Program-made: the position numbers and the translations under genes
DNA from: a virus
Taxonomy: Duplodnaviria; Caudoviricetes
Length of the DNA stretch: 64,000 nt
Virus record (IMG/VR): IMGVR_UViG_3300021399_000099
Coordinates: 128,001-192,000 of that record
Reading direction: 5' to 3' (one strand)
In this document: positions 1-64,000 of the stretch, piece by piece
How positions within the stretch are numbered: the first letter of the stretch is position 1
Layout: the number at the start of each line of letters is the position of its first letter
Notes under the pieces: model-generated
Database searches by the model: none
Seen by the model: the letters and a program-made list of their open reading frames with translations, nothing else
Told to the model about the DNA's origin: nothing

Positions 1-234
1 CATACAGACAAGCTGGAAACGGAAATCATCCTTCCTCGTTATTTCGTGGGTTTTAATATATTCCCTGAGGTGTTTCATTAGGGACTTTGTGCCGACATAC
101 TTAAGATATAGCGGCATGAAGTCCCTGTTAAACTCCATCGCTTCCTTATCACGGTAACTTTCCGGTTCCCTGTCAAGATACTTAGCATAGTGCTCCAGAT
201 ACCATGGAAGCTCACGCACATTCTTATCCTCCAT
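1..234 (-). CDS. hypothetical protein (partial, runs off window)
   Basis: ATG at 234 (MEDKNVRELPWYLEHY...), frame open to position 1. Confidence 0.55.
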   Translation of the reverse strand, partial: MEDKNVRELPWYLEHYAKYLDREPESYRDKEAMEFNRDFMPLYLKYVGTKSLMKHLREYIKTHEITRKDDFRFQLVCM

Positions 235-850
235 AGTACAGAATGGTTGGGTTATCCTTATGTATTTCAATACCAGGCCACTTCTTTTTGAAGTCCCTCA
301 CATCAAACGGAGACACAAGTAAATGAGTGCCGTTAGGGGTAGGAACAACCAGAATTTCTCCGCTAGTCTTCCCTCGCCCCTCATTATATTCGTTCATAAT
401 GAAGTCGATATATGGCTGAATTTCCTTGTCGTCCTTAATGTCGTCCAGGTCCATAACCCACCTCTTGTTGATTCCGCACCCGCCAGGCACACTGTATTTA
501 CCGGCACAAGTCTCTGGCAGTGAAAGCAGGGCCTTGTAGTTACCATTTTCGACAATATCTGCCAGTTCCTTAAATGCCTTGATAGCACACACCTTGTAAG
601 AGGAAGGGTTTGTGGCAATATAAGCCCTGGCATTGAACGTCTCACAAAGTTTGACAATAATATCCTTATGAGACAACAGATATTCCCTGGACTCAATGAA
701 CATCGTACGGATAATCTTCGGCTTCTCGCCGGTATCCTTCGTACGGGTCATAATCTGGAGCATATAGAACACGTCACCTGCTAGCTCATCAACCAAATCC
801 TCCTTAAAAAGGAAAGTATTTGCAATCAAATCAAAATTATCTACTTTCAT
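224..850 (-). CDS. conserved phage protein, possible AEP/primase-like fold
   Basis: 208 aa; motifs WVMDLDD and VPTPNGTHLL resemble AEP DxD and TxxGxH. Confidence 0.4.
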   Translation of the reverse strand: MKVDNFDLIANTFLFKEDLVDELAGDVFYMLQIMTRTKDTGEKPKIIRTMFIESREYLLSHKDIIVKLCETFNARAYIATNPSSYKVCAIKAFKELADIVENGNYKALLSLPETCAGKYSVPGGCGINKRWVMDLDDIKDDKEIQPYIDFIMNEYNEGRGKTSGEILVVPTPNGTHLLVSPFDVRDFKKKWPGIEIHKDNPTILYYGG

Positions 851-894
851 AACTTAATGATAATATACAAAAAAATATTCAAAGTACAAAACTG

Positions 895-1101
895 TTAGCG
901 GTAAAGCTCCCAGTCGTCCGCAGTTACGTCGTCCAGGGAGAAACACTTGTCGGTAAAGCAAAAAGACGCATACTTACCGGCAATATCTGTCATTCCCCAG
1001 ACCTTATCACCGTTTGACATAATATATACGCCATCATTCCAAGACGTACGCCTGACCTTCTTCCCGTAAATCAGTGGCTGAATAATCTCTTCAAAAGTCA
1101 T
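895..1101 (-). CDS. DUF2829 / Tad2-like anti-defence sponge protein
   Basis: MTFEE..L..GKKVRR.SW...DVTADDWE pattern typical of DUF2829. Confidence 0.65.
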   Translation of the reverse strand: MTFEEIIQPLIYGKKVRRTSWNDGVYIMSNGDKVWGMTDIAGKYASFCFTDKCFSLDDVTADDWELYR

Positions 1102-1106
1102 AACTC

Positions 1107-1481
1107 TTACTTATTATACCATTTAACATATTCGAAATCCTTCCTTATATATCCGGCACAGATTTGACTTGGAACAGCATGGATGGTACTTTCCTTATCC
1201 TTTGTGGCATAATACCCTTCCCCGTCACTATCACAGAAACCGCCAACCTCACAACACCCGATAAACTCCTTGAGTGGCATAAGGTCGCCAAAGCTCAAAT
1301 GGTCGTGCAGCTCGTATTCATCGGTAATCATATTCAGCTCGCCCATAATGGGTATGACCTCTTTATTCAACTTTTCCACCTCTTTACGCCACTCTTCAAA
1401 CGGTAGTCCGGCGTTCCACAGCTTGTCAAACTCCTTATCCCACTTTTTAAGCTGTTTCTTTAACTCTTTTTTCCTTTCCAT
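1107..1481 (-). CDS. hypothetical protein
   Basis: 124 aa ORF directly behind sigma54-type motif at 1491-1508. Confidence 0.7.
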   Translation of the reverse strand: MERKKELKKQLKKWDKEFDKLWNAGLPFEEWRKEVEKLNKEVIPIMGELNMITDEYELHDHLSFGDLMPLKEFIGCCEVGGFCDSDGEGYYATKDKESTIHAVPSQICAGYIRKDFEYVKWYNK

Positions 1482-1802
1482 AACTCTAATTTACAAAAAA
1501 CGTGCCAATCTGTCAAAAAATGAAGAAAAATAACAAAAAACCCCGGAAATGTCATTTTTTCCGGGGTCTTTCCCTTCAGTGCGTGGCCTTATATGCGATG
1601 TATCTCACAAACCAACCGAAATTACTGTCCTTAACTCGGTTGAAAAGGTAGATGCAAAGGAATACTGGCCAACAGATTACCTGCCAGAAAGACTCAATAG
1701 TGGGAAACAGATTGACCGACTTAGCAGACATACCGAACATCAGCCCGGTATATGCATAAAACCAAATGATTAAAAAAACTGCAGTCATATATCTAAACAT
1801 TT

Positions 1803-2561
1803 TTAAAGTGCTGAACAACCACCCTTTGGAACAAACATCTGGCCGAGCCCCATCTTGAATTTCGTTTTCTGGTGCATAGATTCGATTGCTTCATCAACCT
1901 TCTTATCGCCACTTGTTCCTTTTACAAGATAAGTGTCAATGGCAGCGTAACTGAAACCCCACTTGGCGAATTTCTCATCATCAGGTGCGGAATTTGGAAG
2001 CCCGTCATCTGGAATCTTATCAACCCATTCAGCAGGAAGACCAAGAGCATAACCAACTCCCTTAACCTGGCGGACCGTAAGATTACCAATGGGTTCTACG
2101 TCGCTGGCTCCATCACCATAACGAGTGAAATACCCTACATAGTTCTCGCTGGCATTGCATGTACCAATCACACGACCGTTATTGGACTGGGAAATAGCAT
2201 AGAGGACGGTCATTCTAAGCCTCGGGGGAATATTCTGCTCGGTCTGTTTGCTCATATGTCCCGGAAAAACCGTCTTAATCTCATCAGTAAGACTCCCGAT
2301 AGGGAACTCAAGAAACTTGATACCAAGATATTCAGCAATCTTGTCAGCATCGTTAAGTCCTTGCCCAGTGTCCGGAATACCAACGCCAATAACCCTATCT
2401 TTACCAAGGGCTTCCACACAAAGAGCTGCCACGATGGTGCTATCCTTACCGCCAGAAAGTCCGATTACGGCATTGCAATCTGGACCGTTCTTTTCAAACC
2501 AGTCCTTAATCCACTGAACCAGTTCGTTTTTCAAACCATTAAATCTTTCCGTCATAACCAT
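1803..2561 (-). CDS. nadE: NH3-dependent NAD+ synthetase
   Basis: GLSGGKDS PP-loop, RLRM, GTCNASE..VGYFTRYGDG. Confidence 0.93.
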   Translation of the reverse strand: MVMTERFNGLKNELVQWIKDWFEKNGPDCNAVIGLSGGKDSTIVAALCVEALGKDRVIGVGIPDTGQGLNDADKIAEYLGIKFLEFPIGSLTDEIKTVFPGHMSKQTEQNIPPRLRMTVLYAISQSNNGRVIGTCNASENYVGYFTRYGDGASDVEPIGNLTVRQVKGVGYALGLPAEWVDKIPDDGLPNSAPDDEKFAKWGFSYAAIDTYLVKGTSGDKKVDEAIESMHQKTKFKMGLGQMFVPKGGCSAL

Positions 2562-2838
2562 AACGATTTTTAGTGATATAATCCTTCATAATAACGGCAT
2601 GAACCGTCAATGACAGTTTAAATAAACTCCCAATGCACTCTTCTGGCAACTTATACCCTTCCTTTAAATAAACAACGTTATCTATTAAGACTGAATCATA
2701 TAAGTCCAAAAAGTCTTCCTTTTGACAAATATCGGGGAATCCTACGCATTTCTGGTATAAAGCCTCCCGGTATTTTTCCGGGAGGTCTGTCATTGGCTTC
2801 TGTTCCATATGCTCTTAATCTGCATTTCTATTTGTTTG

Positions 2839-3747
2839 TTATAAACTTTTTACTTTGTTCCACTTTCTTTCTAAAAAATCGACATCATCACAAAAAGTTG
2901 CAATTTTCTTAATGTCATCTCTATTACCGATGACTAAAGCGGCCGTTCCTTTTTTTGTTATTTTTGTTGTTACTGAGGATACGCCATAGTCTCTTTTTAA
3001 AATTTCGGCAAAAAAATCAAGGTTTCCTTTCCACGAACTATGAAGTTCAATTTTAAGTTGTGGATAACCTTTTGATAACCATATGCAACCGTCTCCATCT
3101 ACAAATCCTATGAAAAAATAAACAAAATCATTTTGAAAAATCTCTAACTTTGGAGGGAAGTAGGTTTTTGCGGTTTCTTCCATACAAAGAGTTTCCCTCC
3201 AAGATTCAATCCTTGGTTTGTCATTCCCTTGTATCTTTACAAAGCCTTTATTATCTTCCTTTACTGTGACTGATAATCGTTTTGCTATTTTTTCAAGGTG
3301 TGCTCTATCAACATTTTTCAATGATATTATCAGCGTATTAGTTTTTGAAAGGTGCCCATCGGCCATAATAAATCCCCACCAATATAGACTTTCTTTTGTT
3401 AGTGCATTCAAATCTAAAAAAGACAAATCACATTTCCTACTTCGGTCTATTTTTGCCCGATATCCAAGCCAATGCGCGTGTAGTTCTATTTTTTGGTAAG
3501 TTCTCCCAGGAAACGCTTTCAGTAAGTCTTCCATGGAGTATGTTTCCCAGGCTTCTTTCAACTTTGCATTTTCTTCGGCGGTCCAACGGTCATAGTGATT
3601 TGACTTTATATGGAGAGCATCTATTTTAGCCTTTATCTGTTTTCTTGTTTTTCCCGGAAGGAGTTCAATACATTTGTAAATCCCTCCTTCCGGAAAATTT
3701 TCATAAAGAATCTGTTTTTCTTCGTCTGTCCAAGTTCTTTTACCCAT
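2839..3747 (-). CDS. free-standing LAGLIDADG homing endonuclease with N-terminal Myb-like repeats
   Basis: YWWGFIMADGH and FFIGFVDGDG motifs; WT.EE repeats. Confidence 0.8.
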   Translation of the reverse strand: MGKRTWTDEEKQILYENFPEGGIYKCIELLPGKTRKQIKAKIDALHIKSNHYDRWTAEENAKLKEAWETYSMEDLLKAFPGRTYQKIELHAHWLGYRAKIDRSRKCDLSFLDLNALTKESLYWWGFIMADGHLSKTNTLIISLKNVDRAHLEKIAKRLSVTVKEDNKGFVKIQGNDKPRIESWRETLCMEETAKTYFPPKLEIFQNDFVYFFIGFVDGDGCIWLSKGYPQLKIELHSSWKGNLDFFAEILKRDYGVSSVTTKITKKGTAALVIGNRDDIKKIATFCDDVDFLERKWNKVKSL

Positions 3748-3802
3748 GTTATATAGTGCTTTAATATAAATATATAACATTTAGTAAAAAAATCAAGGCA
3801 TA

Positions 3803-5353
3803 TTAAAACTTTCCGTCATTAAGGCGATTTCTAATATCGGCAAGACTCTCTTCTTTTATCATTTTACCGTCTTTGAAAACTGTTTCCATAAGGGTGTTCT
3901 GCATTGATTCTTCCCAAGTTAAACCGTCCTTATAGGTGATTTTCTTGTTCCACTTATCTCTCCAAAACACGGCACAGCATCCCTTCTGGGACTTTTTGAA
4001 ATTACCGCCTCCGGCTTCCCTATCAGTTTTAGGGTCCTTATAGATTGGAATCTTCGTAACAACGCCATTCTTGTCTGTGAATTCAGCGTAAATCGGCTTA
4101 ATGGCCATCGAAAAAGTGTCCCTCGTGAAAGGTTTGAGCATTCCATCTTCCTCAATACAATGCATGGAGAAGGAGCCCACACCCAGAGAAACATTGTTTG
4201 CGGCGAAACCGTTTTCCTCAAGAATTCGGTAAATCTCCTCGGCTCTCTGCACTGTAATAGAATCGCCATAAAGGGCCTTTACGTGCGGATTAAGGACCTT
4301 GTAACCCTTGGAGTTAGTTGTACCTCCAAAAATCTTCCAGAGTTCAAATACGGTCTCCGTAACCACCTTTACACAGTCGCCAGAGTCACCACGGACAAGC
4401 AGGCATCCGTTATGGGCAAGGATTTCGTCTTTAAGCGTAGGAAGAATGTTCTTTACCACATTCCAGTAATCATACGAATCGGAGACGCAGCTGAACGAAG
4501 TGTTGGGGTAAAGTTCGGTAAGGGCACGCTTGATAAAGATACGCTCGCGGTGAGGGTCAATGTCGGCGTACTCGTAATCCGGGTTATCGACCGTATCCTT
4601 TGCAGAATTGGAGCACATAACGAAATGCTCGGTGGAGACGGCGCCAAAGGCAACCTCTTCCTTTTCACAGTCGCAGTTGTAATAGTGCTCGAGATAGGGT
4701 ACGACGGGAACAGTGGCGCTATTCACGAAGGACAGACACCATGCTGAACCGGCCTTAAGTGCCGCGTCAAGGCCCTGGTCGCCACGGAAATCAAAGTTAC
4801 CGAGGGCGCGACGGCGAGGTACATTATCATCGCATGTCTTGTCATACCAATAATTTACAATCTCACGGTAAGTATGACCTACGGTAGCACAGACCATAGG
4901 ATACCACATCTCAGCGGAAATCAACGACTCCAGTGCCTGACCGAGCCAAGCGAAATCCGGATGGGTGTTGGTGATACCGAAAATGGGGCAATGAATTGGA
5001 ACGATGGTACCTTCCGGCAGGGAAACTACCTCAATGGGGAGATAGCCGAGACGATGAAGGTTTCTAATCTTTCCATAGTCACAAAGGTCTTTTCCAAGGG
5101 TATTATCCATAACCCTGGCATATTCGGCGACCACTTCTTCCTCAGTCTTTTTGAAGAAGTTCTCGTTGAAGTAGTCGATGAGCCAGGTCTTGCAGAATGC
5201 CTGGAGACCAAAATTAACCACTCCGTCCCAGCGATTAACGCGGGAACTTCTGGGGGTGAAATACGATACGCTCTTCGTCATACCCGGGTCAAGCATTTCG
5301 CTATGAACTGCCTTGTAGAAATCTTTGAGTAGTAATGCGTTACAATTAAACAT
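3803..5353 (-). CDS. NAMPT-family (nicotinamide/nicotinate) phosphoribosyltransferase, Namat/PncB-like
   Basis: DFYK, FDFRG, STEH, SCVSDSYD, VRGDSGD, YGDSIT, GVGSF, KDPKTD, KKSQKG motifs. Confidence 0.9.
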   Translation of the reverse strand: MFNCNALLLKDFYKAVHSEMLDPGMTKSVSYFTPRSSRVNRWDGVVNFGLQAFCKTWLIDYFNENFFKKTEEEVVAEYARVMDNTLGKDLCDYGKIRNLHRLGYLPIEVVSLPEGTIVPIHCPIFGITNTHPDFAWLGQALESLISAEMWYPMVCATVGHTYREIVNYWYDKTCDDNVPRRRALGNFDFRGDQGLDAALKAGSAWCLSFVNSATVPVVPYLEHYYNCDCEKEEVAFGAVSTEHFVMCSNSAKDTVDNPDYEYADIDPHRERIFIKRALTELYPNTSFSCVSDSYDYWNVVKNILPTLKDEILAHNGCLLVRGDSGDCVKVVTETVFELWKIFGGTTNSKGYKVLNPHVKALYGDSITVQRAEEIYRILEENGFAANNVSLGVGSFSMHCIEEDGMLKPFTRDTFSMAIKPIYAEFTDKNGVVTKIPIYKDPKTDREAGGGNFKKSQKGCCAVFWRDKWNKKITYKDGLTWEESMQNTLMETVFKDGKMIKEESLADIRNRLNDGKF

Positions 5354-5405
5354 ATATCTTTCTTTTAAGTTTTATTGCATATTATCTTGCAAATACCGTA
5401 CCAAA

Positions 5406-5657
5406 CTAGAGCTCCTCGGTCTCAACATAGGTCGTTTTTACAATCTTTTCGATTTTAACGACGTTGGACTTGGCCCAGTAACCGGGTGACGGATGTCTTT
5501 CCTTGATATCTTGGAAACTTGGCATGTACCATTTGAAGTAGCCATTTTTCTTAATGGTATTCAGTTTCCGTTTTTCATTTGCACCAAGCTGAAGGGTGTG
5601 GAAGTCGTCGCCGGTAATCAGGTAGTACTCCTGAGTTTCTTTCGTAATATTTGCCAT
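5406..5657 (-). CDS. hypothetical protein
   Basis: 83 aa ORF with its own sigma54-type motif at about 5689-5706. Confidence 0.6.
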   Translation of the reverse strand: MANITKETQEYYLITGDDFHTLQLGANEKRKLNTIKKNGYFKWYMPSFQDIKERHPSPGYWAKSNVVKIEKIVKTTYVETEEL

Positions 5658-5706
5658 AATTAAATCTTTATTGTTACAGCATTAACTGTACAAATATCGT
5701 GCCAAA

Positions 5707-6549
5707 CTATGCATTCAGCACGATAACTTTTTCATTATACCCGGTATAGAGGCTGTCCGTGGTATAAATGTAATCCACAGTACCGTTCTCGAGGCGTTTA
5801 AGCAGGGTTCCCTTCTCCGGGTCAAGCACACTGTTCTCCGTGTGGGTAGCATAAGCGTAGATATGTTCAAAGCCAAACTCCTTAAGCTTATCGGCGCTGT
5901 ATGCCAGGGTTCCACCGTAGGAAATAATGTCGTCAATCATAATGACGCTGCGACCAGAGCACTGGGAAGCATCAGGTTCATATCCTTCCGGTGTAGTTAT
6001 TCGGAGGCCTTTGATTTTCCCGGTCTCCCAATCACGAACCTTATGACCGATTAAGACATTTTTCTTGTTCGGGAAAAGGTCGCCGTAACGCTTGTAGGCA
6101 CCCTCGTCCGGGAAATAGAGATAATCATCGTTACCAAGGCCAATCCGTCTCACTGTATCGAGAATGAAATCCATAGGGCTCATAACCCATACGTTCTTGA
6201 TGAGTGCCGGGGTAACATTGGAGTGCGGGTCAAGTACATACACCCGATAAAACTCGAGGCTGTTGATTATGTCACAGAAGTATTTAAGTGTGAATACCTC
6301 GCTACTGTCCTTAATTCTGTCCATTCTGGCGTTGGGGACATAAAAGAGGTTAAGTACGAACAGCATATCCGGGTGAAGGCCCTTTAGATGCTTGGTAATA
6401 TAAATAAGGGTCAAAAGTTCCCCATCGTTCTCATAACGCCAAGTGATATGGTTGGCAGATGCAACGTTGAGGTAAAAATCTTGTTTCAGCAGCTGTGTTC
6501 CGTCCGGAAAGTGCTGAACTTCAACTTTTTGATTATTTACTAGAATCAT
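5707..6549 (-). CDS. prs: ribose-phosphate pyrophosphokinase-like protein (Prs / Adps-like)
   Basis: HFPDG, YVPNARMDR, LDPHS, PDEGAYKRY, IDDIISYGGT. Confidence 0.88.
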   Translation of the reverse strand: MILVNNQKVEVQHFPDGTQLLKQDFYLNVASANHITWRYENDGELLTLIYITKHLKGLHPDMLFVLNLFYVPNARMDRIKDSSEVFTLKYFCDIINSLEFYRVYVLDPHSNVTPALIKNVWVMSPMDFILDTVRRIGLGNDDYLYFPDEGAYKRYGDLFPNKKNVLIGHKVRDWETGKIKGLRITTPEGYEPDASQCSGRSVIMIDDIISYGGTLAYSADKLKEFGFEHIYAYATHTENSVLDPEKGTLLKRLENGTVDYIYTTDSLYTGYNEKVIVLNA

Positions 6550-6752
6550 ATCTTAATGTTTTTTTAAAAACCCATTCCTTCCCAAGGTTCGTCAAGGAGG
6601 CTTTCAACGGAACAATTATTCAGTGATGCTATTTCCTCGAGTTCCTTAATCCGCTCACTGGCCTTCTCTGCATCGACATAGGCCCATTCGCCGCCACCGT
6701 TAATGGCATCATAATAATCTTTATAAGGGTTATTGCTCATAATCTTGTCTTT

Positions 6753-7304
6753 TTAGATAACGTCAATCTGGCACATCTGCATGGTCTTGCAGGCAGCGAA
6801 ATGGGTCTCAGGGGTTACACCGGCGCAGCAGTCCTCAACGACCTTGACAGTGGCCTTGTCATAGAACGCAGCCTTAACCATCAGAGCATTGGAAACCACA
6901 CAGATATCGGTACAGAAACCGACAAACTCAATGTCAAGGTTGGCCCAAAGAGAAACACGCTTGATTTCGTCAATGAGGTCAAAGGAGCCAAAGGTAGGTT
7001 TCTCTACACGAACAACATTGATATTACGAATCTTTGCGTCATCAAGGGCTGCCTGGACGTTGGCTTCAATGTTCCAACCGTCAGTACCCTTTACGCAATG
7101 CACAACGGGAAGCTTCTGCCCCTCGTTAGTCTGGAGATAATCTTCTTCGTGGGTGTCCATGGTGTAAAAGATTGCATCACCGTTGAACTCACGAATCTTT
7201 TTGACAATGTTTGGAACGTTCTTGATAGCCTTTTCGTTCCTGAGGGCGCCAGTAATAAAATCGTTCTGGCAGTCGATAACGACCAAAATTTTTCTTGTTT
7301 CCAT
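6753..7304 (-). CDS. pncA: nicotinamidase (isochorismatase family)
   Basis: VIDCQNDF, DTH, HCVKGTDGW, KPTFGS, GFCTDICV. Confidence 0.88.
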   Translation of the reverse strand: METRKILVVIDCQNDFITGALRNEKAIKNVPNIVKKIREFNGDAIFYTMDTHEEDYLQTNEGQKLPVVHCVKGTDGWNIEANVQAALDDAKIRNINVVRVEKPTFGSFDLIDEIKRVSLWANLDIEFVGFCTDICVVSNALMVKAAFYDKATVKVVEDCCAGVTPETHFAACKTMQMCQIDVI

Positions 7305-7924
7305 ATTTTTGAAATTGAATGTTGTATTTTTAATGATATATACAAATACCGTGCCAAACTTACTTCCTTATTTTAACGGGTCATCACATTTAACCCACTC
7401 CCTTCTTTCTTTTTCGTACATTTTCCACCCCTTCCCATCCTCATAGTAATAGGAAAGAACGTTCCAGTCGGTATTATCTGTACCTGGAATATACTCCTTA
7501 ATGTATGCACTGATTCTCCAGAGCTTGATGATTCCTTTATCGTACATATCCAGGAAAATCTTCTTGCACGTATCATCAGCGAAACTGGCGTGTAGCGTTC
7601 CCCAATCTCCATAACTTGATAGAGATAAGCCATCCAACCCCTTTGCATTATAGGAACAATCACTGGCCATTTCCGGTTTATATCCAAGTTTTTCAATGTA
7701 CCTATGGTCTTCACCGGAACATTTATAGTCTATTGAATGCCCCTTCTCAAACGCAACATTAAACGGGTAAGGTAAATTATTCTCCATTTTCATCCTCTTT
7801 ATTGTCCTCTTCTTTGTAATACCACTCCAGATAGACAGAGTAGTTCCAGTCAATTTTGTCATAGTTCTCCTCTATCCATTTCAGCAGAGCTTTCTTGGAT
7901 GCAAACTCCTGGCCATACAGTTGT

Positions 7925-8584
7925 CTATTCATCATCTTCCTCTGCCTCCTCTCTGTCAATCTCTTCCCAAGTATCGGTCCAGTATTCGTCCGGTGGAAGT
8001 TTAAAGTCCGGGTCCCCATGTTCATGCCACCACCTCTCGACGGTCTCCCTATTGCTGCAGGGGGCGTAGTTGCTGACATTGAAATAGAAGACATTCAAGT
8101 CCCGGTTCCAGTTATAGAAACTGTTGGCCATATCCATAAACTTCTCGACGGTCTTGTAGGTTTCCTCGTCCATCGGTTCCGGGTGGTCATATCCTCTGTG
8201 TCCCGGGTCGTTTTCATTCTTACCCTCAATCCATTTATCCACAATGGGTTCCTTAAAATAACCCTTAAGGACCTCAATGATATCTGGTAGCTGGGATTTC
8301 ATCTGGTATGCATCGACAAAGTCTTCCTCGATAGATTCGTATGCTTTCCGAGGCAGGTAGTGGGCATTATAGAGATGGGCCTTCTCCCTTTCCTCCTTTG
8401 TCATCTTGGCGTGCTGTTCCTTGTACTCCTCAAAGGTAATGGAGGGATACGACGCCCGGAACATAAGGTCAAGACAGTCGTCAATGGCCCTTTCAATAAG
8501 CCCATCGTGCGAAATTACGGGTCTGGACAGATATTGTTTCCCGTTTTCCTTAAAAATCTCATTCATCGTCTTTCCTGTTTTCAA
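7925..8584 (-). CDS. hypothetical protein
   Basis: 219 aa ORF in a tightly packed operon. Confidence 0.7.
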   Translation of the reverse strand: MKTGKTMNEIFKENGKQYLSRPVISHDGLIERAIDDCLDLMFRASYPSITFEEYKEQHAKMTKEEREKAHLYNAHYLPRKAYESIEEDFVDAYQMKSQLPDIIEVLKGYFKEPIVDKWIEGKNENDPGHRGYDHPEPMDEETYKTVEKFMDMANSFYNWNRDLNVFYFNVSNYAPCSNRETVERWWHEHGDPDFKLPPDEYWTDTWEEIDREEAEEDDE

Positions 8585-8897
8585 GTTCTTTTAAAATCAT
8601 TTCTCGTAATGTTGGGGTGTCCCTTACGATGTAGCAACCGTGATAGTTCCCCAGGTGAAACTTTGCGTGGTGCTCCGTTTCCAGTCTTTTAGCCACCGTT
8701 TCTAATAGCATCCTGTCGGACTGGCGTGTTCCATAATGGTCATAGGCATATATCTTGGTGCCCATCGGCTGTGTAAAAAACTCTTGTATCGTCCTGTCAG
8801 CCAATCTTGTTGTTTCCCCGGTCGCCCTGCTCAATAATTCTTGCAACTCTTCGTCTGTTTTACTTTTTAAGAAGTTGTCATAATATTCGCTGTTCAT
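8559..8897 (-). CDS. hypothetical protein
   Basis: 112 aa, coupled to the thyX stop. Confidence 0.65.
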   Translation of the reverse strand: MNSEYYDNFLKSKTDEELQELLSRATGETTRLADRTIQEFFTQPMGTKIYAYDHYGTRQSDRMLLETVAKRLETEHHAKFHLGNYHGCYIVRDTPTLREMILKELENRKDDE

Positions 8898-10009
8898 TAT
8901 GTTGTAAGGTCTTTATCACTTATAGCCACATCAAACGGTGCAAACAAATCACGTTCCAAGTCTTCAGTGGTCAAGTATCCACGCTCGACAAATTCGTCAC
9001 GCAGGGGGTTTGCCAGCTGAATGGACATCGGGTGGGCCTTACCGGTGGCTGCTATATCGCTACGGAGGCGGAAAAAGTGTATCCACGCGTCCTTGAAACC
9101 GCAGAGAACCAGTTCAGTCTTTGTAGATAGCGGGAGAACGCCCCTTGCCTGGTCCGGTATCCACGGCTTCTTTTCCTCTTCGGCAATCCCCTCTATATGG
9201 CTCCAATCGTTTGTAAGCCCATTGTATGCGTTTTCGGCAGAATTAAGTGCAATGAGCCATTGGTCAATCCTGTCATTTTTAGGCCTACCGCCGTACTTTA
9301 CGATTCGCATAGGGACTCGAGTCGGGGGGTCATCTTCCGTTGCTTTTTCAAAAAGTTCATTTCCCCCAACATCAACCCAGTCTCCGTCCCACCATATGAC
9401 ATTTTCTCCCTCGGCAAGCTTATCTTTTCCAATCCACGGCGGTATAACGAAACAACACTGGTTGCCATATTTCTTTCTGTTGTAATTCACATACCTGGTG
9501 CTTTCCTGGACCATTGACATCACCCTATGACGCAGGAAGTCTCGTCCAAGTCCAATATCGGTAATGAACTTCACGGTATAACGCTTCTCGTGGTATTCAG
9601 TTGGCTCACAGAGATACTTCAGGTCGTCAAGGCGGTTGTTCTCCACAAGGACACGATAGTTGGTGGTGATGTACCATTTAGAATTATAAAGTGCTCCTAT
9701 CTTGCTGTATTTATTGTTGCTGTAAAATCGTACGATGCTTTGGGTGGCTCCCCAATCTTTAAGTCCTGTCGGGTGTCCATTCTCATCAACATCTACTGGC
9801 GGCTCTTCAATACACAAATACACCGTCCCGAACTCCAGCACCGCACCGTGCCCTTCCTTCACCCTATTTTCTACAAACTTTCTGGCGGTCTCTCCACCTT
9901 TCACTTCACTCTTATAGGAGGTCTTGCCACAGCGTTCTATAATGTCATAGATACCCTGTAGTCCCGGCCCCTGTTCAATAATTTCGTAACTTGGTCTAAC
10001 TAATTTCAT
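8897..10009 (-). CDS. thyX: FAD-dependent thymidylate synthase
   Basis: GHGAVLE, RHRVMSMVQESTRY, ARGVLP, FFRLR, AHP motifs. Confidence 0.92.
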   Translation of the reverse strand: MKLVRPSYEIIEQGPGLQGIYDIIERCGKTSYKSEVKGGETARKFVENRVKEGHGAVLEFGTVYLCIEEPPVDVDENGHPTGLKDWGATQSIVRFYSNNKYSKIGALYNSKWYITTNYRVLVENNRLDDLKYLCEPTEYHEKRYTVKFITDIGLGRDFLRHRVMSMVQESTRYVNYNRKKYGNQCCFVIPPWIGKDKLAEGENVIWWDGDWVDVGGNELFEKATEDDPPTRVPMRIVKYGGRPKNDRIDQWLIALNSAENAYNGLTNDWSHIEGIAEEEKKPWIPDQARGVLPLSTKTELVLCGFKDAWIHFFRLRSDIAATGKAHPMSIQLANPLRDEFVERGYLTTEDLERDLFAPFDVAISDKDLTT

Positions 10010-10078
10010 GATACTATACTTTATAAATTAAAAGTACAAAAATTCCTGGACTTTGCCAAAAATCTTTGTACTTTCTTT

Positions 10079-11008
10079 TTACTTAAGGTTGTCAATCCCG
10101 TTTTCGGCGTACCATTCGCGGAATTTCTTGTATTCCTCCTCGCCTACTTTGTTGATGGCCACCTGCAAGTCGTTGTAATCGCAGTGCTTAATCTTGACGA
10201 TAATCCGCTTGCCGCGAGGGTCCTTGATAGGAACGACCGGTCTGGCTACAATGCCTTCCTCAAGATAGTCGGGGTTTGAAACATCCGGCACGAGGGTCTT
10301 AAATCCCTTCTTAACCATCTCTTCTGCCTCCTCAATGGTCATCTGGCCAATGTAGGGTGCAACTGTGAGACCAAGTTTCTCGGCATAGTCGTTCAGCATA
10401 TCAATGGGAACCCACCAACCCTGCACACAGATGTCGAAGATGGAGAAACGGTTCTTATCCTTGTCATAGTTGCCGCCAGACTGAATCTTCTTACCGAAGA
10501 ACTCACCATAGATATAAACGGGAACCTCTTCTACGTGGATAACGCCATACTGTGGGTGTTCTCTGTATTCGTTGATGGTGATGGGGTTCGGGTCAGGGTC
10601 ACCAGCAGAAGAATCATACAAAAGAATCTGGTTCTTATCATTCATTACAGGAGCAAACTTAGCACTCTCAGGCGGGAACAGCTCAGCAAGAATGGGCTTA
10701 ATCCTTTCAATCTCAGCATCAAGGAATGCCTTCTGCCCGGTACCTACGATGTCAGCATTGTCAGTCTTGCCACCAGGGAAACATTCTCCAGTGGAAGGGA
10801 AATAAACAATCTTACTATTGGTACCGTCTATTTTACTAAAACAATCAAACTTCAAACCCTTGATGTATTCCATAAAATCGTCAGAGTATTCATCGACAAT
10901 GATTTTATTCATAAACACCTTCCAGTCCTTGTTAGGAAGAGTGACCTTTCCAAGATTTTGATATCTTTTATACAAAGTGTTGATTTTTGTGTAAGTTTGT
11001 GTCTTCAT
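10079..11008 (-). CDS. RNA ligase (Rnl2-like nucleotidyltransferase)
   Basis: KIDGTN (motif I), YGEFFG, FDI, EGIVARP, KIK. Confidence 0.8.
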   Translation of the reverse strand: MKTQTYTKINTLYKRYQNLGKVTLPNKDWKVFMNKIIVDEYSDDFMEYIKGLKFDCFSKIDGTNSKIVYFPSTGECFPGGKTDNADIVGTGQKAFLDAEIERIKPILAELFPPESAKFAPVMNDKNQILLYDSSAGDPDPNPITINEYREHPQYGVIHVEEVPVYIYGEFFGKKIQSGGNYDKDKNRFSIFDICVQGWWVPIDMLNDYAEKLGLTVAPYIGQMTIEEAEEMVKKGFKTLVPDVSNPDYLEEGIVARPVVPIKDPRGKRIIVKIKHCDYNDLQVAINKVGEEEYKKFREWYAENGIDNLK

Positions 11009-11020
11009 AACTTTTGTATT

Positions 11021-11401
11021 TTAAATTAACTTTTCTAAACAATACTTAATAGCTGCTTCACAAGCTTGTTCATATGTGCTGTTTCCAACGATAGCAATAT
11101 AATCATCTCTTTCGTACGCGGTTTCTCTTCTTCCATCATATATTCTTCCAGTATAGTCACCACCGTAGAAATCATACTTTGGAACAACATGAATATTATG
11201 CACTTCCCTCAACCACTTCATTGCCATTTGGAGAGTTGGCGCTGTGACGTAATTATTTTGTTCAAGGTTCGTGCTACAATTCGTGTTAAAACGACACAGT
11301 TCTCCATTGTCTAATCTATAATGGCTATATGATGGGCAATCAAACCCCTTTTTCTTCAATAGTTTCGCTGTTTCAAAACTAACGTAATCTTCTGTAATCA
11401 T
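11021..11401 (-). CDS. conserved Bacteroidetes-phage hypothetical protein (paralogue of 30088-30450)
   Basis: MITEDYVSFETAKLLK.KGFD...PTLQMAMKWLREVH shared with the paralogue. Confidence 0.75.
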   Translation of the reverse strand: MITEDYVSFETAKLLKKKGFDCPSYSHYRLDNGELCRFNTNCSTNLEQNNYVTAPTLQMAMKWLREVHNIHVVPKYDFYGGDYTGRIYDGRRETAYERDDYIAIVGNSTYEQACEAAIKYCLEKLI

Positions 11402-12110
11402 ATTGTTTTTTTTTATGTTTCATCCAATATATTACAAAAACCGTGCCAAACTATTTCGAATCCACAAAATCAAGGAACTCAATATTCTTAAACCTGCAGT
11501 AGAATACAAACCATTCCTTGTTTTCGATAGTTTCTCTGTTGTTGTTCAAGTAATATATGTTATCGTAGCTTTTCCAAGAATTATAAAACATGCGACCAAA
11601 CTTATCGATTTCGTCACCTTTTCTCGTAAGCACCGCCTGCCCATTATTCAACAGGTCATAAAGCCGGTCATAATCCTTGCTGACCTTGTAATCAAAGCAC
11701 ACTGTCGTAACGTCATTTTTATCCGCAGATTTAATGTTTTTCCTTGCAACATCGTTTATTAAGATGCCAAGCCCAAGGCCCAAAACAAAAATTAAGAAAA
11801 TCACAAAAATGGTAGAGACATAACTAACATTTAACATATTCATAAAAAAAATTAATAATTATTACCTTTATAATAAAAATGATATAAAAACCAACGAACT
11901 TAATCGTTGGTTACTGCCACTAATTCTCCTCAAATAATTCCAGCAAATACATAAAAACGTCAGCTATTGCGTGATACCTGGTACAACGGTAAGTATCTAC
12001 GTTGTAATTGGCATAGCCGAGTTTCCTGTATTCATTAAACTTCTTTTCGAGTTCTTCCTTTGTGATGGTCAATTTATCGCCATTAACCTCGTAACTCTCT
12101 ATATCAAAAG

Positions 12111-12434
12111 TCATTGGGCGGTCTCCTCCGTATCTATTTTTCCATCATCGTCCTTCCACATATATTCCGGGTCGTCATAGAGCACAATCGGTCCGTCAGG
12201 ATAGTATGGAAGTGCCCTGATGGTGTTATACTCAATCCATTCCATCGCATCTTCGTATGACATTTCGTCCTCTGTCATCAGGCACTCAATCATTTTGTCA
12301 AAACTATATACGGCACGGCCATCACTCGACATACCGATATAGGCATCGACATAGGCCTTATCATCAAACACTATAACGTCCTCATATCCAAGGTCGCACA
12401 GGTGGTCCTTTAATGCTTGCAGTTTGTCTTTCAT
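12111..12434 (-). CDS. conserved phage hypothetical protein
   Basis: 107 aa; AVYS..KM...EDA.EWIEYN. Confidence 0.65.
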   Translation of the reverse strand: MKDKLQALKDHLCDLGYEDVIVFDDKAYVDAYIGMSSDGRAVYSFDKMIECLMTEDEMSYEDAMEWIEYNTIRALPYYPDGPIVLYDDPEYMWKDDDGKIDTEETAQ

Positions 12435-12667
12435 ATTGTCTTATCGTTTTCTATATTCTTCAATCAACTTGTTGGCGTCTTCGAGACTCATTTCCATCAG
12501 TTCCTTGTGTCTTCCGCCCTTCCACCCATTACAGAACTCGCAGGGGTCTTCCAGCTCGTCCCAGTCGTCATCGTTGTTGGGGTGTTTGTGGCATCCGTCT
12601 GGTCTTCCAGGGTTCTCATAATAGAGGCAGACCGGCAATGTATCGTATTCTTCGCGTGTCATATCGT

Positions 12668-12964
12668 TTATTCATTATTGTGTTTCTCGTTCCACTCTTT
12701 TAATCTTTCCTTCAGGCGTGATAGTTTGCGCTCCTTTTCCTCGCGGAACTCGTCAAGACCGAAATAAACTGCCATTTGTTCCATCATAATCGAAACATCA
12801 ACGAGTTCGGTAATGATTTCGTCCTTTGTTACCCTTCCCCTTCTTGCTTTTGCCAGGGCGGACAACATCTCCCCGGTTTCTTCCATAACCATTGCGACCT
12901 GGGCTTCAATACCCCAGCTGTCAAGTGCTTTCGTGTAAAGTAAAACTTTCTCTGTATCAGTCAT
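12668..12964 (-). CDS. MazG-like nucleotide pyrophosphohydrolase
   Basis: EETGE...ELVDV motif. Confidence 0.7.
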   Translation of the reverse strand: MTDTEKVLLYTKALDSWGIEAQVAMVMEETGEMLSALAKARRGRVTKDEIITELVDVSIMMEQMAVYFGLDEFREEKERKLSRLKERLKEWNEKHNNE

Positions 12965-13079
12965 ATCTTCTTAAAACTTAAATCTGTATCTCTATAGTAC
13001 AAAAAATAATAGTGATTTCAAAAACAAATTGATGTTTTGTCTCCGGGAAGATATTTATGATAGATAAAATATACAGAAT

Positions 13080-14303
13080 ATGGGAAAATACTTAACACTA
13101 TTTGGCACACATAGTTCTTACGAGGAATATATTGACGGACCGGATGCAATACTGCCGAACGTATCTTATTGTAAAGATGTAAAGGATGTACATTTTAATC
13201 CTGTACATCATTATTCTAAAGATTATTTAACTTTTAAAGTTATATCTGCAGGAACCATTGTTTGGAAAGCACAGAATTCCGCTTATACGACAACAATCGA
13301 ATATAGTTTAGATAGTGGGGAAACCTGGGCCGAGATTACTTCAAATACGGGGGATTCAGCACCTAGTATCTCTGTAAGTGCTGGAGATGTTGTTCAATTT
13401 AAAGGAGATAATGCAACTTATAGTTCCGGTTTTTCAAGGTGTAATTCTTTCAGTGCCTCGACAGCGAAGTTTGAAGCCGAAGGTAATATTATGTCACTTA
13501 TAGATAGTACTGGATATACAACAGCTACAACTCTTGCAAATAGTTATACATTCTATTATTTATTCCGTGAATGTACTGGTTTAACTTCTGCTGAAAATCT
13601 TGTATTACCTGCTACTACATTGGCAAACAATTGTTATCAAAATATGTTCATTCGTTGTACTGGGTTAACATCAGCACCTGAACTTCCTGCAACAACATTA
13701 GCTAATAATTGTTATGATGGTATGTTCTTTGGTTGTACAGGGCTAACATCAGCACCGGAACTTCCTGCTACTACATTGGCAACACAGTGTTATAATAATA
13801 TGTTCTATGGTTGTACAAGCCTCACAACAGCGCCCGAACTTCCTGCTACTACATTGGCAAACAATTGTTATCAAAGTATGTTCAAAGGTTGTACAAATTT
13901 AACTTCAGCGCCAGAACTTCCAACAACTACATTAGCACGTGCTTGTTATAATAGTATGTTCGGTGATTGTACATCATTAACTAAAGCACCTGAACTTCCC
14001 GCTACTACATTGGCAAGTAGTTGTTATGCGGTTATGTTCCAAGGTTGTACATCTTTAACTACCGCACCTGAATTACCCGCTACTACATTGGCAGAGAATT
14101 GTTATAGATATATGTTCAATGGTTGTACAAGTTTAAATTATATCAAGTGTCTTGCAACAGATATCTCTGCAACTGGTTGTATAACTAATTGGGTGAATGG
14201 CGTTTCATCAACAGGTACCTTCGTAAAAGCCGCCTCTATGTCATCTTGGACAACTGGCGTAGATGGTGTTCCTACAAACTGGTCAGTACAAGACGCATCG
14301 TAA
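13080..14303 (+). CDS. BspA-like leucine-rich-repeat protein
   Basis: 24-aa repeats APELPATTLA..CY..MF.GCTSLT. Confidence 0.85.
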   Translation: MGKYLTLFGTHSSYEEYIDGPDAILPNVSYCKDVKDVHFNPVHHYSKDYLTFKVISAGTIVWKAQNSAYTTTIEYSLDSGETWAEITSNTGDSAPSISVSAGDVVQFKGDNATYSSGFSRCNSFSASTAKFEAEGNIMSLIDSTGYTTATTLANSYTFYYLFRECTGLTSAENLVLPATTLANNCYQNMFIRCTGLTSAPELPATTLANNCYDGMFFGCTGLTSAPELPATTLATQCYNNMFYGCTSLTTAPELPATTLANNCYQSMFKGCTNLTSAPELPTTTLARACYNSMFGDCTSLTKAPELPATTLASSCYAVMFQGCTSLTTAPELPATTLAENCYRYMFNGCTSLNYIKCLATDISATGCITNWVNGVSSTGTFVKAASMSSWTTGVDGVPTNWSVQDAS

Positions 14304-14323
14304 AAATACAAATAAGCAGTAAA

Positions 14324-14357
14324 AAACAAGGACCTGAAACAAAATCAGGTCCTTTTC
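14324..14357. terminator. bidirectional intrinsic terminator
   Basis: AAGGACCTGA-loop-TCAGGTCCTT flanked by A and T runs between convergent genes. Confidence 0.75.
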
Positions 14358-14366
14358 TTATTTTAT

Positions 14367-15029
14367 TTATCCATTTCCGGAAATCGCATTAAGCTTTTCA
14401 ATTGCTTCACGTCTGGTTCTTTCCTCGTTCTTGGCCAGTTGCATCTTCTCCCTTATCTGGGCCCATGAAACCGGTGTGTATCCATTGTTATCAACACCCA
14501 CGTCGTACTGGTTCCATTGGAGTTCCTTTCCGCCGGTCATAACGTTTCCAATCCCGTCAGGACCTGAGTGAATGTGCCCGAACAACTCTAAAACCTTGTG
14601 GTCCAGGTTGTTAGAGAAACTTAGGAACGGGAAGTGGTTAAGGATTACCGTCCATCCCTCAATGATAAGGATTTTTTGAAAGTCAATGCTGTCAAACCTT
14701 TCAACGAGCGTTCCTTCCCTGAATACTCTGTCCGGGTCGTGGTTTCCAAGAATGAGGTGGATATGCCCGTTAAGCCTCCCGGGTTCAAGACACCAGTTCC
14801 ACTTCTCAACATTACCGAAGCAGAAATCCCCGAGATTATATACATGGTCTTCCGGCCCAACAACGCTGTTCCAGTTATTTACAAGTGCCTCATTCATTTC
14901 CTCAACCGACCCGAAAGGCCTGTTGCAATACTTAAGGATGTTCTCGTGCCAGAAATGTAGGTCGCTAGAGAAGTAAATCTTTCCAACCTCTTCCGGTCTA
15001 ATCTTTGTTATGTAATCACTCTTGTTCAT
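14367..15029 (-). CDS. calcineurin-like metallophosphoesterase
   Basis: SDLHF.H, LGDF, GNHD, HFP, GHIH, DVGVD. Confidence 0.85.
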   Translation of the reverse strand: MNKSDYITKIRPEEVGKIYFSSDLHFWHENILKYCNRPFGSVEEMNEALVNNWNSVVGPEDHVYNLGDFCFGNVEKWNWCLEPGRLNGHIHLILGNHDPDRVFREGTLVERFDSIDFQKILIIEGWTVILNHFPFLSFSNNLDHKVLELFGHIHSGPDGIGNVMTGGKELQWNQYDVGVDNNGYTPVSWAQIREKMQLAKNEERTRREAIEKLNAISGNG

Positions 15030-15034
15030 AATCT

Positions 15035-15523
15035 TTAAACTTTTCTGTTCTTGTAATTGTCAATGGCCGCAGGAAGTATCCTCTTGTAATTCTCATCCTT
15101 AAAGAGCGGTGATGTAAGTATCATATCTGCTGTTGTCCTGTTCGTCGCAAATGCTATGTTATATAATGATGCAAGTCTTGTAAGAGCGGACACATCATTT
15201 TGATGCCCTTGCATAATAAGATTGTCACAGAAGAAAAACAATACATCAATCTTTCCTTCGGCAATCATTGCGCCAATCTGCTGGTCGCCACCGAGAGGCC
15301 CGCTGAGCAAACAAGTAACCTTTTCACATAATGGTAGTTCATATTGGGTGGGATTACCCCATTGGTCTCTTTCTATCGGCTGTGGGACTTTTATATTTTT
15401 AATTAATCTACCCGTTGTTCCTGTTGCAAACAAATTGTGGTTTTTTAACTCATTTATGTTGTACTTAACCCACTCAATCAACTCTTTCTTCCTTCCGTCG
15501 TGTGCTACTAATGCTATATTCAT
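15035..15523 (-). CDS. mgsA: methylglyoxal synthase
   Basis: IALVAHD.KK, ATGTTG, SGPLGGDQQIG, H..DV.AL.RLA, ATNRTTAD. Confidence 0.92.
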   Translation of the reverse strand: MNIALVAHDGRKKELIEWVKYNINELKNHNLFATGTTGRLIKNIKVPQPIERDQWGNPTQYELPLCEKVTCLLSGPLGGDQQIGAMIAEGKIDVLFFFCDNLIMQGHQNDVSALTRLASLYNIAFATNRTTADMILTSPLFKDENYKRILPAAIDNYKNRKV

Positions 15524-15663
15524 ATCTAATTTCTCCTTATTCAATGTAAATGTACCACCACATAAACTGCCTTGTATATCCATTGTTAAACCACCAACAG
15601 AAATCGCGGCGCATTCCAAACTCTACCTTCCCAATCTTAAAACTAAAAAGATAATCACCCATA

Positions 15664-16239
15664 TTATTTTATGCAATTTTTAAAAATCGATACCATTATG
15701 GAACTGTCAGTGAAACCGGACCGCCCATATGCCTCAATCTCAAACTGGGAGGTGGTCTTTTCAAGTTCGTTCAGTATTGCGGCAACGTTCTTAGGCGTAT
15801 ATTCAATCTTCTCCCCATGACCATTATATGTCACATACGCATACTTGGTCTTAATCTTCTTGCCAATGTATCCAAGAACGTCCTTCTGGGTGCCATATTC
15901 AGTGGTAACCTTTTCGCCCGTGTAGTCATATACCTTATACACGTACTTGGTGTCTGATTTGACTGAAGCCGGGAGCTTAATCTCCTCAACATAAACGTCG
16001 TCACTGAAAAACGCATTGCTGGCATTCCTTGTACCCTGGTCAGCGAGAATGGACTTTACATTGTCGGCATATTTCTTCTCGTGCTTCCAATATTCCTTCT
16101 GGTCCATATTCGTGATTACCTTTTCGGCCTCGTCCTTCTTGCAGACAAAGTTATTAAGGATTTTTATGTTACGATAGTCCCAAGTTGAATTGGGCTCCAC
16201 AACTTCCAGGGATATTATTTTTTCCTTTTTTCTGGGCAT
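15664..16239 (-). CDS. hypothetical protein
   Basis: likely start MPRKK at 16239. Confidence 0.6.
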   Translation of the reverse strand: MPRKKEKIISLEVVEPNSTWDYRNIKILNNFVCKKDEAEKVITNMDQKEYWKHEKKYADNVKSILADQGTRNASNAFFSDDVYVEEIKLPASVKSDTKYVYKVYDYTGEKVTTEYGTQKDVLGYIGKKIKTKYAYVTYNGHGEKIEYTPKNVAAILNELEKTTSQFEIEAYGRSGFTDSSIMVSIFKNCIK

Positions 16240-16284
16240 TTTTATTATTTCCTTATATTTATGTATGATAAAAAGTTTTAACCT

Positions 16285-16437
16285 ATGGCATGTGCATGTA
16301 AAAACAAAGCTGCTAACAACGCCCAAGTAACAAAGGTAAAGCAGGTCGTAAAGACCAAGAACGTTACCCCTTCGGCTGCAGCATCTCAAACCGGTCATAA
16401 AGTAACGAAGAGAGTAATCTACCGCCGCTCTGTATGA
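16285..16437 (+). CDS. small basic protein MACACKNK... (50 aa)
   Basis: ATG to TGA open frame preceded by TATTTAT motif; too short for the ORF track. Confidence 0.55.
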   Translation: MACACKNKAANNAQVTKVKQVVKTKNVTPSAAASQTGHKVTKRVIYRRSV

Positions 16438-16838
16438 AGGGGTGAGGACCCACGCGTTTAATCCTGGGTCTGGTCAAACAAGGCCTCGTATTCTTCCTTT
16501 GTTATCTCATTCCCATCGGCGTCATAATATGCCTCGCCGTACTCGTATGAGTTGTCGTCTCCAATAGATGCCCAAGAACATTTCGAAGGCGTCTTTTTTA
16601 TTTCTCCCTCAATCCAAGCCGATGGAATATTGATTGTTTGTTCCGGCAGGGCATCAAGAATACAGGACAACTGCTGAAGTGTTCCAACCATAAGTCCTTC
16701 CATACGGAATAAAGCCTTCCTTTCACCGTCCTCGTCTTTTTTTCCCGGAGTCCTGGCGTTTATTAGGTCGGTAATGCAGGAATCAATATCATTGTAGAGT
16801 TCCTGAGTTGATTGTCTTAATTTAATAAGTTCCATATG

Positions 16839-17597
16839 CTACAACTTTTCAAGGTCATCGTGAAGTTCTGCAATCCCGTCAGCCACCATAACATATCCAA
16901 ATTCTCTTAATATTGCTTCGGCGGTCGATAAATCATCCATCTGCACCTCGCTGGGCTTCCAAGAAGGATAGAGGGCTTTGAGCCAACCTATTAGTTTTTC
17001 CTTTTCCTCCCTGCTAATCAATCGTTCCGTTCTCCACCAATTTTGTACATATGACGCTTCGACAAGAATTGCAGCGATTCTGTTAAGATTGTTTATATCC
17101 TCCTCGCTCCACTCTTGCTTTGACTGAGGGCGGAGAGATTTTAATTTTTCAAGTATGCCATTTCGTGTAATGTTATATTTCGCAAGTTCTTCTTCTGGTA
17201 TCCAAGCCGTAAATCCCCATAGCATCTTCTCATCCTCCTCGCTCCACTCTGCAGGCTGCGGGTCAATAACATTGATATGCTTTTTCAGCCAATTGTCAAT
17301 CTGGTATTGAGTAATGCCAAAATGAACAACCCCATCGCGAATTGCCTCGTCTGAAATAACGGGCTTCTGCTCTTTCAGTCTTTCAAGATAAGCACGAATT
17401 GCAGGAACATCTTCTATTGCCACACAACTAGACCGGCCTTTATCCCAATCGTAACAGCAGCGGAGTATTATCTGTCTTATTCTCTCATCTTCGCTCTCCT
17501 TCAATTCAATGACAACCTTACCACCTTCAATTCTGGCTTCGTAACCTTCGGGAATTTCATACTCGTATCTCTTGGGTATATTTGTATTGTTATTCAT
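16839..17597 (-). CDS. hypothetical protein with EWSEED repeats
   Basis: N-terminal EIPEGY.ARIEG.KVIIE..ESEDE shared with 29429-30085. Confidence 0.7.
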   Translation of the reverse strand: MNNNTNIPKRYEYEIPEGYEARIEGGKVVIELKESEDERIRQIILRCCYDWDKGRSSCVAIEDVPAIRAYLERLKEQKPVISDEAIRDGVVHFGITQYQIDNWLKKHINVIDPQPAEWSEEDEKMLWGFTAWIPEEELAKYNITRNGILEKLKSLRPQSKQEWSEEDINNLNRIAAILVEASYVQNWWRTERLISREEKEKLIGWLKALYPSWKPSEVQMDDLSTAEAILREFGYVMVADGIAELHDDLEKL

Positions 17598-18038
17598 ATC
17601 TACTTTTTTCTTTTAAAATCCTCTTTTAGTTCTTCCAGCTTTCGAAGTTCCTTAATGTGGTCCGGCTTGAGAAACTCTTCCATAACTTCAGATTTGCAAA
17701 TCAATGTCGAAATCAAATCCTCACTCATTGCAAGAAGCTCAAACATTTCATCACCGAAGTCATCCCAATCAACTTCGTGCGGATAGTTCTCCGACTCGGC
17801 AATCTTGCTCTCAAAATATTTCAGCCGCAAAATCAAAAGACGGCTTAGGATTACCGCACGATAGGAAATGCTGTCCGTTTCGTGGTATAGTTTCCAGAGT
17901 TCGTCTTTTGACTTTTCTTGTTCATTGCTGCTGCAGCTTACGTGGGCCACCTTTAAAATCCTAGGAAATAATTTTCCCCATTTCCACCAACTCATAATTT
18001 TAACTTTTCTTATTGCATATGCAAATATTGTGCCAAAC

Positions 18039-18257
18039 TCAGTTTTTCAAGAAGAAAATAAGCAACGCAATTAAAATGAGTACGACCAAACCACCGGTAA
18101 TCCAAAGCGGAGACAGGACCCATAACCAAGACCACTCAATTATATGACAAAGTTTCAGTACAATGAACGCAATTGTCAAAAGACCGATAAACCCAATGCC
18201 ACCGGAAGCTGATGCGTGGCTGGTGCTGCTACTACTGTTGTTAATATAGGTTCCCAT
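18039..18257 (-). CDS. small membrane protein
   Basis: GGIGF.GLLTI.FIVLKL...WSW.WVLSPLWI conserved phage TM pattern. Confidence 0.7.
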   Translation of the reverse strand: MGTYINNSSSSTSHASASGGIGFIGLLTIAFIVLKLCHIIEWSWLWVLSPLWITGGLVVLILIALLIFFLKN

Positions 18258-18258
18258 A

Positions 18259-18933
18259 CTATTTCTTTGTTATGATTTTATCTACTAGACCATAATCAAC
18301 AGATTCTTGGGCATTAAACCAATGGTCTCTGTCAGCATCCTTCTCAATCTCCTCAAAGGACTTGCCGGTATTTACAGCAAGAATGTTGTAAAGGGTATTC
18401 TGTATCTTCTGGCTTTCTTTTGCGGCAATCTGAAGGTCGGCATTCTGTACGCGACCAGTAGCCGAGCTCACCTGGTGTATCATCACACTACCGTTTGGAA
18501 GGATAAAACGCTTACCTTTTGCACCGGACGACACAAGGATTGAGCCCATAGAGGCACACATACCCATACAATAAGTGGAGACATCCGGGTCAATAAAGTT
18601 CATTACGTCATAGATTGCAAGTCCGTCGATGCAGCTGCCGCCTGGAGAATTAATGAACATCTTAATATCCTCTTCCTTATCGGTAATTGAATTAAGATAG
18701 AGAAGCTGGGCGTTAATGATATTGGCCACGTCCTCGTTAATTTCGCTCCCAAGAAAAATTATCTTGTCATACATTAATCGGGAAAACACAGACATCGGGG
18801 CGCAATTCAGTGTCCTTTCCTCAAGGATATATGGTTCAATAATTCCGTTTCTCAGGTTATATTTTGCATAACCGTCAAGTTTGTTGGTGCCAATGCCCTG
18901 CGACATGGCGAATTTTTCAAAATCTGTCATCAT
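18259..18933 (-). CDS. clpP: ATP-dependent Clp protease proteolytic subunit
   Basis: SVFSRL, INSPGG, GMCASMGS, MIHQ, DRDHW. Confidence 0.92.
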   Translation of the reverse strand: MMTDFEKFAMSQGIGTNKLDGYAKYNLRNGIIEPYILEERTLNCAPMSVFSRLMYDKIIFLGSEINEDVANIINAQLLYLNSITDKEEDIKMFINSPGGSCIDGLAIYDVMNFIDPDVSTYCMGMCASMGSILVSSGAKGKRFILPNGSVMIHQVSSATGRVQNADLQIAAKESQKIQNTLYNILAVNTGKSFEEIEKDADRDHWFNAQESVDYGLVDKIITKK

Positions 18934-18946
18934 AATTTATTGTTTT

Positions 18947-19783
18947 TTAAGGATTTAATAAAATTTCTTCGTTATTATCTACTGCATCAAGGTCCGTGAT
19001 GGTATATTTATAAAAGCACGTCGTCTTGTTCGGGGTCTCAACGAATTCAAAGCCACCCGTCTCAACATCATATAACACAAATCCGTGGCCAGAAACCGTT
19101 TCACCGTAGTTTTTCTGCTTAAGACTTGAACAATACACGATATTCGTTCCATTGCCCGGGATTACTTGCTGTTTATGTATATGTCCGGCAATCACAAAAT
19201 CCGTACCATCGAATAGATTGACATTTAACGCGTTCTCGGAAACCATATTGGTAGGTGTTGTGGCCCCGTTTATTTCGCCGTGAATGAGACCGATATATTT
19301 CACATTGCTATCTTGCCTTGTCTCCTTGTCCGCTACGAACCCGGGCTTTTCAAAACTGGTAAATGTTGAATAAAGGCACCACACCACATTATCGTCCTTT
19401 ACAAACCCAGACTTATATCCAAACTCCATATCCAGGTATCTTGTGTGCTTGAAAGTCGCCATTTCAAATATTGGAGTTATGCTGTCCATCTTTGAAAGGT
19501 TTTGCAGGTTAAGGTCGTGGTTTCCGGCGATTACAATGGTGGGGCATATATCATCAAGCTCCTGTAAGAACCAGTATCCGGCAAGAAGCCCCTCATTTGA
19601 TATCGTTATCTTATCATCAAAGAGGTCTCCCCCGACTACAATCCTTACATATTCTGGACCTCCGGCTTCTTCCACAATCTTCTTTGCCTGACCGAAAAAT
19701 GTCTGTGCAACATCTTTTAAGTCATCCAGCCCCTTAAAATTAGGGATATGAATATCAGCTATGCCTATTATCTTCTTTATCAT
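18947..19783 (-). CDS. Mre11/SbcD-like (gp47-like) nuclease
   Basis: ADIH, GGDLFD, AGNHD, GHIHK, YGE..GHG. Confidence 0.75.
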   Translation of the reverse strand: MIKKIIGIADIHIPNFKGLDDLKDVAQTFFGQAKKIVEEAGGPEYVRIVVGGDLFDDKITISNEGLLAGYWFLQELDDICPTIVIAGNHDLNLQNLSKMDSITPIFEMATFKHTRYLDMEFGYKSGFVKDDNVVWCLYSTFTSFEKPGFVADKETRQDSNVKYIGLIHGEINGATTPTNMVSENALNVNLFDGTDFVIAGHIHKQQVIPGNGTNIVYCSSLKQKNYGETVSGHGFVLYDVETGGFEFVETPNKTTCFYKYTITDLDAVDNNEEILLNP

Positions 19784-20464
19784 TGTTTTTCTTCCTTACT
19801 TTTAAAATAAGTTATTAATTCATTGATGGCTTTTTCAACTATAATTTTAGTGATTTCCGGTTTAACTCCAAATAACATATCAAAAGAAATCTGTCTTTGG
19901 GCCATTAATGGGACTTTTTCTAATGGGGTGTTGATTTTGGTTTTCCCTACAATAAGTAAAAAACAAAGTTCCCAATCCCACGAAAAACGCACCTCATAAT
20001 TTTTATTCCCGTCTTTGATGCTTGTCCATGGGCCGGTTTCTATTTCTTTGCCATTATAATCAATCATTTTTTTGTAATATATGTCATAACCGAAAAGCTT
20101 CCCATCTTTGGATATATTGTCTAAGTCAATCGTTATCATAATTACCACTTGTCGTCAAATATGCAACCCCTGATACCATAAAGATTATGATAGTGAGTAC
20201 ATGCTTCTTCGAAATTTTTCTGACTTTTCTCCTTGTCCCCAGAAACTTCCCAAAAGAAACACGCCTTATTTTCGGTGTTCTCAAAATCAACGAATTCTTT
20301 TTCGTTGTCCTTAACAGTTTGCAAATTCGTGTTAAGATACGGACAACCCAAAAGGTTTTCACCGAGCGGGTCTCCACCATCTATGACTTCCATCAGCCGA
20401 AGTGTTTTTCCTTCGCGTTCTATTTCAATGCCATAAGCATCATCGTTTTTATAAATTGCCATAT

Positions 20465-21481
20465 TTAAACTAATAACTCTATCTCGCTGAACTCCTTGAC
20501 TTGTCTGAATGCCTTAATCATCCCCTGCTTGCCCGCGGCTTCGTATATCTCACCGAAGTCCTTGTATGGTATCTCGTCCGTCCCAAGTCTCAAGTATCTT
20601 ATTTTTCCACGTAACCTACCGATATTCAATAAGTTATATATCCTCTTCGTTTCACTCAGTTCTGTATCTCCATCAAGGCAGATTACTATGTTCGCCCGGG
20701 CCCTATCATATAACTCCTGGAATATTTTCGTGTCCTTTGAGAGCGTCTTTCCTAAAAGTGCGATTGAATTCGGGTAATAAAGGCAGTCAAGGGCGCCCTC
20801 ACACAGATATATTGTTGCATCCCACTGTATAAGACTCTCCTGGAATACGATTTCGTTCTTGTCGTTCTTTGAGTTCCAGTATTTCATCTTTTTGGGGTTG
20901 CCGCTGAAATCTCTTCCAACCCAATAGTTAAGGTCTCCAGCACTATCGTATGAGGGTATTATAATCCGGTCCCTCATCTGCCATTTCTCTTCATCCCAGG
21001 TTGTATAGCCGATATTATGCTGGTCTATAATGTCTTGCGTAATGTGTCGCTTTTTAAGATATTCAACAAGCTTTTTCTTACGACATTTTGACAGGTCTAT
21101 CTTCGTAAATGTATCGGGTAACTTAATGTAATCGTTCAAGTAAGCATTCTCAGCCATATCCTTGAACAACCCGATATTGTAGTACTTACTTTCCTTGATG
21201 TCCTTTACGGCAGCATAATAGTCCTTGAGGGCTTCAGTACCGCCATATTCTTTTACCAGACGAGATATTGGACCGGAAAATCCGCACCGCCAACAATGAC
21301 ATTTACCCAACGAGAATGAGGTTTCCATATTTTTCTTCCCGTCAGGTACGCCACCGTTTTCCTCGGCACACTCCGGGCAATCCCATTGATACTGTGAGGT
21401 ACCGTTGTCAAAGAACCCCTGTTTGCTCTCTCCAAGGAAACCGGCTAATATGTTGTAAATCCTGCTAAACATATACAACAT
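20465..21481 (-). CDS. DNA primase (Zn finger + TOPRIM)
   Basis: CPEC...CHCWRC, RIIIP, EGALD, LDGD, KDFGE. Confidence 0.85.
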   Translation of the reverse strand: MLYMFSRIYNILAGFLGESKQGFFDNGTSQYQWDCPECAEENGGVPDGKKNMETSFSLGKCHCWRCGFSGPISRLVKEYGGTEALKDYYAAVKDIKESKYYNIGLFKDMAENAYLNDYIKLPDTFTKIDLSKCRKKKLVEYLKKRHITQDIIDQHNIGYTTWDEEKWQMRDRIIIPSYDSAGDLNYWVGRDFSGNPKKMKYWNSKNDKNEIVFQESLIQWDATIYLCEGALDCLYYPNSIALLGKTLSKDTKIFQELYDRARANIVICLDGDTELSETKRIYNLLNIGRLRGKIRYLRLGTDEIPYKDFGEIYEAAGKQGMIKAFRQVKEFSEIELLV

Positions 21482-21556
21482 AATAATACAAACAATTATT
21501 GTAAAAACAAAACGAGCCGCACTTTCGTGTAGCTCGTCGTTAGGTATGTGTAAATA

Positions 21557-23381
21557 TTAATATTCCCCGCAGTTTCCGTCATCGTAAGTCCTGAAGCCCT
21601 CGTTCTCGGTCATCTGGTAGGTCTTATAGAGTTTTCTTCCACCGATACGGACAGATACACCCATTTCAAGGAAAGTGACCTGGAAACGACCATCAACCCT
21701 CTTTTCAAGTTCATAGTAACCTGTATAATCGGCAGGATATTCAAGCCCCTGCATCTCCTTGCTCTCATCATGCACGATGTACCTGGTCTTGCCTGCGGTC
21801 ATGGCCTCCTTGATAGCGGGGGTCAGTTCAGCAAATTCAAGGAGTTCCTTTGCTGGCATAAGCTGACCAGACCTGGATATAATAATCTGTGGGCCATAAA
21901 AATATGACCATCTACCATCTTCTTCCCTTACCGTATAATATGTATTCGGGCTGGTATTATCACCAAGGGCGTTATATTGGGCCCTGGTACCTCTCCAAAA
22001 TGAAATTTTATTGTTTGTTAATGCCATAAGTATCAATATATTAGCAATTTATTCTATTCCAGCGTCTTTCCAGTCCTCATAATCCGCAGCGCCAGGCTCT
22101 CCACCGTCTTCCCAAGTTCCTGGATAATTTTTAGGATTCCATCCGGGTGCAACCGAAGTGTCATAGGTACCGGTTTCCTCGTCATATGGGTAATAGTACC
22201 AGTAATCAACCGGATTATGCTCTCCACCTTCGTTGAGTACGGTTACAACCATACCAAGTTTAAGCTCGTTTCTGTTGGTGAATTTGGCTTTCAGCTCTTC
22301 TACTGTTTCAACTGGCTGCATCTTATGGTCAAGATAACCTTTACCAGTGTATTTGAGCTGTTTTGTCATGTTTGTCACGTTTGCTTCTGCCATAGTCCGT
22401 GTCTAATTACTTCTTTATGTTTAATATATATGTAAGTTCGTAGTCGTCGCAAGGGTCTGGTTCAATGGAATAAGGACATTGTGCCCCAGAAAGGTCCCTA
22501 CGCATCCACTTTACGAATTTTTTTCCACTAACGGTGATGTCTCCCTTTTCCCAGTTATCTGTGTCTGTGGTAAAGTCTTCCTTAATCTCAGCGATGGCCT
22601 TCTTGGTAATGAAGACGAAGTCATAAGAGTGTTCGTTAAAGTACTGTTGCTCAACATCTTCCGGCATATATTGTTCAACTACACTACCAAGGGCGACGAA
22701 ACCCACTTCAGCGCTGTCCTGGTCGGCAAAATTAGCCTCGTCATAAGATGCGACATAATCAAAGCCTTGGCCCTGAGCATCTATAATTGCCTGGTAATCA
22801 TCTCCTGTAAGGGTGTCTGTTTTCGTGCATAGTATAGAGAAGGCATAGACCGTTCCGTCCTCGTCTCCGCCACCGCCGCCATAAGTTACTGAATATTCAT
22901 ATGATTTATCCTCAGCTGTCTTGCCGGCATCACTTCCATCTTCCTTGAAACCGACATTCACTTCGTCAATACTGTATGGAAATGCGGTTGTTAAGGTAGA
23001 AACGTCGAATGTAGCGTTGTCAGAACCCTCATCAACTTTTACTTTGAAAGAGTATTCGTCGCCGTTATCATCTGTAAAGGTAACAAATACATAAAGAGGT
23101 GATGCTACCGGTAAATCGAATGACACAGAAAACAGTCCGTCATTTTCAATATTGGCTGAACCATTGTTTTTACTGATTTTACCACCGCCACCGCATTCGC
23201 CACAGTTCTGTATGGTCTTGACTGTAACTGCGGTAGAATTCTTATATTCCTCGGGTGAAAGACCGCAAAGGTCGAGAACCTGTGCCCCCCATTGCCATCT
23301 TTCTTCAACCCTATTATCGGCTTCCCATACTCCAGGTGCTTCAAAATCCACCAAACTTTCTCTTGGGTCTCCTAAATACAT
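21557..23381 (-). CDS. three acidic, probably virion-associated proteins (21557-22036, 22049-22393, 22407-23381)
   Basis: co-oriented ORFs behind TATTTAT motif at about 23440; function inferred. Confidence 0.5.
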
Positions 23382-23511
23382 AATCTATATTTCTTTATCC
23401 TGTTATTCGTTTAAAGTGCCTTTGACACTTTTTATTACATAAATAGTTTAAATAATGGAAATATACTGGGAAGATAAAGATAAAACCAGGCTTGTGACCT
23501 GGTTTTAACAA

Positions 23512-24261
23512 TTATTCAATATGTCCCTCCATTTCAAAAACATATGGAGGATAAAGTGGGTAATAATTTTCATCAAGCAATGATACACAACGAAGCTTGG
23601 TGTCCTTCTTGTACATCTTTGTTAGGGTATGGTTAGAGCTATGTATATGTCCGTAAAGGCACACTTTTGGTTCGGCTCGCTTAATCGCCTTTGCCAGGAC
23701 TTTATTTCCGGCGTCTTCTCCAGCCCACCGCCCCATGGTAATCTTTCCATGTCCTTGGATTGCAGGGGCGTCATGGGTTAAAAGAATATCAAGACCTTCC
23801 GGAATATTATCATAGTGCTTCTCCAAAAAATTGTCACTACGCATAAATGCCCAGTTACCAAAAATCTTACACCATGGCGTGCCGTATATCTTAAGCTTTT
23901 CAACGTTTCCGTCATCATTTACCTTTTCAAAGATATACTCGTCATCTTCCAGATAAACAAGGCGACCATCGCAAGGTTTTAAAACATCAGTATAAATAGA
24001 AGAATAACCTTGATTCGGGTTCGGCTCCTGTTCCAGATAAAAGTCGTGGTTGCCGCCGATAAACACTACTCGGCTAAATCGGTCCGCAAATGGAAGAGAC
24101 CTTACCCATTCAGCAAAAGCCGTTGATAGCCAGTTTCGCTGATAGGCGTTGTAATGGTCGTGTGCCGGACAAATATCTCCGCCGATTAACATTAGGTCAA
24201 AAGGTTCCGTAATCGTCGGCAAATTCCCATGCGGGTCACTAAAAGCTATAATTTTAATCAT
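23512..24261 (-). CDS. metallophosphoesterase
   Basis: SDPHG, GGDI, GNHD, YGTPW, THDAP, GHIH. Confidence 0.85.
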   Translation of the reverse strand: MIKIIAFSDPHGNLPTITEPFDLMLIGGDICPAHDHYNAYQRNWLSTAFAEWVRSLPFADRFSRVVFIGGNHDFYLEQEPNPNQGYSSIYTDVLKPCDGRLVYLEDDEYIFEKVNDDGNVEKLKIYGTPWCKIFGNWAFMRSDNFLEKHYDNIPEGLDILLTHDAPAIQGHGKITMGRWAGEDAGNKVLAKAIKRAEPKVCLYGHIHSSNHTLTKMYKKDTKLRCVSLLDENYYPLYPPYVFEMEGHIE

Positions 24262-26378
24262 TTTTCATCTAATATATTTTCAAGTTTATACCGTGCCATA
24301 ATATTAAGAATAAAAATTAGTTATGAACTCATAAACCTTCTCTATGTGGTTCCAATCAAAATCCATCCAACAATGATAAGTTTCACTCCAAACCTGCACA
24401 TCCTTTGAATCTGAGCGTATAATTCTCTTCTCAAGGTGCAATTCGTCTTTGAATGGATGCCGATACCAGCAAAGTGCCTTAGCTTTGTTCCATACCCTTT
24501 TATTTTTTTTAGATTTTGCCATATTTTAATTATTTTATTCGGCATCAAATGCGAATCCGTTTTCTTTAAGGTACTTTACGTATTCTTCATAAGAAGAAAA
24601 CCTTTCAGGATAAAAATTCCAACTATTCATATTTCCAATAAGTTATGATATATGCCTTTGTGGTGTCAGCATTGTTTATGGTAATCGTGCTGTCAATCCT
24701 ATATTCAACAACATCACTAACTACTGTTGATACCGGCTCATTCTTTTCTTTTGCATGAGAGTCATCTATGGCATTTTTCAATGGATAAAGATTAAGGATG
24801 CCCAGTACAAGAAGAGCTAAACCGTGGCCAAAATTTTCCATCACAAACTGTGCAATAGCCGCAATACAGCAAAGCACGATTGTTAAAACCGCAAAAATAA
24901 TCCTAACTGTAATCATAATTTTTATTCTTTGGTGATTGTTAATTTAATCTTGCCCCCGTATTATTTTTCGTAAGGCCATGCAAAGCCGTCCGGAGATGTG
25001 GGTATCAGCATATAGTGAGTGGGCATATTAGGAAGATAGCCCTCTACCGCCTCACCATATTCATACTTGCACCAAGTTTTACGCGTTCCGTCCGGCTGTA
25101 TCTGGTACGTTTCATAATCATCCCCCTCTTCGAGACAAGTGGCATAACAATCCTGGTCATTAACCCATTTGGCCGAGAAAAACCCCGTATCGGAAAGAAA
25201 ACCAATCCTTGTTCCGGCCGGGTTAAAGTCTTCATTAACCCACTCTTTATTGTAACCAATTACCTCCTGTCCATAAGGCAGCGGATGGTCTTCATCAACT
25301 TTAATCCAAGTACCAGGCATATTATCCTGTAAAGAATGAATAATGGAGACGACTTTAGTATATCCACTTAATTCTGCCACCCATTCTTTATAATTGGCTG
25401 CATAATAAAGTTTATTCATTAATGATATAAGCTCGTCTTTCAACTTTCCTATCTCGGCAATCAATTTATCTGCATCGATGTATTTGTTCATAATTTTTAA
25501 TATTTGTTAAGGAACATTAATCTTGTTATCTTTTAACATACTTAGAAAAGATTTCATCACGCATTTTCCCGGTAATGAAAACACTATCCGTAATAGGCAC
25601 CGCTTCGTTACCGTCTTGTGAGATTATCAGTCCCATAAAAGTATCCGAGGTCATAACGGCCCTGGAAACGGTATTTATAACGGTGTCTTTATTTATTACA
25701 AACACGCTGGACCCATGCTCAACAAAACACCTGGAAATAGTTTTACGGGTCTGTTTTGCTACTTGTGTCTCAATGCTGTCAGTCCTCACCCTGCAGTCGA
25801 TAAAATAGGTCGTTGAATCATCCGGAACATATACATCACGGAAAAAATCTATGCCATATGAATGGATATCCAGTGACGTTCTGCTACAAGAGCCGACAAT
25901 CACCATAAACGAGAGGGCGATAAGACTAAGCTTCGCCATCTTTAATGAAAGCAATTTCTTCTTCATCATACCAATATTCAAGTTTAAGCGGTTTAAAACT
26001 AAAAAGCATCCTCTCATACGAATACTTGTCACATATCTTATTTACCATTTTTTTCTTCTCTCGATACTCTCCCCATCTCTGCTTCAGCTCGTTGTCATCT
26101 TTAATCCCATCGAGCCAGTGAATAATGTTATCGTAGGCCCCATCACTGATTTTTGTCTGGAAGTGAAAAACCTGAGTGTTCCTCACAAGGAAAAAATAAA
26201 TCGCAATGCCCAATGCGGTAAATAAAAAAATGTTAGCTACGTTCATAATACTTAATTTTTAATGTTTCACGTTCTATATTGCAAGAATCGTGCCAAACTG
26301 ATTAAAATATACAAAAAAGATAGAAAAAAACAAAACCCCAGGTTTCCCCGGGGTTTCATAGAATAGAAGGTGTTCGCA

Positions 26379-28109
26379 TTAGATTTTAATAATCTGAGTG
26401 TGACCCTCAGTGTAATCGGTAACATCAATAGTTACCTGGATAGGGTTGTTCGTGATGTCAATATCGTCTTTCTCACCATTTGCGTCGCCAGGATTGTCTT
26501 TGCCATTACCTGTTGAAGTGATATTAATAATGTACTTGTAATACTTACCAGCTTCAAGCCCAGCAGCGGGGAGTGCGATAGGAACCCTTACATCATAAAC
26601 CGTGGTACCTTTATAAGTATAGCTAAGTTTTACGACAAAGTGTGTAAGGCCAGTATCACCAGGTATTGCATAGAATGTAGTAGGCGAATAAATAGCTTCT
26701 GCCTCTGTAGTGCCAACAGGAACATTTGATGTGGGAAGCGAGAACTGAATAACATCGGTTACAGCGACACGATTATCAAATGTGAGTCCGGTAGATACTG
26801 TTGCATCAGCAGTCTTGGTGTGTGCAAGATGAGCATAACCATTTGTTGCATCTGCCTTTGCTGAGAATACACGGATTCCATCAATGCCAGTAACTGCAGG
26901 CTGATAAGGAGTACCAGGAGTAATAGTGCAAACCTGAGTAGATGCTTCAACATTGCTTGAAAGGAATACAAGCACCTGATTAGCATTAGCATCGCTTACG
27001 TTAATACGGACAACTCTCCATCCTTCATTATAAGCTTTTTCAAACATTGACCAAAATGATTCAGCAGGAGAACCACCATACCAATCTGTTTGATGTGCTT
27101 TTAGTGCGGTTGAAAATGCATCATTACCAGCGGCAAATTCAGCCTTATCAACTCCATCAGCAAGCTTCATCATAAAGATGTTCTTATTAGAGGCAGCACT
27201 TTCCCAATCTTCTGTTGTTTCAGTCTTTGAAGTGCTATTGACAACTTGATTAAGTCTATAATATACAAACTGAGCATTTACGGCGTCTTTGATAGAAAGA
27301 AGCCAATCCTTAGCCATGTAATTAAGAGTGGCATTATTAGAGCCAACATAAAGAGGATTTGGCTGATTCTTTGTAAGCTTAGGAGAATTAGCACCATAAA
27401 AACCGATAGCAACCTGAACCTCACTACCTGCAGCAAGTTCATCAATAAACTTAGTGGTCTTCTTGGTATAGGTCTCTGTATCAGGTGTTGCTGGAACCTC
27501 AGGAGTAGTAGGTGTATAATCTAAAATCTTTGTATTAGAATCATCACTAATAAACCCAAGATAAAGGAGTGCATTACCGTGTTTGAACGGAAGATTTACC
27601 ACACTACCATAATTAACCTTTGCAACATCAGTCCTTGCCCAAAGGAACTCCTTAGGTGAATCAGCTGTAAGCGTTCCGGTAACTCTATTGTCATCAGCCA
27701 CAAAGGATTCAACACCGACCTTAACAGCACCGTTATTTACCTTGGCATCAGTAGTAGGAATAATACCAATGAAAGAGTATGAATCGGCATTGTTCTTAAA
27801 ATACTGAAGTTCTTGCCCATTTACGCCTTCATATACATATGAATTAGTATTGTTGGCCTGTACAGTGAAAGGATTCATAACCGTCTCGTTAAGTGTATTC
27901 CAAGCGTAAAGACTGAACTCGTCGTAGCCGTTACCGGCGGTTGTAGCAACACTAGCCTTGGTTTCGAGGGTACGGTCACCAAAAAGGATGGCGTACTCAC
28001 CCTTAGAATTGGTTGGGGTTCTATTGGTAAATGTGCTTTCAATTTTTGCACATGAGGCAATCGTCATAACTGTTGCAACGATTGCGAGGAAAATGTTTTT
28101 GTTTTTCAT
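26379..28109 (-). CDS. fimbrillin-like (type V pilin) lipoprotein
   Basis: lipobox IASC, L.FKH, C-terminal LEAGKYYKYII.I; 576 aa. Confidence 0.65.
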   Translation of the reverse strand: MKNKNIFLAIVATVMTIASCAKIESTFTNRTPTNSKGEYAILFGDRTLETKASVATTAGNGYDEFSLYAWNTLNETVMNPFTVQANNTNSYVYEGVNGQELQYFKNNADSYSFIGIIPTTDAKVNNGAVKVGVESFVADDNRVTGTLTADSPKEFLWARTDVAKVNYGSVVNLPFKHGNALLYLGFISDDSNTKILDYTPTTPEVPATPDTETYTKKTTKFIDELAAGSEVQVAIGFYGANSPKLTKNQPNPLYVGSNNATLNYMAKDWLLSIKDAVNAQFVYYRLNQVVNSTSKTETTEDWESAASNKNIFMMKLADGVDKAEFAAGNDAFSTALKAHQTDWYGGSPAESFWSMFEKAYNEGWRVVRINVSDANANQVLVFLSSNVEASTQVCTITPGTPYQPAVTGIDGIRVFSAKADATNGYAHLAHTKTADATVSTGLTFDNRVAVTDVIQFSLPTSNVPVGTTEAEAIYSPTTFYAIPGDTGLTHFVVKLSYTYKGTTVYDVRVPIALPAAGLEAGKYYKYIINITSTGNGKDNPGDANGEKDDIDITNNPIQVTIDVTDYTEGHTQIIKI

Positions 28110-28114
28110 CTTTC

Positions 28115-29341
28115 TTATTTTTTAAAATGTTTCTTATTTATACAAAAGTCTCTCTTAATGGTTATTCCAACATAAGTCGGTCCAATATAAAACGCTTTGT
28201 AACTATTTTCAAAAAATTCTTTATTAATGGTCTTGCTTATTGCAATCACCTTTGGCTCATCATTACTTATCTGTTCATTATTTGTGCCGCTATTTATCTT
28301 TCCGTTTTGATACTCACCAAAAACGACATTCATACGACCCTGCTCACTATAAAAGTAATCTGCATAGTAAGACCTCTCAAAAAGACCGAACCGTATTATC
28401 GGGCAAATCTTCCAGTGCGGCCATAAACTGAAAGCCCAACCAACGCCTAGACCCCCTCCATAAAATACACCAATCTTTCCAACATCAGTAAATAGCTCAG
28501 TATCAAAATATCCAGCATTTCCAAAAGCTTCAATAAATAGTTTATCGTAGTTGTTATTGAAGTACTTCCTAATCCCAATGTGCCATGAGTCTGTATCGTA
28601 TTCTCGACCTGTAATCTTCCATTTTGAAAAAGACCCTTCAACAAAGAAAGACATCCGGTTAAAATATACTTCAGCTCCTATATTGGCCCGTAACAACATG
28701 TCCGAAAGGAGGTCATTATAGACCGCAAAAACCGGTTTAACATGAATATCGTTAGCGTAATCTGTTGTATTATTAACGTAGTCAGTCGTATTATTAGTGT
28801 GGTCAGTCGTATAATAATTATATGTATTATAAACATTGTTTATTACCTGAGTAACCACGGTATCTTTACGTGATGGTTCGGGTTTGTTCGGCAGTTCCTC
28901 TGGCTCCGGTCTATGGAAGTGTATTTCAACATATGTGGCCCTAAGCTTCTGATAATCAGACTCATCTAAGCCAGTCTTTTCCAAAAATAGAGAGTAATCA
29001 TTGTTCTTTACAATCTTTTCTCTCGGGACGATATTCGATATATAAGAATAAATCTTACCGGCTCTCATATCCGCCAAACGAACATTATTCTGCACATTTC
29101 CCTCTGGTGACGCCGAACCAATGAGTAAAATACGGTCGACTAAGACTTTTTTACTACGTATAGCTGGTACAATATCAGTAATGTAGTTATAATAGTTGTC
29201 GTTCTTTATTATCTGGTCTGTATTTACCCTAAATTCAATTGTAAAGGACATGACTTCACTATCCTTGTCCTGGCTCGCAACACTAAACGAGCTAAGCAAG
29301 AAAATAGCCAAAATAAATATTACATTTTTTATAAAATTCAT
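28115..29341 (-). CDS. DUF3575 outer-membrane protein with OmpA-like N-terminus
   Basis: GSASPEG...N..LA..R, NLG/NIGAE, YIGPT..GITI. Confidence 0.7.
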   Translation of the reverse strand: MNFIKNVIFILAIFLLSSFSVASQDKDSEVMSFTIEFRVNTDQIIKNDNYYNYITDIVPAIRSKKVLVDRILLIGSASPEGNVQNNVRLADMRAGKIYSYISNIVPREKIVKNNDYSLFLEKTGLDESDYQKLRATYVEIHFHRPEPEELPNKPEPSRKDTVVTQVINNVYNTYNYYTTDHTNNTTDYVNNTTDYANDIHVKPVFAVYNDLLSDMLLRANIGAEVYFNRMSFFVEGSFSKWKITGREYDTDSWHIGIRKYFNNNYDKLFIEAFGNAGYFDTELFTDVGKIGVFYGGGLGVGWAFSLWPHWKICPIIRFGLFERSYYADYFYSEQGRMNVVFGEYQNGKINSGTNNEQISNDEPKVIAISKTINKEFFENSYKAFYIGPTYVGITIKRDFCINKKHFKK

Positions 29342-29428
29342 ATCCTTATATATAGAGCATAAACTCAAGCTTTCTTTTTTAAAAAAAATACAAAAATTTT
29401 TTAAACAAGCCAAATCAATAGCAAAAAT

Positions 29429-30085
29429 TTACTTAATATTTCTTGGCTCCTTCAAATTGTCCCACCACTCTTTAACATATGATGGCATTGTTTCAATGAG
29501 CTGTTTTATTTCATCTGCTGTCGCCCTAAAGAAGGAAGAGCAGCCGGGAGCCCAGTCACCGTAAGCCGTGCCGTCTATGGCTGTTATCCCCCATTTACAC
29601 CTGGGGGCTGATTTTGACAAGTCTCCATCACCATAATCAAACGAAGAGACGAGCATAATGCCCTTCTTGCCGTTGCGATAATACGTAACGACGTCACCCA
29701 CAGAAACAAAGTCAATCGGTATTCTTTTTTCTTCGTCTGGAACATCCGGGTCGCTCCTATAAATTTCAGCAAGTTTCCCATTTTCATCCATAATACCCGC
29801 AGATTTAAGAAACCTTATAGCTGATGTCCTATTTTTGGTCACCTCCTTTGCAATCTCTTCCAGAGACTTTTGCTCTTTCTTTTTATTAAGATACTCAACC
29901 CATTTTGCGTATCTATGCGACGTTTTCACCTTATCAATGGCTGTTTTATGCCATATTCCATCGACAAGAAATTCAATAATCTCTTTCCTTGTTTTCTCAT
30001 CCTCGCTCTCCTTCTCCTCAATGATAACCTTGTTTCCTTCAATCCTGGCTTTGTATCCTTCTGGTATTTCAATTTCTTTTATCAT
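29429..30085 (-). CDS. hypothetical protein
   Basis: 218 aa; N-terminus shared with 16839-17597. Confidence 0.65.
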   Translation of the reverse strand: MIKEIEIPEGYKARIEGNKVIIEEKESEDEKTRKEIIEFLVDGIWHKTAIDKVKTSHRYAKWVEYLNKKKEQKSLEEIAKEVTKNRTSAIRFLKSAGIMDENGKLAEIYRSDPDVPDEEKRIPIDFVSVGDVVTYYRNGKKGIMLVSSFDYGDGDLSKSAPRCKWGITAIDGTAYGDWAPGCSSFFRATADEIKQLIETMPSYVKEWWDNLKEPRNIK

Positions 30086-30087
30086 AA

Positions 30088-30450
30088 TTAAATCAAATTT
30101 TCAAGGCAATATTTTATAGCCTCTTCGCAGGCTTCTTCATATGAATTTGTTTTATATGGCTTTTCTCCATTATGAGCAAATATATACCAAATATACGGAA
30201 ATGCTGAATTGTTATAACGAAAAACTACAATATGTAAATTATGCACTTCCCTTAACCATTTCATTGCCATTTGAAGTGTTGGGCATGCATAGCAATCCGC
30301 ATTCAAAACGGTATTATAGTAACTATCAACATCCAGCCCGAAGAATATCTTATCCTCTCCATTATGGTATAGGGCGTGACACGGTTCGTCAAACCCTTTC
30401 TCCTTCAAGAGTTTTGCCGTTTCAAAACTGACGTAATCTTCTGTTATCAT
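30088..30450 (-). CDS. conserved hypothetical protein (paralogue of 11021-11401)
   Basis: near-identical N- and C-terminal motifs. Confidence 0.75.
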   Translation of the reverse strand: MITEDYVSFETAKLLKEKGFDEPCHALYHNGEDKIFFGLDVDSYYNTVLNADCYACPTLQMAMKWLREVHNLHIVVFRYNNSAFPYIWYIFAHNGEKPYKTNSYEEACEEAIKYCLENLI

Positions 30451-30623
30451 ATTTGCTACTCAATTTTTTTCTTTATCCTGTTTGTGTCTAAATGACATGT
30501 TACAAATGTTTTTGAAAGAGCGACTTTGTATTCACATTGTTTGCAAATTTCATAAGATATTTTCCCAATATCTTTATTACAGCATTTTTCGCCGTATAAA
30601 GTATCAACTAATACTGCCATAGT

Positions 30624-30968
30624 TTATTCATTTTTATACATATCTTTAGGTGCTTCAAGAGCAAGTCCTTTTTCAATTAATCCACGATAATCAAACATGT
30701 TCTTATTAAGCCAATCAACATCTTCGCCATAATTTCCTAATCTTATATTATCCAATTCATCTTGTTCATCATCTGTCATGGAAGACATTTGACGGAGATA
30801 CGGTTTAAAAATCTCACCTTCTGAATATTCAAGGAAATGAGCAAAATCGTCTAACTCGTTTTGTTTGAAAGTAATATCACAATTGTCACAATATCTATGT
30901 ACAATAAAACCATACGGCAACCTTGCACAAAGGTCTTTAAGCAATAGTTCTTTATCTTCTTGTGTCAT
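30624..30968 (-). CDS. conserved Bacteroidetes-phage hypothetical protein
   Basis: LLKDLCARLPYG...FDYRGLIEKGLALEAP. Confidence 0.7.
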   Translation of the reverse strand: MTQEDKELLLKDLCARLPYGFIVHRYCDNCDITFKQNELDDFAHFLEYSEGEIFKPYLRQMSSMTDDEQDELDNIRLGNYGEDVDWLNKNMFDYRGLIEKGLALEAPKDMYKNE

Positions 30969-31120
30969 ATTCTAATAATATTTTACAAATGAGGAATTCG
31001 CGCTTATTTCTTCCCCTTCTAATAAAATTCTTACGCCAAGATACGTTTCATCACAACTTTTATAAGGATAAAATTCTATTTTAAGATTTTCAGAAATATA
31101 TTTTTTAATATCTTCTTGTG

Positions 31121-31534
31121 TCATGACTTTTCGTATTTCTTTATTTGCTCTCTAATTTCCTCACATTTCGCATTAGTGAGGTTTCTGGCCGCAGGGTGAG
31201 GAACAAACATAATTGGCTTCCCCTGCGCTTCAATTTCCGTCATATATTTATTTACTGTTTCCTTCGCCTGTTTTCCACATACGAGGACCATGTCAAAGTA
31301 CTTTATCCTTTTTATCACCTTTTTAAAGTGTTCGTAATTGGGCTTTGGTTTTTCCCTTGAGGTCTTCGTTACCACATCGGTTGTGTTGGAAAACATAAAA
31401 AAGTTGTCGCCCACCATTTTCCTGATGGTTTTTGCACTTTTATTGAAAGGGTTGGGAACAAATGTAATGGGTAGTTCCCTGTCACCCCATGCGTTTTGCA
31501 GTATGCATAATATTCTCATCGTGTTATTTATCAA
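31121..31534 (-). CDS. possible uracil-DNA-glycosylase-fold protein
   Basis: VCGK.A and PHPAAR motifs. Confidence 0.4.
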   Translation of the reverse strand: MINNTMRILCILQNAWGDRELPITFVPNPFNKSAKTIRKMVGDNFFMFSNTTDVVTKTSREKPKPNYEHFKKVIKRIKYFDMVLVCGKQAKETVNKYMTEIEAQGKPIMFVPHPAARNLTNAKCEEIREQIKKYEKS

Positions 31535-33198
31535 ATTCGGCTAGCCATTTTTGCTTGTCGGCTTCAATTTTTTCTATGTCTTTTGTTAAAACTTCTTGAA
31601 GTAGGTTTTTTACTGCTTCCTTGGACGTGCCGAAAATTTTATATTCATGACCATCACATCCATAAACAAATGCTTCGTAGTTGCTTTCGTCGTTGCGTAT
31701 TACATATTCGCCGTCACCGTTTAAAGACATTAACATTTCTCCTGACGGTTTCAGTTCTACTTTCCCATCATCGGTAAGCAAAAATATCTTAGCAGAACGA
31801 ATTTCGTGAAGTCCATATTCGTACAATTCACTATACCACCAAACCCATACAGAGTCGCCCGCCTTCAACTCTGAAAATTTCTTACCCATAATTTAATAAT
31901 ATTATATTTTTGAATATATTATAAGACTATCCAGTTCATCTAACTCTTTTAATGCCAAATATGCCTCCTGAGCCTTTCGGTTACGCAGACTTGTTGCTGC
32001 CGGGATATCAACCCCAACAACACACTCCATCAGTTCCCGTACGAATTTTTGGTACTCTTCCTCGATGTTTTTGTCATTGTGCCTAATATTGTCAAACAAG
32101 AAACAATCGTAGAAATCTTCGCTTCCTTCAGGACTATTCTTAGGATAGGCATAAAAGGCATACAGCCAAATTTCCCCATCGTCATGTTTTGAATAATCAT
32201 AATTGAAAGAAACTACATCAGCATCGACGATTCTCATGTCTTGCTTATATTTTTCAAGGATTTCCTGATACTTCTTTCTGTCAATCTTATATGGGACATT
32301 ACTTTTGAATCCGGTATCAAGAATCGGTTCAAGGAAATAAGTCTCGTAACTGCCTGTTCCTGGATTATAATACATAATTCTTAATATTTGCCGTTTATCC
32401 TATTTTAAAAAGTTCTTTCCACCCAAAAATTGTAAGTTCCAGTCCTTCCGCATGAACTATATTACTTGAAAACTGACATAATGTGGCATTGTAATCCAAT
32501 GAGTCGTAGTCGGCGAAAAAATGCTCATTTATCGTTCCGTCTTTCCGGGTTATTCTCAGCTTATACATGACTTATTAAATATTTTTAAAATCATCTTCCG
32601 GACCATCCCAGGGAATAGTGCCGATGACATATTGCCCGAACATATTCCAACCATCCGGCAAAATCATAAACTCCCAGGGATTATTCTGCTCGGCCTTGGT
32701 AATTTCATCCCGGATAGCTTTTTCTTTCTTCCTTTTAGCCTCCAGTTTATCCAGTCGGGCTTTTTCCTCCCTGGCACGCTGTCTTGCTTCATCTTCTTCT
32801 ACCATCTTACGCCACCTTGCCTCGCGTTCCATTTCTTCTCTGAGCTCCTTCTCGCTTTTCTCCCTTATGTGAATGAAAATAGGTATAATCATAATATAAT
32901 CAGTTTAAAGTACGTAAGTGCAGGACCAATCAAATAGTCCCTTTTCTTCGTCAAAATGTACGAAAAGACCGACTTCCTTTCCGTCAATTGTAATTGGACC
33001 AGCATCGTCTGAATTCCAAATCAACACTGAATCATCAAGTCTGGTAGCATCTTCCCATGCACCAAGGTTTTTTACTTCATTATAGAAGTCTTCCCCTTTG
33101 TAGATAAAACCATTCTTGATTTTTTCAATCACCCCGGTTATTTCTTCCGGGGTGAGTTTGCACCATTGAAGGGCCCCATAAATCGTTGCACTCATGAC

Positions 33199-34050
33199 TT
33201 ATGCTGCTATTGCTTCGGGCATAAACCTTTCGGCAACAGCCCAAAGTCTCTGGTTATAATCAACATCCTTCTTAATAGACGAAATGGGTCGTTGCTTACG
33301 GGCTTTGCCGTTTTTCCCAGTCGCAGAAAAACCGCCCTTAATCATCTTTTCCTGCAGAACATTGAACACGTTCCAAAGAGTGTTTCCATTATCTTCCGGA
33401 CGAACGGGGGTGAGAAGTTCGGCGATGGTAGCTTCATCTACTTTTGCTGTAGTCTTCTCGTCGATACCCTTGCGGATTTTGTAGGTCTCAATGGCCAGGC
33501 TTCGCTTCTGCTCATCGGAAAGGATTGTCTGGTTCATTCCATTTATCCTACCGATAATTCCAGGAACTGTATCGATAACCCTTGCGACAATTCCACGAAG
33601 TTCTTCAAAGCTATAGTTAATGTGACGGATAGAAAATGAAGAGAACTCAGCATCGCAGACCACGAGCCCATTTGAACAGATGCACCGATACAGACCCATC
33701 ATAAACTTGAAGGAATTGAAACCGTCGTGGCTGTTCTGAAGGATGATACGGACATATGCCTCGGTACCCCCGTTGGGGTTGATAATCTTCACCTTGTCGT
33801 TTTGAAGTGCTACCATATGGAAGGAACGGATGCCCTTGGAGCCCTTTTTCTCACGACACTGCTTAGCCTGGACAGGGTACCAACCAAGTTTTTCAAGGTC
33901 TTCTATTACCGTCCTCGTACTGGCCTGGACATACTTACCAGAAACGCCTGGGTTTGTGGGTGATACGGCAAAAGCAAATGGACAAGCTTCTCTAACTTCG
34001 TCCATCGTCATTCTCTTCATTGAATCAGAGAGGGAAATCATTGTACTCAT
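33199..34050 (-). CDS. DUF932/DUF945 family protein
   Basis: NSHDG..SF....GLYRCICSNGL, LWNVFNVLQE. Confidence 0.85.
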   Translation of the reverse strand: MSTMISLSDSMKRMTMDEVREACPFAFAVSPTNPGVSGKYVQASTRTVIEDLEKLGWYPVQAKQCREKKGSKGIRSFHMVALQNDKVKIINPNGGTEAYVRIILQNSHDGFNSFKFMMGLYRCICSNGLVVCDAEFSSFSIRHINYSFEELRGIVARVIDTVPGIIGRINGMNQTILSDEQKRSLAIETYKIRKGIDEKTTAKVDEATIAELLTPVRPEDNGNTLWNVFNVLQEKMIKGGFSATGKNGKARKQRPISSIKKDVDYNQRLWAVAERFMPEAIAA

Positions 34051-34434
34051 ATGTAAAAAAATTAAAGTTTAAAATTATATTATGGCATATGCAATAATCG
34101 TGCCAAACTTACTCACCCAGCCAATTTTTTAGGTCAGTAATGTCGTCTATACAGTCAAGTCTATCGTTAGTGTATGCCCAGATAAGCCTGATGGTATTTT
34201 TATCTTCATCAGCTGTATAATCTATAATGGATAATGGTTCCTGTTTAAACCTCATTATATGTACCAATGGGGTTTTCGCCCGCTTTTCACACAAGCCAAC
34301 CAGGAAACCGAATTCTTCCAAAAGTATTTCGACTTCTTCTCTACACATAACGTAATCCTTTTTACATAATATAATACAAAAACTGTGCCAAAAAACAAAA
34401 ATGACAGCAAAAAGTGAAAAATTTGCTGTCATTT

Positions 34435-34507
34435 GTGCCAGATACAGGATTCGAACCCGCATATCAACGTTTTAGGGACGCCCGCTTTACCAATCAGCTA
34501 ATCTGGC
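34435..34507 (-). tRNA. putative amber suppressor tRNA (anticodon CUA)
   Basis: full cloverleaf; anticodon arm GGCGT-CCCTAAA-ACGTT; C33 also seen in this phage's Gly(UCC) and Arg(CCU) tRNAs. Confidence 0.7.
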
Positions 34508-34541
34508 AGTTAAAAAGGGAGGAACCATGTCCTCCCAAGTA

Positions 34542-34829
34542 TTATTCAACCGGTCTTAATGTCTGAAACATCAGCCCCGTATTCTCTTCCAACGCTATCG
34601 CCGTAACCGTTCCGTTCATATCTGGCTCACGGAAAGCGGAATATTTAATCCCTCGTTCTTCTAGCATCTCCATCCACTTGTCTGTGTCGGCATAAAGATA
34701 GATGAGGTAATTGTTATTCCAAGTCTGGTTCGGGTTATCAATCAACCACTGAGCAACAGCGTGACCGGCTTGCACACAACCGTAAATCGGGCTAAGTCTC
34801 TTATTCACCAACACATACAACCTCTTCAT
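34542..34829 (-). CDS. peptidyl-tRNA hydrolase Pth2-like protein
   Basis: LYVLV...VQAGHAVA...F.EPD...TAIA. Confidence 0.7.
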   Translation of the reverse strand: MKRLYVLVNKRLSPIYGCVQAGHAVAQWLIDNPNQTWNNNYLIYLYADTDKWMEMLEERGIKYSAFREPDMNGTVTAIALEENTGLMFQTLRPVE

Positions 34830-35286
34830 AGTTTTCCACGGAGACTGTTCTGTATTCTCCTCCCCACGCGTCTTTTCTTGTTTCATAATTCTTAAACTCA
34901 TAACCGTATTCCTGAAGTATGCAATTGATTTGACTCAGATATTGACAGAGAGGGTGCTTTCCATTCAATTCTTCACATGTTGTATAGCGTTGCCCATGTA
35001 TTCCGTTAGGATAAGCCCAGTATCTGCTTTTGTCATAAATGAGGAGCTTGGCGTTCTTTTCGGTGACGTCAAAACTCTTTCCCCTGAGCAAATTGTAGGC
35101 AGCATACCTGATTCTAAGTCTTTCCTTAATGTCTTTGACTGCATCTACTGCCTTCCAAGCGGGCATTGTCCTCTCACCGGTAAAATACACGGTTTTTCTC
35201 TGAGGTTTGATTGATTTCTGTTCTTTTTCAAGTTCGGCAATATCTTTACGCATAGCCGAGATAGCGTTTTTAAGATTTGTTTCCAT
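34801..35286 (-). CDS. hypothetical protein
   Basis: 161 aa; LR..YAAYNLLRG; start codon lies in a predicted hairpin. Confidence 0.7.
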   Translation of the reverse strand: METNLKNAISAMRKDIAELEKEQKSIKPQRKTVYFTGERTMPAWKAVDAVKDIKERLRIRYAAYNLLRGKSFDVTEKNAKLLIYDKSRYWAYPNGIHGQRYTTCEELNGKHPLCQYLSQINCILQEYGYEFKNYETRKDAWGGEYRTVSVENYEEVVCVGE

Positions 35287-35586
35287 AATATTCGTTGTTT
35301 TTAAAATTATTTAATTAGTTTATTTTGCTTCAGAAACATTAGTTTATTTTGCTAAACTGCTTAAAAACAACGATTTATGGAGGCGCGTTAATTAAAACCT
35401 AGTATGTCATAGCTTTACGCATAGCCGAGATAGCGTTTTTAAGATTTTCTTCCATAATATTTGTTGTTTTTAAAATTATTTAATTAGTTTATTTTGCTTC
35501 AGAAACATTAGTTTATTTTGCTAAACTGCTTAAAAACAACGATTTATGGAGGCGCGTTAATTAAAACCTAGTATGTCATAGCTTTA
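35244..35586 (-). repeat. 169-bp tandem duplication containing amber-interrupted leader uORF
   Basis: two copies offset by 169 nt with two substitutions. Confidence 0.9.
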
Positions 35587-35865
35587 TATATTTTATTCAT
35601 TACTAAAGTACAACTTTTTTGGCAAGAAAACAAGGTTTATTGCCGGAAATGTGTAACTTTTTTATAAAAACCTCAAAATAGATTACTCCACTTTGAGGTG
35701 AAACTATACAAGAAAGTATAGCGGGAAAAATAAAGTAGGTTCGGGCGTCTTCCTTCGCTTTCAGACATTCAGTATAGCCAGCGTTCTGCGACGTCTGTCA
35801 GGGCTTAACTAACCTATTATCATCCTTCCTTTTAACCCACAAGAACAACGTGTGGGCCTACTTTG

Positions 35866-36021
35866 TACCTGTAGTGGGATTCGCACCCACATCTCCCTGT
35901 CCCTATTGGGCGCCACTTCGAGCTTTTTCCACTTGCTGATTCGACCGGCAGCTATATGCATTTCACTGACAATCTTCCAGTAGTTTAGTACTTTACTCAC
36001 CACATTTTAGTCGATACAGGC
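35866..36021 (-). ncRNA. tRNA-like RNA with large central insert
   Basis: acceptor GCCTGTA/TACAGGT and T-arm GTGGG-TGCGAAT-CCCAC. Confidence 0.5.
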
Positions 36022-36061
36022 GATTCGTACGAATGGGTCCCCTATGTGTTCAGGGACTTTG

Positions 36062-36146
36062 AGCCAAAGATAGGAATTGAACCTATGTAACAACGGCGTT
36101 CTAATTAAAGAAGTTGCAGATAACCAACATACTGCGTTACTCTGGC
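36062..36146 (-). pseudogene. degenerate tRNA-like RNA
   Basis: acceptor and T-arm intact; D and anticodon arms non-standard. Confidence 0.5.
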
Positions 36147-36257
36147 ATATTACAAACACCATTATAGGACGGATTGCGACATTTTCACGGCTTGTCACAC
36201 TTCGGTGCGCAGGTAAGTACCGTCCCCACCAACCTCAATAATGGTGTTAAAATATTG

Positions 36258-36329
36258 AGCCTCCTATCCGAATCGAACGGATATCTCGAGATTACAAATC
36301 ACGTATAATAACCTTTATACTAAGGAGGC
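36258..36329 (-). tRNA. tRNA-Thr(UGU)
   Basis: cloverleaf, loop TTTGTAA. Confidence 0.85.
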
Positions 36330-37084
36330 GTAAAGCCAAGATTTATAAGGAAAACCCTGGCAAAAAACCTTGACGGATGCTTCATGCGGTGGTCCCGTCC
36401 TTCCACCCTTATGCCACGGGAAATTCACAATACATTAAGCATGTGATATACATAAAGCACTCTTTTAACATCCCGAAGGACAACAGACTATTTTGGTGAC
36501 GACGCATACCAGCCGTCTGCAATGGCCCACCACGCATGGGTTCGTACTCTTGTCCGGCTAACCCATGAGCCGTCATAATCCGTACACCTGGAATGGACTA
36601 TGCTCATACCACTTTTGTCTGTGGGTCATATATGGCCTCGTCGGCCAAGACACCCACAAACCTCACCAGGGAGCATATCTCTTAAAAAACAATTGTATCC
36701 CGGTGCCCTTATTGCCGCCTTACCCCCCGGATGGCTGGAACTTTTGAACCTTCACGGCACCACTAAACAGCCGTCTTTGGCATACCTGCTCAATTGTCAT
36801 ACTGCCACATTCGTGGGCTTACGTCTATCTGGGGTACATCGTAAAATTGAAACCTGGCCAGTAACCATCTTGTCGGTCTTTTAGGGGTCTTGCCGACTTT
36901 CCCAGCCACTAAACTTGACTAATGTTTAGGCCACCTTTGATGCAAGTCAATAAGCACAAGACGGTATTTCAATTTACGAACGAGCCAGGGAGGATAACTT
37001 TCATTTGCAACCCGACTCTTAACCCGCCAACCGTTTTACTACAATTGTTACATAAATATACTTACTTTTCCTAAGAAAAACAAG

Positions 37085-37429
37085 TTACTCCTTCTTTTTA
37101 ACTCCACCTCTAATGATTGCTTCCCAAGCATCGAATATGGACTTGATGGCATCCCAATCATAGAAGCCATTTGCAGCACCACCAGCAAGAAGACCTGCAA
37201 CACCGCCAGCAACGTACTCAGCCCAAACATAAGGGAGTCCAAAAGAAAGACCGCCAGTAAGGACGAAACCGAGGGCGATTAAAACCGCAACAACCCAAGA
37301 AATAAGGTGTCTTACCCAAGCCTTGTTAATCTTAAAAAGACCATTAATTGTTGAAGTAAGTGCCTGTGTGCCAACGATAATGGAAGGTACAGCAATAAGG
37401 AGCTGGCTAATTAAAGTTGTAATAACCAT
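37085..37429 (-). CDS. holin-like membrane protein
   Basis: 3 TM segments, AANGFYD, basic C-terminus. Confidence 0.6.
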   Translation of the reverse strand: MVITTLISQLLIAVPSIIVGTQALTSTINGLFKINKAWVRHLISWVVAVLIALGFVLTGGLSFGLPYVWAEYVAGGVAGLLAGGAANGFYDWDAIKSIFDAWEAIIRGGVKKKE

Positions 37430-37513
37430 AATAGTTTTTTTTATAGAATTATTTTTAATAGACTTACCAATCTGGCGTCTATTATAAATATCTCCTATTA
37501 TCCCTTTTAACAG

Positions 37514-38248
37514 TTAATAAAGCCACTTATTTTCGAGAGCATAGAACCAGGCAATCAAGCCGGCGGTGATAAGAAACCACACAATCCAAAAGGCAACCGT
37601 TCCTGCATTAAGATTCCTCTCGCTCTCTTTTATATATTGTTCGGCTGTTGTTCCGTTTATAAAATGAGAATTTGGGTACTTCTTTTCCGTTGCTGTACCA
37701 ACCATGAGGCCGTCATAGGAGACCGGAGCCGTATAATAAACATATCTGGTATCGTTTTCAAAAAATCCGGTCTTAACCTTTATGATGGTGTCTTTTTTGA
37801 CCCCGATTTTATATATCTCCGGCAACGTAAAAACCTTTCCGAGAAATCTTGCCTTGTTTGATTGGTAGGTCCATCGCTTCATTTCATCCCAAGAATAATA
37901 GGTCCTGGTACGAACGGTTGTACGCCCCTTGCTATCCGTGGTGGTATAAGTTTCGGTATGAAGTCTGTGTTCCTCCTTTACCTTTATCACTTTTGCATAA
38001 ACTCCGGGCAGCTCCCCCAATCTCACCGTGTCAATTATGGTCAATGTACCATTTGCCAGATAGCGCCCAACATTGGTTCGACCTATATAGTCAAACTCGT
38101 CATCCGTATCCACGACAGCACTTGAAGCCACCGCAAGATGACGTTCCGTAGCCTTTGACATTATGGGTGCCGAACTCCAGACACCAATACCAACCATAAT
38201 GGCAAGTATTGTGACACTGGCCAAAATTTCTCTTTTTGTGATTTCCAT
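37514..38248 (-). CDS. membrane protein associated with LemA
   Basis: N- and C-terminal TM helices. Confidence 0.7.
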   Translation of the reverse strand: MEITKREILASVTILAIMVGIGVWSSAPIMSKATERHLAVASSAVVDTDDEFDYIGRTNVGRYLANGTLTIIDTVRLGELPGVYAKVIKVKEEHRLHTETYTTTDSKGRTTVRTRTYYSWDEMKRWTYQSNKARFLGKVFTLPEIYKIGVKKDTIIKVKTGFFENDTRYVYYTAPVSYDGLMVGTATEKKYPNSHFINGTTAEQYIKESERNLNAGTVAFWIVWFLITAGLIAWFYALENKWLY

Positions 38249-38253
38249 TTTAT

Positions 38254-38790
38254 TTAAAAGGATACTTTAGGTGCATCAACAGAAGTGTTTTCAAAAGAAA
38301 GGCGTTCATATTCCTTAACTTCGTAACCGGTAAGGGACAGAATCTGTTTTGACGGAAACTGACGTGTAAATCTATTATATCTGGTCACTTCCGTGTTATA
38401 AGCCTTTCGTACCTCGACAATCTTATTCTCAGTAATGGCAAGCTCATTCATAAGGTCCTGGTAGTTTTTCTGGGACTTAAGGTCTGGATAAGCCTCAGCA
38501 ACAGCCGCAATCATAGTCTTAATCTCTTTAATATCTGCATCTCCACCATTGGAACGTGCTTTAGCCAACTCTACGAGGGTCTTGTATTCATGCTCGTCAT
38601 AGGCCTTAACACACTCCACAAGATTCGGGATAAGGTCAAACCGCCTCTTCTCCTCAGCTCTTACGGCTGATTCTGTATTACCGATAACCTCTTCGTGAGA
38701 AATTGCTCGGTTTTCAACACCTTTGATAATAAAAATGCCGGTAAGGACAACAGCTACAATGGCTGAAATTAAAATCAATGCTTTTTTCAT
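38254..38790 (-). CDS. lemA: LemA family protein
   Basis: KRRFDLIPNLV..VKAY..HE, EAYPDLKS, TENKI...R.AYN. Confidence 0.88.
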   Translation of the reverse strand: MKKALILISAIVAVVLTGIFIIKGVENRAISHEEVIGNTESAVRAEEKRRFDLIPNLVECVKAYDEHEYKTLVELAKARSNGGDADIKEIKTMIAAVAEAYPDLKSQKNYQDLMNELAITENKIVEVRKAYNTEVTRYNRFTRQFPSKQILSLTGYEVKEYERLSFENTSVDAPKVSF

Positions 38791-38883
38791 TTCTTAAAGT
38801 TTTAAATGTTATACTTGTTATATCTAACATACTACAAAAATCGTGCCAAAACAAAAAAACTCCGCCAAAAATGACGGAGTTTG

Positions 38884-39409
38884 TGCCCAAGATGGGAGTC
38901 GAACCCATACGGCCTTTCAGGCCAAGGGATTTTACGTACCACCATAGTTTTCGCTACCAAAACAACTTTGGACATACGGGTTGGATTTTCAAGGCTTTTA
39001 CACCCCCAGGTTGTTTTGTTTGTGGTCTGGACTCTATCTTAACCATATTGAAATCTAGCTAGATACCTACAATGTAACTATGTCGTAACTGTGTTTTCAT
39101 TTTACAGCTTGCTTCCATAATATCAAGCAACTCAGCAATTTCAACTTAGGTTCCTCCTGTATAGTCTCTACACACTGTCTATTATTAATCCAAATGCTTT
39201 CACATGCAATGCAGAAGTATTTTTCCATTTGGATTATTTTAACATTGGCTCGGTATTAGCATATTAGAATTATTTACTCAAGGGATTTTACAATCCTATT
39301 CCAACTTAGCTTTCACCGAATTAGAGAGGTTCTACATCCAAGGTTTCCCCTGGTGCAACCCAAATGCTTTTTGCAGAGTCCCTCGTGTCTACCATTTCAC
39401 CACTCGGGC
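38884..39409 (-). tRNA. tRNA-Leu(UAA) split by group I intron
   Basis: exons 39377-39409 and 38884-38934 join to AGGGA-CTTAAAA-TCCCT. Confidence 0.88.
38935..39376 (-). mobile_element. group I intron (442 nt, no ORF)
   Basis: follows exon U, ends in G; R element TAGAGACTA and S element AAGATAGAGTCC. Confidence 0.85.
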
Positions 39410-39414
39410 ACTTG

Positions 39415-39514
39415 TAGCGGGTTTGGGAGTCGAACCCAATATCCTGAGGTTATGAGCCTTAGATGATAGCGGACTTGCTGTTATGCGAAGCCCTATCCGT
39501 TTCACTCCCCCGCG
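39415..39514 (-). tRNA. tRNA-Met(CAU), initiator-like, with extended D-loop hairpin
   Basis: loop CTCATAA; about 25-nt insert containing ACAGCAAG. Confidence 0.7.
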
Positions 39515-39531
39515 GTGTTATCTTTCTTTTG

Positions 39532-39604
39532 TAGGGCCGACGGAATTCGAATCCGTGTGATAGGAATGAAAATCCTATATCCTGGACCACTAGATGACAG
39601 CCCC
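39532..39604 (-). tRNA. tRNA-Glu(UUC)
   Basis: cloverleaf. Confidence 0.85.
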
Positions 39605-39967
39605 ATATATTAAAAAATGCTTCTACTGCATCGCTGCGACTGAGGAACCCCGGCTTTACGAGGATTGCATTACTATTGGGAATCTCTTCCTTTACATAGT
39701 TTTACCCACCTGTTGGCAAGGCGCTTCTGTTGTGGCTTATGGATTATACCCACAATCTCAAGATACACCGGCAACCCGACACTTTGTGGAACGGTTTCAT
39801 ATTACATTGGCGTACGTACGATAACCAATGCTATTACCCAGTATCACTTGGCAAGGTCCTACTCTAAAATAGGACAGAAGCACTTGGACCCCCGGGACGG
39901 TTACACTCCGCCTTGCTCCCAGTAAAATCCGGGGCTTCATAAACAAAAAGCCTCCGGGGGATGTATC

Positions 39968-40084
39968 AGGAAACAATTCAATGTTTTAATCCGCTAAACT
40001 AACGAGTGAGCCATTCTCGTGCCGGATTCGAACCGACGACTCTTCTTTTAGATAGAAAAATTGAAAAACTGCTGTGCGTTTCCT
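39968..40084 (-). ncRNA. circularly permuted tRNA-like RNA with GGAAAC-N3-CAGCA module
   Basis: order: module, anticodon arm (CTA), T-arm, loop-closed acceptor, D-arm, GTTTCC. Confidence 0.65.
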
Positions 40085-40097
40085 TGTTTTTGGCTCT

Positions 40098-40174
40098 TGG
40101 CGGTGCGTATGGGACTCGAACCCATGACCTTCGGCGTGACAGGCCGACATTCTAGCCAGCTGAACTAACGCACC
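40098..40174 (-). tRNA. tRNA-Asp(GUC)
   Basis: cloverleaf, CCA encoded. Confidence 0.92.
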
Positions 40175-40271
40175 AGCAAAATAAAGAGCATTAACTTCCG
40201 GCCTTTGACTTGCTCGCTAACAGGCATTATCACCGTCCAGGTATCCTGACACCGCAGAGGTTGCTTTCTTG

Positions 40272-40342
40272 AGCGGGTAAGCAGAATCGAACTGCCCTCC
40301 TTAGCTTGGGAAGCTAATGCACTGCCACTGTGCTATACCCGC
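40272..40342 (-). tRNA. tRNA-Gly(CCC)
   Basis: cloverleaf. Confidence 0.88.
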
Positions 40343-40659
40343 GATACGATTTAAGGCTAGCTTCGCGAACCGTTTGTATCTTCACGTCATTTACATTAAC
40401 GAGGGATTCGTGCGTTTCCCGGTATCCCCACCGCCACGGAATGTCACCATCCGGGTTATACTCATTTGTCCCTTCTCATATAGTCCGGGAAACCTATTTA
40501 ATAGGCCGAGTATATTAAGAGCCATATCAGTTGTTGCAACCCTGATATGTTGTTACCGACGTGCGACCACCAATTGTTAACACTGCCTTTTACTTTGAGG
40601 GTTCCCTGATTACACTGAGCTCTTATGTACTTATGCGGGAACTCTTTCGGTATCTCTTG

Positions 40660-40734
40660 TGGGCAGTGAGAGATTCGAACTCCCGAATCATCTGAATGTA
40701 AATCAGAGGTCCTAAACCGCTAGACGAACTGCCC
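40660..40734 (-). tRNA. tRNA-Val(UAC)
   Basis: loop TTTACAT. Confidence 0.8.
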
Positions 40735-40964
40735 TTTTTACACCCATATTTCCTTCATGTCGTCACTGGCATCTGCACGGGTGTATCTTTATTTGTGCAG
40801 TACTAACCCTGTTATCACCCCTTTCGTAGCCCGTGCGCCCTATATTTGGTTAATGACGCCGTTCTCACACGATACTCATAATAACTTTTAACCCCAGACC
40901 ACATTGCACGTTGCCCAAATCCGCAATGGTTCTCCCGGGGTGGGAAAGGAAATCGGACAAGACG

Positions 40965-41050
40965 TGAGTCAGGATGGATTCGAACCAACGACCCTTGCGG
41001 TTACTATGCTAAGCATTTTCCGCTGCTCTCCCACTCTGAGCTACTGACTC
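40965..41050 (-). ncRNA. tRNA-like RNA with 19-nt anticodon loop
   Basis: normal acceptor, D and T arms; loop AAAATGCTTAGCATAGTAA. Confidence 0.65.
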
Positions 41051-41234
41051 AAAAATAGCATAGTAATCATTTCTTCATCAGGTGTTTCCACTCTGATTAA
41101 ACCCTGGTAATTCCAGACCGGTGCTGACACACAGACAGGTGGTTTTATCTCCGGAGACCAATCCTGAAAGGTTCATTGACTTCGGTGCAGCCTTACTATT
41201 TTTACCGGAGTGATATCAAGTTCCGGTGCTATTG

Positions 41235-41306
41235 TAGCGGGAGAGGGATTCGAACCCACGGCCTCCAGGTTATGAGCCTGACGAGCTACCTCTGCTCTAC
41301 CCCGCG
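41235..41306 (-). tRNA. tRNA-Met(CAU), initiator-like
   Basis: C1 mismatch, loop CTCATAA. Confidence 0.85.
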
Positions 41307-41312
41307 ATGTTG

Positions 41313-41386
41313 TTGCGCAGGAAGGACTCGAACCCCCGACCTCCAGCTTATGAGGCTGGCTAGCTACCAACTGCTATCACCGCGCA
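41313..41386 (-). tRNA. tRNA-Met(CAU)
   Basis: loop CTCATAA. Confidence 0.8.
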
Positions 41387-41444
41387 ATGTCTTTCTATTA
41401 TTATACAAAAACTATACCAAACTAACAAATTTTTGTAAAAATTG

Positions 41445-41573
41445 TTGCGAGTGGAGGAATCGGACCCCCTCTAGTCCCTTATGATGGAGTTTCGCTTGTA
41501 AAATTGCTGCCTGGTTTCATGTCTGAAATCGTTTGTTTGCTTTTTTACCGTGCTACCATTACACTAACTCGCA
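41445..41573 (-). ncRNA. tRNA-like RNA (CAU loop) with CAGCAA module inserted in anticodon stem
   Basis: GCGAGT/ACTCGC acceptor; insert TTTCAGACATGAAACCAGGCAGCAA. Confidence 0.6.
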
Positions 41574-41691
41574 ATGTTAGTCCCCCATGTCGCTGGAGGA
41601 CAGCCCACGCCACTTTACCTATAAGCGGTAACTACGAACTCGATAACGGATTAGTCGCCTCCGTCGGATTTCTAATGTACACTCATCCGAG

Positions 41692-41812
41692 AGCCGGTAG
41701 CTGGATTCGAACCAGCGACCCACGGGTTAAAAGCCATTGAGAACGTTGCTGTTGGTTTCCATGCCTGGAAGCACTTCATATACGTTGCTCTACCTGACTG
41801 AGCTATACCGGC
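41692..41812 (-). ncRNA. tRNA-Lys(UUU) with 47-nt CAGCAA-module insert at 29/30
   Basis: removing the insert restores ACGGG-CTTTTAA-CCCGT. Confidence 0.72.
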
Positions 41813-41824
41813 AAAATATTGTTG

Positions 41825-41940
41825 CTGGGGAAAGAGGAATCGGACCTCTGACTACGGCTCCCAAATGCATAACGTATCTGCTGTAAGCTTCCATTACTGG
41901 ACGCGTAAAATACGTTGTGTTGCCACTACACCATTCCCCA
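41825..41940 (-). ncRNA. tRNA-like RNA (UGG loop) with CAGCA-module insert
   Basis: same insertion point after ACG; TCCAGTAATGGAAGCTTACAGCAG. Confidence 0.62.
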
Positions 41941-42013
41941 AAAGTCATGGCCATTCTTCACATCAGTACCATTTCCACTGAACCTAAGGCGTAACTAATT
42001 GAATGACCATCTG

Positions 42014-42083
42014 TTCTGTTACAGGATTCGAACCTATCCCTCCCGCTTTACCAGCGAGCGAGCTGACCAATACACCAAACAGA
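42014..42083 (-). pseudogene. atypical tRNA (loop TGGTAAA)
   Basis: cloverleaf present, anticodon register ambiguous. Confidence 0.5.
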
Positions 42084-42190
42084 TTTTACGAAGTATCGTC
42101 CCTAATTATTACTCACCTGCACGGCTTTCTTGTTCAGTATTTTCCAACGCCACCTACTAACATTGTGCAGATGCTTTCAGAATTTACTTG

Positions 42191-42262
42191 AGCGGGTAAT
42201 CGGAATCGAACCGACATCCCAGGCTTGGAGGGCCTATGCACTAACCGTTGTGCTATACCCGC
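42191..42262 (-). tRNA. tRNA-Gly(UCC)
   Basis: loop CCTCCAA (C33). Confidence 0.85.
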
Positions 42263-42965
42263 ATAATGACCTTTTATGTACAATATCCCCAGAGGTCTAA
42301 CTGTGCCAACCTACGATTTGGGCTGCATATTTGACTTTCGTCAGGGATAACAGCATCTTCGTTCCCGCTGCAGTCGGGCTAAAATACAACCTTGCCAAGT
42401 CGCTTTTTACGGATTAGCAATAACCGTAACCTCGGTCCCCACAATATCGTAAGCGGGCCTGTCCCACACGTCCGACTCCGAAGAATAGCCACTCACATCC
42501 CACCACCTTGTTTCGACAATTATTAAGAAGTGCGAATGACTTATTAAGCCTCCTTCCTTTAATGTCAATCATGTGCCAAAGTCTTGTCCGCTATCACGGA
42601 AGGATACACACCGGTTATTGCATCCTGCTTGTGCTCACTTTTACGGATAAGTGAGAACCGTCTTGGAGCGGGCCCGGTGACCAGCCGGGGGTCATCCCGC
42701 ATATGCTTTCACGGAATTGCATTAACCGTATTACGCTCCTAATGCAATATTTTATAGAAAGACTAGGAAATCTTTCAACCTCCTTTCCGGCGAGGGACTG
42801 CACTTGTACTTGGTGCGGCTGCGTTATATTCCGTAGTGGTCAAGCACTGGGGCTTGCACCCACTTTTTACGGCCTTATTAAACAAACATCTTACAGCGGG
42901 CCCAGTTGGTTTCAGATATCGTTTAATTAACCCTCCCATGGCTTCGAATCCTCCATGGGTGTGCT

Positions 42966-43042
42966 TGGTCGGGATGAAAGGACTCGAACCTTCGACCCCC
43001 TGCTCCCAAAGCAGGTGTTCTAGCCAACTGAACTACATCCCG
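42966..43042 (-). tRNA. tRNA-Pro(UGG)
   Basis: cloverleaf, CCA encoded. Confidence 0.92.
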
Positions 43043-43341
43043 ATAATGCCAGTCTCTGTTTGCTTTCGGTAAAGGCTGGCAAAACTACCTTTTTCCATAG
43101 GAAGCTACTCTAGAACTCACTTCCAGCCAGGACTCCGGCCATTTCAGACTCAGGCGAGCGCGATAGTAGCATCCCGTTTGAGGAACCTCGTCTTTACGAT
43201 GAAAAGTTAAACTACACGGCAATCTCAAGTTATTGCCCCTCTGTCTCCATAACCGCTTTCGCCTCACGCCCATGGACATTCCTACGTGCTGATTGCCTTG
43301 CGAGGACAACCAAACCACCACCTCGTTTAACTTAAAAGTCC

Positions 43342-43474
43342 GGGAAACATTTTAACTTGGCAAGGAGGGGATTCGAACCCCTATTCCTCGTGAGGAACCC
43401 CGGTTTTCCGCGCCGGGTGCGTCTATCCTATTTCGCCACCCCGTCTTAGCTTTTATAGCTGCTGTTAGTTTCCC
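43342..43474 (-). ncRNA. Ser-like tRNA enclosed in GGGAAAC-N3-CAGCA...GTTTCCC module
   Basis: module stem extends the acceptor end; long variable arm. Confidence 0.6.
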
Positions 43475-43501
43475 TTAAATGCCTGTAAATCAATAAATTT
43501 G

Positions 43502-43871
43502 TGGAGCTGACGCGACTCGAACGCGTGTCTTCAGGCATACCAATACGCTTTCTACATGCTTATTTCGGCTTAAAATCCAATAATCAAGAGCCGAGCACAA
43601 CTTGATTATCTTTCTGAATCCAATCTTCCAGACCACTTTGTTTGCAATTACACTCCCATTGGGACGGATAACAAAGAAAACAGTCCCGAGAATGTTCGTC
43701 CCGACCCTGCCTTGGGGCCGATGGATTAAGCTAACTCACCTGGTGAATTAAGCAGCGAAAGAATACGCATAAGCGTCAACTATTTTTTTGAAGTTCTGAT
43801 TAAAGTGGTTTCCTCCAATCCACTGCATGCTTACGGACCGCATATATCTGAATCAAAACCAGAACAGCCCC
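43502..43871 (-). ncRNA. ssrA: tmRNA
   Basis: 5' GGGGCTG..TGGTTTTGA, 3' GTTCGAGTCGCGTCAGCTCCA; tag frame ...DAYAYSFAA-stop. Confidence 0.92.
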
Positions 43872-44015
43872 ATAAATAAAGCAACGTTGCCGAATCGAAC
43901 TTTATTGTGGTGCTCAATTTTTCCACACCACTCACCGCTTCGAGCTACTCTTTCTTGCGCTCTAAGACATATCCTCGGGTGTCGCAAGTGTCGTTTAAAC
44001 ACCAACATTGCTTTG

Positions 44016-44089
44016 TGGACCGGATGGGATTCGAACCCACAACAACTAGAATGCAAATCTAGCGCTCTACCAATTGGAGCTACCAGCCC
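44016..44089 (-). tRNA. tRNA-Ala(UGC)
   Basis: G3:U70, loop TTTGCAT. Confidence 0.88.
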
Positions 44090-44392
44090 ATAATGTGATT
44101 TTTGTCTCCATCAAATAGTTACTCATTGGTTATCCGGTTGCAACCGCACCTCAGACACTTGTCTTACCCGCACGGCCCTACTTCACTATTGACTTTAACC
44201 ATTCCTGAGTTTTTTAACCTTTCTAAACTCCTTTCATCGGCTATTCACCTGCCTACTCACTAAATATAGTTTTTAAGGAGTAACGTTACCTCTCCCTTAG
44301 TGCTCATTTGGCTGCGCAACCGTGGTCTCGCACATAGCCACCGATATTAACGCATATCTCCACGACGCGCTTTAAGGACGGCGTAATCCTTG

Positions 44393-44478
44393 CGGAGAGC
44401 GGAGGTGTCGAACCCCATACGTTTCACCGTACGAATAGTTTTCAAGACTACCTTCGGAGCCGTCCGAATTCACTCTCC
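44393..44478 (-). tRNA. tRNA-Ser(UGA)
   Basis: long variable arm. Confidence 0.82.
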
Positions 44479-45405
44479 AAGATTGTTTCGTTTTCTATAG
44501 TCAGACATTGCGTGTTTTCCAACCCCAAAATGTTTTGCTATACTTTTCCACGTTAGTCCAGTTTCCCTAAGTTTTATTACTTCGGCTTTTGAAATATTAT
44601 CAGTTTTTCTTTTTATATGTTCTTCTTTAATTTTTCTACCCTTTACCCACCCATTTTTAACATATTCTGCGAGGTCTTCCTTTTTTATTTTTAGGTTTTT
44701 TACGCCATTAGTAATCCAACATGTACCGTACTGTGAATTTTTAACACCAATTTGGTCGCCGTTTGCTCTGTGCGAATTTGACATCTTTTCTTTTGTTAAC
44801 TCGGAATGGTTTCTTCCCACCCAAACAGCTTTTAATTCCCCGTTTAAATATCTTTCATCATCAAGATTAACAGACATCGTATTGCCGCTCATATCATAAA
44901 CGGTTATTCTTCCTTTAGATTGATGAAGATACCTTTCTTGGTTATTTTTATATTCAGAGGTTTCAATAAGCTTATATTTTTCCTCTTCGGTGTCAAAAAC
45001 TGCGATTTTTCCTTTAGAAAAGGGAACATATTTTCCGGAAAGATAATCTTCATCATCCGGCTTAATCCTATAAAAAACACCATTTTCGTCTCTAACCAAG
45101 ATTGTTCCGGTGGTGACACCAAAATCACCACCAATTTTTAAGTTATAACAATTGGTATCCAAAACACAAGATTCGGTCACTACTTCATTTTCATATTCGG
45201 ATGCCTGCTCTCGTGTTTTAAAATATTTTAGGATTGTCTTTTTAAAATTTTCCTTACCAAACTGTCTATACGCCCTTTTCAATCTCCTTCCAGACCCCAT
45301 ATAGCCATCCTCAATGTCGTTTGTTGAGTGTATCCCAAAATAATAATTTCCGTTTAACTGGTTTTCAATCTTATAAAAATAATGATATTTGTAATCACGT
45401 TCCAT
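44470..45405 (-). CDS. GIY-YIG (Seg-like) homing endonuclease in tRNA array
   Basis: YFYKIEN..NGNYYFGIHS...GYMGSG, YNLKIGG, NUMOD-like repeats. Confidence 0.85.
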   Translation of the reverse strand: MERDYKYHYFYKIENQLNGNYYFGIHSTNDIEDGYMGSGRRLKRAYRQFGKENFKKTILKYFKTREQASEYENEVVTESCVLDTNCYNLKIGGDFGVTTGTILVRDENGVFYRIKPDDEDYLSGKYVPFSKGKIAVFDTEEEKYKLIETSEYKNNQERYLHQSKGRITVYDMSGNTMSVNLDDERYLNGELKAVWVGRNHSELTKEKMSNSHRANGDQIGVKNSQYGTCWITNGVKNLKIKKEDLAEYVKNGWVKGRKIKEEHIKRKTDNISKAEVIKLRETGLTWKSIAKHFGVGKHAMSDYRKRNNLGE

Positions 45406-45471
45406 ATGTTCGTATTTATAATATAAATATAACGAACACGCGAAACCATGTAAATATTTTTCAAAAAAAAC

Positions 45472-45538
45472 GGGAAACGGTTGTTGTTTTCAAAGCCAAA
45501 AATTGAATATTAACGTTAAAACTTGCTGTGTGTTTCCC
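45472..45538 (-). ncRNA. minimal GGGAAAC-N3-CAGCAA module RNA
   Basis: terminal stem GGGAAAC/GTTTCCC. Confidence 0.6.
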
Positions 45539-45675
45539 TTATGTTTCTAATTACCACTATTCCCTTCTGGATTTCGTTATCCACTTTGGTCAGTACTGGG
45601 AAATCGGACATCCTGACTTTGGTGCGGAATCTGGAATTGCACCGCTCCTACTTTCCTGATTTTATGGTAATTACG

Positions 45676-45759
45676 TGCGGCAGGTGAGACTCGAACTCAC
45701 ACGGGAATAATGCCCACCAGTCCCTCAAACTGGCCTGGCTACCATTACAGCACTGCCGC
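45676..45759 (-). tRNA. tRNA-Leu(GAG)
   Basis: long variable arm. Confidence 0.85.
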
Positions 45760-45829
45760 ATAATGTCTGTTTCTTATCCTTTTCGGTCACCCTTAATAAG
45801 TGTTGAACAGACCTAAAGTCTCCCTAGTA

Positions 45830-45952
45830 TGCTGAGAGTTGGATTCGAACCAACGCGTGTCAATTCCGTCGCACCAGAATTGTGATAGCGGGCTTCCCCA
45901 TAGTTGCGATTCCGGGGTCCTCCGCTGTGTTCAGCCACTTCACTACCTCAGC
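45830..45952 (-). ncRNA. tRNA-like RNA with expanded anticodon and variable arms
   Basis: intact acceptor, D and T arms; loops TCGCA and TGCGA complementary. Confidence 0.6.
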
Positions 45953-46066
45953 CTTCGAGACCATATTTTTACCCGGCTGGTTAGACCGGTCCGACTTGTC
46001 AATGAACTTGCTTTATTAATATACAAAAACTGTGCCAAAAACACAAATTTTTTGCAAAAAATTTTG

Positions 46067-46147
46067 TCCGGATGGCTGGATTCGAACCAGCGAGGCGTTT
46101 GCGGGGCCTTATGAGAGCCCTCCGATACCAGCTTCGGGCACATCCGG
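46067..46147 (-). tRNA. tRNA with CAU anticodon (Met/Ile2) and long variable arm
   Basis: GGGCT-CTCATAA-GGCCC. Confidence 0.72.
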
Positions 46148-46154
46148 ATGCCTA

Positions 46155-46469
46155 TTACTTAAAAAGACCTTCGATTTTTCCTTTTATTTTCTTTATATCA
46201 TCCTCAATTTCCTGAATAAGGTCATAATCGGAATCTTCCTTGTCAATTTCGGCTATTACTTTTTCAATGCCAATTATTTCACCCTTAAATATTTCGAGTG
46301 TTTCCGGGTCGTTTTTAGCGTTATCGTCGTTATTAATTTGTTTGATATGCTTTTCTATGTCCGAAAAACATGCCCTCATCTTATGAAGTTCATGATGCTT
46401 TGTTTCCTTATAAGTCACATAACACCCTAGAACAATTAGCAATACAAATATTAAAATTATCCAAAACAT
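46155..46469 (-). CDS. hypothetical membrane-anchored protein
   Basis: N-terminal TM helix, coiled coil. Confidence 0.6.
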   Translation of the reverse strand: MFWIILIFVLLIVLGCYVTYKETKHHELHKMRACFSDIEKHIKQINNDDNAKNDPETLEIFKGEIIGIEKVIAEIDKEDSDYDLIQEIEDDIKKIKGKIEGLFK

Positions 46470-46486
46470 AATACTATAATTTTTAA

Positions 46487-47587
46487 TTAGTTAGCAGGGG
46501 TGCAAGGATTCAAACCCTGACCAACGGTTTTTAGTATTTCCGGCATATATTTCTTAATGAAATCCATAAGCGTTTGTCTGTTAATACCGGTAGTTTTACT
46601 TAATTTAGTTAGCCACCCTCTTTCACTAGTATCTATTCCCGCCTCTACTATTATTTTTTTTCTATTTCTTATTTTTTCTTTATCTTCTTCCTTTTTTTTA
46701 ATTTGGCTATCTTTTCTCCTCTTTACTGACTCAATAGCCTTTTCTTTCGTATAACAAGTTGCATAAAAATCTGGGTCGTTTTTCATTAAAAATTCCCTAA
46801 CATGTAATTGGGTCATTCCAACCAATTCGCCAGCTTTCTTTACCCACCCCCATTTTTGAAAATCTATCCCACTATTTTTTATAGTTTCAAGTTTTTCGGT
46901 TGTTGTTTTTATTTTTTCCTCTTCTTTTTGAATTTTTTTATTTAGCTTTTCTTCAACCTCTTTTATTATTTCCTTTGCTGTTCTTTTCTTTGCATTTTTC
47001 CCGCAATAGTTATCAGTTAAAGCATGACAGTTTGGGCATAAAATCTGTAGGTTTTCAATAGAATTGTTGGTTCTGTCTCCGTCTATGTGATGAACTTGTA
47101 GTGGTATCGGTTCCCCTTCCCATTCAACTCTTCCACATCTTTCGCACACCCTTTCTTTAATCCCAAACTTAAACAAGTAACCAGATATTCTGCTACTTGA
47201 TATTAAGCTTTCCTTTTTAAAAATATCTTCTTCTTTTAAAGAGTTTTTATGCTGGTTGCTTTTCCCCTTTCTATTAAAATGAGTGGTATCTAACCCATAT
47301 TTTTTGGCGATTTTTTTAAATTCTAAATATGTATTACTTCCTACACTCAAATTAAGCTCTTTTGCCACCTCTGAAAAATTGTTTTTTACTTTAATCAGTT
47401 CACAAACCGCTTTCTCCCTTTTTTCTTTTTCTTTTTGGTTTTGCGTAATGTGTTTTTGGTCTTCCATGAATTTTGGCGCAAGAACCAGTTTAATATATCT
47501 TTTATCCTCGTTTAAAATTTTAGAAATTTCTTCCCTTGTTTTTCCTTCATCATATAAGGCATATACCTTTTTCATTCGCTCGTTCAT
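46487..47587 (-). CDS. HNH homing endonuclease
   Basis: CERCG...LQVHHIDGDRTNN..ENLQILCPNCH. Confidence 0.88.
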   Translation of the reverse strand: MNERMKKVYALYDEGKTREEISKILNEDKRYIKLVLAPKFMEDQKHITQNQKEKEKREKAVCELIKVKNNFSEVAKELNLSVGSNTYLEFKKIAKKYGLDTTHFNRKGKSNQHKNSLKEEDIFKKESLISSSRISGYLFKFGIKERVCERCGRVEWEGEPIPLQVHHIDGDRTNNSIENLQILCPNCHALTDNYCGKNAKKRTAKEIIKEVEEKLNKKIQKEEEKIKTTTEKLETIKNSGIDFQKWGWVKKAGELVGMTQLHVREFLMKNDPDFYATCYTKEKAIESVKRRKDSQIKKKEEDKEKIRNRKKIIVEAGIDTSERGWLTKLSKTTGINRQTLMDFIKKYMPEILKTVGQGLNPCTPAN

Positions 47588-47662
47588 CTCTTTTTATTTT
47601 TGCTATATATAAATATATACGAACTTGGAAAAAAAATCAAGGTTTTAATTTTTTTTTACCTG

Positions 47663-47747
47663 CAAGAGTGGGAGGATTCGAACCCCCGAGGACATTACTC
47701 CTTCTGGTTTTGGAGACCAGTGCCATCAACCACTCGGCCACACTCTT
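47663..47747 (-). tRNA. tRNA-Trp(CCA) with long variable arm
   Basis: CTGGT-CTCCAAA-ACCAG. Confidence 0.82.
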
Positions 47748-47756
47748 ATATTTTAC

Positions 47757-47821
47757 GGGAAACTGTTTTTAATGTCGGCGTTACAGGCTGATTTTCAAAA
47801 GTAACTTGCTGTCTGTTTCCC
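47757..47821 (-). ncRNA. module RNA carrying a Tyr(GUA) anticodon stem-loop
   Basis: GGGAAACAGACAGCAAG...TCAGC-CTGTAAC-GCCGA...GTTTCCC. Confidence 0.65.
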
Positions 47822-47831
47822 TATATTTTAT

Positions 47832-48302
47832 TTATCTTCTTGCCTTATAGTCGGCCATCGTAGTTGATAGCGGGCAGAGCGTCTTCCATCTACATTCAAA
47901 TCCCTCTGACTCAACCCATCCTTTAGCCGCACTAAAGGCTACGTTAGACCCAGCATCCTCATCCGGACTAATGTCAATGTCAATATACTTAACAAAGATG
48001 CCAGAATCCCTCATTAACTTTGCTACATCAAGAGAAGCCATTGTTTCGTCCATCATTCTGTCAAAAATCTCAGACTTCTTATATCTTCTACTTCTCCAAG
48101 TCCTGGAAATAACGTGCGCCCCATGTCCATGCTCACCATCGCCACTGTCGTAAAGGGCGACAATTGTAGCAAAACAAGTGTGCCCGCCGTGGCATTGAGA
48201 GTCCGTACTAACCATAATCTGGATATTACGGTGTGTGTGGCAGTAGTTGCCTACATAAGTTACCAGGTCTATTTTCTCCCCATTAAATTTCTTGAACTCC
48301 AT
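47832..48302 (-). CDS. RNase H-like YkuK/DUF458 family protein
   Basis: VSTDSQ, GHGAH, RMMDE..SL, IDIDI, ADY. Confidence 0.75.
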   Translation of the reverse strand: MEFKKFNGEKIDLVTYVGNYCHTHRNIQIMVSTDSQCHGGHTCFATIVALYDSGDGEHGHGAHVISRTWRSRRYKKSEIFDRMMDETMASLDVAKLMRDSGIFVKYIDIDISPDEDAGSNVAFSAAKGWVESEGFECRWKTLCPLSTTMADYKARR

Positions 48303-48342
48303 ACTTCATACTCCTTAACTTTTATAAATATTATCCTTTTTG

Positions 48343-48707
48343 CGGAAGACTGAGGTGCCGACCCCCACACCATACAGTGCGCTTCGCTTTCAAGACGAGC
48401 CCCAAGGCCGCTCAGGTTAATCTTCCATATTTGTGCGGATAGCGGAGGTCCCGACCCCCACCCCAAAAGGAGCGTACCGCTTTCGAGACGGACTTGAGCC
48501 CCGCCCAATTCACTATCCGAGGAAGAGACTGGTACCGACCCAGACCCGTTTTTTAGACGAGCAGACACCTTTCCAGAGTGCTCCGGTAACCCCGACCGGT
48601 TCCTCTTCCAATATGGCGGTGAGGGAGGGGCTCGAACCCTCGCGCCGGGTTTTAACCGACCTAACGGTTTAGCAAACCGTCCCCTTCACCAACTTGGGTA
48701 CCTCACC
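48343..48707 (-). tRNA. four tandem tRNA-Ser: UGA 48343-48426, CGA 48436-48518, GGA 48520-48609, GCU 48614-48707
   Basis: long variable arms; anticodons read directly. Confidence 0.8.
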
Positions 48708-48711
48708 ATAG

Positions 48712-48782
48712 TTGGGATATTTAGATTCGAACTAAAATAACAACTTTCAGAGAGTTGCATGTTACCATTACATCATACCCCA
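48712..48782 (-). tRNA. tRNA-Gln(CUG)
   Basis: loop CTCTGAA. Confidence 0.82.
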
Positions 48783-48790
48783 ATATTTAC

Positions 48791-48855
48791 AGGAAACATT
48801 TGTTCAGAATGTTAGATTAAAAGTCTAGTCCTTAAAAACTTGCTGTATGTTTCCT
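48791..48855 (-). ncRNA. module RNA carrying a Lys(UUU) anticodon stem-loop
   Basis: AGGAAACATACAGCAAG...TAGA-CTTTTAA-TCTA...GTTTCCT. Confidence 0.68.
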
Positions 48856-48857
48856 TG

Positions 48858-48929
48858 AGCGGGTAGCCAGAATCGAACTGGCGTTTCCAGCATGGCAAGC
48901 TGGCGCACTAGCCACTGTGCTATACCCGC
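48858..48929 (-). tRNA. tRNA-Gly(GCC)
   Basis: cloverleaf. Confidence 0.88.
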
Positions 48930-49097
48930 GAATGCACTTACTAAACCCATAATAACTGGTACCGCTTTTCATTACGGACAACATCGGTGCAATGTTTGCC
49001 ATAGGCATCATTGGATTTAACATCTTTCTCCATTTCAGGTCCATCAGCATCTTCCTCAACCGCAGAATCAAGTCCTGCTTTCATAGTATGGCTTTTG

Positions 49098-49172
49098 TCG
49101 GGAAGACCGGATTCGAACCGACATGCTCCTGCCTCCGATGCAGGCGAGATAAAACCATTCCTCTACTTCCCG
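49098..49172 (-). tRNA. tRNA-Pro(CGG)
   Basis: CCTGC-ATCGGAG-GCAGG. Confidence 0.8.
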
Positions 49173-49176
49173 TTAT

Positions 49177-49260
49177 TGGTGGCACTACCGGATTCGAACC
49201 GGTGTTTGGAATACTCCCCAGAGCCACAATCTGGTGCCTAACCTCTCGGCCAAGTGTCAC
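49177..49260 (-). tRNA. tRNA-His(GUG) with long variable arm
   Basis: loop TTGTGGC, CCA encoded. Confidence 0.8.
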
Positions 49261-49261
49261 G

Positions 49262-49340
49262 CGGGCACGACCCGAATCGAACGGGTGCCTTCAGAGCTTC
49301 AATCTGACGCGCAAATAACAACCACCTACGCTACATGCCC
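49262..49340 (-). tRNA. tRNA-Phe(GAA)
   Basis: TCAGA-TTGAAGC-TCTGA. Confidence 0.78.
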
Positions 49341-49347
49341 ATTATTG

Positions 49348-49601
49348 TGGAGGCCCCCGGAGTCGAGCCGGGTTCTCCGGATTGTTTGATGCATAGGATT
49401 CGAACCTATATTCCCTGCGATGGGGCAACCTTTATGAAGAATACCTGCCTCTTCTTGGATTCGTTTTCACATCTCAGACCGTTACTCCGCTTATCTTTTC
49501 ACAGTCTCCGCGGAACTCCTCCCGATGGTATGCCACTTCCCATTCAGCATCAAAGTGTCCATAATTCAGTCCGGTGCATAGACCACCTCTGCCAGACCTC
49601 C
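49348..49601 (-). tRNA. tRNA-Phe(GAA) interrupted by a 181-nt tRNA-like insert
   Basis: exons rejoin to CCGGA-CTGAAAA-TCCGG; insert 49384-49564. Confidence 0.72.
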
Positions 49602-49704
49602 ATAATTGCCAGGCGAAGCTAACCTGGCCCCGAGATTAATCCTGGCTCATCATCTCGGTGTGATAACTTAAAGCCATATCCGTTTATCACTAAGCTTACT
49701 TTTG

Positions 49705-49778
49705 TGGGCAAGGCAGAACTCGAATCTGCGCTCTCCTGAATATCAGTCAGGTGCTTTCACCAACTAAGCTACTCGCCC
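49705..49778 (-). tRNA. tRNA-Ile(GAU)
   Basis: cloverleaf. Confidence 0.85.
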
Positions 49779-49788
49779 AATATATTTG

Positions 49789-50545
49789 TACCCCCGGTGG
49801 GATTCGAACCCACACTACATAGACCCTAAATCTATTGCCATCTTCCAGTTGGGCTACGGAGGCATTTTGGTGCTCAATTCTTATAAGGCGTCTGCAGAGC
49901 ACCACCCACGCCAGTATTCTACAAAAATCGTGCCAAACTTTGTAGCCCCGGTCAGATTCGAACTGACACTTTACAGATTTTGAGACTGTTGCCATCTTCC
50001 AGTTGGGCTACGGGGCCATAAAAAGCACTCCTACTTACATCCCTTAGTCCCCGTTTTTGGTATGTCGGGACATAGTAAAGTCTGTGCTTAGTACCCTTGG
50101 TGAGATTCGAACTCACACTGTATAGGTCCTTAACCTATTGCCGGCTTCCAGTTGGGCTACAAGGGCATATATAAGTTTTTGTATCATACCTTACTATTGA
50201 GGTTGAATATTTAATATTCATTTATACTTAGGATAACTTTAAACCTTCTTTTGGTACCTCCGGTGGGATTCGAACCCACACTTGACAGGTCTTTAAGTCC
50301 TTTGCCGCTTCCAGTTGGGCTACGGAGGCATTTAACAGGCTCATCAGCGTATCCGTTACTTTCAGGCTTTCAGCTAAATAGCGTTCTGCGACGTCTGTCA
50401 GGGCTTTGTTTAGCCTAGCACCCTCCTCCGATTTAAAGAATCCCGAACCAACGTGGATTCTACCTGTTTGTACCCCCAGTGGGATTCGAACCCACACATA
50501 AATACGGTCTGAACGTAAAGCCTCTACCAATTGGGCTACAAGGGC
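49789..50545 (-). tRNA. five short-variable-arm tRNA-Leu: UAG 49789-49863, CAA 49943-50017, AAG 50092-50166, UAA 50252-50329, CAG 50471-50545
   Basis: shared TAGCCCAACTGGAAG D-arm; anticodons read directly. Confidence 0.8.
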
Positions 50546-50550
50546 ATATG

Positions 50551-50685
50551 ATAAAATTATATATTCAATGTAGTAATGGCCACTTCTACAAATTTTACAG
50601 CCAGTGTTTTAACCTCATAAACTATCATATTTGACTACTCTGCAGATTTGAACTCACTTCTCTGACTTGTAATACATAATTTTAT
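50551..50685 (-). ncRNA. permuted tRNA-like RNA in long terminal stem
   Basis: ATAAAATTAT/ATAATTTTAT stem; T-loop GTTCAAATC precedes D-arm TAGTTT..AAAAC. Confidence 0.45.
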
Positions 50686-50686
50686 G

Positions 50687-50761
50687 AGCTCCTAACCGGA
50701 TTCGAACCGATACTTAAACTTTACAAGAGTCTCGTGCTCAGCCATTAAACACCATAGGAGC
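50687..50761 (-). tRNA. tRNA-Thr(UGU)
   Basis: loop CTTGTAA. Confidence 0.82.
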
Positions 50762-51033
50762 ATATGGTTTTCTTTTAAATGCGGTCATGTCCTTCCATGC
50801 TTATTGCCACTTGGGTCTAACCCAAGACATGGGGTGTCATAACTTGGCAGGCTAACCAAGCCTGATTCATTTATCTTTGTTTGGGCTCACGCGATTATTG
50901 CGCCGAAGCGGGAAAATGTCTCCGATTAAAAACCGCTCCTTTTGAGGTTGATAGTGGGAGCGACCACACTACCTTTTTACCTCTCAGCAAGTTACACCTC
51001 AGGGACTTGCAATCTCCTTTCAGTGCTTCCTAG

Positions 51034-51128
51034 TGGGCAGGGAGGGATTCGAACCCTCTTACTGCGAAGTCCGCTACGACTATTTGTTAACGCAGATTGG
51101 TTTTACAGACCAGTGCCGTTACCTACCC
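51034..51128 (-). tRNA. D-armless tRNA-Tyr(GUA) with giant variable arm, copy 1
   Basis: GGGTAGG-TAACGGCA-CTGGT-CTGTAAA-ACCAA. Confidence 0.7.
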
Positions 51129-51141
51129 ATTTTGGTTTTTG

Positions 51142-51319
51142 CGGGGATAGCAGGGCTCGAACCTACAACCTATTGATTAAGACCCGATAAGAGGAATCGA
51201 ACCTCTGTTACCATGTGTCGTAAGACTAGGTGTCCTATACCACTAAACGATACCGAGTTGGTTAATTTCGGATAACCGCCCCGTTTCAGTCAATTGCTCT
51301 ACCATTGAGCTATATCCCC
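51142..51319 (-). tRNA. tRNA-Asn(GUU) with 106-nt intron containing nested tRNA-like domain
   Basis: exons rejoin to ATTGA-CTGTTAA-TCAAT; intron 51181-51286. Confidence 0.75.
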
Positions 51320-51327
51320 ATTGTTTG

Positions 51328-51411
51328 CGTTTGGTGCAGGATTCGAACCTACGGTGTTCTTCACACGGCACATTAACAGTGTGCTGCCTTAAACCACTCG
51401 GCCAACCAAAC
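51328..51411 (-). tRNA. tRNA-Asn(GUU) with long variable arm
   Basis: GCACA-CTGTTAA-TGTGC. Confidence 0.82.
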
Positions 51412-51418
51412 ATATTTG

Positions 51419-51497
51419 TCGCGAAGACTGGACTCGAACCAGCATCCCCCTGCCTCCTATGCAGGCCGCTTACAAAAACCAATTAGCGTACTTCGCG
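51419..51497 (-). tRNA. tRNA-Pro(AGG)
   Basis: CCTGC-ATAGGAG-GCAGG. Confidence 0.75.
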
Positions 51498-51509
51498 TTA
51501 TATTTTATG

Positions 51510-51581
51510 AGCCCCTTGTCGGAATCGAACCAACATCTAGGCGTTACGAATGCCTTATAATAGCCGTTATACTAAAAGGGC
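51510..51581 (-). tRNA. tRNA-Thr(CGU)
   Basis: loop TTCGTAA. Confidence 0.8.
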
Positions 51582-51684
51582 ATATAATGATAACCGTAGT
51601 TGGGTTTGTCAAAGTACCTTTATCTGCCATATTCTCAAGAGCCCAACCTTGTGGCATTGATTATGTACATGCAGTTATCATTTG

Positions 51685-51757
51685 TGGCGGTAACCGGAGT
51701 CGAACCGATATCTGGTGGGTCAAAGCCACCCATACTCAGCCTTTGTACGATACCGCT
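51685..51757 (-). tRNA. tRNA-Gln(UUG)
   Basis: GGTGG-CTTTGAC-CCACC. Confidence 0.8.
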
Positions 51758-51758
51758 G

Positions 51759-51832
51759 TGGACACATGTGGGATTCGAACCCCTCCTTCACAGTGCAAGT
51801 GTGAGGTGCTACCAAGTTACACTACACGGCCC
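51759..51832 (-). tRNA. tRNA-Ala(UGC)
   Basis: TCACA-CTTGCAC-TGTGA. Confidence 0.75.
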
Positions 51833-51936
51833 ATATTTGTGGAACTTACGGATTCGAACCGCCTGTTATCGGGTCTTCCCTCGTTATTTCACCCCGTGAG
51901 CATCCGCCCCCAACTGGCTTTAAGTCCCATATTTTG

Positions 51937-52031
51937 TGGGAGAGGTGAGACTCGAACTCACTTACCGCGAAGGCCAATACGGCTATTTGGTGACGCGGGT
52001 TGGTTTTACAGACCAGTGCCGTTACTCTCCC
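51937..52031 (-). tRNA. D-armless tRNA-Tyr(GUA) with giant variable arm, copy 2
   Basis: same 95-nt architecture as 51034-51128 with compensatory changes. Confidence 0.7.
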
Positions 52032-52039
52032 ATAATTTG

Positions 52040-52224
52040 TGGCTCCGAAGAGGATTCGAACCTCCATTCAGACAGTAGCCTTCCGGATTGGCACTTGTCC
52101 CTGTGTTTATTCTTGCGCCCAACCTTTGGCAGCTCGCGACACTGTTGTTCCTCACTGTCAGGTAACCCCTATTACACACTTCCCTCACCATGCAAGGGCG
52201 ACTTTACCGTTTGTCTATCAAGCC
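52040..52224 (-). ncRNA. tRNA-like RNA with about 110-nt variable-region insert
   Basis: acceptor, D-arm and T-arm recognisable. Confidence 0.55.
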
Positions 52225-52231
52225 ATATTTG

Positions 52232-52411
52232 TACTCCTATCGGGAGTCGAACCCGAATCCCCGGACTGAGAATCCGGTCGCCTGAACCATTAGCAGATAG
52301 GAGCATATATTTCAGTATGTCAAAGAACATATTGGTACTGGGGACGGGACTCGAACCCGCATTTACCGACTTGAAAGGCCGATTACCTAAGACCAATTAG
52401 TAGACCCCAGC
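52232..52411 (-). tRNA. tRNA-Glu(CUC) 52232-52304 and tRNA-Glu(UUC) 52333-52411
   Basis: cloverleaves. Confidence 0.85.
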
Positions 52412-52417
52412 ATATTG

Positions 52418-52612
52418 TGGTGAGGGTAGGATTCGAACCTACAATAGCCAAATTAAAGGCAGCGAGTGTACGAGTTCGCTTTGCTCACCTACCACGCTCG
52501 TAACGTGGAATCACAAACTTATCTACATATCAATTATAGTTTCAATAAGATGTACGGTCAAATCTACCTCTATAATCTCAGTTAGCTTCGTCTGAAACTT
52601 TGCTGCCTCACC
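52418..52612 (-). ncRNA. Tyr-like tRNA with about 110-nt D-region insert
   Basis: GGTGAGG/CCTCACC acceptor, T-arm, loop ACTCGTACAC. Confidence 0.58.
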
Positions 52613-52649
52613 ATATATATCAATGAACTTTTATATCAATGAACTTTAG

Positions 52650-52723
52650 CGGTCCTGACCGGATTCGAACCGGCACCACGCACCGTGACAGGGTGGCATT
52701 GTAAACCATTCAACCACAGGACC
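52650..52723 (-). tRNA. tRNA-Asp(GUC)
   Basis: loop CTGTCAC. Confidence 0.85.
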
Positions 52724-52731
52724 AATATTTG

Positions 52732-52844
52732 TGGAGATAGATGGCATCGAACCATCACCCGTTATTTTTTCTCAGATTTGTACTCTGACCGAACTTGCAG
52801 CTTTCGCCTTGGGCCCGCACTCTGCCATATTGAGCTATATCCCC
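52732..52844 (-). ncRNA. Ala-acceptor (G3:U70) tRNA-like RNA without a normal anticodon arm
   Basis: GGGGATA/TATCTCC acceptor; multi-hairpin centre. Confidence 0.55.
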
Positions 52845-52852
52845 ATTTAATG

Positions 52853-53267
52853 TGCGTCCAATGGGACTCGAACCCATAACGCCTTACGGACCCCTCTGAT
52901 TAAAAGTCAGATGCGCTACCAATTGCGCCATGGACGCCTAATTTTCAAAGAACTTTTCTAATATATTACAAAAGCCATGCCAAACTTTTTCAGTTCTTAT
53001 AATTTTTTTGTCGGGACAGAAAGATTCGAACTTTCATTGCTACTGTATCAGAGTAGTATCCTAAGACCGTTTAGATGATGTCCCGTTATGTTTCAAATAA
53101 CTTTTGTGGTCCCGGTGGGATTCGAACCCACAACCCGACGGGTAAGAGCCGCCTACGCTAATCCAGTTGCGCCACGAGACCATATTTATTTGTGCCCCCG
53201 GTGGGACTCGAACCCACAATCACGCACCTTAAAAGGGTGGAGCTTTAACCAATTCAGCTACAAGGGC
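52853..53267 (-). tRNA. tRNA-Lys(UUU, long V arm) 52853-52937, Ile(GAU) 53011-53085, Lys(CUU) 53107-53181, Lys(UUU) 53193-53267
   Basis: cloverleaves; anticodons read directly. Confidence 0.85.
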
Positions 53268-53352
53268 TTTCCAAGAACCTATTTGCCGGCTTAATTTATT
53301 ACCTGTAACCGGCAGGCTCCATTTTCTTTCTTAGCCCTCGTATCTTGGAGAG

Positions 53353-53589
53353 CTAAAGATTGTATTTTCGTTTAAACTCTTTCATATCTATTTCTTCTTT
53401 TTTAACTTCCGTTCTTTTTCCGTTAATGACAACTTCAATGGGGAACTGTGATTCGTCCCAGAAATACTCTTCCGGCTTCACCTTTGTTCCGTCTTCAAAA
53501 AACAATTCACATTCTCCCCTTTCAATCATCTTCCTAACCATCAAGGTTGCAACATAAATTGCTTCTATTTTTTGTTCGTTGTCTGTCAT
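53353..53589 (-). CDS. hypothetical protein
   Basis: 78 aa behind sigma54-type motif 53601-53620. Confidence 0.6.
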   Translation of the reverse strand: MTDNEQKIEAIYVATLMVRKMIERGECELFFEDGTKVKPEEYFWDESQFPIEVVINGKRTEVKKEEIDMKEFKRKYNL

Positions 53590-53815
53590 ATTGTCTATAT
53601 TATCAAAAACCGTGCCAAACTTTACTTTTGAAACGGACTTTTTAATCCTTTCGTGTAAGGTATGTAGTAAAGTACTTGATTATCAGTCAAATTCTCGTAC
53701 CACTCGTCAAAGTACTTAAGAAACTTCTTATGTACGTTATACCTCCACTCGTTCCAAAGGTATTCTTTTAACTTATCGTTTTGCCCCGCTTTCCATAACT
53801 ATATTCTTTATTTCG

Positions 53816-54133
53816 AGCCCAGAGCCGGATTCGAACCGGCGAATGTCAGTTTTGCAGACTGATAGGTTAGACCACTTCCCCATCTGGGCATATTTTGTGG
53901 AGCGGACGGGGTTCGAACCCGCAACTCCATCCCTCATATAACTGAATGGCTTTTCCGTTTTTAAAGCTACCACCCCATTTTGTACCCCGGGCCGGAATCG
54001 AACCGACATCTTATGTTCCGTAGACACACGCTCTAATCCGTTGAGCTACCAGGGCATTTTTGTAGTCCCAATGCGAATCGAACGCATATCGTAGGAATCG
54101 GAATCCTAAATTCTTCCGTTAAACTATGGGACC
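53816..54133 (-). tRNA. tRNA-Cys(GCA) 53816-53889, atypical Ala-acceptor tRNA 53898-53976, Arg(ACG) 53983-54055, Arg(CCG) 54063-54133
   Basis: cloverleaves. Confidence 0.8.
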
Positions 54134-54314
54134 ATGGTAGCCGTGACTTTAATTACGCAGTTACACGGCACCCCTATCTCTGCGAGCAACCATTACGGTT
54201 TCTGTTAGGGTTATGTTGCTATCAACCCGTCAGGCCGTCGTCCCTGCTCTAGCGCTGCTTCCGCGACAGACACAATTTCTTCCCTATCTCAGTCTAAGGG
54301 GAACCTGACTATTG

Positions 54315-54389
54315 AGCCCTCAGTCGGATTCGAACCAACACTTTTACCATACCACAGTAATGTACTCAACCATTAAATACGATAAGGGC
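54315..54389 (-). tRNA. tRNA-Thr(GGU)
   Basis: TTACT-GTGGTAT-GGTAA. Confidence 0.75.
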
Positions 54390-54397
54390 TTAAAACG

Positions 54398-54575
54398 TAC
54401 CCCCGTGCAGATTCGAACTGCAATTAAGAGTTTAGGATTGGGTAGCGGGAATTGAACCACGCGACACACTGAGGAATTGCTTCCACCGGCTCTGACCACC
54501 TGAGCTATACCCGATAATTTGTTTCGGTAAATTACTCCGTGTAAGACTCTGGTCCTTCCATTGAACGACAGGGGC
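54398..54575 (-). tRNA. tRNA-Arg(UCU) with 107-nt intron containing nested tRNA-like domain
   Basis: exons rejoin to AGAGT-CTTCTAA-ACTCT; intron 54436-54542. Confidence 0.72.
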
Positions 54576-54746
54576 ATATTTCAAAATGATGTCTTCCCAC
54601 CAGAATGATATCCTTCTGTTTTTTACGTGGGATGGTATCTGTCATTTTCCAATCTCGGGAGTTTCTCATCGGAAAGCGCTTAATCCGTATGCACCACCTT
54701 CTTCATTAGACGACTTGACATCATTATATATTTCAAAGAACTTGTG

Positions 54747-54820
54747 TGTGGCTGGATGGATTCGAACCAACGGCTTTCTGCACGTCAAGCAGATGTACTT
54801 ACCCACTATACGACAACCAC
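54747..54820 (-). tRNA. tRNA-Val(GAC)
   Basis: loop TTGACGT. Confidence 0.82.
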
Positions 54821-54948
54821 ATAAAGCGACAACCCGCGAATTCTATCTTGCACAACGGTATCATAGTTAAGGCTGGCCGAAGAGTTACCCCTCGATTTAA
54901 AGTTCCCATGAACACACCTTAACACCTCACTATATTTCAAATAACTTG

Positions 54949-55020
54949 TACCCGGGAGACGACTCGAACGTCCAATCTTCGCTTTAGGGGAGCGCTGCAT
55001 TTCCATTATGCTACCCAGGC
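54949..55020 (-). tRNA. tRNA-Arg(CCU)
   Basis: loop CCCCTAA (C33). Confidence 0.75.
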
Positions 55021-55034
55021 ATATAATCTTATAT

Positions 55035-55120
55035 TACAAATACCGTGCCAAACTTTTCAAACTACTAAAAAAAATTTCATTTGTTTCTGGACCACTATAT
55101 TACAAATACCGTGCCAAACT
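55035..55120 (-). promoter_or_regulatory. tandem sigma54-type promoters heading the tRNA array
   Basis: TTTGGCACGGTATTTGTA twice (55035-55053, 55101-55119). Confidence 0.75.
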
Positions 55121-55135
55121 TGAGTTGTGGGTATT

Positions 55136-55246
55136 AAAAAACCTCCGAATCTTGGGTTTTTCCTTGCCGGAGCCTTAGATTGGAGGTGAAGTTAAGATGT
55201 ATGTTGTGGTTAGAAACCTATGTGCGATTTTTTTCTAAGTTCGCAT
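55136..55246 (-). promoter_or_regulatory. amber-containing leader overlapping an intrinsic terminator (attenuator candidate)
   Basis: ATG CGA ACT TAG ... CCT CCA ATC TAA; hairpin CCTCCAATCT/AGATTCGGAGG followed by T-run. Confidence 0.6.
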
Positions 55247-55498
55247 CACTCCTACTTCTCCCCTTGCTCCGGGTGCCTCATACCATTCATTACCTTTAAG
55301 GTAACTTCCACAGAGTACGGCAGCGGCCAGGTCAATTCTGGTGAAATCGACTGGGCGTGAAAACTGCTTCGTATTATGTAACATCTGTGTCATTGAATGT
55401 ATGATTTTTTTTGTTTTTGATTTTTGTTCGCTATATAAATAGTACAAAAAATAAAAAAGAAAAGCAAGAGAAAAATATTTTTTTTTTAAATTTTTTTC

Positions 55499-55993
55499 TT
55501 AAAACTTCTTTTTTCTGCCCTTTTCCTTCTTCTGGGCGGCTCTTTCTGCCTTTTCCTGGGCTTTCTTCTCAGCCATCTGTGCGAGTGTATATTGTGCAAG
55601 GAGTGCCGAATCAACTGCAGCGTTCTTGAACTTCTCGTACATACCTACCGGGACCGTAATGCTGGGGGCACCGATGATAATCTTCTCCTTTTCGCTGTCA
55701 TAGGAAATCTGGTCCATTGCAAGACGCAGCCACATATATTTGTTATCCAAACCGTTCTCGTCAGGTCCGTCCGGGAGAAGGTCAAAAGCTTCCCCATTAA
55801 CAAGCACAAGAATGAGGTCCTCACGACCGGAAAGATATTCGGCATATTCGTTCGCCCTGACAATCTTTACGACTTCCTTAAGATTCACAACGTCAAGTGT
55901 TTCAAAATCAACGAATTGTGAAAGACCAAGCTCGTGTGCAATCTCATCAACAAGTTTTACGATACTTTCATCTGCCTTAAAAAACTTTGCCAT
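55499..55993 (-). CDS. hypothetical protein
   Basis: 164 aa with basic C-terminal tail. Confidence 0.7.
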   Translation of the reverse strand: MAKFFKADESIVKLVDEIAHELGLSQFVDFETLDVVNLKEVVKIVRANEYAEYLSGREDLILVLVNGEAFDLLPDGPDENGLDNKYMWLRLAMDQISYDSEKEKIIIGAPSITVPVGMYEKFKNAAVDSALLAQYTLAQMAEKKAQEKAERAAQKKEKGRKKKF

Positions 55994-56086
55994 ATTCAGT
56001 TAAATGTTTAAATTATTTATTATTGTATTTTTTTACCTTATATTGTATTGTAAAGGAAATATACAAACTATTTTTTAAAAAACCAA

Positions 56087-57076
56087 ATGGCTGAAAGAAC
56101 AATCACCGAAAAAGAAAGACTGAGAAGGGAACGCCTTGCTGAGAGACGCAGGGTGGGGTTTCTTGCGTATCTTGAGCGGAGAAAGAAGGAAAAGGAAGAG
56201 AGGAAGGAGCTTGAAAGGTTGGAAAAGGAAAGAAAGAAGTTGGAAAGGGAGGCGGAAAAAAGGGAAAGGAAGAAAAAACCCGTCGTTAAAAAAAGGAAAG
56301 TCGGTAGGCCAAAGAAGCGTGGCCCCAAGAAAAAGAGGAAATACATATCCAGGAAGCCGAAAATCGACAAGAGAACCTTAAGGATATACGACTATAAGGT
56401 GGTGTCGTGCCATAACGGGAAACAAAACGGCTATGTCGGTGTATATGTAAGACCGGAAGAAGCGTACGAAGCCATTGAAAGGCTTATGGAGGGGCAAGAG
56501 GACATAATTTTCCCGGCAAGGATTCAAATCACGGACACAATCCACGATTCAAGGAACGAATACCTTATACTTGAAAGGAACAGGTACGGCGATAAGGAGG
56601 CCCCACTTTTAAGGAACTCATATGGGAAACTTGTAAAGCAGGAAACCAACTCGGACACCTGGATTATTATGGATAAGATAAGGTACGATGTGGAGGAGAC
56701 GTTCTGGGTATATGGTTACGACCCGTCAAGGGGAAGAAAGACGTTCGAATGGATATACAATAATATAATAACGGGTAACATCGAAAGTTCCTATGACATA
56801 AAAAGGGTGATATTGTACAAGAACAAAATCATCATAAAGGACGATGTCGGGGGGCTCGATATCGTATTCTGCAAGACACCAAGTGAGGGAATACGCTTCT
56901 ATAACCTATTGGGTGAATGGGTGTTAAAGAACAAGATGAAGAAACATATCTTCTTGCTCGGGGACTATAGCAAAATTGGAGATAAGCGGAGGGCCCTGGA
57001 AAAGGAACTTGTTGAAAAGACCGGCTGGACGATACGGAAAATACAGATGAGCACAAGTAAAAAATGCAGATTATAG
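56087..57076 (+). CDS. hypothetical protein with highly basic N-terminus
   Basis: 329 aa; KRKVGRPKKRGP AT-hook-like motif. Confidence 0.75.
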   Translation: MAERTITEKERLRRERLAERRRVGFLAYLERRKKEKEERKELERLEKERKKLEREAEKRERKKKPVVKKRKVGRPKKRGPKKKRKYISRKPKIDKRTLRIYDYKVVSCHNGKQNGYVGVYVRPEEAYEAIERLMEGQEDIIFPARIQITDTIHDSRNEYLILERNRYGDKEAPLLRNSYGKLVKQETNSDTWIIMDKIRYDVEETFWVYGYDPSRGRKTFEWIYNNIITGNIESSYDIKRVILYKNKIIIKDDVGGLDIVFCKTPSEGIRFYNLLGEWVLKNKMKKHIFLLGDYSKIGDKRRALEKELVEKTGWTIRKIQMSTSKKCRL

Positions 57077-57142
57077 TTTTTAGTGTTTGCTGGACTATTT
57101 ATGATAGATAATAAAATAATAAAAACAGATAAACAACAAACT

Positions 57143-57961
57143 ATGGCAAATCTAACTTATTTCAAAAAATTCAGTACCAAGAGTGATTATGACACTTATA
57201 TCGGGGGAGACCCTGTATTACCTAATGTAAGTATTGTTGCAAATGAAGACGTGTATTTCAAAGACGGGGAAGGTCCGGTACCACCACATGATTATTCACA
57301 AGATTATTTGACATTTGTAATGCTTGAGGATGATGCCACAGTAAGTACAAGCTATGATGACATCTTTTTCTCGAGCGACAACGGGGAAACGTGGCTCAAT
57401 GGAGAAATTACTGGTTTAAGTGCAGGGGACAAAGTTTTAATTAAAGCCAATAGACCCGCGTTTGTGGGTAGCAATAAAACCGCCTTCAGCGTCGACAAAA
57501 ATTTCAATGTTGAAGGAAATATTATGTCATTAACTTATGGGGATAATTTCAAAAACCAAACCACACTTCCTCCTTATGACGAGCAGCATGAGTATGGCGA
57601 ATTTTGTGGAATTTTCTTTTATTGTAGTAGTTTAATTTCCGCTGAAAATCTTGTATTACCCGCCACAACATTGACAGAGAAATGTTATAGTGACATGTTC
57701 ATTGAATGTACATCCTTAACAACAGCACCTGAACTTCCTGCCGCAACATTGGCAGAGAATTGTTATAATAATATGTTCCAGCGTTGTATCTCCTTGAATT
57801 ACATCAAATGCCTTGCAACAAATATATCAGCAGATAATTGTACATATAATTGGGTAAATGGCGTTGCTGCAACCGGTACCTTCGTAAAAGACGCTTCCAT
57901 GACCGATTGGACATCTGGTAGTGACGGTATTCCTAATGGTTGGACAGTACAAGACGCTTAA
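57143..57961 (+). CDS. BspA-like LRR protein
   Basis: shared N-terminal MANLTYFKKF module and LRR repeats. Confidence 0.85.
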   Translation: MANLTYFKKFSTKSDYDTYIGGDPVLPNVSIVANEDVYFKDGEGPVPPHDYSQDYLTFVMLEDDATVSTSYDDIFFSSDNGETWLNGEITGLSAGDKVLIKANRPAFVGSNKTAFSVDKNFNVEGNIMSLTYGDNFKNQTTLPPYDEQHEYGEFCGIFFYCSSLISAENLVLPATTLTEKCYSDMFIECTSLTTAPELPAATLAENCYNNMFQRCISLNYIKCLATNISADNCTYNWVNGVAATGTFVKDASMTDWTSGSDGIPNGWTVQDA

Positions 57962-57996
57962 TTGAAATAAAATAATAAAAATAGATTGTAAAAAGT

Positions 57997-59577
57997 ATGG
58001 CAGAATTAACTTATTTCAGAAAATTCAAAACAAAGAATGAATATGACACTTACATTGGTGATACTCCTGTATTACCTAATGTAAGTATTGTTTCTGACAG
58101 TGATGTATATTTCACAGACAGAGATACACCAGAACCGCCATCCCCATATTTGTCAATGCCTTTAACGATTGAAGTTACTGCCGGGACAGGAACATTAGCG
58201 TTTAATAGGGTAGAATTAAAATACAAATTAAATGACGGAGAATGGATATTGGACGATAACCCGGTCATTTCTGTGTCAAGTGGCGATATTATACAAGTTA
58301 AACAGGATTACCAAGCCCCTAGCGGCCCTGGAAGTGGCAGTGGTTCAGGAAGCGGTAGCGGCTCTGGCAGTGGTTCAGGAAGCGGTGACGATGGGCCACA
58401 GTTGTTTACCGCCGACGGCTCTTTGTTGTATGTTGTTTATGGTAATATAATGAGCATATATCAAGAAGATGGCTTTGAAAGTTTAACCTCATTTGCCGGA
58501 GGAGAAGAAAATGTGTTTTCCGAATTGTTTCAACTTTGCACCGGTTTAACTTCAGCTGAAAATCTTATATTACCTGCTACTACATTGACAAGTAATTGTT
58601 ATCAATATATGTTCCTTGGTTGTACAGCATTAACCGCAGCCCCTGAACTTCCTGCTACAACATTGGCAGGTTATTGTTATGGTCGTATGTTCTCTGGTTG
58701 TACCTCATTGACCTCAGCACCGGCACTTCATGCAACAACATTGGCAGAGTATTGTTATACTGGTATGTTCCTTGGTTGTACATCCTTAACCACAGCACCT
58801 GAACTTCCTGCTACAACATTGGCAAGTAATTGTTATAGTAGTATGTTTTATGGTTGTAGGTCATTAACAACAGCGCCAGCACTTCCCGCTACCACATTGG
58901 CAAGTGGTTGTTATGATGGTATGTTCTGTTATTGTACATCATTAACAACAGCCCCTGAGTTACCTGCAACAAAATTGGCAAATAGTTGTTATTTTAATAT
59001 ATTCAATGGTTGTACATCTTTAACCACACCGCCTGAATTACCAGCAACAACATTGGCAGATAGTTGTTATTATGGTATGTTCGCCGAATGTGCATCCTTA
59101 ACAACAGCGCCTTCATTACCTGCTACTACATTGACAGAGAGATGTTATGAACGTATGTTCCAAGGTTGTACATTATTGACAACAGCACCTAAATTACCAG
59201 CAACGACATTGGCAAGTTATTGTTATCAAGGTATGTTCCAAGGATGTACGTCATTAACCACAGCTCCTGAACTACCTGCTACTACATTAGCACAGTATTG
59301 TTATAGGAGTATGTTCCAAGGTTGTACAAGTTTAACAACAGCACCTGAATTACCTGCAACCACATTGACAAAATATTGTTACAATGGTATGTTCTCTGGT
59401 TGTACGTCATTAAATTACATTAAATGCCTTGCAACGGATAAATCAGCAATTTATTGTACGACTTCTTGGGTAAATGGTGTTGCTTCAACTGGTACATTTG
59501 TTAAAAATCCAAATATGTCATCTTGGACAACCGGCATTAGTGGTATCCCTTCAGGGTGGACCGTACAAAACGCTTAA
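57997..59577 (+). CDS. BspA-like LRR protein (about 11 repeats, GS linker)
   Basis: 72-nt tandem repeats; (GS)n linker at about 58330-58386. Confidence 0.88.
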   Translation: MAELTYFRKFKTKNEYDTYIGDTPVLPNVSIVSDSDVYFTDRDTPEPPSPYLSMPLTIEVTAGTGTLAFNRVELKYKLNDGEWILDDNPVISVSSGDIIQVKQDYQAPSGPGSGSGSGSGSGSGSGSGSGDDGPQLFTADGSLLYVVYGNIMSIYQEDGFESLTSFAGGEENVFSELFQLCTGLTSAENLILPATTLTSNCYQYMFLGCTALTAAPELPATTLAGYCYGRMFSGCTSLTSAPALHATTLAEYCYTGMFLGCTSLTTAPELPATTLASNCYSSMFYGCRSLTTAPALPATTLASGCYDGMFCYCTSLTTAPELPATKLANSCYFNIFNGCTSLTTPPELPATTLADSCYYGMFAECASLTTAPSLPATTLTERCYERMFQGCTLLTTAPKLPATTLASYCYQGMFQGCTSLTTAPELPATTLAQYCYRSMFQGCTSLTTAPELPATTLTKYCYNGMFSGCTSLNYIKCLATDKSAIYCTTSWVNGVASTGTFVKNPNMSSWTTGISGIPSGWTVQNA

Positions 59578-59645
59578 TAAAACAAAAAAAATAAAGTTAA
59601 AGCACAAAAAGCCGTAATTCTGCGGCTTTTTTAATTAAAAGCAAC

Positions 59646-61205
59646 ATGAAGAGTTGTATACTAACAATAGTTAAAAACGAACAGGAATATCTTGATGAGT
59701 GGATAAGATACCATTTAAAACTAGGTATCGACCACATCTTTGTTTTTGAAGATATTGACAGTAAATCTCATAAAGATATCACGGATAAATATAAAGATAG
59801 CGTATCGTTATATAGCACGTTTTCAAACTTAAATGAAAGTGATAGGAATAAAGCGCTTGAATTAAAGAAAACAAGGAAGTGGAACGTACAGCATATATAT
59901 TTAAGAAATTCTTTGCTATGGCTCAAAAATACATTTGCTGACATATACGATTGGTGCTTTGTAATAGATAATGATGAGTTTATAACGTTTGAGGACAAAA
60001 CTAACACGTTGGAAGATATTTTCCGACTATATGAAGATTATGATGCTTTTACAATGCAATGGGAGTGTTACGGAGCTAACGGGCTTGTAAAAAAACCGGA
60101 TTACAAAAACAATAGCTTAATTGAAATATACAAAGAAAAAGCCAGTGGTTACGTGCCAGATACTGCTGATTCCCTACTCAAAACATGCTACAACATAAAA
60201 AAATATAAAAATGAATTCTTCTTCAATCAGCATCATCCAAACAATAAGTGTAATTGGTGTAATACGAATTTCAAAAAGGATTATAGAAATCCAGGCCACA
60301 ATAACGTTTATTTAAGGCATTATATAACCAGGTCTTGGGAGGAATATGTTTGGAAAAGGAAAGAAAGGGGGTTTATGTGGGGCAGAATGAGGGATTTTGA
60401 CCTTTTCTTTACTGTTAACCCGGATATGAACAATTTAAAGGCTGAACTTGTTGGAAATGTTAAAAAGGAAGTCTTGGTTGTGCTTCCATATAAGCAAGGT
60501 GGGTCGCAGGGAAATGAAATTAGGCTGGCGCTGCGCGGGTGGAAAAAATTTTGTCAATTTAAATATCGTTTCGTGGTGATTGGGGAATTTGATGAATCAC
60601 TTGATACCGAATTTCCGTGGGCCGAATTTATATTCATACCACAAGGTAATAAAATAGAGGGGCAGTATACGCAACACATCAACGTTCAAAATTGTATGGA
60701 AATTATAAATAAAAGATACGATAAAGAATATGATGGTTTTATATGGATGGTGGATGATAACTATGCGATTAAACCGTTTGAATTGGAAGATATAATGCAA
60801 ATTCATTATCATTCAAATAGTTTTACCGGTGACGAGAACAAACCAACATCTTTCTGGCAACACGATAAATGGAAAACCAGACAACTATTAGACCAAAACA
60901 ATTTACCGTGTAAGAATTATACAACGCACTATCCATGTTATTTTGAATTTAAAAAGTTAAAGGAAATATGGGACAAGTTCGGTATGAGAGAAGAAAGCTA
61001 TGTCCTTGAAGACATTTATTTTAATTATTTCCCGCACGAGGAGCCGATACTTGATTCAACAATACGTTTAGGAATCTGGGATAAAAGAATATTTGAACGA
61101 GAATTTCAAAAAGCTATTGAAAATCCGGATATCAAGTTCGTTTGCAATAGCGTCGAAGGATGGAGCAAGGAACTGGAGGACGAATTATGGAAAATTGTTA
61201 AATAA
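59646..61205 (+). CDS. glycosyltransferase (GT2/GT92-like) fused to a second GT-like domain
   Basis: VKNEQEYLDEWI.YH..LG.DH, IDNDEF, HYIT; second WMVDD domain. Confidence 0.78.
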   Translation: MKSCILTIVKNEQEYLDEWIRYHLKLGIDHIFVFEDIDSKSHKDITDKYKDSVSLYSTFSNLNESDRNKALELKKTRKWNVQHIYLRNSLLWLKNTFADIYDWCFVIDNDEFITFEDKTNTLEDIFRLYEDYDAFTMQWECYGANGLVKKPDYKNNSLIEIYKEKASGYVPDTADSLLKTCYNIKKYKNEFFFNQHHPNNKCNWCNTNFKKDYRNPGHNNVYLRHYITRSWEEYVWKRKERGFMWGRMRDFDLFFTVNPDMNNLKAELVGNVKKEVLVVLPYKQGGSQGNEIRLALRGWKKFCQFKYRFVVIGEFDESLDTEFPWAEFIFIPQGNKIEGQYTQHINVQNCMEIINKRYDKEYDGFIWMVDDNYAIKPFELEDIMQIHYHSNSFTGDENKPTSFWQHDKWKTRQLLDQNNLPCKNYTTHYPCYFEFKKLKEIWDKFGMREESYVLEDIYFNYFPHEEPILDSTIRLGIWDKRIFEREFQKAIENPDIKFVCNSVEGWSKELEDELWKIVK

Positions 61206-61944
61206 ATACCTTTCTAAGACCCTCACGGATATTCGTGGGGGTTTTGTTTATGTTCTCGTGAGTTTCATCTACAACCTGCCTTTCTTTGTCGGCTTGTCTA
61301 ACTTCTTGTGTCTTAATGACTTTCAGGGGCTTATATTTTTTAACTTCATCAACAAATTCCGCAACGCTATTTTCTTCCGGATTGACCACATTATAGAGCC
61401 CGTCCGGTAGCGTAATCGCCCTTTCAACGCACTCGCACACGTCGCCAACATATGTAAAGTGCCTGTAATTCAATCCGTTATTATATAGCGTTATCTCATC
61501 ATTTTTCAAACAAATCCCCAGCAAAGTATCTTTCCGGCTGTTCTTCCCATATACATTATGAAACCTCAGCCCGACCCCATAATCTTTCGCATACATGTCA
61601 TCAAACATCTTGGAAAATCCGTAAGGTGACGTGACATTGACCGAACAACTGCTGCTTGCATAAAGGAATTTCTTCCCAAGTTTCCGGCATAAGTCAAATA
61701 TATGCATGAAAGCCAATATGTTATCTTCAATTATGGACTTGTAATCCTCGTTCCACACGCTTGTTTGAGCCGCCAGATGGATTACGCAATCAACGGCGGC
61801 GATATCACCTTCCGTCAATGCTGATACCTCTTTTCCTTCAACCCTATCGACGCCAATAATGTCATATCCCTTGCCGGTAAGATAGCTGACAAGGTGCGAC
61901 CCGATAAAGCCCTTGTGCCCTGTAATTAAAACTCTTTTCATCAC
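61198..61944 (-). CDS. NAD-dependent epimerase/dehydratase
   Basis: ITGHKGFIG, HLAA, YASS, YGFSK, LRFHNVYG. Confidence 0.88.
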   Translation of the reverse strand: MMKRVLITGHKGFIGSHLVSYLTGKGYDIIGVDRVEGKEVSALTEGDIAAVDCVIHLAAQTSVWNEDYKSIIEDNILAFMHIFDLCRKLGKKFLYASSSCSVNVTSPYGFSKMFDDMYAKDYGVGLRFHNVYGKNSRKDTLLGICLKNDEITLYNNGLNYRHFTYVGDVCECVERAITLPDGLYNVVNPEENSVAEFVDEVKKYKPLKVIKTQEVRQADKERQVVDETHENINKTPTNIREGLRKVFI

Positions 61945-61980
61945 ATTTATAAATATTTATTGGTATAAGATAAACAGCAT

Positions 61981-62775
61981 ATGAAAGTGGCGATAATAGC
62001 GATTGCAAAGAACGAAAATCTATACATAAACGAGTGGCTTGAGTATCATTTCAACCTGGGCTTCGACAATATCATAATCTGCGAGAACGATGACGAACTG
62101 ATATTGAAAGACATTATACACGACGACAGGGTAATCATTGAAGATTTCACAAAGATATATGGAGTGCAACAAATGGCTTACCAGGAAACATTCAGGAAAT
62201 ATAAGGACAAGTTCGACTGGTTCCTTTTCATTGATATAGATGAGTTCCTGGTGCTTGAAAACCATGACAACGTAAAGGATTTCATTAAAAGTTACGGGGA
62301 GGAACCGAACTGTATAAAACTGACCTGGAGGCATTTTAATGACAACGGGGAACTTGACGTGATTGATGGAAACTACAACGTTTTTAACCGCTTTAAGACT
62401 GTGGTTGATACAAAGATGGACAGAATGACAAAACAATTCATAAAAGGTAATATCTCGGAGGACGACATAAAATTTCTTCACCAGCATGAAATATTGGGGA
62501 AGGACATCCGAGCGATAGACGTGCTTGGGAATAAGGTATATTATGGGCGTGAATTAAGGGGTGGTCCAATAAACAAAGTCGCCTGGATAAACCATTACCG
62601 GACAAAGACAATCGGGGAATATGTAAGACAGAAGTATTTTAGAGGGGGACCAAATAGAAACAACGTAAGGTACCACAGATTAAGTTATTTCTTTGAGACA
62701 AATGAAAAGACACCAGAAAAAGTTGAATACGCTGAAAAACTTATAAAAGAAATCGAAGAAAGTATGAAACAATAG
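61981..62775 (+). CDS. glycosyltransferase (GT2/GT92-like)
   Basis: AKNENLYINEWLEYH..LGFD, IDIDEF, NHY. Confidence 0.82.
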   Translation: MKVAIIAIAKNENLYINEWLEYHFNLGFDNIIICENDDELILKDIIHDDRVIIEDFTKIYGVQQMAYQETFRKYKDKFDWFLFIDIDEFLVLENHDNVKDFIKSYGEEPNCIKLTWRHFNDNGELDVIDGNYNVFNRFKTVVDTKMDRMTKQFIKGNISEDDIKFLHQHEILGKDIRAIDVLGNKVYYGRELRGGPINKVAWINHYRTKTIGEYVRQKYFRGGPNRNNVRYHRLSYFFETNEKTPEKVEYAEKLIKEIEESMKQ

Positions 62776-62829
62776 GATAAGTTTTACTATTTATGTTAGA
62801 TAATAAAATAATAAAAACAGATAAACAAC

Positions 62830-63942
62830 ATGGCAAATCTAACTTATTTTAAGAAATTCGAAACAAAGAACGAATATGACACTTACATTGGTGGAACTCC
62901 CGTATTACCTAACGTAAGCATTGTAGCAAATGAAGACGTATATTTTAAAGATGGTGAGGGACCGGAACCATCGCATGATTATTCACAAGATTATTTGACT
63001 TTCGAGGTTATAAGCGGAGGAACAATTCAAACGCAACTGGATGGCATTTTACTTTCAAAAGACAATGGAGAAAATTGGGATACCAAGATTACGGGTTTAA
63101 CAAGTGGTGACAAGGTAATTGCAAAGGGAGACGTTCATTCTTTTGGTGAAAATAGTGAGGCTTCGTTTAATTTTGGGGACACAATAGTTAACGTTTGTGG
63201 AAATATTATGTCAATATATGACTCACAAAATTTTAGAACAATAACGACATTCAGTTATGGTGGTAATTTTAAACTTTTATTTACAAATGGAACCCAAATA
63301 ATATCAGCAAAAAATCTTGTGTTACCCGCTACTACATTGGCACAGAATTGTTATAGTGGTATGTTCAGCCGTTGCACATCCTTAGCACAAGCACCTGAAT
63401 TACCTGCAATGACATTAGCACAGTATTGTTATCAAAGTATGTTCGCTGAATGTACCTCATTAACAACCGCGCCTGAATTACCTGCTACTACATTGGAAGG
63501 TTATTGTTATCAAAATATGTTCGTAGGTTGTACAGGATTGACAACAGCACCTGAATTGCCTGCTACTACATTGGCAAAAGATTGTTATGAAAATATGTTC
63601 GCTGGCTGTACGTCATTAACAACAGCACCAGGACTACCTGCTAGTACATTGGCAGAAGATTGTTATCAATATATGTTCGAAAATTGTACATCCTTAACAT
63701 CAGCACCTGAATTACCTGCAACTACTTTGGCAAGGTATTGTTATTATGGCATGTTCGGTGGTTGTAGCAATCTTAATTATATTAAATGTCTTGCAACAGA
63801 TATATCAGCAATGGGTTGTACATTAGGTTGGGTAAGGGATGTTGCTTCTTCTGGTACCTTCGTTAAGCCAAGCACAACCGACTGGAGTTCAAAAACCGGC
63901 ACCAATGGTATTCCAAGTAACTGGTCAGTACAAGACGCTTAA
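62830..63942 (+). CDS. BspA-like LRR protein
   Basis: same N-terminal module and repeats as the paralogues. Confidence 0.88.
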   Translation: MANLTYFKKFETKNEYDTYIGGTPVLPNVSIVANEDVYFKDGEGPEPSHDYSQDYLTFEVISGGTIQTQLDGILLSKDNGENWDTKITGLTSGDKVIAKGDVHSFGENSEASFNFGDTIVNVCGNIMSIYDSQNFRTITTFSYGGNFKLLFTNGTQIISAKNLVLPATTLAQNCYSGMFSRCTSLAQAPELPAMTLAQYCYQSMFAECTSLTTAPELPATTLEGYCYQNMFVGCTGLTTAPELPATTLAKDCYENMFAGCTSLTTAPGLPASTLAEDCYQYMFENCTSLTSAPELPATTLARYCYYGMFGGCSNLNYIKCLATDISAMGCTLGWVRDVASSGTFVKPSTTDWSSKTGTNGIPSNWSVQDA

Positions 63943-64000
63943 TTTAAAAAACGGGGAGATTTTTCTTCCCGTTTTACTATTTATATTTGATATTACGATA

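Follow-up and report, generated by a model that had tools for sequence, protein, structure and literature searches.

The locus raises the question of whether a tRNA gene with no D hairpin ahead of its anticodon arm, and with an outsized variable region behind it, is a damaged gene, a D-armless tRNA or a tRNA of another design. Two such genes are found in the window studied here, a stretch of 64,000 nt from the jumbo phage record IMGVR_UViG_3300021399_000099 (positions 128,001 to 192,000 of that record). To our knowledge, the cloverleaf is treated as universal outside mitochondria. The two genes represent a conserved non-cloverleaf design of tRNA-Tyr that is overlooked by gene finders, and, as judged from sequence, both are probably decoding tRNA-Tyr molecules with a rewired core. 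No published description of such pseudoknotted, rewired tRNAs was found in a literature search.

Organization of the two genes

Both tRNA-Tyr(GUA) genes are 95 nt long and are located on the minus strand, copy A at 51034-51128 and copy B at 51937-52031, in the same orientation within a 48-gene tRNA array. Their flanks match those of the ordinary tRNAs of the array (..AAU/UAU leader and N73-C-A/U-A trailer). CCA is not encoded in copy A, in which A73 (51034) is followed by the trailer C-U-A; in copy B the trailer after A73 (51937) is C-A-A.

The acceptor 5' strand of copy A, GGGUAGG (51122-51128), forms 7/7 pairs with 51035-51041. U8 and A9 come next, followed by the motif ACGGC (51115-51119), A26 and the anticodon stem. 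Family covariation pairs this ACGGC, the 3' strand of the D stem (positions 21-25), with 51076-51080. The anticodon arm CUGGU-CUGUAAA-ACCAA (51097-51113), the stem of which covaries in the family, carries GUA at 51104-51106. The closing stem of the variable arm is formed by CUGCG (51091-51095) and CGCAG (51062-51066), again with family covariation, and encloses an A-rich linker, UUAACAAAUA (51081-51090), the relocated 5' strand of the D stem, GUCGU (51076-51080; positions 10-13 plus a U), and a D-loop remnant, AGCGGACUU (51067-51075), that contains A14 and the family-conserved G18 G19. The T arm is GAGGG-UUCGAAU-CCCUC (51042-51058). In copy B, ACGGC (52018-52022) forms five Watson-Crick pairs with GCCGU (51979-51983), which is followed by AUUGG (A14, G18 G19); the closing stem pairs CCGCG (51994-51998) with CGCGG (51965-51969), in which C-G compensates for the U-A pair of copy A, and the anticodon is at 52007-52009.

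Counted along the RNA, both copies start with the acceptor strand at 1-7 (GGGUAGG in A, GGGAGAG in B), U8 and A9, ACGGC at 10-14 and A15. The anticodon stem CUGGU/ACCAA has a C.A mismatch at its top, and the loop is CUGUAAA. A single nucleotide separates the anticodon arm from the closing stem, the loop enclosed by that stem is 24 nt long, and the whole variable insert measures 35 nt. It is followed by UAA, the T arm (GUGAG-UUCGAGU-CUCAC in B), the acceptor 3' strand and A73. This is the layout that had been described at the outset, with ACGGC in place of the D arm, a Tyr anticodon arm and a covarying arm before the T arm. Between the copies, six base pairs have changed in a compensatory manner, of which three belong to the acceptor stem, two to the T stem and one to the closing stem; a further change is from G.U to G-C, and no pair is broken.

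Both copies have the 7-bp acceptor stem of a tRNA, a 5-bp T stem with a UUCRANY loop, and an anticodon arm of 5 bp and a 7-nt loop in which U33 and a purine at 37 are present. GUA, A73, G1-C72 and a long variable arm with its own covarying 5-bp stem are those of bacterial class II tRNA-Tyr. A cloverleaf has a D hairpin (10-13/22-25, loop 14-21) between 9 and 26; here only 5 nt lie between U8A9 and A26. The Rfam tRNA model RF00005 (gathering score 29) is matched over its full length (1-71) by copy A with 33.5 bits and by copy B with 31.4 bits, and in both the match requires deletion of the D arm (15 model positions) and a 35-nt insertion in the variable region. ARAGORN overlooks both copies.

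Conserved structure

Evidence for the fold comes from an alignment of 49 distinct homologues, made without structural input. The long-range helix between ACGGC and GYCGU (columns 10-14 with 49-53) pairs in 245 of 245 cells, and compensatory double changes occur at four of its five pairs, distributed over 12 haplotypes. These include ACGGC/GUCGU, ACGGC/GCCGU, ACAGC/GCUGU, ACAUC/GAUGU, ACACC/GGUGU and ACGAA/UUCGU, and further ACGUC/GGCGU, ACAAC/GUUGU, ACCGA/UCGGU, AUCGC/GCGAU, ACGGU/AUCGU and others. Among the 49 homologues, columns 11-52 are CG in 48 and UA in 1; 12-51 are GC in 36, AU in 11 and CG in 2; 13-50 are GU in 28, GC in 9, CG in 5, AU in 3, and UA and UG in 2 each; and 14-49 are CG in 43, AU in 4, and UA and UG in 1 each. 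Neither the pairing score nor the covariation score was equalled by any of 500 shuffles, slid controls paired in 19-63% of cells, and the long-range pairs rank among the top mutual-information pairs, beside the classical stems. The original prediction held that ACGGC pairs with GTCGT or GCCGT inside the insert to give a pseudoknotted tRNA, and named lack of covariation in this pairing as the observation that would count against it; the pairing is confirmed and does covary.

In the closing stem (family columns 34-37 with 66-69), 99.5% of cells are paired and covariation is seen at two pairs. Since this variable stem covaries as well as the long-range helix, the two together make the fold a true pseudoknot. 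All seven pairs of the acceptor stem covary, as does the anticodon stem, and 96-100% of cells are paired in the acceptor, T and anticodon helices. Over all helices of the family 98.3% of cells are paired, and 21 of the 26 pairs show double changes. Four ordinary helices and the long-range D helix are supported by covariation in this way, and a genuine pseudoknotted structure maintained by selection is close to certain. Positions 21-25 are represented by the 5' ACGGC, and the insert supplies 10-13, A14 and G18G19. The description of the genes as D-armless, with which the analysis began, has to be replaced: the tRNA is rewired, its 5-bp D helix covaries, and A14 and GG follow the relocated strand. 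A local hairpin within the insert (GUC..GAC in A, GCC..GGC in B) was considered and rejected, since no more than 73% of its cells pair, and in 29 of the 49 homologues its middle pair does not form. Nested minimum-free-energy folds, a method that cannot represent a pseudoknot, give insert structures that differ between copies A and B. No convincing covariation beyond the helices was seen for extra tertiary pairs (15-48, 26-44) in the mutual-information scan.

All family members have 7/5 acceptor-T geometry, a T loop of the form UUCRANU, and invariant U33 and A37. U8 and A9 are each found in 49/49, A73 in 48/49 and G1-C72 in 39/49, and in the D-loop remnant column 58 is G in 49/49 and column 59 in 46/49. 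In bacteria, tyrosine identity is set by A73, U35 and G1-C72 (PMC9976931); nine of the 49 members carry C1-G72 and so depart from this set at the 1-72 pair. The search patterns fixed CUGUAAA, CAAAU, A14 and the T loop, so the conservation of these elements is partly by construction; the D strands were free in one pattern and largely free in another, and one pattern did not require the GG.

Family and distribution

The family is defined by a dedicated covariance model, R1, in the order acceptor, UA, positions 21-25, 26, anticodon arm, variable stem 5' strand, linker, positions 10-13, A14 to GG, variable stem 3' strand and T arm. Copies A and B score 104.6 and 100.1 bits with R1, the 81 members score 80-111 bits, and ordinary tRNAs reach at most 42 bits. 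It comprises at least 81 genes, with 50 distinct sequences, on IMG/VR phage contigs of 88-640 kb. All 81 members are overlooked by ARAGORN.

The cultured Bacteroides phage crAss001 is a member of the family. Its rewired gene, at 4141-4235 of MH675552.1, occupies an unannotated gap between tRNA-Lys and tRNA-Phe, in an array with no annotated tRNA-Tyr, and 31 GenBank crAss-like genomes likewise leave the rewired gene unannotated. When the anticodon was left free in a pattern scan of IMG/VR, every true match had GUA, and no other isotype or suppressor was found in the Tyr-type layout; three further matches (L074-L076) are random coding-sequence matches and not family members. No family member was found among prokaryotes in a strict pattern scan of one genome for each of 185,579 species, where 8/8 matches were random, with acceptor and T arm absent. 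Covariance-model searches of samples of 5 and then 151 Bacteroidota genomes gave nothing above the level of ordinary tRNAs.

A second rewired family, with the anticodon UAU, is represented on at least 118 contigs; this phage has one copy of it, at another locus. Relatives with the same pseudoknot core but without an anticodon arm occur at four loci (L022, L037, L007 and L017), which implies that the core can serve RNAs unable to decode.

Array context and other tRNA-Tyr genes

The array had been described as lacking a canonical tRNA-Tyr. This is correct in that no class II tRNA-Tyr was found in the whole 216,910-bp record, but ARAGORN calls a 72-nt GUA tRNA at 42013-42084. That gene is aberrant, with no long variable arm, G33 for U33, an A1.A72 mismatch and a poor D stem. 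Several other genes of the array hold large insertions, and group I intron-like and homing-endonuclease sequences are also present in it. A tyrosyl-tRNA synthetase (TyrRS; PF00579) was not found in the phage record, which is 61% complete.

Elsewhere, the rewired gene of locus L029 adjoins a canonical class II tRNA-Tyr (3539-3621), and at locus L035 the acceptor and T stems of the rewired gene are identical to those of the adjoining canonical tRNA-Tyr (14081-14170). In all, 5 of 12 other large arrays with a rewired gene have a canonical class II tRNA-Tyr, so the rewired gene is not simply the sole supply of tRNA-Tyr and may have another role. ARAGORN calls a tRNA-Tyr in 6 of 13 dereplicated loci with at least 15 tRNAs each, compared with 7-13 loci for other amino acids; as the loci are truncated, these counts give no firm backing to the idea that the rewired gene fills a Tyr gap. 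At locus L031, CCA is encoded in 9/9 ordinary tRNAs and in the rewired gene as well. The crAss001 array is represented in contigs from five RNA-seq runs of two studies, with no spliced joint, although these contigs may derive from DNA.

Comparison with known RNAs

The closest likeness is to class II tRNA-Tyr(GUA), with which the rewired genes share the CUGUAAA loop, A73, mostly G1-C72, the 7-bp acceptor stem, the 5-bp T stem, a long variable arm and a place in phage tRNA arrays. They differ in having no D hairpin between 9 and 26 and in holding the D-stem 5' strand and A14 to G18G19 inside the variable-arm loop, which makes the molecule a pseudoknot and not a cloverleaf. With about 35-38 nt, their variable region is longer than that of class II tRNA-Tyr (about 13-20 nt), and only in the rewired genes is the 24-nt loop of the variable arm engaged in the D helix. 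In Cyanidioschyzon merolae, whole tRNA genes are circularly permuted, and processing through a circular RNA restores the normal cloverleaf. The segment order of those genes also differs from that of the canonical molecule, but the rewired genes displace only positions 10-20, and permutation cannot restore their normal order.

D-armless mitochondrial tRNAs, such as nematode mt-tRNAs and mammalian mt-tRNA-Ser(AGY) (PMC7609411), likewise have no D hairpin 5' of the anticodon arm and few nucleotides between the acceptor and anticodon stems. In them both the D helix and the elbow contact through G18G19 are missing, and adapted mitochondrial factors are needed, whereas the rewired tRNAs occur in a bacterial-cell setting and keep A14, GG and a covarying 5-bp D helix, provided from the 3' side. 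Allo-tRNAs and the bacterial and phage (8/4) tRNA-Ser/His (Mukai et al., PMC5389517) are also non-standard, were found by metagenome mining, partly in phage tRNA clusters, and have long variable arms. They are still cloverleaves, with 8/4 or 9/3 acceptor/T stems, while the rewired family keeps 7/5 throughout and changes the topology instead. The tRNA-like structure of bromoviruses, BMV TLS-Tyr, is another viral non-cloverleaf RNA that offers A73 and anticodon-like nucleotides to TyrRS (PMC9976931). It is 3'-terminal in the genome of a plant RNA virus, has another architecture, is not L-shaped when free, has no decoding role, and shows no sequence or topological relation to the rewired family.

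Proposed fold and function

In the proposed fold, positions 10-20 of a class II tRNA (the D-stem 5' strand and the first half of the D loop) would have moved into the loop of the long variable arm. U8-A9 would lead directly to A21-C22-G23-G24-C25, A26 and the anticodon stem; the anticodon arm in turn would be followed by the 5' strand of the 5-bp variable stem, the 10-nt A-rich linker, G10-Y11-C12-G13-U, A14 to G18G19 and the 3' strand of the variable stem. G10-Y11-C12-G13-U would pair back to 21-25, and the D stem would be one helix of a pseudoknot. By analogy with the textbook tRNA core, the L shape may survive, with the D stem still stacked on the anticodon stem and with U8, A14, A21 and G18G19 still available to build the core triple and the elbow. 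Where the chain takes its three new paths, from 9 to 21, from the variable arm to 10 and from 20 back to the variable arm, it would link residues that lie next to each other in the canonical core. The RNA would presumably be excised from the array transcript like the neighbouring tRNAs and receive CCA; host TyrRS would then charge it through A73, G1-C72 and G34-U35, and the charged RNA would read UAY codons. We infer the L shape, processing, charging and ribosomal use in this way. Identity elements, flanks and array context, all read from the DNA, are consistent with a working tRNA-Tyr.

The chances appear evenly balanced that phages, crAss001 included, use a class of working non-cloverleaf tRNAs run by unmodified bacterial machinery. 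Such a class would comprise at least Tyr(GUA) and UAU (probably Ile), and its pseudoknot core would result from the 5' half of the D arm having been transposed to a place 3' of the anticodon arm. If these RNAs work with bacterial RNase P, CCA-adding enzyme, TyrRS, EF-Tu and ribosomes, they show which part of tRNA topology is dispensable and offer a ready, orthogonal-looking scaffold for genetic-code engineering. Phage tRNA inventories, and the arguments on codon usage and host defence that rest on them, would then be systematically incomplete. Since crAss001 and its host are both in culture, the question can be put to a direct test.

Two other functions have to be weighed against, or beside, decoding. 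The RNAs could be tRNA mimics outside translation, that is, decoys or sponges for a nuclease, a modification enzyme or TyrRS, or primers or regulators, in which the tRNA-like acceptor-T arm and anticodon loop are retained solely for recognition. We regard this as rather unlikely. The same core is found in relatives without an anticodon arm, many phages hold a canonical tRNA-Tyr beside the rewired gene, host systems that degrade tRNA-Tyr are known (retron Eco7 PtuAB; PMC11555353), and the plant-virus TLS-Tyr is tyrosylated in a non-tRNA fold without decoding (PMC9976931). A decoy, however, would need no exact 7/5 geometry, A73, U8/A14/G18G19, standard anticodon arm or tRNA-like flanks; no further credible tRNA-Tyr accompanies the rewired genes of crAss001 and this phage, whose arrays are nonetheless nearly complete, and the L031 gene obeys the CCA-encoding convention of its genome. 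An explanation compatible with decoding, raised with the original prediction, is that the design is kept because it lets the tRNA elude host defences which cleave or bind tRNA-Tyr, the relocated D arm altering the surface read by the nuclease while sparing what TyrRS and the ribosome require. The tRNA-Tyr of phage T5 rescues infection from retron Eco7, and a tRNA-Lys does so from PARIS (PMC11555353, PMC11464382); among the sequences searched, the family was found only in viral contigs, and a coexisting canonical gene would suit a resistant spare. Anticodon nucleases usually attack the anticodon stem-loop, however, and this is unaltered (CUGUAAA); the same rewiring with UAU on at least 118 contigs indicates a cause that is not specific to tyrosine, which weakens evasion of a Tyr-specific nuclease, as does the canonical tRNA-Tyr retained in about half of the other large arrays. 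Escape is a possible but doubtful reason for the design.

Were the 35-nt insert an intervening sequence that is removed, the product would be a short D-armless tRNA or a cloverleaf at the RNA level, and the insertions in other genes of the array, together with its intron-like and endonuclease sequences, would be in keeping with this. The insert, however, contains the only A14/G18G19 motif of the molecule and covaries with the upstream ACGGC, which means that it works in the same folded RNA. No cut-and-join reaction or circular permutation restores the canonical order, because both acceptor strands are already terminal, and the RNA-library contigs of the two studies hold the unspliced form only, although such contigs drop rare forms. 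Removal of the insert is considered very improbable. Still less credence, practically none, is given to decaying tRNA pseudogenes or chance resemblance. The lack of an ARAGORN call and Rfam scores barely above threshold would be expected of such genes, but the R1 scores of the 81 members lie well clear of those of ordinary tRNAs, the helices are paired and doubly changed throughout the family, and the two copies themselves are separated by six compensatory changes. A pseudogene or chance match is refuted by this covariation.

Genomic context

The source record is a linear IMG/VR virus sequence of 216,910 bp, of which the window covers bases 128001-192000. Because this length corresponds to an estimated completeness of 61% (CheckV), the window is part of a jumbo phage. 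A minus-strand tRNA array occupies window positions 34-55 kb, with 48 genes including a tmRNA called by ARAGORN, about 10 additional tRNA-like matches in Rfam, and homing-endonuclease ORFs interspersed among the tRNA genes. A group I intron match (weak, 31 bits, sub-threshold) and GIY-YIG and HNH homing-endonuclease ORFs lie within the array at 39019-39386, 44470-45405 and 46487-47587 (all minus strand). The array also contains an amber-reading tRNA with the anticodon CUA (34435-34507, minus; labelled Pyl by ARAGORN), an Rfam tRNA-Sec match barely over threshold (44393-44479, minus; 49.5 vs 47 bits) and the phage-encoded tmRNA (43501-43871, minus; 106.7 bits, tag DAYAYSFAA); stop-codon recoding in the phage is a possibility. 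Rfam tRNA matches of 113-131 nt at 41692-41812, 45830-45952, 51186-51316 and 52732-52844 (all minus) carry large insertions of ~38-50 nt, some of which fall within or close to the anticodon loop; insertions this short are unusual in bacterial or phage tRNAs.

Structure of the two genes

The tRNA-Tyr(GUA) genes copy A (51034-51128) and copy B (51937-52031) are located on the minus strand and are 95 nt long. In both, a 7-bp acceptor stem, U8 and A9, ACGGC and A lead into the anticodon arm, in which CUGUAAA (anticodon GUA) forms the loop and the 5-bp stem is topped by a C.A mismatch. One nucleotide further on, a 5-bp closing stem is built from CUGCG/CGCAG in copy A and from CCGCG/CGCGG in copy B; its 24-nt loop holds GUCGU in A and GCCGU in B. 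Both genes then continue with UAA and a standard T arm and finish with the 3' strand of the acceptor stem and A73. The original prediction describes them accurately. Copies A and B differ by 6 compensatory base-pair substitutions (acceptor stem 3, T stem 2, closing stem 1) and a further change of G.U to G-C, with 0 pairs broken, a pattern characteristic of RNA genes whose structure is under selection. The Rfam tRNA model scores copy A at 33.5 and copy B at 31.4 bits (gathering score 29), with a fit that needs a D-arm deletion and a 35-nt variable-region insertion, and ARAGORN called neither copy. The segments at 51836-51932 (minus, between tRNA-Ala and copy B) and 52042-52229 (minus, between copy B and tRNA-Glu) each contain a GGUUCGAAUCC T arm and are closed by an acceptor-like helix; neither is called by ARAGORN or Rfam, and the nested fold of 51836-51932 is no better than that of shuffles (z = -0.41).

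Distribution of the family

Deposited phage genomes yielded one relative of copy A by blastn, in Bajarodcaudo virus 1, and degenerate pattern scans of IMG/VR yielded many further members. The covariance model R1, built from the pattern-scan members, recovered 81 genes in 87 loci at 80-111 bits, against at most 42 bits for ordinary tRNAs. With scores of 104.6 and 100.1 bits, copies A and B are the sole members in this phage record. Members reside on contigs of 88 to 640 kb. Among the carriers is crAss001, a Bacteroides phage in culture, with its gene at 4141-4235 of MH675552.1, in an unannotated gap between tRNA-Lys and tRNA-Phe of an array for which no Tyr is annotated. The gene is unannotated in 31 of the 31 GenBank crAss-like records containing it, and ARAGORN calls none of the family members. 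GUA is found in every true match even when the anticodon is unconstrained in the pattern. A pattern scan of cellular genomes (one per species, 185,579 prokaryote species) gave 8 matches, all random, and a search of 151 sampled Bacteroidota genomes with the covariance model recovered no member; the family is almost exclusively, not strictly, viral. At locus L035 (14081-14450, plus) a canonical class II Tyr gene lies on either side of a rewired one, and in the L101 tandem (3930-4311, minus) a canonical and a rewired gene are joined by a third gene, also rewired and Tyr-like, with the 6-nt loop ACGUAA.

The long-range D helix

Forty-nine distinct members were aligned with MAFFT, blind to structure, and the proposed pairs were then counted. 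The search patterns fixed CUGUAAA, CAAAU, A14 and the T loop, the conservation of which is partly by construction; the D strands were unconstrained in one pattern scan and unconstrained at all but one position in another. ACGGC and GYCGU (alignment columns 10-14 with 49-53) are paired in 245 of 245 cells, and 4 of the 5 pairs show two-sided changes: pair 12-51 is GC in 36, AU in 11 and CG in 2 members; 13-50 is GU in 28, GC in 9, CG in 5, AU in 3, UA in 2 and UG in 2; 14-49 is CG in 43, AU in 4, UA in 1 and UG in 1; and 11-52 is CG in 48 and UA in 1. None of 500 shuffles matched the observed pairing or covariation score, and pairing fell to 19-63% when the partner strand was shifted 1-3 columns. 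At least 12 strand haplotypes occur, every one fully complementary, and two divergent members outside the alignment pair too (L102, CCGCC/GGUGG; L105, ACGU(U)C/GACGU). By mutual information, the long-range pairs fall in the top ranks alongside the classical stems. In the variable arm, 99.5% of the closing-stem cells pair, with covariation in two pairs of the stem. A local hairpin within the insert was rejected (73% of cells paired, middle pair broken in 29 of 49 members). The proposal that ACGGC and GYCGU form a D stem by pairing into the variable insert is thus upheld by strong covariation in 49 members. Because the long-range helix has one strand outside the closing stem and the other within the loop of that stem, the predicted fold is a genuine pseudoknot, and the covariation makes it almost certain that this structure is real.

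The stretch U8-A9-ACGGC-A-anticodon stem reads exactly as a canonical tRNA minus positions 10-20, with A21, C22-G23-G24-C25 and A26 continuing straight into position 27. After the relocated strand G10-Y11-C12-G13-U comes A-N-N-G-G, which corresponds to the beginning of a D loop (A14..G18G19; G in 49/49 and 46/49 sequences at the GG columns), and the canonical G10-C25 and Y11-R24 are kept. Segment 10-20 is transposed from between 9 and 21 into the variable-arm loop. The molecule had been termed D-armless; this description fails, since the D strand 10-13 and A14..G18G19 are present and only displaced. In the core of tRNA, U8-A14-A21, 9-23-12, 45-10-25 and 46-22-13 form triples, G18 and G19 contact the T loop, and the D stem stacks on the anticodon stem. 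On this textbook core the three new chain junctions would link residues that are adjacent in the L-shaped fold, which makes an ordinary L shape plausible.

Relation to known tRNAs

Class II tRNA-Tyr of bacteria and phages comes closest: anticodon, discriminator, arm lengths and the long variable arm are common to it and the rewired genes, but it possesses a D hairpin that the latter lack. In permuted tRNA genes, processing restores the cloverleaf, whereas in the rewired genes it could not. The D helix is absent altogether from mitochondrial D-armless tRNAs (PMC7609411) but present here; allo-tRNAs and 8/4 tRNAs have altered arm lengths and are still cloverleaves (PMC5389517); and the plant-virus TLS-Tyr, which is tyrosylated and non-decoding (PMC9976931), is built differently. 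Both copies are members of a class of pseudoknotted tRNAs that is conserved and almost exclusively viral. No published description of such a tRNA was found in the literature; the class is apparently undescribed so far, and is accessible to experiment in crAss001.

Probable decoding capacity

Both window copies have the full set of bacterial tyrosine identity elements, A73, U35 and G1-C72 (PMC9976931). A73 is found in 48 of 49 family members, and U8 and A9 are invariant. The 7/5 acceptor-T geometry, an EF-Tu requirement, is likewise invariant across the family. Copies A and B are oriented as the ordinary array tRNAs, and rewired and ordinary array tRNAs have common flanks (..AAU/UAU leader, N73-C-A/U-A trailer). 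CCA is encoded by the rewired tRNA-Tyr of a 440-kb phage contig (L031, 1730-1822, plus) and by 9/9 ordinary tRNAs of its fetched array; outside this contig neither kind encodes it. At L035 the acceptor and T stems are identical between the rewired gene and the adjoining canonical tRNA-Tyr. The suggestion that no canonical tRNA-Tyr accompanies the two copies holds for class II, of which none is present in the record, but an aberrant 72-nt tRNA-Tyr(GUA), the sole other GUA gene, is called by ARAGORN at 42013-42084 (minus; Rfam 34.6 bits). It lacks a long variable arm, its D stem is weak, A1 and A72 are mismatched and G33 replaces U33; it is not a credible bacterial-type tRNA-Tyr. In two studies, assembled RNA-seq contigs cover the crAss001 array with the gene in it; these contigs lack ends and strand and may reflect DNA carry-over, and they contain no spliced joint. 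No TyrRS is encoded in the phage record (61% complete).

Related tRNA-like genes share the pseudoknot core but have no anticodon arm (81-83 nt; L022 1289-1371, L037 1234-1316 and L007 3772-3852, all minus, and L017 7438-7518, plus). Their core is ACGGC/GCCGU or UCCCA/UGGGG, the variable stem is CUGC/GCAG or CUAC/GUAG, and the acceptor and T arms covary. Having only 8-9 unpaired nucleotides at the anticodon-arm site, they cannot decode, and the core can therefore serve non-decoding RNAs. On balance, the rewired genes may well be decoding tRNA-Tyr.

Possible nuclease evasion and a second rewired family

A canonical class II Tyr gene is also found in 5 of 12 other large arrays, often directly adjoining the rewired gene, which is therefore not merely a replacement. 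Escape from host systems that destroy tRNA-Tyr is a reasonable hypothesis for the design. Such systems are known and can be countered by phage tRNAs, as in retron Eco7 PtuAB versus T5 tRNA-Tyr (PMC11555353); a coexisting canonical copy would be consistent with such escape. However, the anticodon stem-loop of the rewired genes is unaltered, and a family with the anticodon UAU is rewired alike, which speaks against a Tyr-specific account.

The weaker R1 matches led to this second family (loop CUUAUAC, A73, without variable stem), which is probably Ile (for AUA) and was found by pattern scan in at least 118 IMG/VR contigs. The genes (75-79 nt) consist of acceptor, UA, U-CNN-C and a 4-5 bp stem with the CUUAUAC loop, then a short linker, NNG-UA(A/G)NUGG, T arm and A73. 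A 3-bp long-range D helix is present in 63 of 63 parsed distinct members, with six covarying haplotypes (CUC/GAG, CCC/GGG, CGC/GCG, CGU/ACG, CGG/CCG and UCC/GGA). One copy lies in the same phage outside the window (G000:C1:54882-54958, plus; equal to L108 1501-1577), and further genes are located at L069 3401-3479, L026 9547-9625, L017 11664-11742, L105 8489-8567 and in loci L117-L234; ARAGORN missed all members tested. An 81-nt tRNA-like gene at L041 (8200-8280, plus) has the loop CUUCGAA with anticodon UCG (Arg), UA-AUAGC at the place of the D arm and GUAUAAUUGG downstream; only ~3 weak D pairs can be drawn, and it is possibly a rewired Arg tRNA.

Follow-up and report, generated by a model that had tools for sequence, protein, structure and literature searches.

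Group I introns splice themselves. They exceed 200 nt in length, contain a P1-P9 core, pair U with G at the 5' site and end in G. To our knowledge, no other tRNA splicing is known in bacteria and their viruses. Group I introns of bacterial and phage tRNA loops, such as the one at position 34/35 of cyanobacterial tRNA-Leu(UAA), are mobile and sporadic, lie in the anticodon loop and have precise intron-less alleles, and in all these respects resemble the inserts described here. Embedded tRNA look-alikes are known from MALAT1-mascRNA and from plant mitochondrial t-elements, where they recruit RNase P and RNase Z, setting RNA ends. In phage T4, Pnkp and Rnl1 mend breaks in the anticodon loop, and ligases of the Rnl2 family seal nicks.

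The closest described inserts are tRNA introns from Lak megaphages that were termed 'enigmatic' (Devoto 2019, PMC6784885, Table S6, Fig. 4). They lie in the anticodon loop, are 80-115 nt long, have no ORF and match no Rfam family. Their presence varies between close relatives, and for one of them the authors mention a possible tRNA encoded within it (PMC6784885). Our literature search found this class described in no paper beyond that one.

Two tRNA genes split within the anticodon

The window analysed here is a stretch of 64,000 nucleotides from a large rumen phage, in which tRNA genes are split within the anticodon by mobile inserts of about 106 bases. Two such genes were observed in the window:

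51142-51319, minus strand, split tRNA-Asn(GUU) gene: exon 1 51287-51319, intron 51181-51286 (106 nt), exon 2 51142-51180
54397-54575, minus strand, split tRNA-Arg(UCU) gene: exon 1 54543-54575, intron 54436-54542 (107 nt), exon 2 54397-54435

Both inserts interrupt the anticodon directly 3' of base 34 (position 34/35). Their removal in silico yields the anticodon loops CUGUUAA (Asn) and CUUCUAA (Arg), and ARAGORN identifies the spliced sequences as canonical tRNA-Asn(gtt) and tRNA-Arg(tct). The restored 7-nt loops with GUU and UCU are those expected by the first-pass annotation, and the other elements listed there, namely the boundaries, the A(A/C)ACGG(G/A)G start, the hairpin, the tRNA-like domain and the TC end, were all found in place. 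The Rfam tRNA model, with relaxed filters, also recognizes the split Asn gene as a whole (51142-51319, 57.2 bits). This gene adjoins a second GUU tRNA gene and thus could be dispensable. The split Arg gene is the sole UCU gene in the tRNA array, and AGA is the most used arginine codon (31%). CCA is not encoded in the tRNA genes of this phage.

Structure of the inserts

Each insert starts with A(A/C)ACGG(G/A)G, ends with TC and consists of a leader and a tRNA-like domain:

51260-51286, minus strand, leader of the Asn intron: AAA and a probable H-type pseudoknot with S1 CGG/CCG, S2 GGTTA/TAACC and loop 3 AAAT
51181-51258, minus strand, tRNA-like domain of the Asn intron: 8-bp acceptor stem ACTCGGTA/TATCGGGT and 5-bp T stem
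54516-54542, minus strand, leader of the Arg intron: ACA and a probable pseudoknot with S1 CGG/CCG, S2 AATTT/AAATT and loop 3 AAAC
54436-54515, minus strand, tRNA-like domain of the Arg intron: 8-bp acceptor stem ATCGGGTA/TACCCAAT with one C.A mismatch

In both leaders the loop of the 5-bp S2 hairpin includes CCGAAA. The tRNA-like domain of the Asn intron has a D arm similar to that of tRNA-Glu, a degenerate anticodon arm and a terminal unpaired C at 51181. ARAGORN reports it as tRNA-??? at 51181-51257, and the covariance model CM R1 gives 119.6 bits. The domain of the Arg intron has a canonical D arm, a GCAA-capped hairpin replacing the anticodon arm, a T arm and a terminal unpaired C at 54436; Rfam matches it as tRNA at 54437-54514, and CM R1 gives 85.8 bits. 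Two natural variants of the Arg intron were observed in run X17, C2>U and C30>U, of which the latter changes the C.A mismatch of the acceptor stem into a U-A pair.

Members of the family fold into an unpaired NNA triplet followed by a probable H-type pseudoknot (CGG, then a 5-bp hairpin, then CCGAAA), the tRNA-like domain and one unpaired C. The motif ACGGRG-N7-CCGAAA occurs in exact form twice in the 64-kb window. Both copies lie within the inserts. This, and the covariation given below, which none of 500 shuffles reaches, places the shared plan beyond chance.

Other members of the family

Seven further copies were found beyond the window, one of them free-standing and the others in tRNA-Asn and tRNA-Lys genes at 35/36. 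The intronic copies in L087, L138, L053, L080 and L136 are inserted at 35/36, as opposed to 34/35 in the window. The free-standing copy, in L064, lies between protein genes and has a normal 7-bp acceptor stem (7+5 stack). In the alignment of the nine members, from five contexts, 96.3% of the cells are paired, and 12 of the 21 pairs covary with changes on both sides; the observed covariation was matched in 0 of 500 shuffles. These data establish the family and its fold. The first-pass annotation had seen one conserved class in the two window inserts and had suggested a covariance-model search for further introns; the class is borne out, more copies exist and the relatives contain the shared module. 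Position 34/35 as a property of the class has to be abandoned, given the relatives at 35/36 and the Lak introns at 35/36 or 36/37.

Within the pseudoknot, S2 is paired in 100% of cases and covaries in three of five pairs. S1 (CGG/CCG) is invariant in six of the nine members, has lost one pair in the three Lys-type copies and shows no covariation. The acceptor and T stems of the tRNA-like domain stack to 13 bp, as 8+5 in all eight intronic members. Throughout the family the leader is NNA followed by a helix from +4, with a total length of 27-28 nt. The presumed cut sites of every intronic member are 3 nt before CGG/AGG and directly after the terminal C. The cut points track the insert, not the anticodon position.

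The leader motif was also observed in other tRNA-like RNAs, at L052-like and L049/L055-like loci, where CM R1 has no match (E<=0.001). The single match of CM R1 in L049, at 9509-9602, is a different tRNA. Most matches of two motif patterns in the collection were due to chance and lay within tmRNAs or ahead of normal tRNAs. The INPHARED phage collection yielded matches at the tRNA level only, and no close relative.

Intron-less alleles and state of the host genes

Intron-less orthologues of both genes were found in L053, where the gene order is the same. In L080 the Arg intron is absent and the Asn intron is present.

L053:17211-17285, intron-less tRNA-Asn orthologue
L053:13407-13483 and L080:1656-1727, intron-less tRNA-Arg-UCU orthologues

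Contigs of the DNA run X6 contain both joined forms, skipping exactly 106 and 107 bases. The exact skip of 54436-54542 was observed in contigs from runs X16, X18 (RNA) and X6 (DNA). Since intron-less relatives and DNA contigs skip exactly the predicted bases, the intron boundaries are proven independently, and gain and loss among relatives are established. The sequencing runs were compared as contigs only, and small word shares of RNA runs were not taken as expression. Unspliced Asn and Arg genes also occur in contigs from RNA runs, and the X18 contig with the 107-nt skip bears a second rearrangement and thus comes from a relative. The joined forms in RNA runs neither show nor exclude splicing, because the 107-nt skip is also present in the DNA run X6 and intron-bearing forms are present in the RNA runs.

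All seven genes spliced in silico give canonical tRNAs, and decayed exons were observed in no member. The anticodon stem of the Arg gene differs from that of the intron-less L080 gene in two pairs, both fully compensated. Between the two intron-bearing Lys alleles, from L053 and L136, one pair of the anticodon stem and two of the T stem have changed, all with compensation. Two of the interrupted genes have no second gene for their anticodon in the same record; one of these is the split Lys-UUU gene of the complete 168-kb genome G002, its sole tRNA-Lys. Intact exons co-evolving across the insert are thereby established, and the host tRNAs, judged by sequence, look functional.

Comparison with the Lak introns

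With boundaries shifted by 1-2 nt, all four printed Lak sequences contain NNA, a helix that begins at +4, an A-rich stretch, a tRNA-like domain and one unpaired C. For the Thr intron, a one-base boundary offset was reported in the paper itself (PMC6784885). The Lak leaders printed in Table S6 are 27, 27, 28 and 31 (Thr) nt long, and the 13-bp stack is formed as 8+5 or 7+6. Thus, as far as the printed sequences rather than the Lak genomes are concerned, the Lak introns appear to obey the same cut-site rule with slid boundaries.

However, the Lak leader is a plain 4-5-bp hairpin with AT-rich linkers, whereas the inserts considered here have a probable H-type pseudoknot with conserved CGG/CCGAAA. 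The insertion sites are 35/36 and 36/37 in Lak and 34/35 in the window, and the phage here is a different and smaller one. By inspection, no sequence homology to the Lak introns was found beyond NNA and the final C. The relation, as seen in these sequences, is a shared plan and not demonstrated descent. The inserts are thus a pseudoknot-bearing variant of the published, unexplained Lak-type intron, and the class as such is not new (PMC6784885). Short ORF-less introns of Lak megaphages and of this group of rumen phages seem to persist in genes that alone serve their anticodon, which implies a splicing route in the bacterial world that is yet to be found.

Comparison with other introns and ribozymes

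The inserts are not group I or group II introns, as the first-pass annotation had argued: there is no match to Rfam ribozyme or intron families, no terminal G, and the length is 106 nt. With the group I model RF00028, neither gene gave a match at E up to 0.1, and the Asn gene gave none at E up to 10 either. The last base of the introns is C, and Asn exon 1 ends in G; the size, the P1-P9 core, the U.G pair and the terminal G of group I introns are all absent. The absence of a bulge-helix-bulge was also confirmed, as by inspection no 4-bp helix forms between the bases flanking the two sites. The EndA splicing endonuclease (PF01974) was not found in the 61% complete record.

Theta ribozymes, an HDV-like class from gut phages, cleave 5' of G1, at the tRNA 3' end; their nested double pseudoknot (P1/P2/P3/P1.1) contains a catalytic C. 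The inserts do not have this layout: their first base is A or U and, by inspection, the segments after the hairpin are not complementary to bases 1-7. No Rfam match to the HDV family was observed; the test for theta ribozymes, which may not be in Rfam, was done partly by eye. HDV-like, hammerhead, hatchet and pistol folds were rejected, as they gave neither an Rfam match nor a fit by eye.

Several other roles were considered and discarded. In the case of an external guide RNA for RNase P, complements of A-N-ACGGRG are scattered over the 217-kb record as expected by chance, and none with an NCCA-like tail lies in the tRNA array. The intron could serve as a splint over the exon junction in the Asn gene, where TTAAC complements G|UUAA, but the Arg gene has no equivalent, and we regard this as a coincidence. 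DNA transposition of the IS200/IS605 type was rejected, as there is neither a constant target sequence nor similar hairpins at the two ends.

MALAT1-mascRNA and the t-elements resemble the inserts in having a tRNA look-alike within another RNA and a structured A-rich element just upstream of the RNase P site. However, they are eukaryotic or organellar, and yield RNA ends rather than spliced products. The T4 Pnkp/Rnl1 system is similar in that tRNA halves cut in the anticodon loop are ligated by phage enzymes, but it repairs damage and removes no insert. The phage considered here has a weakly Rnl2-like ligase and a small kinase, and no recognizable Pnkp was found in it.

Possible mechanism of intron removal

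The first-pass annotation had invoked a phage Rnl2-like ligase, and such a gene exists:

10079-11008, minus strand, RNA ligase (PF09414, weakly Rnl2-like), candidate exon-joining enzyme

Its match to the Rnl2 profile is weak (27 bits, cut-off 197). G000 has an Rnl2-like ligase, and G002 encodes a PF09414 ligase. In addition, the phage encodes a CCA-adding enzyme and a small AAA_33 kinase. RtcB, EndA and 2H enzymes were not found, which is weak evidence, as the record of the window is only 61% complete. Given the Rnl2-like and PF09414 ligases and the lack of matches to RtcB, EndA and 2H, the enzyme set fits 3'-OH/5'-phosphate chemistry. An RNase H-like gene (PF04308), which lies in the array at 47832-48302, was rejected as the dedicated nuclease: it is present in G003 and absent from the complete intron-bearing genome G002.

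The chances seem to us about even that the inserts are ORF-less mobile introns of the Lak type, removed by hydrolytic cuts that are defined by the fold, with RNase Z acting at the 3' site and the phage Rnl2-like ligase sealing the exons. We infer the occurrence of splicing, the enzymes and the end chemistry as follows. Both cut sites of the pre-tRNA would be defined by the intron's own fold. The 3' cut would fall directly after the unpaired C, which is the RNase Z position on a CCA-less tRNA; such a cut is the normal route here, because the phage tRNAs have no encoded CCA. The 5' cut would precede the first leader helix by 3 nt and the tRNA-like domain by 27-28 nt. We know of no enzyme that cuts at either of these distances. 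The candidate is a hydrolytic nuclease that reads shape, perhaps RNase Z through the second active site of its dimer, or else RNase P or an enzyme of the phage. RNase P acting at the inner tRNA does not suit as the maker of the 5' splice site, as the site is 27-28 nt upstream and the leader would stay attached to exon 1. After such cuts the ends would be 3'-OH and 5'-phosphate. The anticodon stem would keep the tRNA halves together, and the phage ligase would presumably seal them into functional tRNA-Asn and tRNA-Arg. Recognition of shape is favoured over an RNA catalytic core, as no ribozyme or intron family matches and Lak keeps the plan with hardly any sequence. More tentatively, there may exist an uncharacterised protein-based pathway of bacteria or phages, in which the tRNA mimic and the leader place the sites for end-processing nucleases, e.g. 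the two active sites of the RNase Z dimer, and an Rnl2-type ligase closes the loop. The module may then spread by RNA ligation into nuclease-cut anticodons, followed by copying into DNA.

A small self-cleaving or self-splicing RNA, in which the pseudoknot on its tRNA-like scaffold would cut the 5' site or both sites by transesterification and host RtcB or a kinase/phosphatase with a ligase would join the exons, is unlikely. HDV-like ribozymes do process phage tRNAs (PMC10879173), the phage encodes the AAA_33 kinase, and Bacteroidota hosts have RtcB (control rows). The 5' site is at a constant 3 nt from the pseudoknot, and this module is the best conserved one, nearly identical in L064, L087 and L138, whereas the tRNA-like domain varies. 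However, even at E=10 there is no match to a ribozyme family of Rfam, the first intron base is A or U instead of the HDV-like G1, the P1/P2/P3 order cannot be threaded, and neither RtcB nor a 2H enzyme was found in the phage. Moreover, a plain 4-5-bp hairpin of unrelated sequence takes the place of the pseudoknot in Lak, and both S1 and AAA are mutated in the Lys-type copies; a catalytic core would tolerate neither. It is equally improbable that the inserts are selfish or independent RNA modules that are never removed, so that the split genes are dead or mere carriers and the relevant product is the inner tRNA-like RNA, freed by RNase P and RNase Z. The free-standing L064 copy with its normal 7-bp acceptor means that the module can exist outside a tRNA, and the unspliced forms in RNA-run contigs and the second GUU gene beside the split Asn gene agree with such a module. 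Against it, exons have decayed in no member, compensated stem changes span the insert, two split genes are sole for their anticodon, one of them in a complete genome, and precise intron-less alleles are common, as expected of intron gain and loss.

The chances are slim that the introns form a regulated reserve, in which splicing is held back and the split pre-tRNA, stored with an exonuclease-resistant leader, escapes host anticodon nucleases and is finished late in infection or on demand. Anticodon nucleases such as colicin E5, PrrC and MazF-mt9 classically attack the points at which the inserts sit, 34/35 and 35/36 in Asn, Lys and Arg(UCU). After an RNase P cut, a pseudoknot with an A-rich loop would stand at the 3' end of exon 1, possibly by analogy with the MALAT1 triple helix. 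However, relatives do well without the introns. Such a reserve is an add-on to removal by fold-defined cuts and ligation, not an alternative to it.

This case contributes a simple structural rule by which the intron alone suffices to predict both cut sites. It also provides a series of natural variants (pseudoknot or hairpin leader; sites 34/35, 35/36 and 36/37; a free-standing copy), which makes the route testable in vitro. Bacterial-mode tRNA finders miss such split genes, which leaves gaps in phage tRNA sets and in calls of codon reassignment. The boundaries of one published Lak tRNA are corrected here, and its identity is probably Asn rather than Tyr.

Split tRNA genes

The tRNA-Asn(GUU) and tRNA-Arg(UCU) genes of the window carry introns of a class that is real, conserved and mobile in phage tRNA genes, and that is a pseudoknot-leader variant of the type published for Lak megaphages. 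The source record is linear (216,910 bp; CheckV completeness 61%). DNA near-identical to the window was found in gut metagenomes of goat, cattle and sheep; a search of a deposited phage collection with the window found no close relative. The array of tRNA genes occupies 34.4-55.0 kb of the window on the minus strand, with 47 tRNA genes and a tmRNA identified by ARAGORN. The split genes are as follows, a slash marking the intron position here and below.

51142-51319, minus strand: split tRNA-Asn, loop CUG/UUAA, 106-nt insert at 51181-51286 after G34
54397-54575, minus strand: split tRNA-Arg, loop CUU/CUAA, 107-nt insert at 54436-54542 after U34

The first-pass annotation had ascribed to the inserts a shared plan and a position at which their removal restores normal tRNAs, and both claims hold. 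Each insert starts with A(A/C)ACGG(G/A)G, continues with a 5-bp hairpin with CCGAAA in its loop and a tRNA-like domain, and ends in UC. The hairpin sequences differ (GGTTA/TAACC strands in Asn, AATTT/AAATT in Arg). The inner domain is reported by ARAGORN as 'tRNA-???' at 51181-51257 in the Asn insert, and matches the Rfam tRNA model at 54437-54514 in the Arg insert. ARAGORN without the intron option calls the excised forms tRNA-Asn(gtt) and tRNA-Arg(tct). With relaxed filters, a match to the Rfam tRNA model extends over the entire split Asn gene (57.2 bits).

Alleles with and without the introns were observed. The relative L053, a 154-kb contig reached via a 75% identical protein adjoining the array, has the tRNA order of the window, with uninterrupted Arg-UCU (13407-13483) and Asn-GUU (17211-17285) genes. 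In the metagenome contig L080 the Asn intron is present and Arg-UCU is uninterrupted. Contigs from one DNA run omit precisely 51181-51286 and precisely 54436-54542. Therefore the inserts have been gained or lost independently and with base exactness, which is the behaviour of mobile introns.

Intron family and its fold

IMG/VR and JGI metagenomes were scanned with sequence patterns and then searched with the covariance model R1, a check proposed at first pass; this yielded nine family members in total. Besides the two window introns, these are:

L080, in tRNA-Asn: near-identical to the window Asn intron
L087 and L138: in two unrelated tRNA-Asn genes
L053, L080 and L136: in tRNA-Lys(UUU)
L064: free-standing, between small phage-like ORFs

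The ACGG/CCGAAA module noticed in the window introns recurs in the homologues: one plan is common to all nine members, with AGG in place of CGG in the Lys type. Its order is N-N-A, CGG, two purines and one further base, a 5-nt strand, N-CCGAAA-N and the 5 nt complementary to that strand; after 0-1 nt comes a tRNA-like domain (acceptor stem 8 bp, T stem 5 bp), and a single unpaired C concludes the plan. The CGG can pair with CCG, and together with the hairpin this is predicted to form a classical H-type pseudoknot, with AAA as the loop that would occupy the minor groove of its 3-bp stem.

In the alignment of the nine members 96.3% of cells are paired, and 12 of 21 pairs have changed on both sides. 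None of 500 shuffled controls came near the observed pairing and covariation, nor did any slid control. Covariation is present in the hairpin, acceptor and T stems. The CGG/CCG stem shows none and is unproven, since it is invariant in six members and has lost one pair in the three Lys-type copies. Two natural variants found in sequencing runs agree with this fold: through C30>U the sole acceptor mismatch of the Arg intron, C.A, becomes U-A, and through U41>C a U.G pair of the Asn intron becomes C-G.

The inner domains are unlike: that of the Asn intron has a tRNA-Glu-like body, and that of the Arg intron resembles some other tRNA. What is conserved is thus the leader together with a tRNA shape of a generic kind. 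In the free-standing L064 copy the stack has the normal 12 bp, which suggests that the module exists in its own right and that the additional pair is an adaptation to the intron state.

The first-pass annotation placed the class at 34/35. This is correct for both window introns and does not extend to the class, as in L087, L138 and the three Lys genes the introns are at 35/36 (contexts CUGU/.../UAA and CUUU/.../UAA, unambiguous except for a 1-nt choice in L138). The intron start is always precisely 3 nt ahead of CGG (AGG in the Lys type), its end is always the unpaired C following the 8-bp acceptor, and the leader is 27-28 nt long in every intronic member. The predicted cut sites are set by the intron, not by the anticodon position.

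Comparison with the Lak introns

Devoto et al. 2019 (PMC6784885) described 'enigmatic' introns in tRNAs of Lak megaphages, one of them possibly encoding a tRNA; alignment with an intron-less allele shifted the boundary of that intron by one base. Their Table S6 gives four introns, placed at 37/38 by the eukaryotic mode of tRNAscan. We re-read these boundaries from the printed table, sliding them left by one base (Phe, Thr, Gly) or two ('Tyr'). In the printed sequences thus slid, all four introns start with (A/U)UA and have a 4-5-bp helix from +4 and an A-rich linker; the leaders are 27, 27, 28 or 31 nt long, and the acceptor and T stems of the tRNA-like domain total 13 bp (8+5 or 7+6), with a final unpaired C. 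The slid boundaries leave A37 in all four tRNAs; the printed ones leave T37 in Phe, Thr and 'Tyr', and A37 already in Gly. The class I-bodied 'tRNA-Tyr(GTA)' would, in our reading, be a tRNA-Asn(GUU) interrupted at 35/36, precisely like that of L087. On that reading, the window class appears to have the Lak plan with a pseudoknot replacing the hairpin leader. A literature search found no paper on such tRNA introns beyond Devoto et al. 2019. The new elements are a boundary rule centred on the intron, the stack of 13 bp with the C at its end, a leader of constant length, a free-standing copy and covariation in the exons.

Host tRNAs and candidate splicing

No family member has damaged exons in its excised form. 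Between the intron-bearing Arg gene of the window and the intron-less one of L080, two anticodon-stem pairs are fully compensated (28-42, G-C/A-U; 29-41, A-U/G-C), the two bases of each pair lying on opposite sides of the intron. A comparison of the intron-bearing Lys genes of L053 and L136 shows compensated changes at one pair of the anticodon stem and two of the T stem. The array has no UCU gene besides the split Arg-UCU, and of the Arg codons in 100 long ORFs AGA is the most used, at 31%. G002, the record of L136 and a complete genome (167,986 bp with terminal repeats), has 18 tRNAs; its one tRNA-Lys gene is the split one, and the others form a U34 set. Intact exons, compensated stems and sole-anticodon genes argue for intron removal from the host tRNAs, but are no proof of it.

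The RNA evidence consists of contigs. In two metatranscriptome runs, contigs skip exactly the 107 nt (39x and 17.6x), and the intron interior is uncovered there; other RNA-run contigs contain the intron-bearing Asn and Arg genes. The joined contigs may come from intron-less relatives, because the same joined form is found in a DNA run and one RNA contig has an additional rearrangement. Thus the contigs are compatible with splicing and with its absence, neither showing nor excluding it.

As for the mechanism, the initial view that these are not group I or II introns and lack a bulge-helix-bulge is upheld: Rfam gave no match to group I or II introns or known small ribozymes, no bulge-helix-bulge was seen by inspection, and EndA was not found in the 61% complete record. 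An HDV-like fold was ruled out as far as inspection allows. The RNase P site of the inner domain is excluded as the 5' splice site, as it sits 27-28 nt downstream of it. Phage tRNAs of the window have no encoded CCA and the phage encodes a CCA-adding enzyme; therefore an RNase Z-type cut after the discriminator generates their 3' ends. On the inner tRNA-like domain, the 3' splice site coincides exactly with the position of such a cut. The fixed leader length across two unrelated designs, together with poor sequence conservation between the Lak and window families, points to a shape-reading protein or RNP enzyme as the 5' cutter, measuring from the tRNA-like domain or the first helix. As the explanation of the 5' cut, we prefer a repeated use of the tRNA end-processing machinery to a ribozyme.

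Cuts of RNase P and RNase Z type leave 3'-OH and 5'-phosphate ends. The phage enzyme set suits such ends: genes for an Rnl2-like ligase and a small P-loop kinase are present in the window record, and one for a PF09414 ligase in G002; searches of the phage records for RtcB, a 2H enzyme and RNase Z gave nothing. In our working model, two hydrolytic cuts would be made at sites dictated by the intron fold, the anticodon stem would keep the tRNA halves together, and the phage ligase would seal the nick between them. The splicing chemistry of the class is directly testable.

Other unusual tRNA-like genes

An 85-nt GUU (Asn) tRNA on a class II body (window 51327-51411, minus strand) has a D arm of Ser/Leu type, GCCGAGTGGTTTAAGGC, together with a long variable arm; it is kept in two relatives (L053:17120-17204, L080:6894-6978). 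Since SerRS-type enzymes disregard the anticodon, this tRNA might bring a different amino acid to Asn codons. Genes of 82-86 nt for tRNA-Lys(UUU), Trp, Met and His are located at 52852-52937, 47662-47747, 46066-46147 and 49178-49259, all on the minus strand. The variable region of the Lys gene is about 18 nt long although tRNA-Lys belongs to class I; the gene has an Rfam score of 68 bits.

A gene of about 200 nt (52412-52648, minus strand), with acceptor GGTGAGG/CCTCACC and a T arm enclosing a large unparsed insert, occupies the slot of the intron-bearing tRNA-Lys in L053 and L080; a contig of RNA run X16 covers it 72x. More tRNA-framed genes with 40-120-nt inserts, at 52036-52232, 52725-52850, 41685-41820, 45825-45960 and 54132-54316 (all on the minus strand), gave no match to R1.

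The array also contains a tRNA-Sec match in Rfam (44393-44479, minus strand; 49.5 bits, cut-off 47), and a CUA suppressor-type tRNA is at 34435-34507. A 158-aa AAA_33 kinase encoded elsewhere in the source record (G000:C1:212779-213183) has a weakest-level likeness to seryl-tRNA(Sec) kinase, scoring far under the cut-off (E 6.5e-5). At the lower-coordinate array end, 39019-39386 (minus strand) gives a sub-threshold group I intron match over the full model length (Rfam 31 bits, cut-off 50). The tRNA region of G002 (79.6-107.2 kb) has 18 tRNAs, nearly all U34, plus UCA and UUA suppressor-type tRNAs.

A conserved tRNA-like RNA of about 230 nt is present at L052:8810-9040 and about 30 similar IMG/VR loci (L001, L006-L008, L011 and others). 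It has acceptor GTCCCTG/TGGGGAC and a T arm, and holds ...AAAGGCTG/AAACGGAG-CCTTCAA-CCGAAA-AGGG, the same leader motif following CTG; a matching exon 2 was sought in it and none was found. Class II-like tRNA genes of 159 nt in freshwater phages (L049:10357-10515, L055, L068, L072, L084, L096, L102, L119) contain CTT/AAACGGGG-N7-CCGAAA within an insert of about 94 nt without an inner tRNA-like domain. L113 and L114 have the same pseudoknot, CGG-AGT-GTCGC-G-CCGAAA-A-GCGAC, directly upstream of the 3' tRNA-like end of an apparent phage tmRNA, some 75 nt ahead of the ...GGCTCCACCA end. The leader pattern also matched several bacterial tmRNAs.

Follow-up and report, generated by a model that had tools for sequence, protein, structure and literature searches.

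The tRNA gene array of this phage is headed by a conserved, tightly folded RNA of about 275–300 nt that has an embedded open reading frame (ORF) and its own terminator. On a minimal reading it represents an uncatalogued RNA family with about 80 bp, a pseudoknotted terminator and an embedded ORF that selection keeps open, and the element is an unusual and clear example of overlapping constraints at the level of the RNA and at the level of translation. The DNA analysed (the window, 64,000 nt, to which all positions given here refer) comprises bases 128001–192000 of a 216,910-bp IMG/VR virus record that is estimated to be 61% complete. The phage is of the large Prevotella-type gut or rumen kind, its tRNA array is big and includes a tRNA(CUA), and the module at the array head is conserved in a clade of giant rumen phages. 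The minus strand has 47 tRNA genes and a tmRNA from 34435 to 55020, among them the tRNA with anticodon CUA (34435–34507). The tRNA arrays of giant phages are thought to sustain late translation or to replace tRNAs destroyed by host defences. A literature search found no leader or attenuator described for phage tRNA arrays.

Relatives of the module were collected in two ways. Homologues of the embedded 52-codon ORF were found in 18 protein clusters (73–96% identity) and their DNA was compared, and 23 further metagenome loci were retrieved, independently of ORF calls, with a 30-mer from the most conserved block of the element (this search fixed 30 of the 45 bases of that block by construction, so that its copies are not independent there). 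The layout of terminator, promoter and tRNA genes was examined in 35 related loci, and RNA pairing was counted on 27 copies. A DNA search of the ‘phages’ collection with 54900–57100 as query gave no match, a 28-mer of the invariant block had 0 matches in 185,579 prokaryote species genomes, and viral contigs, scanned with a profile made from the 164-aa neighbour as well as with two exact motifs, yielded a single relative only. The gene for this neighbour lies upstream of the module and is also syntenic among the relatives; Pfam gave nothing for it or for the 52-codon ORF.

Structure and conservation of the RNA

Ahead of the leader RNA lies a box, TATTTATAT (55433–55441, minus strand, as are all features of the module), which is promoter-like and is kept in nearly all relatives. 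The box represents a second class of promoter-like elements in the phage, copies of which are also found 20–35 nt before several gene starts, and it is as a putative promoter that we treat it here. It is followed by an A-rich 5′ untranslated leader (55394–55432) in which the alignments show, for the 13 nt preceding the ATG, either no change at all or substitutions that give only G-U pairs; 55404–55395 of this leader, TCATACATTC, is the 5′ strand of helix P1. The structure was obtained with RNAalifold together with inspection by hand, and pairing was counted on 27 sequences for 79 proposed pairs. The 5′ domain (55278–55404) was found by RNAalifold without guidance as well as being borne out by the pair counts. 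In this domain P1 (55404–55395 with 55288–55278), which joins codons 36–40 to a 10-nt strand whose end is 2 nt ahead of the ATG, encloses P2 (55389–55384/55314–55309), P2a, P3 (55367–55363/55324–55320), P4 (55354–55344/55338–55327) and P5 (55305–55300/55294–55289), and the start codon of the ORF sits between P1 and P2. Overall 92.7% of cells were paired compared with 31–42% when the partners were slid, and 17 pairs had changed on both sides compared with 8.6 ± 1.7 in shuffles, a number that 0 of 500 shuffles reached. These two-sided changes affect six pairs of P4, three of P5 and two of P3, and they are also clear in P10 and in the upper terminator stem (see below). Five covarying helices lie across the ORF, and the divergent copies L027, L031/L034 and L037 rebuild hairpins P4 and P5 from different sequences.

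The 3′ part of the element is built around strands that can pair with the terminator or its loop. The sequence CCGGAGC (55266–55272) is the 5′ strand of P10 and pairs with GCTCCGG (55173–55167) in the terminator loop. With the terminator folded P10 is a pseudoknot, and with the terminator unfolded it is a nested closing helix; 94.7% of its cells are paired, and an A-U pair is replaced by G-C on both sides in three sequences. The purine-rich strand GGGG-A-GAAG-TAGGA (55250–55263), within which lies the ‘AGGAG’ singled out by the original prediction for this site, comes next. In P6, GAAGTAGGA pairs with TCTTA-A-CTTC (55197–55188; 98% paired), and in an extension, P6ext, the GGGG can pair with CCTC (55186–55183) in competition with the terminator, three positions being paired in 24–27 of the 27 copies. 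The duplex between the purine strand and its invariant 3′ strand is worth −11 to −16 kcal/mol in 27 of 27 copies, even in those with a differing 5′ strand; no two-sided covariation was seen in P6 or P6ext because the 3′ strand is invariant. The stop codon of the ORF (TAG at 55237–55235) is held in the A-rich loop of a variable hairpin, P7 (55220–55249), which is where the element varies most (its helix is 74% paired and slips in register, and its indels are not multiples of 3).

After the ORF stop lies an invariant 45-nt block, CACATAGG...CACCTCCAA (55180–55224), which holds hairpin P8 (55218–55208), the single-stranded ACAACATACA, the 3′ strand of P6 and the start of the terminator. In the 12 copies that were found independently by protein search the block is invariant but for one site. 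Conservation is at the nucleotide level; it reaches 13 nt upstream of the ATG and peaks in this block (55224–55180). The intrinsic terminator P9 (CCTCCAATCT paired with AGATT-C-GGAGG; 55136–55186) is supported by folding and by covariation, 97% of its cells being paired and a C-G pair of the upper stem having become U-A on both sides in L013, L018 and L042. The hairpin has 10 bp, one bulged C and a 24-nt loop and is followed by T6 (55141–55136); it was overlooked by a simple terminator scan because its loop is longer than 8 nt. The region 55260–55120 folds at −31 kcal/mol (z = −3.25), which beats all 200 shuffles. A GGAGG-T5+ terminator is present in 32 of 35 loci; L020 and L021 end before the terminator and it has been lost only in L026. 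Rfam 15, with gathering as well as E-value cut-offs, gave only tRNAs and the tmRNA in the window and nothing credible at E values of up to 10 in 54900–55600. When targets in trans were sought, no complement longer than 12 nt was found in the phage genome, the invariant block being matched there only by complementary 10–12-mers at chance level.

The module is followed by tRNA genes, which share its strand, in 27 related loci, and in none were they seen on the opposite strand. Here the array begins with tRNA-Arg(CCT) (54948–55020), which adjoins the module on its downstream side and is the first tRNA in most relatives too. The distance from the T-run to the first tRNA is 52–53 nt in seven loci; elsewhere 0.1–1.9 kb intervenes, often with small ORFs, and in many relatives each of these has its own sigma54-type promoter. 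Two identical copies of the sigma54-type motif, GTTTGGCACGGTATTTGTAATATA, lie between the terminator and the array in this phage, one at 55096–55118 with its TGGCAC core 19 nt past the T-run and the other at 55030–55052, just before the first tRNA. In 30 of 35 loci the motif begins 19 nt past the T-run, and in L013 18 nt past it. There are 13 exact matches to TGGCACG-N4-TTGY in the window, all on the minus (coding) strand, where 0.08 were expected, and about 45 looser copies, in which the −12 element is often TTGT, precede gene starts genome-wide. Judged by its letters, with TGGCAC at −24, TTGC at −12 and a fixed spacing, the downstream motif fits the sigma54 consensus. The phage has an ORF with an AAA+ Sigma54_activat domain, and a search of the 217 kb of the record for a sigma54 gene found none.

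The 52-codon reading frame

The leader ORF (55235–55393, minus strand; MTQMLHN...GEVGVMRT, 52 codons and TAG), which has homologues in the 18 clusters, is open in 32 of 32 related metagenome and virus loci and is 51–59 codons long in these. When polymorphic stop sites in codons 2–44 were counted over all 27 copies, there were none in frame 0, six in frame 1 and 11 in frame 2, and the same count on the 16 copies obtained from the nucleotide match alone gave 0, 5 and 10 respectively. The opportunity for stops in frame 0, with 22 single-step routes to one, is at least as great as in the other two frames, and the probability of a stop-free frame when columns are shuffled is 0.0004. There are two indels within codons 1–44, a loss in L017 and a gain in L027, and each is of 3 nt.

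The amino acids encoded do not share this constraint. Entropy by codon position is 19.3/27.6/28.9, with no codon-position periodicity, and the second position is no less variable than the third, also where columns are unpaired. The ratio pN/pS is 0.58 compared with 0.88 and 0.69 in the other frames, and the AlphaFold pLDDT of the peptide is 53, with no confident fold. From the alignment counts it is shown that selection keeps the ORF stop-free while its amino acids drift, and we infer that the ORF is translated; the act of translation seems to be important, and its product far less so. The 5′ strand of P10 and the G-run of the purine-rich strand correspond to codons 41–49, so that a ribosome reaching the end of the ORF would meet both.

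The composition of the ORF was also considered. Of 23 distinct ORFs, 21 contain the full set of 20 amino acids, as do only 2–3% of 52-residue windows of the phage's proteins, which lends weak support to an attenuator, and no run of codons for one amino acid of the regulatory kind is present in the ORF. Sampling of many codons by design was entertained and rejected: the ORF uses 41 distinct codons in 52, the other two frames have 37 and 38, real genes 29.7 ± 3.2 and random expectation is 35 ± 2.3, so that the diversity is matched by the other frames, is near random and amounts to a lack of codon bias.

Possible functions of the module

These findings can reasonably be read as an attenuator-like leader of the array, and our preferred interpretation, proposed tentatively, is that the module may be a leader or attenuator that senses ribosomes or translation. 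The RNA would be driven by the promoter-like box (55441–55433), and the module sits directly upstream of the array's sigma54-type promoter and first gene. With the start codon flanked by P1 and P2, ribosomes would probably load only during transcription. A ribosome that kept pace would, on reaching the last 12 codons, cover the CCGGAGC and GGGG-GAAG-UAGGA strands; the pyrimidine strand would then be free, the simple terminator hairpin would form and transcription would stop. If translation stalled or failed (e.g. when tRNAs are scarce or damaged) the upstream strands would instead be the first to pair with the CCUC of the 5′ arm and with the loop, and with the arm already paired termination would be hindered and RNA polymerase would continue into the tRNA genes without need of the sigma54-type promoter. 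In folds computed before the 3′ arm of the terminator exists, the G-run (55263–55260) pairs with CCUC and CCGGAGC pairs with GCUCCGG in every homologue tested. This classical attenuation logic would account for an ORF that is kept open without conservation of its peptide.

Several findings count against attenuation. The antiterminator overlaps only 4–5 nt of the 5′ arm of the terminator and shows no two-sided covariation, and the fold with the terminator enforced is stabler than the pre-terminator fold (−35.6 and −31.8 kcal/mol respectively, in the window), so that the antiterminator may be too weak to matter. The sigma54-type promoter 19 nt past the terminator can drive the array without read-through, and in many relatives there are 0.2–1.9 kb of small ORFs with their own promoters before the first tRNA. 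Furthermore, the ORF has no codon run of the regulatory kind, and the attenuator model accounts neither for the elaborate 5′ domain nor for ACAACAUACA, which is invariant and single-stranded.

The main rival to an attenuator, possible but on balance somewhat unlikely, is a stand-alone dual-function gene, in which a structured sRNA and a small fast-evolving protein would each act alone, the terminator would insulate the array and the location would reflect synteny, the upstream 164-aa gene being syntenic too. The module does have a promoter-like box and a terminator to itself, a separate sigma54-type promoter precedes the array, and a conserved structure and a selected ORF are present in one predicted transcript, as for a dual-function sRNA. 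The single-stranded ACAACAUACA in the invariant 45-nt block, which attenuation does not explain, suggests a sequence-specific partner. In addition the terminator loop pairs upstream as a feasible pseudoknot, like that of a stable folded RNA, and it is the complete RNA with its terminator enforced that is stabler than the pre-terminator fold. Such a gene would nevertheless encode a protein whose amino acids are weakly constrained (codon position 2 being as variable as position 3) and which has neither a confident fold (pLDDT 53) nor a Pfam family, and an RNA for which the phage genome has no complement longer than 12 nt, and it would leave unexplained why the G-run is complementary to the 5′ arm of the terminator in every lineage.

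A broader role for the attenuator, as a general sensor of translation or tRNA status, is unlikely. Here the ORF with all 20 amino acids would allow a stall at any codon, caused for example by host anticodon nucleases or by tRNA depletion, to trap the terminator and give a burst of tRNAs that is independent of sigma54; lineages with TAG and a following frame in register would add a feed-forward through tRNA(CUA), in which this tRNA from the array drives ribosomes onto the terminator arm.

That the element is a purely non-coding structured RNA, its open frame an untranslated by-product of conserved sequence, is improbable. The strong covariation, the wedging of the start codon between P1 and P2, a triplet diversity that is random-like in all three frames, the lack of codon-position periodicity and the pLDDT of 53 are all compatible with it, but it is opposed by the 0 polymorphic stops in frame 0 compared with 15–17 in the other two frames combined, by the length of both indels in codons 1–44 (3 nt, in L017 and L027) and by the A-rich leader before the AUG, which is like that at the phage's genes.

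The original prediction had also placed an attenuator above the tRNA array, and that much is supported by the conserved terminator, the same-strand tRNAs in 27 loci and the presence upstream of an ORF that is probably translated. Its mechanism was a different one, in which a four-codon ORF with an amber stop would be read through by tRNA(CUA), the ribosome arriving on the 5′ arm of the terminator would antiterminate into the array and a UAG feedback loop would result. The sequence features on which this was built are present: by direct reading AGGAG is found at 55253–55249 and ATG CGA ACT TAG at 55246–55235 (both minus strand), the latter as the end of the longer minus-strand ORF from 55393; the frame after the TAG is open (KKIAHRFLTTTYILTSPPI) and ends Pro-Pro-Ile with TAA at 55177–55175; and the codons for Pro-Pro-Ile do lie in the 5′ arm of the terminator, where CCT CCA ATC T (55186–55177) pairs with AGATT-C-GGAGG (55152–55142). 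It is the core of the interpretation, amber read-through, that fails. The AGGAG, the ATG-x-x-TAG and the open frame after the stop are no more than chance or unremarkable, as ATG-x-x-TAG is not enriched (80 in the genome compared with 93 ± 10 in Markov simulations) and 19 stop-free codons after a stop have a chance of about 40%, (61/64)^19. The supposed mini-ORF is the C-terminal end of the conserved 52-codon ORF (55393–55235), its ATG being codon 50, and the AGGAG taken as its own ribosome-binding site lies in a strand of helix P6 just 2 nt from that ATG, whereas the starts of this phage's promoter-proximal genes are rich in A and have no AGGAG; no use of Shine-Dalgarno sequences was seen at the phage's genes.

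The relatives are equally at odds with the amber circuit. The leader stop is TAG in 21, TAA in five and TGA in one, and M-x-x-stop is not kept, relatives showing MRDIDE-TAG, MREVDE-TAA or M-TGA or lacking a Met; in five lineages frameshifts have altered the residues at the C terminus, among them the Met that was taken to start a mini-ORF. Were the TAG suppressed in this phage, translation would continue for 19 codons (KKIAHRFLTTTYILTSPPI; 55175–55234, minus strand) to the TAA at 55177–55175. A lack of conservation of this frame in relatives had been named beforehand as grounds for refutation, and the frame is not conserved: of 26 relatives, 17 keep it in register and nine do not. Between the stop and the invariant block lie 4, 5, 6, 7, 10, 12 or 13 nt, a variation that is not in multiples of 3, and in 9 of 26 copies the post-stop frame closes after 3–8 codons, well upstream of the hairpin.

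No clear in-frame use of TAG was found in the 217 kb of the record. TAG ends 40 of 232 long ORFs, coding density is hardly altered when it is read as sense, and ORF maps made with code 11 and with TAG = Q differ little. PHROG scans of TAG-joined ORFs were uninformative, as was alignment of the tRNA(CUA) to the phage's other tRNAs with regard to its identity, and an apparent 624-aa TAG fusion at 56087–57961 was rejected as it is two genes in relatives. The tRNA(CUA) was not found in the relative G001, the record of which is a fragment. A genome scan for further M-x-x-TAG...CCTCC leaders found none, the 55-kb site being the only one with CCTCC at the end of an 8–30-codon continuation. A leader at 35.5 kb had been held to follow the same logic in unrelated sequence, but its M-T-Y-TAG sits inside a 169-nt tandem duplication (copies at 35240–35408 and 35409–35577, 98% identical, derived from the 5′ end of the gene at 35286–34801) and has no significant hairpin, the RNA fold there being no better than shuffles (−8.6 kcal/mol, z = +0.89); this site was therefore rejected as a parallel leader and is a duplication scar.

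Even with the points in favour of the amber circuit (the stop here is TAG and the next frame is open to the TAA that ends the 5′ arm; the phage has a tRNA with anticodon CUA at 34435–34507; 15 of about 27 relatives have both TAG and an in-register frame; and a ribosome on CCUCC would be physically the most direct translational block of the hairpin), the TAA and TGA stops in six copies, the out-of-register frame in 9 of 26, the mini-ORF that is a tail without a plausible ribosome-binding site of its own, the absence of enrichment and of further such leaders, the hairpin-less duplication at 35.5 kb and the ordinary use of TAG as a stop refute it, as judged by comparison of the copies, as a mechanism of the family, and it survives only as a very improbable lineage-specific add-on. 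The leader TAG, which swaps with TAA and TGA in relatives, behaves as an ordinary stop; an in-frame amber codon beside a suppressor tRNA is no evidence of a read-through circuit.

Comparison with known systems

GOLLD and ROOL are large structured phage RNAs found beside tRNA genes, and the module resembles them in being a conserved structured RNA of obscure role next to a phage tRNA cluster. At about 275 nt it is far smaller than these; it matched no Rfam family, and the ORF within it is under selection. T-box leaders are tRNA-sensing riboswitches, and these too are structured 5′ leaders of about 200–300 nt that have a terminator with a competing helix, an arrangement which in the phage would likewise tie tRNA status to read-through. 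The phage element has no Rfam T-box match even at E = 10, and no specifier loop or T-box sequence was recognised in it; sensing here would run through a translated ORF, whereas a T-box binds tRNA directly.

The phage shares its type (large, Prevotella-type, gut or rumen), a big tRNA array and a tRNA(CUA) with stop-codon-recoded gut and rumen phages that have suppressor tRNAs, namely the Lak megaphages (PMC6784885) and crAss-like phages (PMC9523058). It differs from them in that its conserved genes show no clear in-frame TAG in the 217 kb and the TAG of the leader is an ordinary stop.

In Sinorhizobium meliloti the RNA released by the attenuator, rnTrpL, serves as an sRNA that acts in trans and the leader peptide, peTrpL, is also functional (PMC7968998, PMC7298713), which provides a precedent for leader, sRNA and small-ORF gene in one module. 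There is no relation in sequence or structure between the two, and the phage element lies beside tRNA genes and no target was found for it in the phage genome.

There are also parallels in organisation with the ribosome-mediated leader-peptide attenuators trpL, hisL and pheL, which belong to amino-acid operons (e.g. PMC3082878). As in these, a short ORF, in our case one that is probably translated, precedes an intrinsic terminator and encodes a peptide whose sequence is of little import, the 3′ end of the ORF overlaps a strand that is able to pair with the 5′ arm of the terminator, and the stop codon comes shortly before the partner of the terminator arm. The phage ORF differs in being 52 codons long, in having no run of a single codon and in lying within a covarying five-helix domain; moreover, the putative antiterminator and the terminator overlap by only 4–5 nt, and there is a separate promoter after the terminator. 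The downstream genes are tRNAs here and not biosynthetic enzymes, and if the module does act as an attenuator it would be the first known one with tRNA genes as its targets in place of amino-acid or synthetase genes, and would provide a directly testable link between translation stress and the phage's supply of tRNAs.

Promoter-like motifs in the phage

A sequence of the −24/−12 (sigma54) type, TGGCACR-N4-TTGY, is present in 13 exact copies in the 64-kb window against an expectation of 0.08, all of them on the minus strand (1493–1507, 5690–5704, 7342–7356, 11434–11448, 18021–18035, 26281–26295, 34091–34105, 34376–34390, 38834–38848, 46023–46037, 49921–49935, 55036–55050 and 55102–55116), and it occurs again on the plus strand at 31–58 kb of the phage record (G000). 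The copies are always on the coding strand and lie either 30–45 nt ahead of an ATG or immediately before tRNAs. Copies in one block of the genome have GC as their −12 element, and most copies elsewhere have GT. The motif apparently represents one of the phage's main classes of promoter. A phage ORF (G000:5058–7742) matches the Pfam AAA+ domain Sigma54_activat with E = 3.7e-11, a model that also matched 14 of 14 control genomes (four archaea among them) and is therefore not specific to sigma54 activators, and a search of the 217 kb of the phage record found no sigma54 gene. A second promoter-like motif, the box TATTTATAT, often with a T-run just ahead of it, sits 20–35 nt ahead of several gene starts and also ahead of the leader RNA (55433–55441, 47607–47615, 45421–45429 and 3764–3772, all minus strand, with other sites in G000). 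This box may represent the host housekeeping-sigma class.

The tandem duplication at 35.5 kb

The 35.5-kb leader of the original prediction is part of a repeat: positions 35240–35577 are a tandem duplication of a 169 nt unit (two copies, 98% identical) which corresponds to the 5′ end of the gene at 35286–34801, and the duplication gives rise to a truncated ORF with terminal MTY-TAG.

Variation in and around the leader RNA

One copy of the element, in metagenome contig Ga0256405_10166107 (L026), has neither the upstream promoter-like box nor the terminator arm, loop and T-run, so that CCTCCAAT runs straight into the spacer ahead of the sigma54-type motif; it is apparently a naturally occurring deletion variant. 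On the strand opposite the invariant block, at 55182–55200 (plus strand), a perfect GGAGG followed after 9 nt by ATG opens a short ORF (MYVVVRNLC...), which is probably incidental to the CCTCC of the terminator arm. The element of one relative is preceded, at a distance of about 1.3 kb, by an IS605-type TnpB/OrfB gene (L008:462–1646, minus strand). Two plus-strand ORFs, one of 292 aa (57083–57961) and one of 526 aa (57997–59577), lie next to each other but not in the same frame, and may reflect a frameshift or split gene; in relatives such as L011 a single gene, roughly 896 aa long, occupies this position.

Suppressor tRNAs in relatives

The tRNA array of one relative includes a tRNA with anticodon UUA (L034:2069–2149, minus strand), an ochre-type suppressor, whereas the window has one with anticodon CUA (34435–34507), and the type of suppressor thus varies among close relatives.
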